Origin: a virus
Taxonomy: Duplodnaviria > Heunggongvirae > Uroviricota > Caudoviricetes
Virus record (IMG/VR): IMGVR_UViG_2645727562_000017
Length of the DNA stretch: 5,051 nucleotides
Direction: 5' to 3' (one strand)
Part shown: one piece after another, positions 1-5,051 of the stretch
Numbering within the stretch: position 1 is the first letter of the stretch
Layout: each line of letters opens with the position of its first letter
The notes under the pieces: generated by a model
Told to the model about the DNA's origin: nothing
The model's input: the letters and a program-made list of their open reading frames with translations, nothing else
Databases searched by the model: none
Translations under genes and position numbers: made by a program

Positions 1-1046
1 ACCGCGAGCGCCTCGCCGTAATGCTCATAGATACGCATGGCCTTTTCGCTGGTACTCATGGCGGAAAACTCCGCTTCGCTCATGGTGTCGAACGGGCTTT
101 CAGCCGGTGGCCGGATGGCATCATAAATGGCCTTACGGGTGGCTTCCCCGCCGTACTGCGTGAAGGCATCATTCCAGTCACCGAAGACCGGCGGCAGGGC
201 AACAACACCTTCACACGCATCTGCGGCTGCGGCGGCTTTTTTCTGGCCGTCACCGCTGAGGTCACGGTCAGCAGCAAGGACAATCTGACAGGCCGGATGC
301 TTCTGCCGGGCAAGGCTGGCCAGAGAAAGGAGGTTCACGGAAGAAAGCGCCACCATCACCGTTTCACCGGTCAGGTGATGCACGGTAAGTGCGGTCGCGT
401 ATCCCTCCGCTATCCACAGACGTTTTCCGGCCTGATTCTGTCCTTCAAGGGTGTGACAGGTGCCCCTGACCTGTCCGCCTTTCAGGGTGCGCTTACGGCC
501 GTCAGCACTGATTAACTGAAGGTTAACCAGTTCGCCGCTGTCGTCATACAGTGGCACCACAAGGTCACCGGCACGCCAGCTCACGCCACCGGCTCTGTGT
601 GTGCCGGTCAGCATCCGGCATTCCCGGCCGGGAAAGCCCTTGCGGGTCAGGTAGGCGTTACCGGTTCCGGGACGGGTTTTCGCCATCAGGGTTTGTGCCA
701 GTGCGGCGGCGTTCTTCCGGGCAGCGTCTGTTTCAGCAACGGCGGCAGCCGTCACTGCCGGGTCAGCCGGGGGCAGACTGCCGGTCACGGCAGCCACCTT
801 TGCGGCCGCGTCGGACGGGGAGACACCAAACACCTTTTCAACCAGTTTCAGGCCGTCACCGGCACCACACTGATTGCAGTACCAGGTGCCGCGCCCCTCC
901 CTGTCATCAAAACGGAAGCGGTCACTCCCGCCACAGACCGGACAGGGCTGATGACGGTTTTTCAGCACCTGAATCCCCAGCGCCGGGAGAATACGCGGCC
1001 AGTGGCCGAGCGCATGGCTGACGGTGGCGGTTACGTTCATTTTCAT
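1..1046 (-). CDS. alpha: P4 alpha-type replication protein (primase-helicase), N-terminal ~348 aa only; gene continues beyond the window's left edge
   Basis: Minus-strand frame open from ATG at 1046 to position 1, preceded by GAAGGAGAA Shine-Dalgarno (rc of 1052-1060). Translation begins MKMNVTATVSHALGHWPRILPALGIQVLKNRHQPCPVCGGSDRFRFDDREGRGTWYCNQCG (CxxC...CxxC zinc motif), later WIAEGYATAL and LAADRDLSGDG (TOPRIM-like acidic motifs). Not in the ORF track, probably because it is incomplete. Plus-strand ORFs here are antisense to it. Confidence 0.88.
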   Translation of the reverse strand, partial: MKMNVTATVSHALGHWPRILPALGIQVLKNRHQPCPVCGGSDRFRFDDREGRGTWYCNQCGAGDGLKLVEKVFGVSPSDAAAKVAAVTGSLPPADPAVTAAAVAETDAARKNAAALAQTLMAKTRPGTGNAYLTRKGFPGRECRMLTGTHRAGGVSWRAGDLVVPLYDDSGELVNLQLISADGRKRTLKGGQVRGTCHTLEGQNQAGKRLWIAEGYATALTVHHLTGETVMVALSSVNLLSLASLARQKHPACQIVLAADRDLSGDGQKKAAAAADACEGVVALPPVFGDWNDAFTQYGGEATRKAIYDAIRPPAESPFDTMSEAEFSAMSTSEKAMRIYEHYGEALA

Positions 1047-1060
1047 GGTGTTGTTCTCCT

Positions 1061-1381
1061 TCAGTGCAGTACCGGCGCTTTTATGTGACGGGCACAGAGT
1101 TCATCCATCACAACCAGCCCGAGAAAGGACAGCGACGGCGCGGCCTTCAGGGGGCCGGATTCCATTAAATCTTCCAGCAGGGCACAGGCTATCTGACGCC
1201 CTTTTTCCTCACCGTGCTGGCGCAGATAAAAGCCTTCCAGCTCAGCGGCGATGGCCGCCTCCAGTGACTCAAGGGTGAGATGCGGGTAGCGGTGCTGACG
1301 TTCGCACACGGTCAGCCAGGCACAGGCGACAGCGCGACGGTAAAGGGCAGCGCGTAAGACGGGCGGTAAGGGTGTTTTCAT
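1061..1381 (-). CDS. Hypothetical 106-aa protein of the left operon (P4 orf106-like), immediately upstream of alpha
   Basis: ORF track 1061..1381 (-), 106 aa. Strong RBS GGGAGGAAAACAA before the ATG (rc of 1382-1395). Ends 14 nt before the alpha start. No recognisable motif. Confidence 0.7.
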
Positions 1382-1448
1382 TTGTTTTCCTCCCTGTGAC
1401 AGATGACTGCATTCCGTGCCGGTTGCATTAACTGATAAGGCATATCTG

Positions 1449-1488
1449 CGTCTCCTGAAGACGTGCGTATCCCTGCGCGAATACGCAC
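1449..1488 (-). repeat. Two adjacent inverted repeats in the orf151-orf106 intergenic spacer
   Basis: CGTCT-cctga-AGACG (1449-1463) followed by GTGCGTAT-N10-ATACGCAC (1463-1488, 8-bp perfect stem). No adjacent U-run on the transcribed (minus) strand, so not a canonical intrinsic terminator. Confidence 0.5.
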
Positions 1489-1516
1489 ATTTAATTTTTC
1501 GGGTGTCGTTTTTTAA

Positions 1517-1972
1517 TTACAGATAATTGCGGTAACTGTTATCCGGGGTGATTTCCGGGTCAGGCTCCGTGCGGGGAATTTCCCGCCATTCCCGCGCCAC
1601 CGGTGCCGCCCGGCTGACCGGAACAGGGTCCTGCGGGTAAATATCCAGATATTTCTCCCGCCATTTCTGTAATTCCGGGTCTCCGGCAATTTCTTTCAGT
1701 ACCGCATGCCGGTTTACGGGGCTGCGTTTAAACAGGTCAGGACGGTCACAGGTAAATTCCCGCAGAAAACGCCCCAGCGGGATGTCTGTGGTGCGTCCGT
1801 CAGCGAGGATACGCACAAGGATACTGAATTTACGGCGGTACGGGTTCCAGACAATGTCCGGGCAGCGGTACGGCATTTCCCACGGAATACCGTCTTCCAG
1901 AATGCCGACCACGGCCACATCGGGAAAACCGGCAGAACGGTAAATCTCACCGGGCTGGGGAAAATCAAACAT
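1517..1972 (-). CDS. Hypothetical 151-aa protein of the left operon (P4 orf151-like)
   Basis: ORF track 1517..1972 (-), 151 aa. Its ATG overlaps the stop of the upstream epsilon-like ORF (1965-1972), suggesting translational coupling. Function not inferable from sequence. Confidence 0.75.
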   Translation of the reverse strand: MFDFPQPGEIYRSAGFPDVAVVGILEDGIPWEMPYRCPDIVWNPYRRKFSILVRILADGRTTDIPLGRFLREFTCDRPDLFKRSPVNRHAVLKEIAGDPELQKWREKYLDIYPQDPVPVSRAAPVAREWREIPRTEPDPEITPDNSYRNYL

Positions 1973-2252
1973 GCGTCCTGTCTCCCCGGTCTTTCTGCTG
2001 GGCGAGAAAATCGCGGCACAGGCCTTTGGCTTTCAGCTCATTCAGCACAAAATCAATATCTTCATTCAGGTAGCTGAAAATATGCGGAATGTAGAGCTGA
2101 TGCAGGCCGGAGAGTTCACGGTGAATCAAATCACCCCCAACAAACTGGGATACGGCGCTGGCGCGGTTGAGCTTATGGTAAGCCTCAATGCTGAGGTGTT
2201 CACGGGCGTCATGACGCGCTGAGACGGTCTGAGGGGCTTTTTTATTACGCAC
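1965..2252 (-). CDS. epsilon: Epsilon-like protein (P4 derepression factor candidate), 95 aa from a GTG start
   Basis: Track ORF 1965..2408 (147 aa) has an implausible Cys/Pro/Val-rich N-terminus overlapping kil out of frame. An in-frame GTG at 2252 is preceded by GGAGGTG (rc of 2258-2264) and gives 95 aa ([30 protein letters not shown]...). Position (after kil, before orf151) and size fit P4 epsilon as I recall it; identity not verified. Confidence 0.55.
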
Positions 2253-2442
2253 GGGACACCTCCACCACCGGCAGACGGGCAGCAAGGGAGAGCACATAGT
2301 CACGGACAAGGGAACGGCGGGCGCTGCGTTCATCACCGGCGACGGTGCGAAGCATACAGATACGGGGATGACGGTCTGCGCGACGGACAGCCGCAAACAC
2401 AAAGACAAATTCAGGGTGTGAAGGGGTAAGGGTTGTAGCCAT
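2245..2442 (-). CDS. kil: Kil-like small protein, 65 aa; first translated gene downstream of the PLE-like promoter
   Basis: ORF track 2245..2442 (-), 65 aa. GGAGG Shine-Dalgarno 8 nt upstream of the ATG, embedded in the seqC-like repeat. Size and position match the recalled P4 kil. Confidence 0.6.
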
Positions 2443-2453
2443 GAAGGCAGCCT

Positions 2454-2496
2454 CCGTTAGAGTAGCAAATAACTGCTATCGCCGGAGTTCCCACGC
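2454..2496 (-). promoter_or_regulatory. Downstream copy of a bipartite direct repeat (candidate seqC-type target for the immunity RNA), overlapping the kil RBS
   Basis: Plus-strand CCGTTAGAGT (2454-2463) and GTTCCCACGC (2487-2496) recur at 2724-2733 and 2741-2750. On the leftward transcript these read GCGUGGGAAC ... ACUCUAACGG. Confidence 0.45.
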
Positions 2497-2693
2497 TCGA
2501 TGGCGATAGCCCAGACGGGGGTAAGAATACCGGCCTCGAACGAATACCGGCCAGCCCGGAGGCTGCCCCGCCTGAGCTACCATTGACTCAGCGGCATAAC
2601 AAGCGAACGCGAACAGGATGCACGGAATGCCACCTGCACGACAAACCACACACCACACCATAATCTGGCGCTCTGTGGCGTTGATTGCGACAC
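2497..2693 (-). ncRNA. cI: Approximate location of the P4-type immunity RNA (cI-like) within the untranslated PLE leader; exact ends not determined
   Basis: About 250 nt between promoter and kil with no convincing protein gene. The leftward transcript has several GC-rich hairpins (CUGAG-N10-CUCAG; CAGCC-UCCG-GGCUG; paired GGCCGG elements), consistent with a processed structured RNA. The track's 90-aa ORF 2476..2748 lies here and is unlikely to be a real gene. I could not locate the complementary seqB segment by eye. Confidence 0.3.
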
Positions 2694-2715
2694 AAAAAAA
2701 GACGCATGGCGCGTC
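2694..2715 (-). terminator. Candidate intrinsic terminator/attenuator in the PLE leader
   Basis: Leftward transcript reads GACGCG-CCA-UGCGUC followed by UUUUUUU (plus-strand A7 at 2694-2700; stem from plus 2701-2715). Short 5-6 bp stem, so probably weak. Confidence 0.35.
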
Positions 2716-2723
2716 ATATGTCG

Positions 2724-2750
2724 CCGTTAGAGTTACACGGGTTCCCACGC
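2724..2750 (-). promoter_or_regulatory. Upstream copy of the bipartite direct repeat (candidate seqA-type target) in the 5' leader of the PLE transcript
   Basis: CCGTTAGAGT (2724-2733) + 7 nt + GTTCCCACGC (2741-2750). Same two boxes as at 2454-2496 but with a 7-nt rather than 23-nt spacer. Confidence 0.45.
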
Positions 2751-2753
2751 CCG

Positions 2754-2809
2754 GCTGCCGATTTTGCGGCAGCGGAAAAACTATATCCGCAAATGCCGGA
2801 AAAAGGCAA
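2754..2809 (-). promoter_or_regulatory. Sigma70-type promoter for the leftward immunity/early transcript (PLE-like), with a perfect inverted repeat at the predicted start
   Basis: Minus strand: -35 TTGCCT (2809-2804), 18-nt spacer, -10 TATAGT (2785-2780). Immediately downstream is GCTGCCG-ATTTTG-CGGCAGC (2754-2773), a 7-bp perfect inverted repeat. Lies about 40-65 nt downstream of the vis stop. Confidence 0.5.
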
Positions 2810-2844
2810 GCCAGAAAAAGGGACTTTTTGCAGAGCAGGCATCA

Positions 2845-3111
2845 TCATGCGTCGTACCCCCGTTTGCGTCCGGCAATGCGCCCGGCCATCCATGCGGTGA
2901 CTTCAGAGTGCAGCCAGGCCACATTTTTACCGCCAAGACTCACCTGCGGCGGAAATTCCCCCTTACGGATGAGTTCATAGATGGTCGAGCGTGACAGGCC
3001 GCACAGGTGCATCACTTCCGGCAGACGTAAAAAACGCTCCTGCGTGATGTCCGGCAGCGGCATCAGTGGCGTCACAGGGGCGGGAGACGGGGAAGAAAAA
3101 ACAGCTTGCAT
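2845..3111 (-). CDS. vis: AlpA/Vis-family small DNA-binding regulator (P4 Vis-like; late-promoter regulator / excision factor), 88 aa
   Basis: ORF track 2845..3111 (-), 88 aa. GAGGT Shine-Dalgarno 7 nt upstream. Contains the AlpA-type helix-turn-helix signature LSRSTIYELIRKGEFPPQVSLGGKNVAWLHSEV. First gene downstream of the leftward late promoter. Confidence 0.8.
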   Translation of the reverse strand: MQAVFSSPSPAPVTPLMPLPDITQERFLRLPEVMHLCGLSRSTIYELIRKGEFPPQVSLGGKNVAWLHSEVTAWMAGRIAGRKRGYDA

Positions 3112-3164
3112 CGGGCTACCTCGTTAATGTCCATACAGCACCGGATAAGTCCGTCCGGCTTCGG

Positions 3165-3231
3165 GTAGCGCTTTATTTTGTGAATATTTTCAGCAGACGC
3201 AACAGGGGGAATTTGTTCCGGCAACCTTACA
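3165..3231 (-). promoter_or_regulatory. Leftward late promoter (PLL-like) with Ogr/Delta-type activator dyad
   Basis: TGT-N12-ACA at 3214-3231 (TGTtccggcaaccttACA). No -35. A CACAAA element about 40 nt away on the minus strand (3182-3177) parallels the CACAAT of the rightward promoter. Predicted start near 3167, about 55 nt upstream of vis. Confidence 0.6.
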
Positions 3232-3346
3232 ATGCCTGTGTATTTTTTATCCATCCCCACTGAAAGGCACTCAAAGCCACCTAAAGCAACTCGAAATTTT
3301 TATAGTGAAATACAAATCGTTTTTTCTTATTCATTCCCAGCGAATT

Positions 3347-3520
3347 AATAAAAACAAACAGTAATAAACAGCACAAAAAGCCCATCAACGGGTGAACAGT
3401 GGTGAACAGACGGTGAACAGTCATTACTGCGATTGTTCACCCTTTAACTTACTGTATTACTTATCTTTTTTCTTATGGTGAACAGAGGTGAACAGTAAAA
3501 TATAAAAAAACAAACAGTAA
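3347..3520. repeat. Iteron cluster in an AT-rich region (P4 crr-like cis replication element; predicted binding sites for the alpha C-terminal domain)
   Basis: Octamer GGTGAACA (rc TGTTCACC) at 3391-3398, 3401-3408, 3412-3419, 3477-3484, 3487-3494 (10-11 bp phasing) plus one inverted copy TGTTCACC at 3434-3441. Flanked by a 15-bp direct repeat AAAAACAAACAGTAA at 3350-3364 and 3506-3520. Many AACAG pentamers; adjacent AT-rich tract 3250-3370. Confidence 0.72.
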
Positions 3521-3573
3521 GCCGGTTTTTCCTGCGACCTTTTCCTGGCTTGCCGGTCTGAGGATGAGTCTCC

Positions 3574-3640
3574 TGTGTCAGGGCTGGCACATCTGCAATG
3601 CGTCGTGTTGTTGTCCGGTGTACGTCACAATTTTCTTAAC
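3574..3640 (+). promoter_or_regulatory. Rightward late promoter (Psid-like) with Ogr/Delta-type activator dyad
   Basis: TGT-N12-ACA at 3574-3591 (TGTgtcagggctggcACA). No -35. -10-like CACAAT at 3626-3631. Predicted start near 3638, 26 nt before the sid ATG. Confidence 0.62.
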
Positions 3641-3663
3641 CTGAAGTGACGAGGAGCCGGAAA

Positions 3664-4398
3664 ATGTCTGACAACACCATCCCTGAATATCTGCAACCCG
3701 CACTGGCACAACTGGAAAAGGCCAGAGCCGCCCACCTTGAGAACGCCCGACTGATGGATGAGACCGTCACGGCCATTGAACGGGCAGAGCAGGAAAAAAA
3801 TGCGCTGGCGCAGGCCGACGGAAACGACGCTGACGACTGGCGCACGGCCTTTCGTGCAGCCGGTGGTGTCCTGAGCGACGAGCTGAAACAGCGCCACATT
3901 GAGCGCGTGGCACGCCGGGAACTGGTACAGGAATATGACAATCTGGCCGTGGTGCTGAATTTTGAACGCGAACGCCTGAAAGGGGCGTGTGACAGCACGG
4001 CCACCGCCTACCGGAAGGCACATCATCACCTGCTGAGTCTGTATGCAGAGCATGAGCTGGAACACGCCCTGAATGAAACCTGTGAGGCGCTTGTCCGGGC
4101 AATGCATCTGAGCATCCTGGTACAGGAAAATCCGCTCGCCAACACCACCGGCCATCAGGGCTACGTCGCACCGGAAAAGGCTGTCATGCAGCAGGTGAAA
4201 TCATCGCTGGAACAGAAAATAAAACAGATGCAAATCAGCCTCACCGGCGAGCCGGTTCTCCGGCTGACCGGACTGTCAGCGGCAACACTCCCGCACATGG
4301 ATTATGAGGTGGCAGGCACACCGGCACAGCGCAAGGTGTGGCAGGACAAAATAGACCAGCAGGGAGCAGTGCTTAAGGCCAGAGGACTGCTGTCATGA
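3664..4398 (+). CDS. sid: Sid, capsid size-determination (external scaffold) protein, 244 aa
   Basis: Track ORF 3646..4398 starts at a GTG without an RBS. The ATG at 3664 has GAGGAG 7 nt upstream and gives 244 aa beginning MSDNTIPEYLQPALAQLEKARAAHLENARLMDET, which matches what I recall of P4 Sid. Stop overlaps the delta start (ATGA at 4395-4398). Confidence 0.9.
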   Translation: MSDNTIPEYLQPALAQLEKARAAHLENARLMDETVTAIERAEQEKNALAQADGNDADDWRTAFRAAGGVLSDELKQRHIERVARRELVQEYDNLAVVLNFERERLKGACDSTATAYRKAHHHLLSLYAEHELEHALNETCEALVRAMHLSILVQENPLANTTGHQGYVAPEKAVMQQVKSSLEQKIKQMQISLTGEPVLRLTGLSAATLPHMDYEVAGTPAQRKVWQDKIDQQGAVLKARGLLS

Positions 4399-4895
4399 TT
4401 TACTGCCCGTCGTGTGGACATGTTGCTCACACCCGTCGCGCACATTTCATGGACGATGGCACCAAGATAATGATTGCACAGTGCCGGAATATTTATTGCT
4501 CTGCGACATTTGAAGCGAGTGAAAGCTTTTTCTCTGACTGTAAAGATTCAGGAATGGAATACATTTCAGGCAAACAGAGATACCGCGATTCACTGACGTC
4601 AGCCTCCGGCAGTATGAAACGCCCGAAAAGAATGCTTGTTACCGGATATTGTTGTCGGAGATGTAAAGGCCTTGCACTGTCAAGAACATCGCGGCGTCTG
4701 TCTCAGGAAGTCACCGAGCGTTTTTATGTGTGCACGGATCCGGGCTGTGGTCTGGTGTTTAAAACGCTTCAGACCATCAACCGTTTCATTGTCCGCCCGG
4801 TCACGCCGGACGAACTGGCAGAAAGCCTGCATGAAAAACAGGAACTGCCGCCAGTACGCTTAAAAACACAATCATATTCGCTGCGTCTGGAATGA
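4395..4895 (+). CDS. delta: Delta, late-gene transcriptional activator; tandem duplication of an Ogr-type zinc finger, 166 aa
   Basis: ORF track 4395..4895 (+), 166 aa. Two copies of C-X2-C-X22-C-X4-C: CPSC...CRNIYC in the first half and CRRC...CTDPGC in the second, the Ogr/Delta hallmark. Confidence 0.9.
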   Translation: MIYCPSCGHVAHTRRAHFMDDGTKIMIAQCRNIYCSATFEASESFFSDCKDSGMEYISGKQRYRDSLTSASGSMKRPKRMLVTGYCCRRCKGLALSRTSRRLSQEVTERFYVCTDPGCGLVFKTLQTINRFIVRPVTPDELAESLHEKQELPPVRLKTQSYSLRLE

Positions 4896-4900
4896 GGGCT

Positions 4901-4916
4901 GCCGGTTAACACCGGC
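4901..4916 (+). repeat. Perfect GC-rich palindrome in the delta-psu spacer
   Basis: GCCGGT-TAAC-ACCGGC directly after the delta stop. T-run (tattttta, 4932-4939) begins 15 nt downstream of the palindrome, too far for a canonical intrinsic terminator. Confidence 0.4.
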
Positions 4917-4968
4917 CGTCGCCGCACACCGTATTTTTATTCTTCAGCATGATGAGAAAGAGATAACG

Positions 4969-5051
4969 ATGGAAAGCACAGCCTTACAGCAGGCCTTTGA
5001 CACCTGTCAGAATAACAAAGCAGCATGGCTGCAACGCAAAAATGAGCTGGC
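4969..5051 (+). CDS. psu: Psu (polarity suppression / Rho antagonist and capsid decoration protein), N-terminal 27 codons only; gene continues beyond the window
   Basis: ATG at 4969 opens MESTALQQAFDTCQNNKAAWLQRKNELA, which matches what I recall of the P4 Psu N-terminus. Frame is open to the window end. Position after delta as in P4. Confidence 0.82.
   Translation, partial: MESTALQQAFDTCQNNKAAWLQRKNEL

Follow-up and report, generated by a model that had tools for sequence, protein, structure and literature searches.

Moura de Sousa and Rocha (2021; PMC8628076) defined the family of P4-like satellites by seven components. Its members are chromosomal and never found on plasmids, and delta is nearly universal and essential among them. 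For phage P4 itself, SeqA is a structural homologue of IsrK (PMC4825925).

The stretch of DNA analyzed here (hereafter, the window) measures 5051 bp and constitutes the entire contig JHRZ01000106.1 of the bacterial draft assembly GCA_001265735.1. Megablast aligned it to positions 5924-10970 (+ strand) of phage P4 (X51522.1 / NC_001609.1) in a single colinear match that covers 100% of the window with 97.8% identity (8715 bits). The 110 differences comprise 106 substitutions and four one-base insertions. When the P4 annotation was mapped onto the window, the genes showed no internal stops and their products were 97.6-100% identical in amino acid sequence to the P4 proteins. The P4 satellite layout proposed by the first-pass annotation thus agrees with the P4 records in both gene order and orientation. 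The window is the core of a P4-type satellite, with its functions in regulation, replication and capsid hijacking. This region is well studied and already known, as that annotation had anticipated in rating its novelty low. No evidence against the P4-like identification was found. We are highly confident that the window represents the conserved core of a P4-like satellite prophage in an enterobacterial genome, working like P4, and its host is almost certainly E. coli or Shigella.

Similar sequence is present in 1164 of 5426 complete E. coli genomes, with up to four P4-like copies per genome; all 1396 related places are chromosomal and none lies on a plasmid. The relatives adjoin an integrase and a tRNA or tmRNA gene, as exemplified by the chromosomal P4-like satellite prophage beside ssrA in E. 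coli strain SC467 (NZ_LR782232.1), and carry a defense-gene hot spot after psu. Their integrase lies on the far side of this hot spot; some loci have an integrase gene after alpha as well. Because the window is a whole bacterial contig and its relatives are always chromosomal, the earlier statement that it is not a cellular locus holds in the sense that the element is mobile, but not in the sense of a location outside the chromosome, in which it is integrated. Conservation across the family extends past both contig ends, which therefore do not coincide with a family-wide divergence boundary. Six of the seven family components (delta, sid, psu, alpA (vis), epsilon and alpha) are present in the conserved order, and the integrase, cos, the cargo hot spot, the greater part of psu and the helicase and ori-binding portion of alpha fall outside the 5051-bp contig. 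Given the 97.8% identity to P4 and the frequency of such sequences in E. coli chromosomes, the window is ordinary save for a rare variant of the immunity switch.

Genes and intergenic sites of the two operons

Gene coordinates were obtained by transferring the P4 annotation onto the window:

1..1046, minus strand: alpha (primase-helicase), truncated by the contig end to the first 348 of its 777 codons; 98.4% nucleotide and 99.1% amino acid identity to P4 alpha
1061..1381, minus strand: cnr / orf106 (P4 copy-number regulator); 100% identical to P4 ORF106, Pfam DUF5375 (2.9e-63)
1517..1972, minus strand: orf151, PHROG 10748 (unknown function); 98.0% amino acid identity to P4 ORF151
1965..2252, minus strand: epsilon (helper derepression protein), 95 aa; 99% amino acid identity to P4, Pfam PF25738 Derepression (7.7e-51)
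2245..2442, minus strand: kil, 65 aa, Icd-like cell-division inhibitor; amino acid sequence equal to the P4 ORF, NCBIfam NF033153 phage_ICD_like (1.6e-21)
2845..3111, minus strand: vis / orf88 (AlpA-type excisionase and regulator), 88 aa, intact; 98.9% amino acid identity to P4 ORF88, Pfam Phage_AlpA (7.3e-21)
3664..4398, plus strand: sid (capsid size determination, external scaffold), 244 aa; 99.2% amino acid identity to P4 Sid
4395..4895, plus strand: delta (late-gene activator with tandem Ogr-type zinc fingers), 166 aa; 97.6% amino acid identity to P4 Delta
4969..5051, plus strand: psu (polarity suppression / capsid decoration), first 27 codons; 100% identical to P4

The names Sid, Psu, epsilon and kil, which the first-pass annotation had based on P4 sequences and positions, are all borne out by the P4 records and by domain searches. 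That annotation would have been refuted by a lack of significant similarity of the 244-aa, 166-aa and primase translations to Sid, Delta and alpha; the opposite was clearly observed, with 99.2%, 97.6% and 99.1% amino acid identity, respectively. The primase motifs that it had seen in alpha correspond to the Pfam domains Zn_Ribbon_Prim (aa 30-66; 7.8e-19) and Toprim_3 (aa 210-299; 3e-13), and the AlpA-type helix-turn-helix of Vis to Phage_AlpA. The double Ogr-type zinc finger of Delta was likewise recovered as two stretches matching Ogr_Delta (6.8e-22), with the cysteine ligands retained at 4/7/30/35 and 86-87/90/113/118. Sid matches the "Size determination protein Sid" of PDB entry 7jw1 with an E-value of 5.4e-156. 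The psu fragment, preceded by a 73-nt spacer that is also 100% identical to P4, scores just below the 27.4-bit cut-off of the Pfam Psu profile (25 bits, E=1.5e-5) because only 22 of the 182 profile positions are present. Proteins identical to Delta and Kil occur in 28972 and 11876 blocks of the collection, respectively; the exact orf151 allele is found in only six contigs. The functional name of cnr, a gene also named in PMC8628076, was taken from the P4 literature.

Four groups of sites were located outside the immunity leader:

3214..3231, no strand assigned: TGT-N12-ACA dyad upstream of vis, candidate Delta/Ogr site (pattern search)
3257..3286, plus strand: three tandem 10-nt "ori type 2" repeats (P4 annotation), of which 3/3 differ from P4
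3391..3494, no strand assigned: ori with six type-1 repeats TGTTCACC, which match the annotated P4 repeats exactly in both sequence and spacing
3574..3629, plus strand: two TGT-N12-ACA dyads, candidate Delta/Ogr sites, 90 and 52 nt upstream of the sid ATG (pattern search)

The TGTTCACC repeats start at 3391, 3401, 3412, 3477 and 3487 on the minus strand and at 3434 on the plus strand. The type 2 repeats sit in a patch (3210-3294) that is hypervariable family-wide, and identity across 24 loci is 89.5% in window positions 3201-3400. The dyad upstream of vis, presumably the Delta/Ogr site of the late promoter PLL by the P2/P4 late-promoter consensus, has conserved arms and a variable spacer in eight elements. 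The pair upstream of sid, candidate Delta/Ogr sites of Psid, is found at unchanged offsets in 8/8 elements examined, one of which has a single change in a spacer.

The immunity leader and its pairing boxes

The unusual variation of the window lies nearly all in the RNA immunity leader, where eta is broken, a feature that was missed in the earlier annotation. The leader contains the following elements:

2443-2844, minus strand: immunity leader (P4 annotation mapped)
2451..2494, minus strand: seqC, a CI RNA target that covaries with seqB in relatives (alignments A2 and A3; duplex energies)
2499..2587, minus strand: CI RNA (P4 immunity factor; C4 antisense RNA), Rfam RF01695
2694..2715, minus strand: intrinsic terminator, GACGCGCCAUGCGUC followed by U7 (terminator scan), the 3' hairpin of the isrK match
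2695..2786, minus strand: leader RNA from PLE with the seqA target (Rfam isrK and c4-a1b1)
2714..2848, minus strand: truncated eta frame of 44 codons (six-frame translation), whose start ATGATGATG overlaps the vis stop
2780..2809, minus strand: predicted PLE promoter, a sigma-70-like site with -35 TTGCCT, an 18-nt spacer and -10 TATAGT

PLE is the sole sigma-70-like site found in 2200-3700 and is invariant in all relatives; the Rfam leader model begins 7 nt downstream of it, and kil is the first gene translated after it. The isrK family (RF01394) matches 2695-2773 (-) with 74.5 bits against a gathering score of 50, and the upstream target family c4-a1b1 (RF03163) matches 2734-2786 (-) with 51 bits against 46.7. 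We assume that the terminator corresponds to t1 of the P4 literature (Briani et al. 2000, cited in PMC4825925). The CI RNA matches RF01695 over its full length (69.7 bits, gathering score 45, E=1.3e-12), with a predicted fold of -49.3 kcal/mol (z=-4.7). Its seqB comprises box 2, UCGUUCGAG, at 2535-2543 and box 1, UUCUUAC, at 2521-2527. The target boxes are GUGGGAA (box 1) and CUCUAACGG (box 2), which lie within the 2738-2748 and 2722-2732 matches of seqA; in seqC, box 1 lies within the 2484-2494 match and box 2 overlaps the kil Shine-Dalgarno GGAGG (2451-2462). A +1 insertion in seqA (window 2726) shifts the eta frame.

This analysis covers identity, gene integrity, domains, RNA family matches and the covariation of RNA boxes among relatives, and the functional steps proposed for the element are all drawn from P4 experiments. 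By this analogy, the leftward operon would be transcribed from the constitutive PLE and, in the lytic/plasmid mode, also from PLL, a promoter upstream of vis that Delta activates. Its leader, which is not translated, would carry seqA, the intrinsic terminator, the CI RNA and seqC. The CI RNA would be processed out of the leader and use its two short boxes to pair with both seqA and seqC. The premature termination proposed to result from this pairing would silence kil, epsilon, orf151, cnr and alpha during lysogeny. Once the element is activated, Alpha is expected to initiate replication at the ori TGTTCACC repeats with the copy number limited by Cnr, Epsilon to derepress a P2-type helper, and Vis to regulate the late promoters and excision. 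The rightward operon, comprising sid, delta and psu, would be expressed from Psid. Sid would act as an external scaffold that forces the helper capsid protein into small shells, Delta would switch on the late promoters of both helper and satellite, and Psu would decorate the capsid and block Rho.

Among relatives, seqA, seqB and seqC covary across at least six distinct types, and in most cases the cognate duplexes have the strongest energies in their rows. At the sequence level, this covariation and duplex strength support the antisense mechanism described in PMC4825925. The CI RNA of the window is less well matched to its own targets, forming duplexes of -25.7 and -31.9 kcal/mol versus -32 to -36.5 and -36.6 to -42.6 kcal/mol in eight coherent relatives. 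Box 1 forms seven pairs, two of them G.U, and box 2 spans nine positions with one G.U pair and one C x U mismatch. Because of this poorer pairing, self-immunity may be weakened in the window, or the stretch may be mis-assembled.

Origin of the immunity variant

Two further readings of the window as a whole were weighed against the assignment to a P4-like prophage. It is extremely improbable that the sequence is phage P4 itself, that is, virion or plasmid DNA of the laboratory satellite with no distinct prophage. The P4 records are indeed the best matches in the phage collection, at 97.8% over the full length, but the 110 differences, the origin as a contig of a bacterial whole-genome assembly and the existence of closer matches, chromosomal P4-like elements with 98.5-98.6% identity over the whole window, all argue against it. 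Moreover, the immunity boxes of the window are GUGGGAA/CUCUAACGG, where those of P4 are GUGAGAA/UUCACAGG. The P4 determinants (GUGAGAA with UUCACAGG in seqA and seqC, CCUGUGAA with UUCUCAC in seqB) are absent from the window, which has targets GUGGGAA and CUCUAACGG and a CI RNA with UCGUUCGAG and UUCUUAC; these boxes already refute identity with P4. A decayed or domesticated remnant that has lost its satellite function is improbable as well. Only 5 kb are visible, eta is truncated, the CI RNA is imperfectly matched to its targets, and pseudogenes, of alpA for example, are frequent in P4-like elements (PMC8628076). Against decay, 9/9 recognized protein genes in the window are intact as far as visible, with very few amino acid changes, and the ori repeats, PLE, the terminator and the candidate late-promoter dyads are intact. 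Furthermore, the two P4-like copies in the chromosome-scale assembly GCA_051218175.1, L031 and L032, are also eta-truncated, yet their called genes form a full set that runs from the integrase to alpha; neither kil nor eta is among the recorded calls.

Within the P4-like prophage that we favor, the unusual immunity leader, with its four one-base insertions and its mismatch between CI RNA and targets, may reflect a real hybrid allele or an assembly artefact. A contig collapsed from at least two P4-like copies of differing immunity types in one genome is a possibility that we take seriously but consider unlikely. It is in line with the up to four copies per E. coli genome, with a whole 5051-bp contig that ends within two conserved genes, as repeat contigs do, and with a seqB that looks as if the L006 and L032 types had been mixed position by position. 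The seqB of the window had no second instance in GTDB representatives, IMG/VR or JGI metagenomes, nor, with nothing above 97% identity, in the 5426 complete E. coli genomes; its boxes UUCUUAC and UCGUUCGAG were not found in the chromosomal relatives, including NZ_LR782232.1, L031 and L032. However, the independent assembly that contains L031 and L032 again shows +1 insertions at both seqA and seqC, together with the eta of 44 codons, and CI box 1 (CUU) is not derivable column by column from L006 (CUC) and L032 (UCC). In addition, both box-1 changes preserve pairing through G.U, the sites at which the window, L006 and P4 differ in columns 200-275 fit a simple tree with the window intermediate, and family conservation continues past both contig ends. 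A genuine hybrid between two specificities, with targets carrying the rare 9-nt CUCUAACGG and a CI RNA that is still L006-like, is put forward only tentatively and seems rather doubtful. Here, the common 8-nt type would have given rise to the 9-nt box when each of the three interacting sites gained one matching base, to the detriment of eta, whose frame overlaps, and the CI RNA would pair with its own targets only via G.U pairs and across a mismatch. If real, such an allele would confer weak self-immunity and be silenced better in trans by the CI RNA of another satellite, of the L032 or SC467 type, in the same cell; as a natural intermediate, it would illustrate the diversification of RNA immunity specificities and the mutual regulation of co-resident satellites.

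Relation to known systems

Gene order and orientation are the same in the window and in phage P4, as are the type-1 repeats of ori, the PLE promoter, the terminator in the leader and the architecture of the CI RNA. The differences are densest in the immunity leader, which is 92-94% identical, and in the patch 3210-3294, and eta has 199 codons in P4 but 44 in the window. A 75-aa gene located between epsilon and alpha in 61% of the family members (PMC8628076) is missing from the window as it is from P4; the cnr-orf151 gap of the window holds only 135 non-coding bases. L031 and L032, which like NZ_LR782232.1 are 98.5-98.6% identical to the window over its full length, share with it the rare orf151 allele and the truncated eta. 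The 9-nt CUCUAACGG box is found at seqA and seqC in L032, as in the window, and at seqA only in L031, whose seqC is of the L006 type. By contrast, the seqB of L032 is the perfectly matching CCGUUAGAGG, whereas the window has UCGUUCGAG.

More distant counterparts are found in phages P1/P7, with their C4-type antisense RNA immunity, and in Salmonella Gifsy-1, with its IsrK leader (Rfam clan CL00128; RF01695, RF03163, RF01394). As in P4-like elements, the small RNA is processed and pairs, through boxes in its loops, with targets that lie upstream and downstream of it in the same transcript. This pairing controls Icd/Kil-like genes and antirepressor or replication genes located downstream. P4-like elements differ from these systems in that transcription of the replication operon is terminated, no protein repressor is involved and the downstream genes are others.

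Gene content and chromosomal setting

The window is the core of a P4-like satellite, an assignment that is correct and already known; work on phage P4 itself goes back decades. Compared with 50,697 phage records by megablast, the full-length window gave one colinear alignment with P4 (X51522.1, NC_001609.1; positions 5924–10970, plus strand) at 97.8% identity and 100% coverage (8715 bits), which carries the P4-type reading of the first-pass annotation far beyond chance. Older partial P4 records also matched the corresponding parts of the window. Base-by-base alignment with P4 revealed 110 differences, comprising 106 substitutions and four one-base insertions (window positions 2456, 2474, 2541 and 2726). 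The window is not P4 itself, a possibility ruled out by its different immunity determinants. Gene coordinates were obtained by projecting the P4 annotation onto the window, with kil, which is absent from that annotation, added separately:

1–1046, minus strand: alpha, first 348 of 777 codons; 99.1% amino acid identity to P4 over the part present
1061–1381, minus strand: orf106/cnr; 100% amino acid identity to P4; Pfam DUF5375
1517–1972, minus strand: orf151; 98.0% amino acid identity to P4; only match a PHROG of unknown function
1965–2252, minus strand: epsilon; 99.0% amino acid identity to P4; Pfam Derepression family (7.7e-51)
2245–2442, minus strand: kil, an ORF of 65 codons; NCBIfam Icd-like cell-division-inhibitor domain (1.6e-21)
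2845–3111, minus strand: vis/orf88; 98.9% amino acid identity to P4; Pfam Phage_AlpA (7.3e-21)
3664–4398, plus strand: sid; 99.2% amino acid identity to P4; PDB 7jw1, "Size determination protein Sid" (5.4e-156)
4395–4895, plus strand: delta; 97.6% amino acid identity to P4; two Pfam Ogr_Delta stretches (6.8e-22)
4969–5051, plus strand: psu, first 27 codons; 100% amino acid identity to P4; Pfam match to the start of Psu, just below the cut-off because of the truncation

None of these genes contains an internal stop, and the gene-by-gene comparison with P4 that the first-pass annotation had proposed gave 97.6–100% amino acid identity for the P4-annotated genes. The primase motifs read from the alpha translation correspond to a Pfam primase-helicase zinc ribbon (residues 30–66, 7.8e-19) and a Toprim_3 domain (residues 210–299, 3e-13). 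The double Ogr-type zinc finger of Delta is confirmed by its two Ogr_Delta stretches, in which all eight zinc-ligand cysteines are kept while the four amino acid changes relative to P4 fall elsewhere, and the AlpA-type helix-turn-helix of Vis by its Phage_AlpA match. The names Sid, epsilon, kil and Psu in the first-pass annotation hold as well, through the 7jw1 match and close identity to P4, the Derepression family, the Icd-like domain, and the perfect identity of the 27 psu codons together with the Pfam match, respectively. In the assembly collection the exact Delta protein is listed in 28972 blocks and the exact Kil protein in 11876, too many to trace the contig, unlike the rare orf151 allele.

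Several database names in this region depart from these assignments. The P4 records X51522.1 and NC_001609.1 carry a 137-residue "cI gene product / transcriptional repressor" that spans both the CI RNA and kil (window 2245–2664, minus strand), a label inherited by PHROG 6928 and 1743, in which Kil is a "transcriptional repressor". Sid is named "polarity suppression Psu-like" by RefSeq and PHROG 6165. Such labels mislead, given that an RNA serves as the immunity factor, Kil resembles Icd and Sid is the scaffold that determines size. Names descending from the 1990 P4 record thus call for caution in annotating the kil/eta region (eta being the reading frame over the immunity leader) and Sid.

The window constitutes the entire 5051-bp contig JHRZ01000106.1 of the draft bacterial assembly GCA_001265735.1 (100% identical, reverse orientation), one of only six contigs in a large assembly collection with the exact orf151 allele. 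Matches were found in 1164 of 5426 complete E. coli genomes, with at least 80% of the window covered in 955 of these, up to four copies per genome and a top full-length identity of 98.5%. Every one of the 1396 places lies on a chromosome, with no plasmid copy among them. The earlier description as not a cellular locus is therefore better worded as a mobile element integrated in a bacterial chromosome. Six of the seven components of the P4-like set of PMC8628076 are present in conserved order, and the integrase and cos fall outside the contig. More than a thousand P4-like elements are catalogued in the same study, which puts them in almost half of E. coli genomes; of the complete genomes searched here, 21% had P4-like matches.

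In relatives with flanks, the layout runs from the integrase through variable cargo to psu, delta, sid, vis, the leftward operon and alpha, at sites adjoining ssrA or at other chromosomal positions. Defence genes abound in the stretch from psu to the integrase, which varies greatly (loci L004, L008, L010, L011, L021, L022, L024–L027, L029, L031 and L032). Among its contents are reverse transcriptases (accompanied by SLATT_5 in three loci), a SIR2 protein with a DUF87 ATPase, an OLD-like ATPase paired with a UvrD helicase, an nSTAND protein that has an Mrr domain, RexA, and an HATPase_c_3 protein; this is the defence hot spot of P4-like satellites described in PMC8628076. With the window annotated as a P4-like core, the sequence beyond its psu end in the complete genome probably comprises the satellite's hot spot of defence genes and then, at a tRNA or tmRNA site, an integrase, as in the relatives.

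Regulatory RNAs, promoters and origin

Between kil and sid, Rfam models (all above their gathering scores), scans for promoters, terminators and dyads, and comparison with P4 place the following elements:

2499–2587, minus strand: C4-type antisense RNA, the CI RNA of P4 (69.7 bits)
2695–2773, minus strand: isrK-like leader (74.5 bits)
2734–2786, minus strand: c4-a1b1 target motif (51 bits)
2715–2694, minus strand: intrinsic terminator
2809–2780, minus strand: leader promoter PLE, TTGCCT-18-TATAGT
3214–3231: TGT-N12-ACA dyad upstream of vis
3257–3286: three 10-nt ori type-2 repeats, all diverged from P4
3391–3494: six ori type-1 repeats, TGTTCACC, all the annotated P4 ones, with sequence and spacing unchanged
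3574–3591 and 3612–3629: TGT-N12-ACA dyads 90 and 52 nt before sid

The CI stretch has a predicted fold of −49.3 kcal/mol (z = −4.7 versus shuffles). PLE, the only sigma-70-like site in 2200–3700, precedes the leader model by seven bases; the terminator presumably corresponds to t1 of P4, and the names eta, PLL and Psid likewise follow P4 usage. The arms of the dyads upstream of vis and sid are kept in all eight elements compared, with a variable spacer on the vis side, and given the P2/P4 late-promoter consensus they are candidate sites of the Delta/Ogr-dependent late promoters PLL (vis side) and Psid (sid side). Positions 3210–3294 hold 18 of the 23 vis–sid intergenic differences from P4, altering all three type-2 repeats; in the adjacent dyad the TGT and ACA arms are fixed and the spacer changes.

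The immunity leader of the window and its relatives

Leader sequences from over ten relatives were aligned with those of the window and P4. Complementarity between the pairing stretch of the CI RNA (seqB) and its upstream (seqA) and downstream (seqC) targets is bipartite, with a box 1 (target GUGxxAA, CI UUyyCAC) and a box 2 of 8–9 nt, and the three sites change in concert in most elements.

Box types of P4 and relatives (box 1 target / CI; box 2 target / CI)
P4: GUGAGAA / UUCUCAC; UUCACAGG / CCUGUGAA
SC467 (strain of NZ_LR782232.1, element next to ssrA): GUGGAAA / UUUCCAC; UCUAACGG / CCGUUAGA
L004: GUGGAAA / UUUCCAC; GUUAUCGG / CCGAUAAC
L006: GUGAGAA / UUCUCAC; CUCGAAGG / UCUUCGAG
L021 class: GUAGGAA / UUCCUAC; CUUCAAGG / CCUUGAAG
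L032: GUGGAAA / UUUCCAC; CUCUAACGG / CCGUUAGAG

Cognate duplexes are the strongest in most cases, and simple duplex energies of eight coherent elements range from −32 to −36.5 kcal/mol for CI:seqA and from −36.6 to −42.6 kcal/mol for CI:seqC. Relative to the common SC467 type (L003:11430–11856), L032 (7114–7543) has one extra base per site (C in seqA, G in seqB, C in seqC), a three-way compensatory insertion that extends box 2 from 8 to 9 pairs; the three bases are missing from the best matches in the 5426 complete E. coli genomes (427 versus 430 bases). The types of the two boxes are combined independently of each other, as seen in L005, L008 and L010. Mixed box sets occur in L031, L035 and L036, two of which are short metagenome contigs, and this suggests recombination within the leader of about 400 nt, or assembly chimeras in the short contigs. 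Some of these six loci have seqA of one type and seqB and seqC of another. Elements of the very common L021–L030 class (76% identical over the leader) have box types of their own, and their stretch between terminator and CI is replaced by a divergent one about 49 nt shorter (window equivalent 2585–2693); gene callers report kil alone there despite an open eta frame of 184 codons.

The window leader is 92–94% identical to P4, against 98–100% for the genes, and includes all four one-base insertions. Across 24 relatives, 2401–2800 (about 90–92% identity) and 3201–3400 (89.5%) are hypervariable, the same two spots in which the differences of the window from P4 are concentrated. The box sites lie on the minus strand at 2451–2494 (seqC), 2521–2543 (CI) and 2722–2748 (seqA). 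Its two targets agree with each other (GUGGGAA, CUCUAACGG), the 9-nt box 2 being of the rare L032 type, but CI box 1 (UUCUUAC) pairs with them only through two G·U pairs, and CI box 2 (UCGUUCGAG) through one G·U and across one C×U mismatch. The predicted energies of the window's own pairs, −25.7 and −31.9 kcal/mol, are 5–11 weaker than those of the eight coherent relatives. Its targets are predicted to be bound better by the CI RNAs of L032, SC467 and L005 (−38.8 to −41.6 on seqC), and its CI to bind the L006 targets more strongly than its own.

Such a leader could be an assembly artefact, a collapsed repeat with a chimeric consensus, which we regard as rather doubtful. In favour of it, the window makes up an entire short contig whose ends lie within two conserved genes (alpha at codon 348, psu at codon 27), as expected of a collapsed repeat; several P4-like copies are often present in one genome, and the window seqB seems to combine the L006 and L032 types. 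However, its CI box 1 (CUU) is not obtainable column by column from these two types, pairing is preserved by both box-1 changes, and the seqA and seqC insertions are found again independently. Family conservation also carries on beyond both contig ends: alpha and psu remain 97–99% identical past them, and a family-wide drop in conservation as the cause of a repeat contig was rejected. Mosaic sets of boxes are also present outside the window, in L031, L035 and L036, two of these being short metagenome contigs. The alternation of P4-like and L006-like bases in columns 200–275 of the leader alignment (window approximately 2586–2660) speaks for neither recombination nor a chimeric consensus, because a simple three-taxon tree that places the window in between accounts for it just as well.

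It appears unlikely that the leader is a naturally occurring hybrid allele of immunity, one that acts weakly in cis and can be repressed by satellites resident in the same cell. If it were one, the CI RNA of L032 or SC467 would repress the window leader more than its own CI does, and the seqB change C to A (UCGUUCGAG to UCGUUAGAG) would be expected to bring back full repression. In the sequence sets searched, the window seqB had no counterpart: an exact-pattern scan of GTDB representatives, IMG/VR and JGI metagenomes gave no match to a 31-mer of the CI loop, and the nine matches to a 19-mer (Acetobacteraceae, Gemmatimonadota, Chloroflexia and metagenome contigs) are due to chance, since they have only the seed in common. 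None of three 101-base pieces of the window exceeded 97% identity in the 5426 complete E. coli genomes.

The eta frame begins at the vis stop and continues, in the same frame as kil, into that gene; it has 199 codons in P4. In the window (2714–2848, minus strand) the extra base in seqA cuts it to 44 codons, and L031 and L032, both copies from one independent assembly at chromosome scale (GCA_051218175.1), are truncated likewise. In L010 another frameshift leaves 89 codons. Eta seems dispensable in nature. Protein look-ups found no record of the 90- and 61-residue frames over the CI region or of the 44- and 59-residue eta fragments.

Proposed working of the element

The functional account is inferred from experiments on P4, with immunity taken from PMC4825925, which describes the antisense mechanism, and components from PMC8628076; the remainder is P4 background. 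In lysogeny, the PLE transcript would run through the leader and the CI RNA would be processed out; by pairing with seqA upstream and seqC downstream, it would cause transcription to end ahead of kil, epsilon, orf151, cnr and alpha. Upon activation, Delta or the Ogr protein of the helper would drive PLL and Psid, alpha would replicate the element from ori with Cnr holding back copy number, and epsilon would inactivate the helper repressor. Sid would direct the helper capsid protein into small shells, which Psu would decorate, in addition to blocking Rho.

At the level of sequence, the comparison of leaders supports the antisense step, as the three sites change together in most elements. The box variation represents a small, tidy three-way compensatory change in an antisense system, and it extends the known biology of P4 without overturning it.

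Follow-up and report, generated by a model that had tools for sequence, protein, structure and literature searches.

What does the interrupted eta frame of this P4-like prophage represent: a gene lost in nature, a gene expressed by recoding, or a flaw in the sequence as deposited? The window, i.e., the whole 5,051-bp stretch of DNA that was analysed, is a complete draft contig (JHRZ01000106.1, assembly GCA_001265735.1) and is the core of a P4-like satellite prophage. Its minus strand carries the start of alpha, ORF106, orf151, epsilon, kil and vis, while sid, delta and then psu at the contig end lie on the plus strand, and positions 2200-3150 share 95.7% DNA identity with phage P4. One terminus falls inside alpha and the other inside psu; this is how a repeat left unplaced by the assembler is expected to look. 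The elements of the vis-kil region are as follows.

2845..3111, minus strand: vis (orf88), an AlpA-family regulator of 88 aa that aligns to P4 ORF88 and whose exact protein is common in E. coli
2847-2845, minus strand: the vis stop codon TGA, followed by a second in-frame TGA at 2844-2842
2840..2848, minus strand: ATGATGATG, three eta start codons that overlap the vis stop (ATGA), the starts used by RefSeq in L094 and L095
2780..2809, minus strand: a PLE-like sigma-70 promoter within eta (TTGCCT, 18 nt, TATAGT)
2695..2773, minus strand: leader RNA of the PLE transcript (Rfam isrK, 74.5 bits)
2714..2716, minus strand: the TGA that closes the 44-codon ATGATGATG ORF, in frame only through the extra seqA base
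2499..2587, minus strand: CI immunity RNA (Rfam C4 antisense RNA, 69.7 bits)
2474..2478, minus strand: the TAG (2478-2476) that closes a 121-codon open stretch, together with the extra A2474 (GATAGCAGTT)
2245..2442, minus strand: kil, 65 aa, which is the C-terminal part of eta in intact form, carries an Icd-like domain and is 100% identical in many relatives

The first-pass annotation had placed vis, two TGA codons, 121 sense codons, a TAG, 11 codons and kil in one minus-strand frame, and translation of 3111-2245 confirms this arrangement, as it does the one-base offset of the ATGATGATG ORF, its 44 codons and its end at the TGA at 2716-2714; every coordinate and stop given there is correct. 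The ATGATGATG ORF ends at codon 45 and the kil stop is not reached in frame, the span 2848-2245 being 604 nt, which is not divisible by 3. The sharing of one frame by vis and kil is a 1-in-3 coincidence, and the 121-codon stretch is meaningful only in part: its middle, from seqA to seqB, is the true eta frame, and both of its ends are out-of-frame sequence that is open by chance. The first-pass annotation also described P4 eta as a long ORF that starts at a cluster of three start codons and has kil as its C-terminal part, and this proved right. In reference P4 (NC_001609) the ATGATGATG cluster overlapping the vis stop is the start of a 199-codon ORF that runs without a break to the kil stop. 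The match between a span of 597 nt and 199 codons, which had seemed suggestive, is a coincidence, because the real eta is counted from the first ATG and measures 600 nt.

The P4 eta/kil region is the same locus with the same layout (about 96% identical DNA): ATGATGATG lies over the vis stop, PLE, seqA, the CI RNA and seqC lie inside the ORF, and kil forms its C-terminal part. P4 Eta matches Phage_ASH (PF10554) over aa 22-146 with 82.4 bits and the Icd-like model (NF033153) over aa 146-193 with 73.3 bits, the Icd-like part being Kil. In the window, Phage_ASH is matched in one frame only at profile positions 12-70 (30.2 bits, in the middle of the 121-codon stretch), and the Icd-like domain of Kil is intact (76.1 bits). 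RefSeq annotates in complete E. coli genomes a 600- or 591-nt gene for an 'Icd-like protein' whose start overlaps the vis stop. We compared 79 copies, namely P4, the window and the 77 IMG/VR relatives that had usable anchors, and found eta open in 75 of them, at 199, 196, 195, 192 or 184 aa. Eta is a conserved ORF and the window copy is the exception; P4 and the 75 open copies have a frame of 184-199 aa, whereas that of the window is broken by four extra bases, which we attribute to assembly. The identical arrangement of stops and frames is absent from P4, and the earlier surmise that the reference sequence might differ holds only trivially, the reference being intact. A Kil scan of genome contigs recovered only 5 loci, which were divergent and were left out of the comparison. 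PMC10111431 describes the nested eta and kil genes of P4.

Relative to P4, four single bases are inserted in the window: one in seqA, one in seqB, one after GATAGC (just upstream of seqC) and one in seqC or its spacer. One way to keep Eta in the face of these insertions would be programmed recoding, i.e., a frameshift from the ATGATGATG frame to the kil frame combined with readthrough of the TAG. Both frames are open over 2841-2717, where a single +1 shift would join them, but a P4-like Eta would need four separate +1 events (at seqA, at seqB, at A2474 and at seqC or its spacer), and a single shift with amber readthrough would yield out-of-frame sequence over part of the Ash domain. The likeness to programmed +1 frameshifting or readthrough, as in prfB, is superficial and consists in an ORF that is split between frames; unlike prfB-type recoding, the window has no slippery motif between seqA and the TGA, as judged by eye, and no recoding signal is conserved, eta being a plain ORF in the 75 open copies. 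Recoding, which the first-pass annotation had entertained, was rejected on the number of shifts needed and the lack of conservation; we give it practically no credence, and the four extra bases look instead like the product of merging two P4-like sequences.

P4 immunity is exerted by RNA, the seqB of the CI RNA pairing with seqA and seqC, and is related to the c4-icd-ant system of phages P1 and P7. The window shares the Rfam matches of this system as well as the Icd-like domain of Kil. All three models (C4 RF01695, c4-a1b1 RF03163 and isrK RF01394) score above gathering, and the CI RNA has the C4-family fold with its 69.7 bits against a gathering score of 45. The C4 target model matches 2786-2734, and within the leader RNA lie seqA and, at 2715-2701, a terminator-like hairpin with a T run behind it. 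The promoter at 2809-2780 we take to be PLE from what is known of P4. At least five discrete immunity types occur among the relatives, in which seqA, seqB and seqC covary: CTCGAAGG/CTTCGAG, GTTATCGG/CCGATAAC, TTCACAGG/CCTGTGAA (the type of P4 itself), TCTAACGG/CCGTTAGA and CTTCAAGG/CCTTGAAG. In these natural types seqB pairs perfectly over 8 nt. In the window, seqA and seqC (ACTCTAACGG) and seqB (TTCGTTCGAG) are each one base longer than in any natural type; seqA and seqC are 9 nt, and of the 9 positions at which the hybrid seqB faces them 8 pair, one of these as G.U, and an internal one is a U.C mismatch.

Column by column, the immunity and ori regions of the window are a blend of two natural haplotypes, one of the TCTAACGG immunity type with a 600-nt eta and one of the CTCGAAGG type with a 591-nt eta. 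The segments in which both parental states are found together are these.

2724..2733, minus strand: seqA as written, ACTCTAACGG, the union of both parental forms
2619..2627, minus strand: a 9-nt block present in the parent with the 600-nt eta, missing from the parent with the 591-nt eta and kept in the window
2535..2544, minus strand: the seqB loop as written, TTCGTTCGAG, the union of both parental forms
2443..2463, minus strand: seqC (ACTCTAACGG, 2463-2454), the kil Shine-Dalgarno sequence GGAGG and the spacer
3190..3380: the ori region, a second column-wise blend of two natural haplotypes

Within seqA, C2732 comes from the CTCGAAGG type and C2726 and T2729 from the TCTAACGG type; within seqB, G2541 derives from the TCTAACGG-type parent and G2535 from the CTCGAAGG-type parent; and in seqC and the spacer, C2462 is of the CTCGAAGG type and C2456 and C2443 are of the TCTAACGG type. 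The natural CTCGAAGG lineage carries an extra A after GATAGC that is offset by a 1-nt deletion in the spacer between the kil Shine-Dalgarno sequence and ATG; the window has this extra A, yet its spacer is full-length. In-silico removal of the bases of the CTCGAAGG parent (C2732, G2535, A2474 and C2462) restores an open eta of 600 nt and 199 aa, and removal of those of the other parent (C2726, G2541, C2456 and C2443) gives 600 nt with a single TAA, which arises from the blended T2459, a position at which the real CTCGAAGG type has G. The four union bases are therefore the sole cause of the interruption.

The blend extends well beyond the immunity determinants and takes in roughly 100 columns. 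From the leader terminator to the CI RNA, a stretch of 61 nt, the natural sequences fall into two main haplotype groups, of 61 nt and 52 nt, and at each variable column the window has the state of one group or the other, alternating every few bases. Over the 604-nt eta region the best single relative mismatches the window at 31 alignment columns, whereas the best pair, L009 (TCTAACGG type, 600-nt eta) and L055 (CTCGAAGG type, 591-nt eta), accounts for all but 4 columns, and for every column when gap opening is made cheaper in seqA, seqB and seqC. Traced by origin, the region resolves into 29 alternating runs, with about 26 switches from parent to parent over about 450 nt. In the ori region 14 mismatches fall to 0 with the best pair. 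A copying model assigns the window a cost of 18 in the eta region, the strongest outlier against a panel median of 2, and a cost of 40 over 3.2 kb against a median of 12. L009 and L055, as well as L008 and L010 used for ori, are proxies and not the true parents, and the proxies available for the whole contig (H44 and H45) are imperfect, leaving 34 of 132 columns unexplained.

The choice between the two parental states follows a rule. All 9 indel events that separate the parents are represented in the window by the base being present, 4 from one parent and 5 from the other, and this one-sided retention is the source of the net gain of four bases. Where the parents differ by a substitution, the window favours the larger base in the minus orientation (T>G>C>A), which is to say the alphabetically first base on the plus strand. 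This base was taken at 36 of 40 columns in eta (p = 2e-7), at 37 of 37 columns in the ori region 3190-3380 when compared with L008 and L010 (p = 1.5e-11) and, with cruder parent proxies, at 62 of 86 columns of the whole contig (p = 5e-5). Two of the 4 eta columns that go against the rule adjoin the 9-nt indel, where the alignment is ambiguous. No alphabetical bias was seen in eight control loci, and in a test that requires no parents the window ranked first among 73 sequences (z = 3.9). We know of no biological process that picks alleles alphabetically; a consensus of mixed reads, in which ambiguous columns are resolved in the order A, C, G, T and gaps are resolved to bases, yields the pattern of the window.

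These observations bear on the reading that the window is a real element, produced by exchange between co-resident satellites (e.g., through patchy heteroduplex repair), which acquired 9-nt determinants, lost the long eta and kept kil. PLL transcripts of such an element would need translation of kil or of the 44-codon ORF to escape termination. The intact state of kil, vis, the CI RNA and all neighbouring genes of the window speaks for such an element, and three other IMG/VR loci also have a broken eta. But the alphabetical choice of bases in eta and ori is non-biological, some 26 switches of origin in 450 nt far exceed what homologous recombination produces, and the 9 indel events all run in the same direction. 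Moreover, the window seqB has a U.C mismatch with the seqA and seqC of the same element, and the lethal kil would be less tightly controlled as a result. We therefore regard a real element as unlikely. Its stronger form, in which satellite exchange has made a new 9-nt immunity specificity (perfect in L089, described below) and thereby destroyed eta, is more doubtful still; if it were true, Eta and the PLL antitermination that depends on eta translation would be dispensable in a maintained prophage.

Two related candidates were set aside on the same observations. Genuine pseudogenisation tied to a change of immunity type was considered first, prompted by the position of the extra bases right in seqA, seqB and seqC, and was rejected on account of the column-wise blend and the alphabetical choice of bases; it could hold only if chance had produced both the alphabetical and the indel pattern. 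An ancestral or intermediate lineage would fit the mixed substitutions but not the alphabetical rule, the one-sided indels or a broken ancestral ORF.

The forms found in the window were sought elsewhere. Its seqB is absent from IMG/VR, from JGI metagenomes and from 5,426 complete E. coli genomes, whereas a seqB type used as positive control was recovered from 249 E. coli genomes. Its seqA is absent from IMG/VR (searched as a 23-mer) and from the same 5,426 genomes (searched as a conserved 30-mer core), and its seqC is absent from IMG/VR, the sole collection searched for seqC. Six ORF products of the interrupted region, comprising four eta-strand fragments, one ORF in another frame and one antisense ORF, gave no match in an exact look-up among 15 billion predicted proteins. 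That the arrangement was not found in any collection searched also speaks against a real element.

An independent assembly, GCA_051218175.1, adds weight to the other side. It contains two P4-like copies, L088 and L089, on one 4.76-Mb contig, both with a broken eta, and these copies encode the same orf151 protein as the window. The two copies occupy 711963-718418 and 1802361-1808816 of JBPKIK010000002.1. Both have the 9-nt seqA CTCTAACGG and the same stop at codon 44 as the window, so that two loci outside the window share its seqA length and its premature TGA. L089 is a clean TCTAACGG-type sequence with three single-base insertions, owing to which its seqA, seqB and seqC are perfectly complementary over 9 nt; the 9-nt seqB form of L089 is absent from IMG/VR and from the 5,426 complete E. 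coli genomes. In L088 the TCTAACGG and CTCGAAGG types are interspersed as a fine mosaic. Against the same reading, L088 and L089 are two copies of different type in one genome, and each is readable as a type-1/type-4 mixture. No alphabetical bias was seen at either locus. Since the same two parental types recur and both copies reside in one genome, we suspect that their broken eta may stem from cross-copy polishing, and we leave a small probability to a real '+1' 9-nt immunity type of the kind seen in L089.

Based on these comparisons we propose, with considerable confidence, that the window does not represent one molecule but a consensus into which two (or more) P4-like satellite prophages, most likely co-resident, have been collapsed; the interrupted eta would then most likely be an assembly artefact. 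The parents would be a TCTAACGG/CCGTTAGA element with a 600-nt eta and a CTCGAAGG/CTTCGAG element with a 591-nt eta, both of which have an intact eta in nature. Where the copies differed by substitution, the consensus would have taken the alphabetically first base on the plus strand, as would follow from settling ambiguity codes or ties in the order A<C<G<T, and where they differed by an indel the base would have been retained. Offset single-base indels in seqA, seqB and seqC set the two immunity types apart, as does a pair of indels that compensate each other, an A gained after GATAGC being balanced by a spacer between Shine-Dalgarno sequence and ATG that is one base shorter. The union of the two types would add four net bases, with which ATGATGATG would fall out of the kil frame and the TGA at 2716-2714 and the TAG at 2478-2476 would become in-frame stops. 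The way in which the blend was made, in the assembler or in later processing, and the presence of both copies in one genome we infer from the pattern itself. The earlier statement that eta is interrupted stands for the sequence as given and falls for disruption in a real copy, since the extra bases fit a merged consensus.

A merged consensus could equally have been drawn from a mixed sample, i.e., two strains or a heterogeneous culture with one P4-like prophage each, in which case the interruption would still be an artefact; the sequence evidence cannot separate two copies per genome from two genomes per library. Several P4-like copies per genome are, however, common in E. coli, in which such elements occupy up to 4 places per genome, and GCA_051218175.1 has its two copies, with the orf151 protein of the window, on a single contig. 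We consider a mixed sample very improbable and retain co-resident prophages as the more likely source of the consensus.

In its properties the window resembles collapsed-repeat or chimeric contigs: it is likewise short and corresponds to the shared core of a multi-copy element, and its variable columns fit two real haplotypes with a deterministic choice of base and with indels kept. The underlying biology would be that of an ordinary P4, with vis, nested eta/kil, PLE, seqA, CI RNA and seqC. Forti et al., in J Bacteriol 181:5225 (1999), reportedly dealt with the nested genes eta and kil of phage P4. As biology the interrupted eta is unimportant, the underlying satellites being ordinary P4-like elements with an intact eta. 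It does call for caution, in that short draft contigs that correspond to cores of multi-copy mobile elements can be column-wise blends, and the frameshifts, 'new' immunity specificities and pseudogenes that such blends produce are false. A bias towards the alphabetically first base, together with indel bases that are always kept, offers a quick, sequence-only test for a blend when a contig is set against a panel of relatives. Apart from the window, the survey of copies backs real selection on the eta frame: every difference among the natural length variants is a multiple of 3, and in one lineage a +1 indel is compensated by a -1 indel.

The long eta ORF, which begins at the start cluster overlapping the vis stop and ends with kil, is open in 74 of the 77 relatives with usable anchors (IMG/VR loci L008-L085, in which the eta region lies at about 1090-1698 of each locus), and among its length variants (600, 591, 588, 579 and 555 nt) every difference is a multiple of 3. 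In the CTCGAAGG lineage two changes offset each other: an A is added after GATAGC, and the kil SD-ATG spacer is 1 base shorter. This pattern suggests that the reading frame is under selection, despite the overlap of eta with PLE, seqA, the CI RNA and seqC.

The immunity determinants lie in the window as follows.

2724-2733, seqA, in the leader
2535-2544, seqB, in the CI RNA loop
2454-2463, seqC, before kil

Among the IMG/VR loci the three covary as perfect 8-nt complements, defining at least five discrete immunity types, which account for 22, 20, 13, 13 and 6 of 78 sampled loci. In a few loci (L062, L076, L092 and L093) the type of seqA differs from that of their own seqB and seqC, reflecting either natural module shuffling or additional chimeric assemblies. 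Rfam family RF01394 (isrK, a Salmonella sRNA family) matches the P4 PLE leader over its full length (window 2695-2773, minus strand), taking in seqA and the leader terminator. IsrK-type sRNAs would therefore be the counterparts of the short transcript that P4-like elements make from PLE.

Broken eta frames were found in further loci.

L066, IMG/VR, 589 nt
L073, IMG/VR, 601 nt
L083, IMG/VR, 589 nt
L088, P4-like prophage, JBPKIK010000002.1 1802361-1808816 (GCA_051218175.1)
L089, P4-like prophage, JBPKIK010000002.1 711963-718418 (GCA_051218175.1)

None of the five showed alphabetical bias, i.e., preference for the alphabetically first plus-strand base where parental haplotypes differ. The breaks in L066, in which seqA, seqB and seqC are also mutually mismatched, L073 and L083 are either real frameshifts or assembly errors. 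L088 and L089 share a single 4.76-Mb contig; in the former, TCTAACGG-type and CTCGAAGG-type sequence alternates as a fine mosaic, and the latter is a TCTAACGG-type element in which seqA, seqB and seqC have each gained a single base, producing perfect 9-nt complementarity. This pattern reflects either polishing across the two copies or an immunity type that is real and new.

The P4 ori area upstream of vis (window 3190-3380) is hypervariable in the relatives, with 55 haplotypes among 73 loci over 190 nt, and in the window it is a perfect two-haplotype blend, the second such stretch.

Follow-up and report, generated by a model that had tools for sequence, protein, structure and literature searches.

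The window, by which we mean the entire 5,051-nucleotide stretch of DNA analyzed here, is collinear over its full length with positions 5924-10970 of phage P4 (X51522 / NC_001609), to which it is 97.8% identical. On the minus strand it carries alpha (the primase gene; 1-1046), orf106 and orf151 (between alpha and epsilon), epsilon (1965-2252), kil (2245-2442), and vis/orf88 (2845-3111). To the right of vis/orf88, and on the plus strand, lie the ori repeats, sid, delta, and the start of psu. This layout is that of annotated P4; kil, which encodes 65 amino acids, was taken from the list of open reading frames and is the first translated gene downstream of the promoter PLE. The exact kil protein of the window is widespread among P4-like loci.

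The region studied (2443-2809) is the leader of the leftward operon, and it runs from a PLE-type promoter to kil. Three Rfam families match the minus strand of the window here, each over the full length of its model and above its gathering score. Together with the 97.8% identity to P4, these matches identify the region as the known immunity leader of a P4-type satellite, made up of PLE, a 5' hairpin, the target seqA, the terminator t1, the CI RNA, the target seqC, and kil. The features of this leader are kept in more than 100 related loci, where both the structures and the pairings between sites co-vary. Thus, they are not products of chance. An initial annotation of the window, made from the sequence alone, had read the region as an RNA-mediated immunity system of the P4 type; collinearity, sequence identity, the three Rfam families, and published accounts of P4 (PMC3632133, PMC4825925) all agree with it.

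The biology of such a leader is already known, and nothing new is added to it here. RNA immunity in P4 has been worked out from the 1990s onward, and each of the three RNA elements already has an Rfam model. The gain is that the bipartite seqB has now been located, and that every feature listed in the initial annotation has been matched to a named element of P4.

The promoter-proximal leader

The PLE-type constitutive promoter occupies 2809-2780 on the minus strand, with a -35 element TTGCCT (2809-2804), an 18-nt spacer, and a -10 element TATAGT (2785-2780). A promoter scan of 2300-3300 returned TTGCCT-N18-TATAGT as the only sigma-70-like site, which is the promoter that the initial annotation had picked out, and the promoter is invariant in a five-sequence alignment that includes P4. 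The transcript would start at about G2773, where the isrK model also begins.

At the very 5' end, the inverted repeat noticed at the outset (2754-2773) indeed folds, in the minus-strand RNA, as a hairpin with a perfect 7-bp stem, GCUGCCG-CAAAAU-CGGCAGC. This is helix 1 of both the isrK and the c4-a1b1 models, and it is conserved in relatives.

Next in the transcript comes seqA (2753-2724, minus strand), which is delineated by the c4-a1b1 and isrK models, by direct repeats, and by covariation with the effector. Its first box, box 1A (GUGGGAA, 2748-2742), lies in the loop of a hairpin CCGGG/CCCG (2753-2738). Its second, box 2A (CUCUAACGG, 2732-2724), is single-stranded and immediately upstream of t1. 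The isrK/seqA family (RF01394) matches 2773-2695 with 74.5 bits (gathering score 50; model positions 1-77 of 77), and c4-a1b1 (RF03163) matches 2786-2734 with 51.0 bits (gathering score 46.7; model positions 1-53 of 53). The two matches together take in the 5' hairpin, the box-1 hairpin, box 2, and the terminator.

That terminator (2715-2694, minus strand) is an intrinsic one, GACGCGCCAUGCGUC followed by U7, which a terminator scan picked up and which supplies the final helix of the isrK model. As DNA, it is GACGCGCCATGCGTC followed by T7. The initial annotation had singled out this stem and its U7, and it is the only terminator-like site in the scanned region (2300-3300). It is conserved in relatives, with variation in loop and stem. 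In position it corresponds to the P4 terminator t1. Briani et al., in 2000, reportedly identified the hairpin-U7 between PLE and cI of P4 as t1, whose efficiency is said to depend on CI and seqA, CI being thereby autoregulated.

The CI RNA and the kil-proximal target

The CI RNA gene (2587-2499, minus strand) is supported by a covariance model, by its fold, and by covariation. The Rfam C4 model (RF01695) matches 2587-2499 over its full length (model positions 1-87) with 69.7 bits (gathering score 45; E = 1.3e-12). The same segment has a minimum free energy (MFE) of -49.3 kcal/mol (z = -4.7), none of 200 shuffled sequences was as stable, and the MFE and centroid folds agree. The structure comprises a 16-bp closing stem (2581-2566 with 2520-2505), hairpin 1 (2565-2552), hairpin 2 (stem 2551-2547 with 2533-2529), and a 3' tail GCCA (2504-2501). 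The CI stems are 100% paired in the 61 distinct sequences of our alignment (A1, described below), and the closing stem has four compensatory pairs. Thus, the GC-rich multi-hairpin segment of the initial annotation is the CI RNA itself. Folding of the leader, which had been suggested as a check, recovered this RNA together with the 5' hairpin.

In so far as sequence can tell, the region has all that would be expected of a P4-type CI RNA. In P4, the processing of CI involves RNase P and PNPase; the long, acceptor-like stem of the present CI RNA and its GCCA tail may likewise resemble an RNase P substrate.

The second target, seqC (2498-2446, minus strand), is marked by direct repeats and by covariation with the two parts of the effector, a' and b'. 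It holds box 1C (GUGGGAA, 2494-2488) and box 2C (CUCUAACGG, 2462-2454). Box 2C overlaps the kil Shine-Dalgarno sequence GGAGG (2455-2451), and the kil ATG follows at 2442-2440. The duplication of the box pair that had been described is thus real and extends to the order of the boxes, which is identical in both copies: the box 1 repeat, GTTCCCACGC(T/C)CG, stands at 2487-2499 and 2741-2753, and the box 2 repeat, CCGTTAGAGT, at 2454-2463 and 2724-2733.

An inverted repeat allows the unprocessed transcript to form an alternative hairpin (2510-2475, minus strand), in which GCUAUCGCC (2510-2502) pairs with GGCGAUAGC (2483-2475). Here, one strand is formed by the 3' arm of CI together with its tail, the 18-nt loop shows box 1C, and a U-rich stretch lies 3' of the hairpin. 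In the 61 sequences, this hairpin is 98.9% paired, with four compensatory pairs that include a tail position outside the CI stem. It may be a candidate for the atypical P4 terminator t4.

The display of box 1C in the loop of the alternative hairpin mirrors that of box 1A in the loop of the hairpin at 2753-2738.

A third pairing module was considered as well. The arm of CI hairpin 1 (2567-2557) is perfectly complementary over 11 nt to the kil TIR (2456-2446), and this pairing is 96% kept in relatives. Because compensatory changes are absent, the complementarity does not point to a function, and the module was rejected.

A bipartite seqB and an apparent two-module specificity code

The initial annotation had asked for a segment complementary, with G:U allowed, to both copies of the boxes. 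Such a segment exists. It is bipartite, and in the window its complementarity is degraded. Its two parts were recognized from relatives, which were collected with a pattern of the conserved CI hairpins in which the loop was left open (about 120 loci from IMG/VR and 8 from GTDB), and to which more were added through look-ups of the proteins of the window. Covariation was counted in an alignment of 61 distinct sequences (A1).

In these relatives, the loop of hairpin 2 (a') changes along with box 2, and the single-stranded segment that follows it (b') changes along with box 1, in seqA and seqC alike. The pairing of b' with box 1C is 100% kept across A1, with five of its seven pairs compensatory; that of a' with box 2C is 93% kept, with six of eight pairs compensatory. 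Controls in which the a'/b' pairing was slid out of register were 31-50% paired. This covariation places seqB of the window at 2546-2534 (a', the loop UAUUCGUUCGAGG) plus 2527-2521 (b', UUCUUAC), both on the minus strand. With it, seqA, seqB, seqC, t1, and cI could all be assigned to coordinates of the window, as the proposed comparison with P4 called for.

To score such pairings, whole-sequence RNAduplex energies of seqA or seqC against CI were replaced by pairing restricted to the modules, as the former are dominated by irrelevant pairing with structured parts of CI. In the relatives, b' pairs with box 1 by seven Watson-Crick pairs of seven, and a' pairs with box 2 by at least eight contiguous pairs. 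Across 114 loci, cognate b' pairing always has 7 bp and non-cognate pairing 2-6 bp; for a', the cognate median is 9 and the non-cognate median 5. In P4 itself, a' CCUGUGAA goes with box UUCACAGG, and b' UUCUCAC with box GUGAGAA. Other natural pairs of b' and box 1 are UUCCUAC/GUAGGAA, UUUCCAC/GUGGAAA, and CUGCAAA/UUUGCAG. In the 114 loci, 29 alleles of the loop and 8 of b' form 40 combinations, the modules being reassorted. P4-like immunity thus appears to use a two-module code.

Might immunity be conferred by a protein instead, the open reading frame over the region encoding a repressor? Database labels would have it so. X51522 and NC_001609 annotate a 137-amino-acid "cI gene product / transcriptional repressor" here, PGAP labels under the E. 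coli matches read "Icd-like" or "ash family" protein, and in relatives Phage_ASH frames of 196-199 amino acids are called across the region. The long frame, according to what Forti and colleagues are said to have reported in 1999, is eta, an anti-termination device rather than a repressor. Further, three RNA covariance models score above their gathering scores, and compensatory variation at the RNA level joins sites 30-250 nt apart, which would not be expected from coding constraint. The immunity factor named for P4 is, moreover, the CI RNA (PMC4825925, PMC3632133). We regard a protein repressor as having next to no chance of being the explanation.

A second possibility keeps the RNA and dispenses with its action in trans. 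Here, the leader would be a purely cis-acting attenuator that switches between hairpins, with no trans-acting small RNA. The conserved and co-varying alternative hairpin (2510-2502 with 2483-2475) and the intrinsic terminator inside the leader are what such an attenuator would have. It does not account for the same effector segments co-varying with two copies of the target, one upstream and one downstream. Nor does it sit well with homology to the C4/CI RNAs, a family that acts in trans (PMC4825925), or with two loci co-resident in one genome (L147 and L148), which differ in their specificity alleles as trans immunity would lead one to expect. A leader acting in cis only is therefore extremely improbable.

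Anomalous pairing in the window

Against this regularity, the window stands out. Its a' core, UCGUUCGAG (2543-2535), pairs with box 2 (CUCUAACGG) by 3 bp, a C x U mismatch, and 5 bp that include one G.U. Its b', UUCUUAC, pairs with box 1 (GUGGGAA) by five Watson-Crick pairs and two G.U pairs. In all, the pairing is degraded by one C x U mismatch and three G.U pairs. The window is the only one of the 61 sequences of A1 with any G.U in the pairing of b' with box 1 (columns 68:104 and 69:103), and in a table of cognate pairings it is the weakest complete sequence; only L074 is lower, and there the seqC segment is unpaired.

The alleles themselves are equally unusual. Exact-match searches found the CI loop allele of the window in neither IMG/VR nor the JGI metagenomes, and found its b' and seqA alleles nowhere in IMG/VR. 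Among 5,426 complete E. coli genomes, the best match is 96.4% for the 55-nt CI core and 94.5% for 2443-2809. In GTDB representatives, the loop-open CI pattern has eight matches, all of types other than that of the window. Reconstruction from two parents, described below, traces a' to the natural alleles UAUCCGUUAGAG and UAUUCUUCGAGG, and b' to UUCUCAC and UUCCUAC, which are likewise natural; each part is a blend of its two alleles.

One could suppose that the window is a genuine single element whose CI RNA pairs imperfectly, having arisen by gene conversion in vivo or standing as a G.U wobble intermediate between two types. This has some appeal. The b' of the window is the formal double-wobble midpoint between the P4-type pair GUGAGAA/UUCUCAC and the common pair GUAGGAA/UUCCUAC, and both copies of the boxes carry identical alleles. 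Recombination is also plausible, given how common co-resident P4-like copies are. If the blended allele were real, CI would be weak on its own targets and would cross-react with both parental immunity types, and the allele would capture a switch in the specificity of RNA immunity in progress.

The contig as a probable consensus of two prophages

A look-up of the rare ORF151 protein led to draft assembly GCA_001265735.1. The window is the entire 5,051-bp contig JHRZ01000106.1 of that assembly, and the stretch returned is identical. The contig ends inside alpha at one side and inside psu at the other, and such a short contig, with such ends, is what would be expected of a collapsed repeat.

More telling is the letter chosen by the contig wherever it differs from P4. 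Read on the plus strand, the window has the alphabetically lower base of the pair in large excess: A/G 28:7, C/T 25:7, A/T 10:3, G/T 8:3, C/G 5:2, and A/C 5:3. A bias that follows the order of letters in all six substitution classes fits no mutational process. Over 21 full-length relatives taken together, the fraction of lower letters reaches 0.739 in the window, an outlier to the 0.43-0.56 of each natural relative. Insertions tell the same story. Against every full-length relative, the window has 4-14 insertions and 0-1 deletions. Such a bias would result if ties were broken in alphabetical order when a consensus is written, as may have happened in the assembler, or if the IUPAC ambiguity codes R, Y, K, M, S, and W were later each converted to their first letter.

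The hypothesis can be turned around to make test sequences. Pairs of natural relatives were aligned, and a consensus was written in which the alphabetically lower of two bases was entered and any base was preferred to a gap. For 2430-2810, the consensus of L154 with L142 (or L158) comes within one edit of the window; the best single relative is 22 edits away, and the control rules give 24 edits (higher letter) and 17-18 edits (gap over base). For the segment 3201-3600 in ori, the best single relative is at 14 edits, the best pair under the lower-letter rule at 0, and the best pair under the higher-letter rule at 14. Segments of 400 nt outside 2430-2810 and the hypervariable ori segment are each within 0-2 edits of some single natural relative. 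Reconstruction of the whole window from one pair only halves the mismatches; exact parents are in the panel only for the two hypervariable segments.

The reading frame of eta agrees. It is continuous in L161, P4, L054, and L027, and in the window it is split over frames -2 and -3, broken by the union of the insertions of both parents. This same break, with the kept insertions, the outlying lower-letter fraction, the two-parent consensus that reproduces the immunity region to one edit and the ori segment exactly, and the absence of the window allele from IMG/VR, the JGI metagenomes, and the 5,426 complete E. coli genomes, stands against a genuine single element, as does an allele choice by alphabet on one strand, which no biological process would make. 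The wobble-intermediate reading of the pairing was dropped once the window proved to be a whole draft contig with alleles chosen by letter order. A single natural element of this kind is very improbable, and that the blended allele is real, with the weak and cross-reacting CI that it would entail, somewhat more so.

One further sequence, L163, with a 13-nt loop and the box ACTCTAACGG, was considered as a natural parent. It was rejected on two grounds: the eta frame is interrupted in it, and its alleles amount to a union of two well-attested natural types. L162-L167 were accordingly left out; natural parents reproduce the window better.

By these sequence comparisons, then, the window does not appear to be one natural haplotype. 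The specificity bases of the boxes and of the CI loop are indeed present where the initial annotation had read them; the alleles that they spell are a consensus blend and are not a natural haplotype. The effector and its targets took alleles from different parents, which produced the apparent mismatch and the wobbles. The blend thus spoiled the very complementarity by which seqB might have been recognized, and this is why it was not seen by eye.

The parents are of two natural types. In the L154-like type, the a' allele is CCGUUAGAG and its box is UCUAACGG, and the b' allele UUCUCAC goes with the box GUGAGAA. The L142-like type combines UCUUCGAG (a') and its box CUCGAAGG with UUCCUAC (b') and its box GUAGGAA. 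Within either type, effector and targets pair without interruption over 7 bp for b' and over 8-9 bp for a'. As both modules differ between the two types, heteroimmunity is predicted for them, in keeping with their residence in the same cell. Co-residence is not rare: P4-like copies occur at 1,228 places in 1,032 of the complete E. coli genomes, with a maximum of 4 per genome. In all likelihood, two P4-like prophages whose immunity differs in both modules reside in the source genome, and doubled coverage with 50:50 mixtures of alleles would be expected at the blended sites.

Comparison with named systems

The window shares with the P4 immunity region the gene order, promoter, 5' hairpin, terminator, CI scaffold, and two targets flanking the effector. 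It differs in specificity nucleotides only, those of the window being a blend of two other natural types. The P4-like retronphage phiR73, as Sabbattini et al. are said to have found in 1996, owes its heteroimmunity to P4 to alterations of seqA, seqB, and seqC by which complementarity is preserved. The same principle of change is seen across the family in the present survey; the window is not phiR73.

With the C4 system of P1 and P7 (RF01695, with a1b1 as RF03163, and icd/ant), the window shares the long stem, the two hairpins, and the bipartite a'/b'. Both also have duplicated a/b targets, the second of which lies over the ribosome binding site of a small toxic gene (icd in P1, kil here). The two differ in what is controlled, the immI operon of P1 controlling an antirepressor, whereas here a satellite replication operon is controlled. 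Further, in the P4 type, unlike in P1/P7, the upstream target lies within a terminated, short, isrK-like seqA RNA.

A further relative is IsrK/STnc1160 of Gifsy-1 in Salmonella (RF01394), whose model the leader matches from end to end (2773-2695). IsrK is an sRNA/mRNA that controls anrP in a lambdoid prophage; its counterpart here belongs to a satellite immunity system, in which it serves as upstream target and terminated leader. The seqA RNA of P4 has been described as a structural homologue of IsrK, and STnc1160 has been suggested to be CI-like (PMC4825925). The isrK and C4 RNAs are reported to be structural homologues of P4 seqA and CI RNA, respectively (PMC3632133, PMC4825925). CI, the immunity factor of P4, is released from the untranslated leader by processing and pairs with the flanking seqA and seqC, which causes premature termination (PMC3632133, PMC4825925).

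A model for the leader and for the contig

We are thus highly confident that the window is a P4-type immunity leader in a contig blended from two co-resident, heteroimmune P4-like prophages. In the natural parents, PLE (2809-2780) would constitutively drive leftward transcription through seqA (2753-2724), t1 (2715-2694), the CI RNA (about 2581-2501), and seqC (2498-2446), the last laid over the kil ribosome binding site. By analogy with P4, processing of the leader would yield a stable CI RNA of about 80 nt. Its a' (2546-2534) pairs with box 2, and its b' (2527-2521) with box 1, at both seqA and seqC, as covariation in relatives shows. Again as described for P4, pairing of CI with seqA would increase termination at t1, and CI would in this way regulate itself. 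Pairing with seqC would hide the kil Shine-Dalgarno sequence, and the untranslated RNA would terminate before the replication genes.

In P4, Forti et al. reportedly showed in 1999 that kil, at 65 amino acids, is the first translated gene after PLE and that its translation prevents Rho-dependent termination at timm. In the same work, kil is said to be the tail of the eta frame of 197-199 amino acids, which is translated from PLL transcripts.

As for the contig, JHRZ01000106.1 would be a consensus written column by column. Where the parents differed, the alphabetically first base on the plus strand would have been entered; where one had a base and the other a gap, the base would have been kept.

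The implications reach beyond one assembly. Short, stand-alone contigs of satellites that are present in several copies can be column-wise blends, and these mimic "imperfect" or "novel" regulatory alleles. A simple test for asymmetry in letter order exposes them, and such a test is needed wherever draft assemblies are scanned for unusual complementarity between an RNA and its target. A by-product of this work is a set of a' and b' alleles of P4-like satellites, which is perhaps worth a proper catalogue.

Blended segments of the contig

The immunity leader is not the only place where the contig reads as a merger of two P4-like prophages. The segment that carries the type-1 and type-2 repeats of the replication origin (3201-3600) is 14 edits away from its best single natural relative, and is matched with 0 edits by a consensus of two related P4-like loci, L031 and L144, merged column by column under a minimum rule (the alphabetically lower base is taken, and a base is kept over a gap). 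By this sequence comparison, the origin segment is a second blended place in the contig, beside the leader. The iteron sequences of the window, too, should not be read as a real haplotype.

A reading frame overlies the immunity region. In natural relatives, an eta-type open reading frame (Pfam Phage_ASH; eta in P4) is unbroken, encodes 196-199 amino acids, and extends from the end of vis across seqA, CI and seqC into kil. In the window (2245-2848, minus strand), tblastn finds the corresponding frame divided between frames -2 and -3. This type of frame is named "Icd-like" or "ash family" by PGAP, and part of it is the "cI gene product" of old P4 records. The RNA genes that lie beneath it were absent from the annotated features of the records inspected.

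Other assemblies that hold the window's rare ORF151 allele (L162, L163, L166 and L167) likewise look chimeric from their sequences. Two of these, L162 and L163, are copies on one contig (JBPKIK010000002.1, GCA_051218175.1). In L163, the eta frame is broken, and the loop of 13 nt and the boxes of 10 nt are the union of L062-type and Y-type alleles; L162 brings together three different types, one in seqA, one in the loop and one in seqC. L166 and L167, which are metagenome scaffolds, combine CI and seqC of one type with seqA of another. Blending may also have given rise to the rare ORF151 protein itself.

Pairings within the leader

An 11-nt stretch of perfect complementarity joins the arm and loop of CI hairpin 1 (2557-2567, GGCAGCCUCCG), which holds an anti-Shine-Dalgarno-like CCUCC, to the translation-initiation region of kil (2446-2456, CGGAGGCUGCC). 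Across 61 relatives, this pairing is 96% paired, with no compensatory changes and with variation confined to one side. An alternative hairpin (2502-2510 with 2475-2483) is also conserved, being 98.9% paired with four compensatory pairs. Here, the 3' arm and tail of CI are joined to downstream sequence, and box 1C, the seqC copy of box 1, is placed in the loop. This hairpin could represent t4, the atypical terminator, or else serve in processing or presentation.

The plus strand also carries a perfect 11-nt direct repeat, GAATACCGGCC, at 2525-2535 and 2542-2552 (17-nt spacing). On the RNA side, its copies are two GGCCGGUAUUC segments, one starting the loop of hairpin 2 and the other the b' stretch; therefore, the same motif precedes both a' and b', the parts of CI RNA that pair with box 2 and box 1, respectively.

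Immunity specificity across the family

A large survey of P4-like satellites (PMC8628076) does not mention CI RNA or antisense control, and "immunity" occurs there in the reference list only. Family-wide (114 loci, L004-L161), 29 alleles of the a' loop and 8 alleles of b' occur in 40 combinations, and the two modules reassort. L147 and L148, both from a single genome (GCA_051521885.1), are identical in b' and different in a'. Judged from these alleles, the immunity specificity of P4-like satellites looks like a code of two modules, a' and b'.

Follow-up and report, generated by a model that had tools for sequence, protein, structure and literature searches.

Predicted Ogr/Delta activator sites at the late promoters PLL and Psid of a P4-type satellite prophage

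The intergenic region between vis and sid raises one main question: what activates the two divergent operons that begin on either side of it? We addressed this question in a window of 5,051 nt, i.e., the whole stretch of DNA analyzed here, which aligns end to end with positions 5924 to 10970 of P4 (X51522) at 97.8% identity and which, on this alignment, is a P4-type satellite prophage. The gene order is that of P4, with alpha (5' part), orf106, orf151, epsilon, the immunity region, and vis/orf88 on the minus strand and sid, delta, and psu (start only) on the plus strand. The vis-sid intergenic region is 552 nt long and contains the P4 replication origin. Vis is identical to P4 ORF88 at 87 of 88 residues and Delta to P4 Delta at 162 of 166 residues (98%), with the zinc-finger motifs CX2CX22CX4C of Delta at residues 4 to 35 and 87 to 118. 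Hence, a cognate activator with the CX2CX22CX4C motif is encoded in cis by delta, within the sid operon. Altogether, as detailed below and in Table 1, we consider with a probability of about 0.9 that the dyads at 3214 to 3231 and 3574 to 3591 are the predicted Ogr/Delta activator sites of the late promoters PLL and Psid of this P4-type satellite.

The immunity side of the window, which lies downstream of PLL, is also P4-like. Rfam matches on the minus strand comprise the C4 antisense RNA (the P4 CI immunity RNA) at 2499 to 2587, an isrK-type leader at 2695 to 2773, and the c4 a1/b1 target at 2734 to 2786. The isrK 5' end at 2773 marks the early promoter PLE, in agreement with the PLE -10 hexamer TATAGT running from 2785 to 2780. 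Somewhere within 2661 to 2845, from the cI region to vis, the window has 4 bases more than P4, and coordinates are shifted by +4 thereafter.

[quoted passage not shown] The P4 activator Delta is homologous to Ogr, and the late genes of both P2 and P4 are activated by both proteins (PMC8628076, PMC7552001). The late-promoter consensus is given as TGT-N12-ACA in a passage of PMC3931495 that cites Christie & Calendar 1985 and Julien & Calendar 1995. The original prediction had placed this pattern once in front of each operon, and exact matches are indeed found at both places, TGTTCCGGCAACCTTACA on the vis side and TGTGTCAGGGCTGGCACA on the sid side. A third exact intergenic dyad, TGTCCGGTGTACGTCACA, was absent from that prediction; it overlaps the Psid -10, its ACA being part of the hexamer.

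Since the pattern fixes just six bases, the first reading to be weighed is that these dyads match a low-information pattern by accident, the promoters being driven by something else. As expected from such a pattern, 1.10 exact matches are predicted per window and 4 are observed, a weak enrichment that 4 of 200 shuffles also reach, and the one-mismatch versions occur at the chance rate over the whole window (28 versus 22.6 expected). Moreover, one of the four exact matches is itself accidental: the dyad TGTCGTTTTTTAATTACA at 1504 to 1521, at the end of orf151, was considered as a fourth site and rejected because P4 lacks it and no -10-like hexamer accompanies it at the required distance. Against the chance reading, three of the four dyads fall within the 552-nt vis-sid intergenic region, where 0.16 to 0.23 would be expected; the probability of at least two matches there is 0.012 to 0.025, and that of at least three is 0.001 to 0.002. 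The arrangement of the promoters and their conservation, described below, also bear on this reading.

Table 1. Coordinates of the late promoters and neighboring features (window positions; minus-strand hexamers are given in the direction of transcription)
Feature	Position	Strand	Remarks
vis (orf88)	2845-3111	-	AlpA-family regulator; Pfam Phage_AlpA, E = 7e-21; first gene downstream of PLL
PLL transcription start, predicted	3167-3170 (~3168)	-	7 nt beyond T3175 of the -10
PLL -10 hexamer CAAAAT, probable	3180 to 3175	-	4/6 vs TATAAT, including A2 and T6; overlaps CACAAA at 3182 to 3177
PLL activator dyad, predicted; TGTAAGGTTGCCGGAACA on the transcribed strand	3214-3231	-	Exact match; center 3222.5, ~-54.5 from the predicted start
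Three to four 10-bp-phased repeats (CACTGAAAGG CACTCAAAGC CACCTAAAGC AACTCG...)	3257-3292		Period-10 tandem repeat; just upstream of the PLL dyad
ori type 1 iterons, GGTGAACAG / TGTTCACC	3391-3494		Between PLL and Psid; P4 annotation shifted by +4; tandem repeats detected
Psid activator dyad, predicted; TGTGTCAGGGCTGGCACA	3574-3591	+	Exact match, same as P4; center 3582.5, ~-55.5 from the predicted start
Conserved Psid block TCGTGTTGTTGT	3603-3614	+	Between dyad and -10, ~-35 to -24; -35 score of at most 2/6, hence no -35 hexamer
Psid second dyad TGTCCGGTGTACGTCACA	3612-3629	+	Exact; centered at ~-17.5, over the -10
Psid -10 hexamer CACAAT	3626-3631	+	4/6 vs TATAAT; 34 nt past the dyad
Psid transcription start, predicted	3637-3639 (~A3638)	+	7 nt beyond T3631 of the -10; sid ATG follows after 26 nt
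sid	3664-4398	+	P4 annotation, homologues found; first gene of the Psid operon
delta	4395-4895	+	Late activator; two fused Ogr-like zinc-finger domains; Pfam Ogr_Delta, two matched stretches

As previously proposed for both promoters, no recognizable -35 hexamer was found, the best match to TTGACA at a spacing of 16 to 18 nt being 2/6 at Psid and 2 to 3/6 at PLL. A scan of positions 2400 to 3800 with the sigma-70 consensus returned PLE as its sole hit and called neither late promoter. Thus, with a weak -10 and no -35, sigma-70 polymerase should not use PLL or Psid unaided.

The position of the -10 hexamers required one correction to the original prediction, in which CACAAT and CACAAA lie about 40 to 44 nt from the dyad centers. 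Both hexamers are present, 43.5 nt (Psid) and 40.5 nt (PLL) from the respective centers, and the Psid one stands; the PLL frame is probably 2 nt off. At PLL, CACAAA (3182 to 3177, minus strand) matches TATAAT at 3/6 positions, against 4/6 for the overlapping CAAAAT. In other P4-like families, the aligned stretch reads GACATAAT or CACACAAT, giving CATAAT (family L165) or CACAAT (family L178) in the CAAAAT frame, while the CACAAA frame gives GACATA or CACACA instead. Because of these aligned sequences, the hexamer conserved at PLL is CA(A/T/C)AAT and not CACAAA, and we regard CAAAAT as the more likely PLL -10. A CAnAAT hexamer beginning 42.5 to 43.5 nt from the dyad center would, therefore, be common to both late promoters. 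The CACAA(T/A) motif loses its status as a separate shared element, as it corresponds to the weak -10 region, is 2 nt out of register at PLL, and is absent from the four P2 late promoters. Such a CAnAAT hexamer, found 33 to 34 nt from both promoter dyads, is hardly what chance matches would produce.

At PLL, the distance from the dyad to CAAAAT is 33 nt, and the same 33 nt is found in family L180. The predicted PLL start lies ~395 nt upstream of the PLE start (isrK 5' end, 2773), in agreement with the ~400 nt that presumably separate PLL from PLE in P4. At Psid, the block between the dyad and the -10 is kept as TCG(T/A)GTTGTTGT in all Sid families examined. The second Psid dyad is invariant among P4-type haplotypes, and other families read TGT-N12-AGA at that position; Julien & Calendar 1995 reportedly footprinted a second Delta site near -18 of Psid.

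The geometry of the two promoters was compared with that of phage P2, using the late transcription starts and activator sites annotated in the P2 RefSeq record; the P4 and P2 GenBank records contain no promoter annotation for PLL or Psid. The P2 PO/PP dyad TGTGTCAGTGATAAGCCA is centered at -55.5 from both annotated starts, and the PF dyad TGTGCTGTCGATTAGCCA at about -57.5 from its annotated start. The corresponding distances in the window, counted back from starts that were predicted from the -10 hexamers, are 55.5 nt to the center of the Psid dyad and 54.5 nt to that of the PLL dyad. Furthermore, the Psid dyad and the P2 PO/PP site have the left half-site TGTGTCAG in common. None of the P2 late promoters carries an exact TGT-N12-ACA; with one mismatch allowed, TGT-N12-CCA is found at PO/PP and at PF, and PV has no match at up to one mismatch. 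As P2 late promoters do without the exact pattern, it is not a requirement, and it does not classify such promoters sharply. Set beside the P2 sites, the two sites of the P4 type come closest to the consensus. We also asked whether either dyad could act in both directions, in the manner of the P2 PP/PO site; this idea was rejected, as no [C/T]AnnnT hexamer was found 38 to 49 nt from either promoter dyad on its far side.

Conservation was examined at two scales. The intergenic region is present in 1,007 of 5,426 complete Escherichia coli genomes at 92 to 99% identity, and the P4-type sample comprised 145 loci with 123 distinct haplotypes from E. coli genomes, metagenomes, and IMG/VR. Among these 123 haplotypes, little or no variation affects the Psid -10 and the two Psid dyads, and the whole Psid region of the window from 3505 to 3670 is 100% identical to P4. 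The PLL half-sites TGTTC/CTTACA are invariant save for one rare variant at 3230, and the variation of the PLL dyad falls in its spacer, at 3219 and 3222 to 3225. Relative to P4, 4 of the 12 spacer bases of the window PLL dyad are changed (CCGGCAAC versus CAGGCTGT), the half-sites being intact. One element of the P4 type (L003, URND01000141.1), with a Delta 98% identical, is binned as "uncultured Clostridiales bacterium" and is probably a mis-binned enterobacterial contig; the label Vagococcus sp. of a Sid homologue (P0109) may reflect similar mis-binning.

A scan of genome contigs with Delta yielded a single near-identical locus. Beyond the P4 type, searches with Delta returned only near-identical two-domain proteins and single-domain proteins of 35 to 48% identity, and loci were collected via Sid instead. 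This cross-family sample comprised 23 loci with Sid 56 to 67% identical, all with the vis / intergenic / sid-delta-psu layout. At the Psid position, TGT-N12-ACA is exact in every one of these loci, 90 to 93 nt before the sid ATG, with seven different spacers and the extended consensus TGTG(C/T)CA-N4-TG(C/T)CACA. The distance from this dyad to a CA(C/G)AAT -10 is always 34 nt in all families tested, the hexamer being CAGAAT in the loci with Sid 56 to 67% identical. Half-sites held at a set spacing around a variable spacer are how a dimeric activator site should look. The conservation of the Psid dyad despite changed spacers in all sampled loci at 56 to 67% Sid identity, together with PLL half-sites that stay invariant while their spacer and the adjoining cassette vary, speaks against chance matches, which we consider extremely improbable as an account of the two promoter dyads.

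The two-domain Delta of 166 amino acids was found in the P4 type only; the other sampled families (L171 to L180, L088) have a single-domain Delta of 75 to 87 amino acids, and we take the satellites with such a single-domain Delta to be phiR73-like. In L175 and L176, a 240-nt gap without a called gene separates sid from psu.

If the dyads are genuine sites, they could be operators for a protein other than Delta or Ogr, such as Vis/AlpA, helper Cox, the alpha replication protein, or host CRP. The region doubles as a replication origin, Vis is annotated as a regulator, and helper P2 Cox activates P4 PLL via upstream cox-boxes with the consensus TTAAA(G/C)NC(A/C) (PMC3936717), so that Cox does bind upstream at PLL. 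The Cox boxes differ in consensus from the dyads, however, and sit upstream of the PLL dyad, at 3257 to 3292. Likewise, the alpha iterons read GGTGAACAG and are located elsewhere, at 3391 to 3494. The left half-site of Psid, for its part, equals that of the annotated P2 activator site at PO/PP. Identical Vis proteins occur beside differing neighboring sequences, which argues neither for nor against Vis acting at the invariant dyad. The CRP consensus TGTGA-N6-TCACA corresponds to TGT-N10-ACA, and CRP-dependent promoters were rejected on this spacing, both dyads being N12. Another DNA-binding protein as the true user of these sites is, therefore, very unlikely in our view, and the Ogr/Delta activators remain the predicted ligands.

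The situation differs between the two promoters when the other families are considered. Outside the P4 type, a PLL-position dyad with an exact N12 spacing was found in L180 only; elsewhere, a TGT-N11-ACA palindrome, TGTAGTGnnnCACTACA, was found in four loci, and no recognizable dyad was found at this position in six. Loci with an N11 palindrome or without a dyad at the PLL position include L088, L168, L171, and L177 (~117 to 119 nt before the vis ATG) and L090, L165, L173, L175, and L178. Across these families, conservation of the activator site is much poorer at PLL than at Psid. This raises the possibility that Psid is the only true Delta/Ogr promoter, the PLL dyad being minor and PLL being activated mainly by helper Cox at the upstream repeats. 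The PLL dyad is indeed lineage restricted, with N11 palindromes or none in most other families, the Psid dyad, by contrast, is present in every sampled locus, and the activation of PLL by Cox is documented (PMC3936717). Among the 123 haplotypes of the P4 type, the PLL half-sites nonetheless stay invariant beside a hypervariable cassette, and the 33-nt spacing from dyad to -10 recurs in the independent family L180. Deho et al. 1988 and Julien & Calendar 1995 reportedly found P4 PLL to be Delta dependent and footprinted at -55. We consequently hold a minor role of the PLL dyad to be unlikely and retain it as a predicted activator site.

The sequences directly upstream of the PLL dyad behave very differently from the promoter. 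The 10-bp-phased repeats at 3257 to 3292 correspond to those annotated in P4 as "ori type 2 repeats," which are P2 Cox boxes. Within 3100 to 3670, the differences between the window and P4 concentrate at 3210 to 3300, and the P4 cox-boxes TTAAAG have become TGAAAG, TCAAAG, and CTAAAG in the window, with the TT lost from all three. The cassette, at 3232 to 3300 in the window, was compared in 142 loci over the segment between the PLL dyad and TATAGTGAAA. Three types are common (61, 51, and 29 loci), and the window carries a fourth type, seen in the window alone among these 142 loci. In the 5,426 E. coli genomes, the window cassette gave no megablast match, and the best blastn match was 86%. Thus, the cassette is hypervariable among elements that are otherwise 92 to 99% identical and lies beside an invariant promoter. 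It does not covary with Vis, because an identical Vis protein (WP_001149160.1) occurs in loci with differing cassettes. In the satellites with a single-domain Delta, other phased repeats (GTTTGCC and GGCCA types) replace the cox-boxes upstream of the PLL position.

From these comparisons, we tentatively suggest, at clearly less than even odds, that the late-promoter core of dyad, -10, and leader may be fixed across P4-type satellites and that the cox-box cassette could be an exchangeable helper-sensing module. If the cassette sets the helper Cox to which PLL responds, the window element would answer to another P2-like helper or would no longer sense Cox, and cassette swapping would be a mechanism of helper-range evolution. 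The hypervariable cassette is the sole part of this analysis that could open a new line, on the way in which satellites select their helpers.

We propose the following model for the late expression of this element. Its sequence elements with their geometry and conservation, as well as the activator gene, are those observed here; the binding, the contact with the C-terminal domain of the alpha subunit, the starts, and the feedback are borrowed from the P2/P4 literature. The activator would come either from the element itself, as Delta with its two fused Ogr-like domains, or from a P2-type helper, as Ogr. Bound as a dimer equivalent on the dyad at about -55, it would recruit RNA polymerase via the alpha subunit C-terminal domain. 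This would result in transcription from PLL (minus strand, start near 3168) into vis and the leftward operon and from Psid (plus strand, start near 3638) into sid-delta-psu. As delta lies within the Psid operon, Psid would thus constitute a positive-feedback loop that helper Ogr could trigger. A second and independent input to PLL would be helper Cox, acting at the 10-bp repeats directly upstream of the dyad.

How does this compare with the original prediction? Its reading of the region as a pair of activator-dependent late promoters of the P2/P4 type agrees with a Psid identical to that of P4, with conserved PLL half-sites, and with a geometry that, counted from the predicted starts, matches the -55.5 of P2. 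The further suggestion that Delta or helper Ogr drives both operons needs one amendment: delta is encoded here and the literature supports the role of both activators, but Delta/Ogr is not the sole input to PLL, because helper Cox activates it as well via the cox-boxes upstream of the dyad (PMC3936717).

The Delta/Ogr-activated PLL and Psid promoters of P4, with their dyads at about -55 and no -35, have been described since the 1980s and 1990s, and the two-dyad finding is a rediscovery of known P2/P4 biology. The gain is one of annotation: both late promoters of this prophage are now placed, with probable -10 hexamers and predicted starts. Moreover, the arrangement seen at Psid, with a dyad followed after 34 nt by CAnAAT, recurs without exception in the P4-like loci sampled, of which the most distant have 56% Sid identity.

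Among known systems, P4 is the closest. At Psid, both dyads, the -10, and the downstream sid-delta-psu genes are the same, not one base differs between 3505 and the sid ATG, and no promoter difference is detectable in elements that are 97.8% identical as a whole. At PLL, the position upstream of vis/orf88, the half-sites TGTTC...CTTACA, the -10 region, and the leader are shared with P4, whereas 4 of the 12 spacer bases and every box of the adjoining Cox-box cassette differ. The Ogr-dependent late promoters PP, PO, PV, and PF of P2 resemble those of the window in having a weak -10, no -35, and a repeat at about -55, a position that in the window is counted from predicted starts. P2, however, uses one site for the divergent PP and PO, while in the window each promoter has its own site, 360 bp from the other and across the origin from it, and the P2 late -10 hexamers GAAACT, GAAAAT, TAGCCT, and CAATCT, none of which contains CACAA, are unlike the CAnAAT of the window. 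Finally, the P4-like satellites with a Delta of 75 to 87 amino acids share with the window the divergent layout of vis and sid-delta-psu around the intergenic region and the TGT-N12-ACA dyad 90 to 93 nt before sid; they differ from it by TGT-N12-AGA at the -18 site, by a PLL-position dyad that is N11 or absent, and by other repeats upstream.

Follow-up and report, generated by a model that had tools for sequence, protein, structure and literature searches.

How is a cluster of short, evenly spaced repeats between two divergent late promoters to be read: as chance or a small CRISPR array, as a set of operators, or as the binding sites of a replication initiator, and if the last, which of the initiator's sites? 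The question is raised by positions 3347-3520 of a 5,051-nucleotide stretch of viral DNA (IMG/VR record IMGVR_UViG_2645727562_000017; hereafter, the window). The first-pass annotation of this DNA had proposed that the repeats are phased iterons for the C-terminal domain of the alpha protein and form a crr-like replication element. In bacteriophage P4, alpha unites a DnaG-type primase, an SF3 helicase and a winged helix in one polypeptide (PMC2777425), and this primase-helicase is essential for P4 replication (PMC8628076). Alpha binding and alpha-dependent replication of ori with crr in cis are established for P4 itself (PMC4234260).

Results

Identity and gene content of the window

Megablast against phage records aligned the window to bacteriophage P4 (X51522 / NC_001609, 5924-10970) with 97.8% identity and 100% coverage, and the gene order alpha-ORF106-ORF151-epsilon-cI region-ORF88-iterons-sid-delta-psu is collinear with X51522. 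Judged by this similarity, the source of the window is a P4-type satellite prophage. The genes, named from the P4 annotation and Pfam, and the RNA features, matched in Rfam at gathering score, are as follows.

3..1046, minus strand: 5' part of alpha, the trans-acting initiator (residues 1-348), zinc ribbon and Toprim primase (Pfam Zn_Ribbon_Prim, Toprim_3)
1061..1381, minus strand: ORF106 (cnr); P4 ORF106 orthologue, Pfam DUF5375 (2.9e-63)
1517-1972, minus strand: ORF151
1965-2252, minus strand: epsilon, 'Derepression' family
2499-2587, minus strand: C4 antisense RNA (P4 CI immunity RNA), Rfam
2695-2773, minus strand: isrK, Rfam
2734-2786, minus strand: a1/b1 target of C4 (a1b1), Rfam
2845-3111, minus strand: ORF88/vis, AlpA family
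3664-4398, plus strand: sid
4395-4895, plus strand: delta, Ogr_Delta
4969 onwards, plus strand: start of psu

The C4, isrK and a1/b1 matches mark the RNA-based immunity region that a P4-type element is expected to have downstream of PLE. Residues 1-348 of alpha in the window are 99% identical to P4 alpha; the helicase and C-terminal origin-binding domains, as well as crr, lie beyond the left end of the window. The prophage could be defective; in the closest full-length relatives (for example L025), alpha is intact and 98% identical to P4 alpha. Two mechanically called ORFs that overlap the repeats (47 aa, 3281-3424, and 48 aa, 3444-3590, both on the minus strand) were rejected as genes: P4 has no annotation for them, and conservation across them comes in blocks that follow the iterons and shows no codon-like pattern.

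The octamer array

The 5051-bp window holds six exact copies of the octamer GGTGAACA/TGTTCACC, none of them outside 3347-3520. Five copies are direct, each with the full form GGTGAACAG(T/A), and one is inverted.

3391..3398, plus strand: type I iteron 1, GGTGAACA, exact match; P4 'ori type 1 repeat' 9310-9317
3401..3408, plus strand: type I iteron 2, exact match; P4 9320-9327
3412..3419, plus strand: type I iteron 3, exact match; P4 9331-9338
3434..3441, minus strand: type I iteron 4, the sole inverted copy (TGTTCACC); P4 9353-9360, in opposite orientation there too
3477..3484, plus strand: type I iteron 5, exact match; P4 9396-9403
3487..3494, plus strand: type I iteron 6, exact match; P4 9406-9413

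Dinucleotide-preserving shuffles of the window (n = 200) gave an expectation of 0.17 ± 0.42 copies, and none of the 200 reached six, so that the five direct and one inverted octamers of the first-pass annotation are borne out by both position and statistics. Start-to-start distances are 10, 11, 22, 43 and 10 bp, corresponding to 1, 1, 2, 4 and 1 helical turns, with phase offsets within ∼2 bp modulo 10.5 bp and within ∼0.75 bp modulo 10.75 bp; given these offsets, helical phasing was a fair description. Iterons 3 and 4 together make up an inverted repeat (3412-3441) with an 11-bp stem and an 8-nt loop. Their 22-bp spacing is kept in nearly all relatives, and these head-to-head iterons may form a distinct alpha-dimer binding unit.

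Short and regularly spaced as the repeats are, and with a terminator-like hairpin flagged at 3412-3441, they could be put down to chance low complexity, to a small CRISPR array, to the ends of a transposon or to a terminator hairpin. We give this practically no credence. Six copies were reached in 0 of 200 shuffles, and the layout persists across a family whose Sid is down to 25% identity. The unit of 8-10 bp with 'spacers' of 2-3 bp does not resemble CRISPR repeats of about 24-48 bp with unique spacers of similar length, nor are there terminal inverted repeats around a transposase; the first-pass annotation had itself set both of these possibilities aside, and unit size and the missing terminal inverted repeats uphold it. 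As for a terminator at 3412-3441, the arms are iterons 3 and 4, the loop is poorly conserved (0.53), and the tail falls short of a clean run of T.

Correspondence to the P4 origin rather than to crr

In X51522, the intergenic region between ORF88 and sid bears a rep_origin feature, 'origin of DNA replication' (9086-9809), containing six 'ori type 1 repeats' at 9310, 9320, 9331, 9353, 9396 and 9406 in the orientation - - - + - -. The window octamers coincide one to one with these annotated repeats, which they match in order, orientation and spacing. Aligned pairwise over window 3100-3670, the window and P4 sequences are 98% identical without gaps. Within 3347-3520, 171 of 174 positions are identical, and the three substitutions relative to P4 (3364, A vs G; 3472, C vs A; 3476, T vs A) hit none of the iterons. 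Similarity to the P4 iterons, on which the first-pass annotation had staked its proposal, is accordingly present as near identity to ori. The window locus and P4 ori/ori1 are orthologous and alike in their flanks (ORF88/vis and sid), their six octamers and their 35-bp spacer. We therefore regard it as very nearly certain that 3391-3494 is a P4-type origin of vegetative and plasmid replication (ori/ori1), composed of the six iterons and the AT-rich spacer, and we found no evidence that contradicts this identification. By the same orthology, the octamers would be, as first proposed, replication iterons of the type to which P4 alpha binds through its C-terminal domain.

The label crr-like implies something else, namely that 3347-3520 is crr, or an auxiliary resembling it: an enhancer-like second cluster needed in cis and not the start site. 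Ori and crr are both alpha-binding iteron clusters with the octamer in common, and the P4 record calls the crr octamers 'ori type 1 repeat' too. They differ, however, in locus and architecture. P4 crr, annotated as 'cis required region for replication', occupies 4291-4590, with attP on one side and the terminator and stop codon of alpha on the other; 3347-3520 is found in the ORF88-sid interval, on the opposite side of the early operon and about 2.3 kb upstream of where alpha starts. Two direct repeats of 120 bp make up P4 crr, and each contains five octamers in the order + + - - +, several of them imperfect; the array in the window reads +++-++, and its iterons are all exact. No 120-bp duplication is present in the window, where the longest direct repeats are 19-22 nt. 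When window 3340-3525 was aligned (MAFFT) with both crr repeats in both orientations, only the octamers aligned, with 49% mean column identity and large gaps; the octamer word is all that the segment and crr have in common. Moreover, full-length relatives have a separate crr-like cluster past the alpha stop codon in addition to the ori cluster. In L025, the closest among the full-length relatives retrieved (98.3% identity over the window, which aligns to its positions 2317-7362), crr-type octamers are found at 706-962, which places crr ∼1.35 kb beyond the left end of the window. That the segment is crr or an equivalent of it is thus extremely improbable, and the label has to be withdrawn, as the orthologous P4 stretch is annotated as the replication origin. 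The earlier reading was correct on the protein and on the type of site but, of the two iteron clusters in P4, named the wrong one.

The differences between the window and P4 cluster at 3210-3296, with about 26 in 87 bp vs 5 in the next 370 bp. This divergence spans the spacer of a dyad on the PLL side (below) and the type 2 repeats of the origin region.

3257..3286, plus strand: ori type 2 repeats, three tandem 10-bp units (CCACTGAAAG / GCACTCAAAG / CCACCTAAAG), orthologous to P4 9176-9205

The P4 counterparts of these units read CCACTTAAAG/TCATTTAAAG/CCACTTAAAG. Between the window and P4, the sequence of the type 2 repeats drifts while their repeat character is retained; across the P4-like family their identity is 0.375.

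AT-rich spacer and flanking repeats

GC content is 32-41% over 3250-3550 vs 55% in the whole window, in agreement with the AT-rich tract that had been described. The remaining elements within it are listed here.

3442..3476: AT-rich spacer between iterons 4 and 5, 35 bp, 20% GC, CTTTAACTTACTGTATTACTTATCTTTTTTCTTAT
3350..3364, plus strand: 15-bp A-rich repeat, left copy, AAAAACAAACAGTAA, exact repeat
3506..3520, plus strand: 15-bp A-rich repeat, right copy, AAAAACAAACAGTAA, exact repeat

We infer that duplex opening takes place at the 3442-3476 spacer. The octamers were said to be embedded in AACAG pentamers, and this is the case: AACAG occurs eight times on the plus strand of 3347-3520, five times as the 3' part of GGTGAACAG and three times outside the iterons (3357, 3367 and 3513), while CTGTT has no occurrence in 3347-3520. 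By eye, no convincing match to a DnaA box or to the IHF consensus was seen around the iterons.

The 15-bp direct repeat was likewise correctly observed, being exact at both sites, and the pair can be extended to 22 nt at 86% identity. Its role as a boundary of the element fared less well, as the repeat is conserved only halfway: in relatives, the block containing the right copy (3495-3520) has an identity of 0.77 vs 0.54 for the left 15-bp copy, and this difference leaves a functional boundary unsupported. The stretch adjoining the left copy (3365-3390) has an identity of 0.22. The left copy (3350-3364) is probably dispensable.

Flanking late promoters

A dyad of the Delta/Ogr activator type lies on either side of the iterons; both dyads are neighbours of the origin and do not belong to it.

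3214..3231: TGT-N12-ACA dyad, PLL-type Delta/Ogr activator site upstream of ORF88/vis; found by pattern, position orthologous to P4
3574..3591: TGT-N12-ACA dyad, Psid-type activator site upstream of sid; found by pattern, identical to P4

The pattern occurs four times vs 1.1 expected, a count that by itself is not significant. On the PLL side, the ends of the dyad are kept relative to P4 and the spacer has diverged; on the Psid side, all 43 relatives have TGT and ACA unchanged. We take 3214-3231 and 3574-3591 to belong to PLL and Psid from general knowledge of P4 and P2 late promoters together with the orthology to P4. The placement of the iterons between a PLL-like and a Psid-like promoter therefore stands insofar as dyads are found on both sides, the promoter names resting on P4 orthology. 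A scan of 3050-3700 for sigma-70 consensus promoters returned no matches, which fits activator-dependent late promoters.

This setting invites the proposal that the octamers serve mainly as operators for Vis/AlpA, Delta or alpha at the late promoters, their role in an origin being secondary or absent. The cluster does lie between two activator-dependent promoters in a region empty of sigma-70 matches, and Polo et al. in 1996 are said to have found that Vis binds in the PLL region. However, the recognised Delta/Ogr dyads are separate from the iteron block, at about 160 bp and 80 bp from it. The octamer is also found where such promoters are not: downstream of alpha at the crr position, where a late promoter is absent, and right after the Pri-Rep gene of PICI-type satellites, without sid or vis-type late promoters there. 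Because it recurs at crr and at PICI origins, the octamer tracks the replication protein and not the promoters, and a mainly regulatory function is very unlikely; an origin remains our reading of the array.

Conservation among P4-like satellites

A region homologous to this one was found in 1069 of 5426 complete E. coli genomes, in up to 4 copies per genome, always in the chromosome and never on plasmids. In all E. coli matches listed, the ori intergenic region is left unannotated by PGAP/RefSeq.

A pattern scan of IMG/VR followed by typing with tblastn yielded 68 unique vis-proximal regions from P4-like elements, with Sid down to 25% identical to that of the window and alpha 74-87% identical to that of P4. 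The main layouts among them were '+++-++ 10,11,22,43,10' (n = 22) and '+++-+ 10,11,22,43' (n = 21). For a footprint alignment, 43 diverged, non-redundant P4-like regions (Sid 25-66% identical) were compared with the window. Mean identity was 1.00 for iteron 1, 0.997 for each of iterons 2 and 3, 0.968 for iteron 4, 0.988 for iteron 5 and 0.858 for iteron 6, the last being degenerate or absent in many diverged relatives (layout '+++-+'). The AT-rich spacer at 3442-3476 had a mean identity of 0.87, far above its flanks; in the 150 bp to the left of iteron 1, it was 0.22-0.54. The conservation of iterons 1-2 is partly built in by retrieval through a DNA pattern, a bias of which iterons 3-5 and the spacer are free.

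The bias was removed by retrieving loci with the Vis protein alone, which gave 80 loci, 79 of them scorable. The iteron cluster was present in 78 of the 79, its distance from the vis start codon being 266-291 bp; the exact layout of the window ('+++-++ 10,11,22,43,10') was seen in 58 of the 79. Such conservation gives separate evidence for the octamers as the functional units. The sole exception, L206 (IMGVR_UViG_3300046694_000516), has the same layout built from a one-base variant, TGTTCACT, which may be an iteron-specificity variant. At 1115-1225 of this record, where Vis is 74% identical, there is no exact TGTTCACC upstream of vis, and pairs of TGTTCACT lie 85 bp apart.

A search of genome contigs with Sid gave a single locus and little diversity. 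L003 (URND01000141.1, from the 'uncultured Clostridiales bacterium' MAG UMGS1151) is a 6.8-kb contig with a P4-type vis-ori-sid-delta arrangement (Sid 99% identical); its first iteron is mutated, leaving the layout '++-++'. This contig is almost certainly from an enterobacterial satellite that was placed in a Clostridiales bin by mistake.

Related octamers in PICI-type satellites

The octamer is not confined to P4-like elements. In a family of capsid-forming PICI-type satellites, for example L006 (5870-6100; NZ_CP024815.1, E. coli CREC-629), 8-9 exact GGTGAACA/TGTTCACC octamers sit directly after the stop codon of a 605-aa Pri-Rep, in two opposed sets around AT-rich DNA; comparable arrays are found in L010, L013, L014, L017, L021 and many other IMG/VR loci. 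Satellites of the L006 type encode an integrase, AlpA, an Icd-like protein, Pri-Rep, a capsid protein, a head decoration protein and a small terminase. The C-terminal 100 residues of P4 alpha (671-770) correspond to a solved crystal structure (PDB 1KA8), and the Pri-Rep C-terminus is 48% identical to this origin-binding domain.

Both the origins of Gram-negative PICI-type satellites (EcCICFT073-like pri-rep-ori) and P4 ori are of the iteron type with a primase-helicase initiator. They differ in that the N-terminal primase part of Pri-Rep is unlike alpha, similarity to alpha beginning at about residue 290-320, and in that the PICI origin has neither a separate crr nor the sid/vis context. PICI origins, including their two opposed iteron sets around AT-rich DNA, have been described before, with Pri-Rep proteins stressed as different from alpha (Fillol-Salom et al. 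2018; PMC6092414).

Discussion

The segment 3391-3494 is already known: it is a natural variant of the long-mapped P4 replication origin. Since P4 ori was mapped and dissected in the 1980s-1990s, there is little discovery value in the element as such. Naming it ori does correct a frequent mix-up of ori and crr, including the 'ccr' of PMC6092414. The Discussion of that paper calls the P4 site the 'cognate ori site (named ccr)', a wording that mixes ori and crr just as the first-pass annotation did, and such confusion seems common in the secondary literature.

The mechanism of initiation is established for P4; for the element in the window, it would follow from near identity. The winged-helix C-terminal domain of alpha would bind the TGTTCACC octamers, roughly on one face of the helix, and alpha would assemble at the origin together with the second iteron cluster, crr, downstream of alpha. 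Its helicase-primase would open the AT-rich spacer, unwind the duplex and lay primers, whereupon host polymerase III would carry out bidirectional theta replication without DnaA, DnaB or DnaG. Cnr (ORF106) would modulate the binding of alpha to the iterons and so limit copy number. The origin is sandwiched between divergent Delta/Ogr-activated promoters, PLL towards vis and Psid towards sid.

Earlier work on P4 is in keeping with such a scheme. P4 replication reportedly proceeds bidirectionally from ori and needs crr in cis (Krevolin in 1985, Flensburg and Calendar in 1987). Alpha is said to bind type I iterons in ori as well as in crr and to be able to loop the two together (Ziegelin in 1993), with the binding activity reportedly residing in its C-terminal third (Ziegelin in 1995). 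ORF106 is cnr, in P4 a copy-number regulator acting on alpha-iteron binding (Terzano in 1994, Ziegelin in 1997); Ziegelin in 1997 is said to have found that Cnr raises the affinity of alpha for the iterons and inhibits replication. The minimal ori1, according to what is reported of Tocchetti et al. in 1999, is 123 bp long, with an AT-rich region of 35 bp and six iterons spaced close to the helical period, and deletions of iterons or insertions of 6 or 10 bp reportedly inactivate it. The 35-bp, 20%-GC spacer of the window matches this reported AT-rich region.

The iteron origins of plasmids (pSC101, R6K, P1 and F) resemble P4 ori in having clustered, helically phased repeats beside an AT-rich unwinding element, and in negative copy-number control through the interaction of initiator and iterons. 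However, the P4 iterons are 8 bp long as compared with 17-22 bp in the plasmid origins, and the P4 origin is bipartite, consisting of ori and a distant crr. Unlike that of plasmid iteron origins, the P4 initiator is itself helicase and primase, and DnaA, DnaB and DnaG are not needed.

About a fifth of complete E. coli genomes carry a P4-like element, and the layout '+++-++ 10,11,22,43,10', located about 280 bp away from the start of vis/alpA, serves as a simple, reliable marker of a P4-like origin. Two further ideas, taken together, strike us as conceivable but unlikely. Alpha and Cnr on the iterons may tune PLL and Psid, or late transcription may activate the origin; in addition, P4-like and PICI-like satellites may recognise each other's origins. 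Because the octamer is common to P4 ori and the PICI origins, cross-talk between the two satellite families is possible. To our knowledge, neither the coupling of replication to the late promoters nor the cross-recognition of P4 and PICI origins is established in the literature. If satellites do cross-recognise each other's origins, the consequence would be replication interference or piracy within one cell.

Follow-up and report, generated by a model that had tools for sequence, protein, structure and literature searches.

P4-like satellites and the psu-int hotspot

In the satellite phage P4 (NC_001609 / X51522), psu occupies positions 10888-11460 and the cos ends lie at 11624/1, followed by gop-beta-cII at 247-2540, int at 2607-3926 and then attP. 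The gop, beta and cII genes, which constitute the cassette of P4 itself, are non-essential. The Psu protein of P4 decorates the small capsid and inhibits Rho (PMC11718236). The psu-int locus next to cos has been described as a 1-5 kb anti-phage hotspot on the basis of 5,251 surveyed E. coli loci, and loci spanning two contigs were explicitly discarded from that survey (Rousset, Depardieu et al. 2022, PMC9122126). In a later study covering thousands of elements, 27% of P4-like elements were found to carry only genes of unknown function in the hotspot, and six of the eight unknown-function cassettes that were assayed protected against phage (NAR 2026, PMC13586616). A second, less populated hotspot, located between alpha and att, holds 7% of P4 systems (PMC13586616).

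The window carries the conserved core of a P4-like satellite

The window, that is, the whole stretch of 5,051 nucleotides analysed here, aligns with P4 coordinates 5924-10970 at 97.8% nucleotide identity and contains alpha, orf106, orf151, epsilon, the cI region, orf88/vis, ori, sid, delta and psu in the same order as in P4. In comparison with P4, it lacks psu nucleotides 84-573, cos, gop-beta-cII, int, attP and crr, together with the C-terminal 429 codons of alpha, and it differs by about 100 substitutions that cluster in the immunity and ori regions. Searching for a P4-like core (psu, delta, sid, alpA/vis, the ash/epsilon region and alpha) recovered six of seven core genes in P4 synteny, two of them, alpha and psu, being cut by the contig ends. 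The closest phage records share 97.8% identity with the window, while the closest match among 5426 complete E. coli genomes reaches 98.5% over the full length.

Every ORF of the window was assigned to P4 core families using PHROGs. With PADLOC, eight of the nine window ORFs returned 0 matches, and AlpA gave a weak helix-turn-helix match to the model mad1 (E = 2e-6). In sum, the window contains what is conserved among ordinary P4-like satellites and nothing novel.

The right-hand part of the window consists of late genes, whose order sid-delta-psu matches P4 9583-11460:

3664-4398, + strand: sid, capsid size determination scaffold, 244 aa (phrog_6165, E = 1.6e-115; P4 sid 9583-10317)
4395-4895, + strand: delta, Ogr/Delta zinc-finger late-gene activator, 166 aa (PF04606, E = 6.8e-22; P4 delta 10314-10814)
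4896-4968, + strand: delta-psu intergenic spacer (direct sequence reading)
4969-5051, + strand: psu, 5' part only (polarity suppression / capsid decoration protein), truncated where the contig stops

The ATG at 4969 is the psu start codon, and the window ends at 5051 after 27 codons and two nucleotides (GC) of codon 28, so that its last 52 positions (5000-5051) cover psu codons 11-28. The fragment 4969-5051 translates to MESTALQQAFDTCQNNKAAWLQRKNEL, the N-terminus of P4 Psu. Only residues 1-27 are encoded in the window, and they are the same as those of the 190-aa P4 protein. At the nucleotide level, the 83 psu nucleotides show 0 mismatches to psu nucleotides 1-83 of P4 and to 11 other P4-like loci. 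Beyond 4859 the window and P4 are completely identical, and a single polymorphic site among the relatives falls within 4896-5051. Full-length homologues in the same position match PF07455 (Psu) and phrog_6366. The Sid protein of the window was found as an exact protein in 2239 blocks of the collection. A promoter and terminator consensus scan of the + strand across 4800-5051 found none, and the Rfam search at the psu edge returned no match. In this P4-like phage satellite of E. coli, psu closes the late operon sid-delta-psu. These results bear out the original prediction in three respects: the right edge stops inside psu, all ORFs fit the conserved core and, apart from the weak AlpA match, nothing in the window resembles a defence system.

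The window is a complete draft contig

The window is 100% identical to the complete contig JHRZ01000106.1 (5051 bp) of the E. coli draft assembly GCA_001265735.1. This contig, our locus L016, was fetched reversed, and the window has the record's own orientation. An exact look-up of the ORF151 protein, which is annotated as E. coli, retrieved six contigs only, JHRZ01000106.1 among them. Since the window is the entire contig, its right-hand continuation is off the record. The expectation that an undescribed system, if one is associated with this element, would most likely be found in the next few kb to the right consequently fails in that form, given that the record has no such kb.

In terms of the psu-int hotspot (PMC9122126; PMC13586616), the window supplies psu, the conserved left anchor, and the hotspot itself is outside it. 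The secondary alpha-att hotspot is located past the left edge. Because it spans two contigs, the locus is of the kind discarded by Rousset et al. (PMC9122126). Neither JHRZ01 nor GCA_001265735 came up in the literature searched or among the rows covered of their Table S1A.

The contig sequence as a probable consensus of at least two copies

At sites polymorphic among 12 relatives, we scored whether the window carries the alphabetically lower or the higher base, and each relative was treated alike as a control. The window has the lower base at 182 of 260 biallelic sites against 143.6 expected (z = 6.4), whereas all 12 real relatives gave |z| < 1.9 in the same test. Where the window departs from the majority of the 12 relatives, it does so towards the lower base in 50 of 60 cases (p = 1.6e-7), and the direction is the same in all six base-pair classes (lower:higher, A/G 21:5, C/T 13:4, A/T 8:1, G/T 4:0, A/C 3:0 and C/G 1:0). 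The two loci L006 and L012 represent two allele types, which differ at about 125 sites; there the window has the lower base at 99 and the higher at 25, compared with ratios near 1:1 in the controls. A minimum-consensus built from L006 and L012 shows 47 mismatches to the window, fewer than the best single relative (64) and the corresponding maximum-consensus (121). Given the higher base at 25 of these 125 sites, the real copies must differ from L006 and L012, which serve here as proxies. Two features describe the outcome:

1-5051, no strand: whole contig JHRZ01000106.1, two or more P4-like satellite cores collapsed into one consensus (100% match to L016; consensus bias)
3201-3400, no strand: ori-region stretch with the plainest chimerism (allele type switches every 1-5 nt)

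Within 3201-3400, all 36 sites that separate L006-type from L012-type alleles carry the lower base in the window, and across 2590-2652 the window agrees with the lower of the two alleles at 18 of 20 sites.

These patterns bear directly on whether the contig could be a single genuine, if unusual, P4-like haplotype, ended by low coverage or by IS insertions in psu and alpha. Draft contigs often stop at IS elements, and the window contains zero ambiguity letters, both of which would fit such a haplotype. It is nevertheless very improbable: a genuine sequence would have to switch allele type every few nucleotides while keeping the lower base at every one of the 36 ori-region sites, it would have to depart from the 12 real relatives to the extent given by their z values, and its bias would have to run in one direction throughout the six base-pair classes, something that no mutational process produces. 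More generally, no recombination or mutation process yields an alphabetical pattern in all six classes. Because of this lower-base bias, and because both of its ends abut common SNPs, as detailed below, we read the contig as at least two P4-like copies merged site by site and not as a real haplotype. What had been referred to as 'this element' is thus correctly described as a P4-like core, but it is not one element.

As to how the consensus arose, reads of at least two non-identical P4-like copies would have been merged column by column, with each conflict resolved to whichever base comes first in the order A, C, G, T. Some assemblers break tied votes in this order, and IUPAC codes converted to their first base would give an equal pattern. 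We infer that the bias originated in one of these two ways, assembler tie-breaking or the later conversion of ambiguity codes, and that the copies numbered two or possibly more. Some of the roughly 100 substitutions relative to P4 are artefacts of such a two-copy consensus.

Contig ends

The relatives have either G or A immediately before position 1. Immediately after 5051, at psu nucleotide 84 (Ala28, third codon position), they have A or T, five of the 12 carrying T. Polymorphic sites make up about 4% of alpha and, at 23 of 573, about 4% of psu as well; calculated from these densities, the joint chance of both ends adjoining polymorphic sites is about 0.002. Assembly would have halted beside common SNPs at both sides, and a collapsed repeat would thereby account for why the contig ends where it does. 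We also considered a sharp divergence of psu alleles past nucleotide 83 as the cause of the break and found it unsupported, as L006 and L012 are only about 2% different over the rest of psu. Merging by columns, with about 100 conflicts tolerated, does not on its own account for a stop at a single SNP, and the cause of the break is in this sense one that we infer.

The immunity region

No part of the core is more polymorphic than the immunity region, where 15% of sites vary. For 2420-2760, the best identity in the 5426 complete E. coli genomes is only 93.5%, and the exact 80-mer at 2553-2632, the most distinctive stretch, had 0 occurrences in GTDB species representatives, IMG/VR and JGI metagenomes. 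On the sequence patterns described above, this apparent uniqueness is probably an artefact of chimerism. An odd immunity allele representing a new immunity type was considered as well and rejected on the per-site alphabetical pattern. Since the contig is a chimeric consensus of at least two copies, the seemingly unique immunity and ori alleles should not be taken as a new variant.

Rfam matches above the gathering score were obtained in this region at 2499-2587, 2695-2773 and 2734-2786, all on the - strand, the families being C4 antisense RNA (the P4 CI immunity RNA), isrK and c4-a1b1 target sites. In the window, a stop codon within 2443-2475 interrupts an Ash/Icd-like ORF at 2245-2844 (- strand) that is 199 aa long in relatives, so that a C-terminal ORF of 65 aa is left. 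The stop may be a consensus artefact or may mark an ordinary Ash pseudogene; Ash pseudogenes are typical of P4-like elements (PMC13586616).

Co-resident satellites

The E. coli genome GCA_051218175.1 contains two P4-like satellites, one (L014) at ssrA with SIR2-HerA cargo and the other (L015) adjoining yicI/yicJ with UG17 RT + SLATT cargo. Both copies share a rare ORF151 protein with the window and are about 98.5% identical to it, but they have the majority-type ori region and belong to a different strain. By analogy, the source genome of the contig probably resembles GCA_051218175.1 in having near-identical cores with different cargo at different integration sites. The two copies in GCA_051218175.1 differ from each other at 27 core sites, 16 of which are in the immunity region (window 2422-2541).

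The bias shows two merged haplotypes and not a shared chromosome, so the merged copies could instead derive from a mixed or contaminated culture of two E. coli strains with one P4-like satellite apiece. Co-resident copies are, however, common: complete E. coli genomes contain 1396 P4-like places in 1164 genomes, with up to four per genome, L014 and L015 share one genome, and Table S1A of Rousset et al. lists one draft genome with several contigs (PMC9122126). A strain mixture would also be expected to fragment the entire assembly. We consider such a mixture unlikely. It is very likely, in our assessment, that the window edge lies in psu of an ordinary P4-like satellite, on a collapsed-repeat contig, and that the cargo of at least two copies is on other contigs. 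Two or more P4-like satellites were most likely present in the source sample, the separate hotspot cargo of each being on other contigs.

Layout of the hotspot in relatives

In the relatives, the cos junction, formed by TTAAAACCGCCCCGCAAAGCGGGCG and GGCGAGGCGGGGAAAGCAC, lies 164 bp past the psu stop in 11 of 11 loci, a check from which L004, L010 and L011 were left out for their divergent psu. The interval from cos to int, taken from the locus coordinates, measures 1.4-3.7 kb, and beyond the cargo the relatives carry a tyrosine integrase and an att site at a tRNA or tmRNA gene. That a cargo hotspot lies downstream of psu toward cos and the integrase, as initially stated for this locus, is established knowledge, consistent with PMC9122126, PMC13586616, the P4 map and the 11 relatives alike.

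An empty hotspot or a truncated psu, with no cargo past the edge, would also leave the contig as it is. The main hotspot is without any gene in only 3 of 3085 P4-like genomes (PMC13586616), and each relative fetched has cargo between psu and the integrase, which reduces this alternative to a negligible probability.

Returning to a collapsed contig with cargo elsewhere, the continuation to the right would be expected to comprise the remaining 490 nt of psu, 164 nt to the cos cleavage site and 1.4-3.7 kb of variable cargo, followed by a tyrosine integrase and then a tRNA or tmRNA att site, because this layout is conserved in P4 and in 11 close relatives. Given that the contig merges at least two copies, at least two different continuations would be expected. 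Their cargo is recoverable solely from other contigs or from long reads.

The content of the cassettes differs in nearly every relative locus, also among those with identical Sid. They include SIR2 + HerA, RT_UG17 + SLATT, a fragmented UG5-nitrilase RT with a TM protein, an AbiU-like AIPR protein, AAA_22 ATPases of 586 and 816 aa, and a KGGVGR-AAA/Sll1717 protein of 890 aa with a 145-aa partner. The hotspot cargo of the relatives with the window's Sid includes the RT + SLATT system that first prompted the description of the hotspot (PMC9122126). Among the relatives, cassettes putatively assigned through clear PADLOC matches are SIR2-HerA, UG17 + SLATT, UG5-nitrilase + TM, AbiU and gop-beta-cII, and five other cassettes gave a weak match to PADLOC or none.

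The biological weight of the locus is small: catalogues of the psu-int hotspot already span thousands of genomes, and many cassettes have been assayed. There is a low chance that at least one of the merged satellites has a psu-int cassette, located elsewhere in GCA_001265735.1 on a different contig, that current defence catalogues do not list.

Observations on individual relatives

Two hotspot proteins of the relatives, of 318 and 461 aa, had no match in Pfam, NCBIfam or PADLOC. The 318-aa protein is encoded at 11773-12729 of L004 and is also present in L010 and L011; the 461-aa protein, encoded at 16144-17529 of L003, has the RefSeq annotation HEPN. Both are candidates for uncatalogued cassettes in other genomes.

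In L005 (12102-15735), the UG5-nitrilase RT is broken into two pieces, 268 and 105 aa long, and about 1.9 kb before int is uncalled. The locus looks like a decayed DRT cassette beside an intact RT-associated TM protein.

The three loci L004, L010 and L011 have a variant late operon (~10732-11564) in which delta is only 81 aa long, with a single Ogr/Delta finger. Their psu is 91% identical over window 4984-5051, although their Sid is the same as that of the window. At the secondary hotspot, between alpha and the left att, L004 encodes a retron-type RT-TIR protein of 543 aa (2838-4469; NF042941, E = 7.5e-204), and the same retron-TIR gene occupies this hotspot in L010 and L011.
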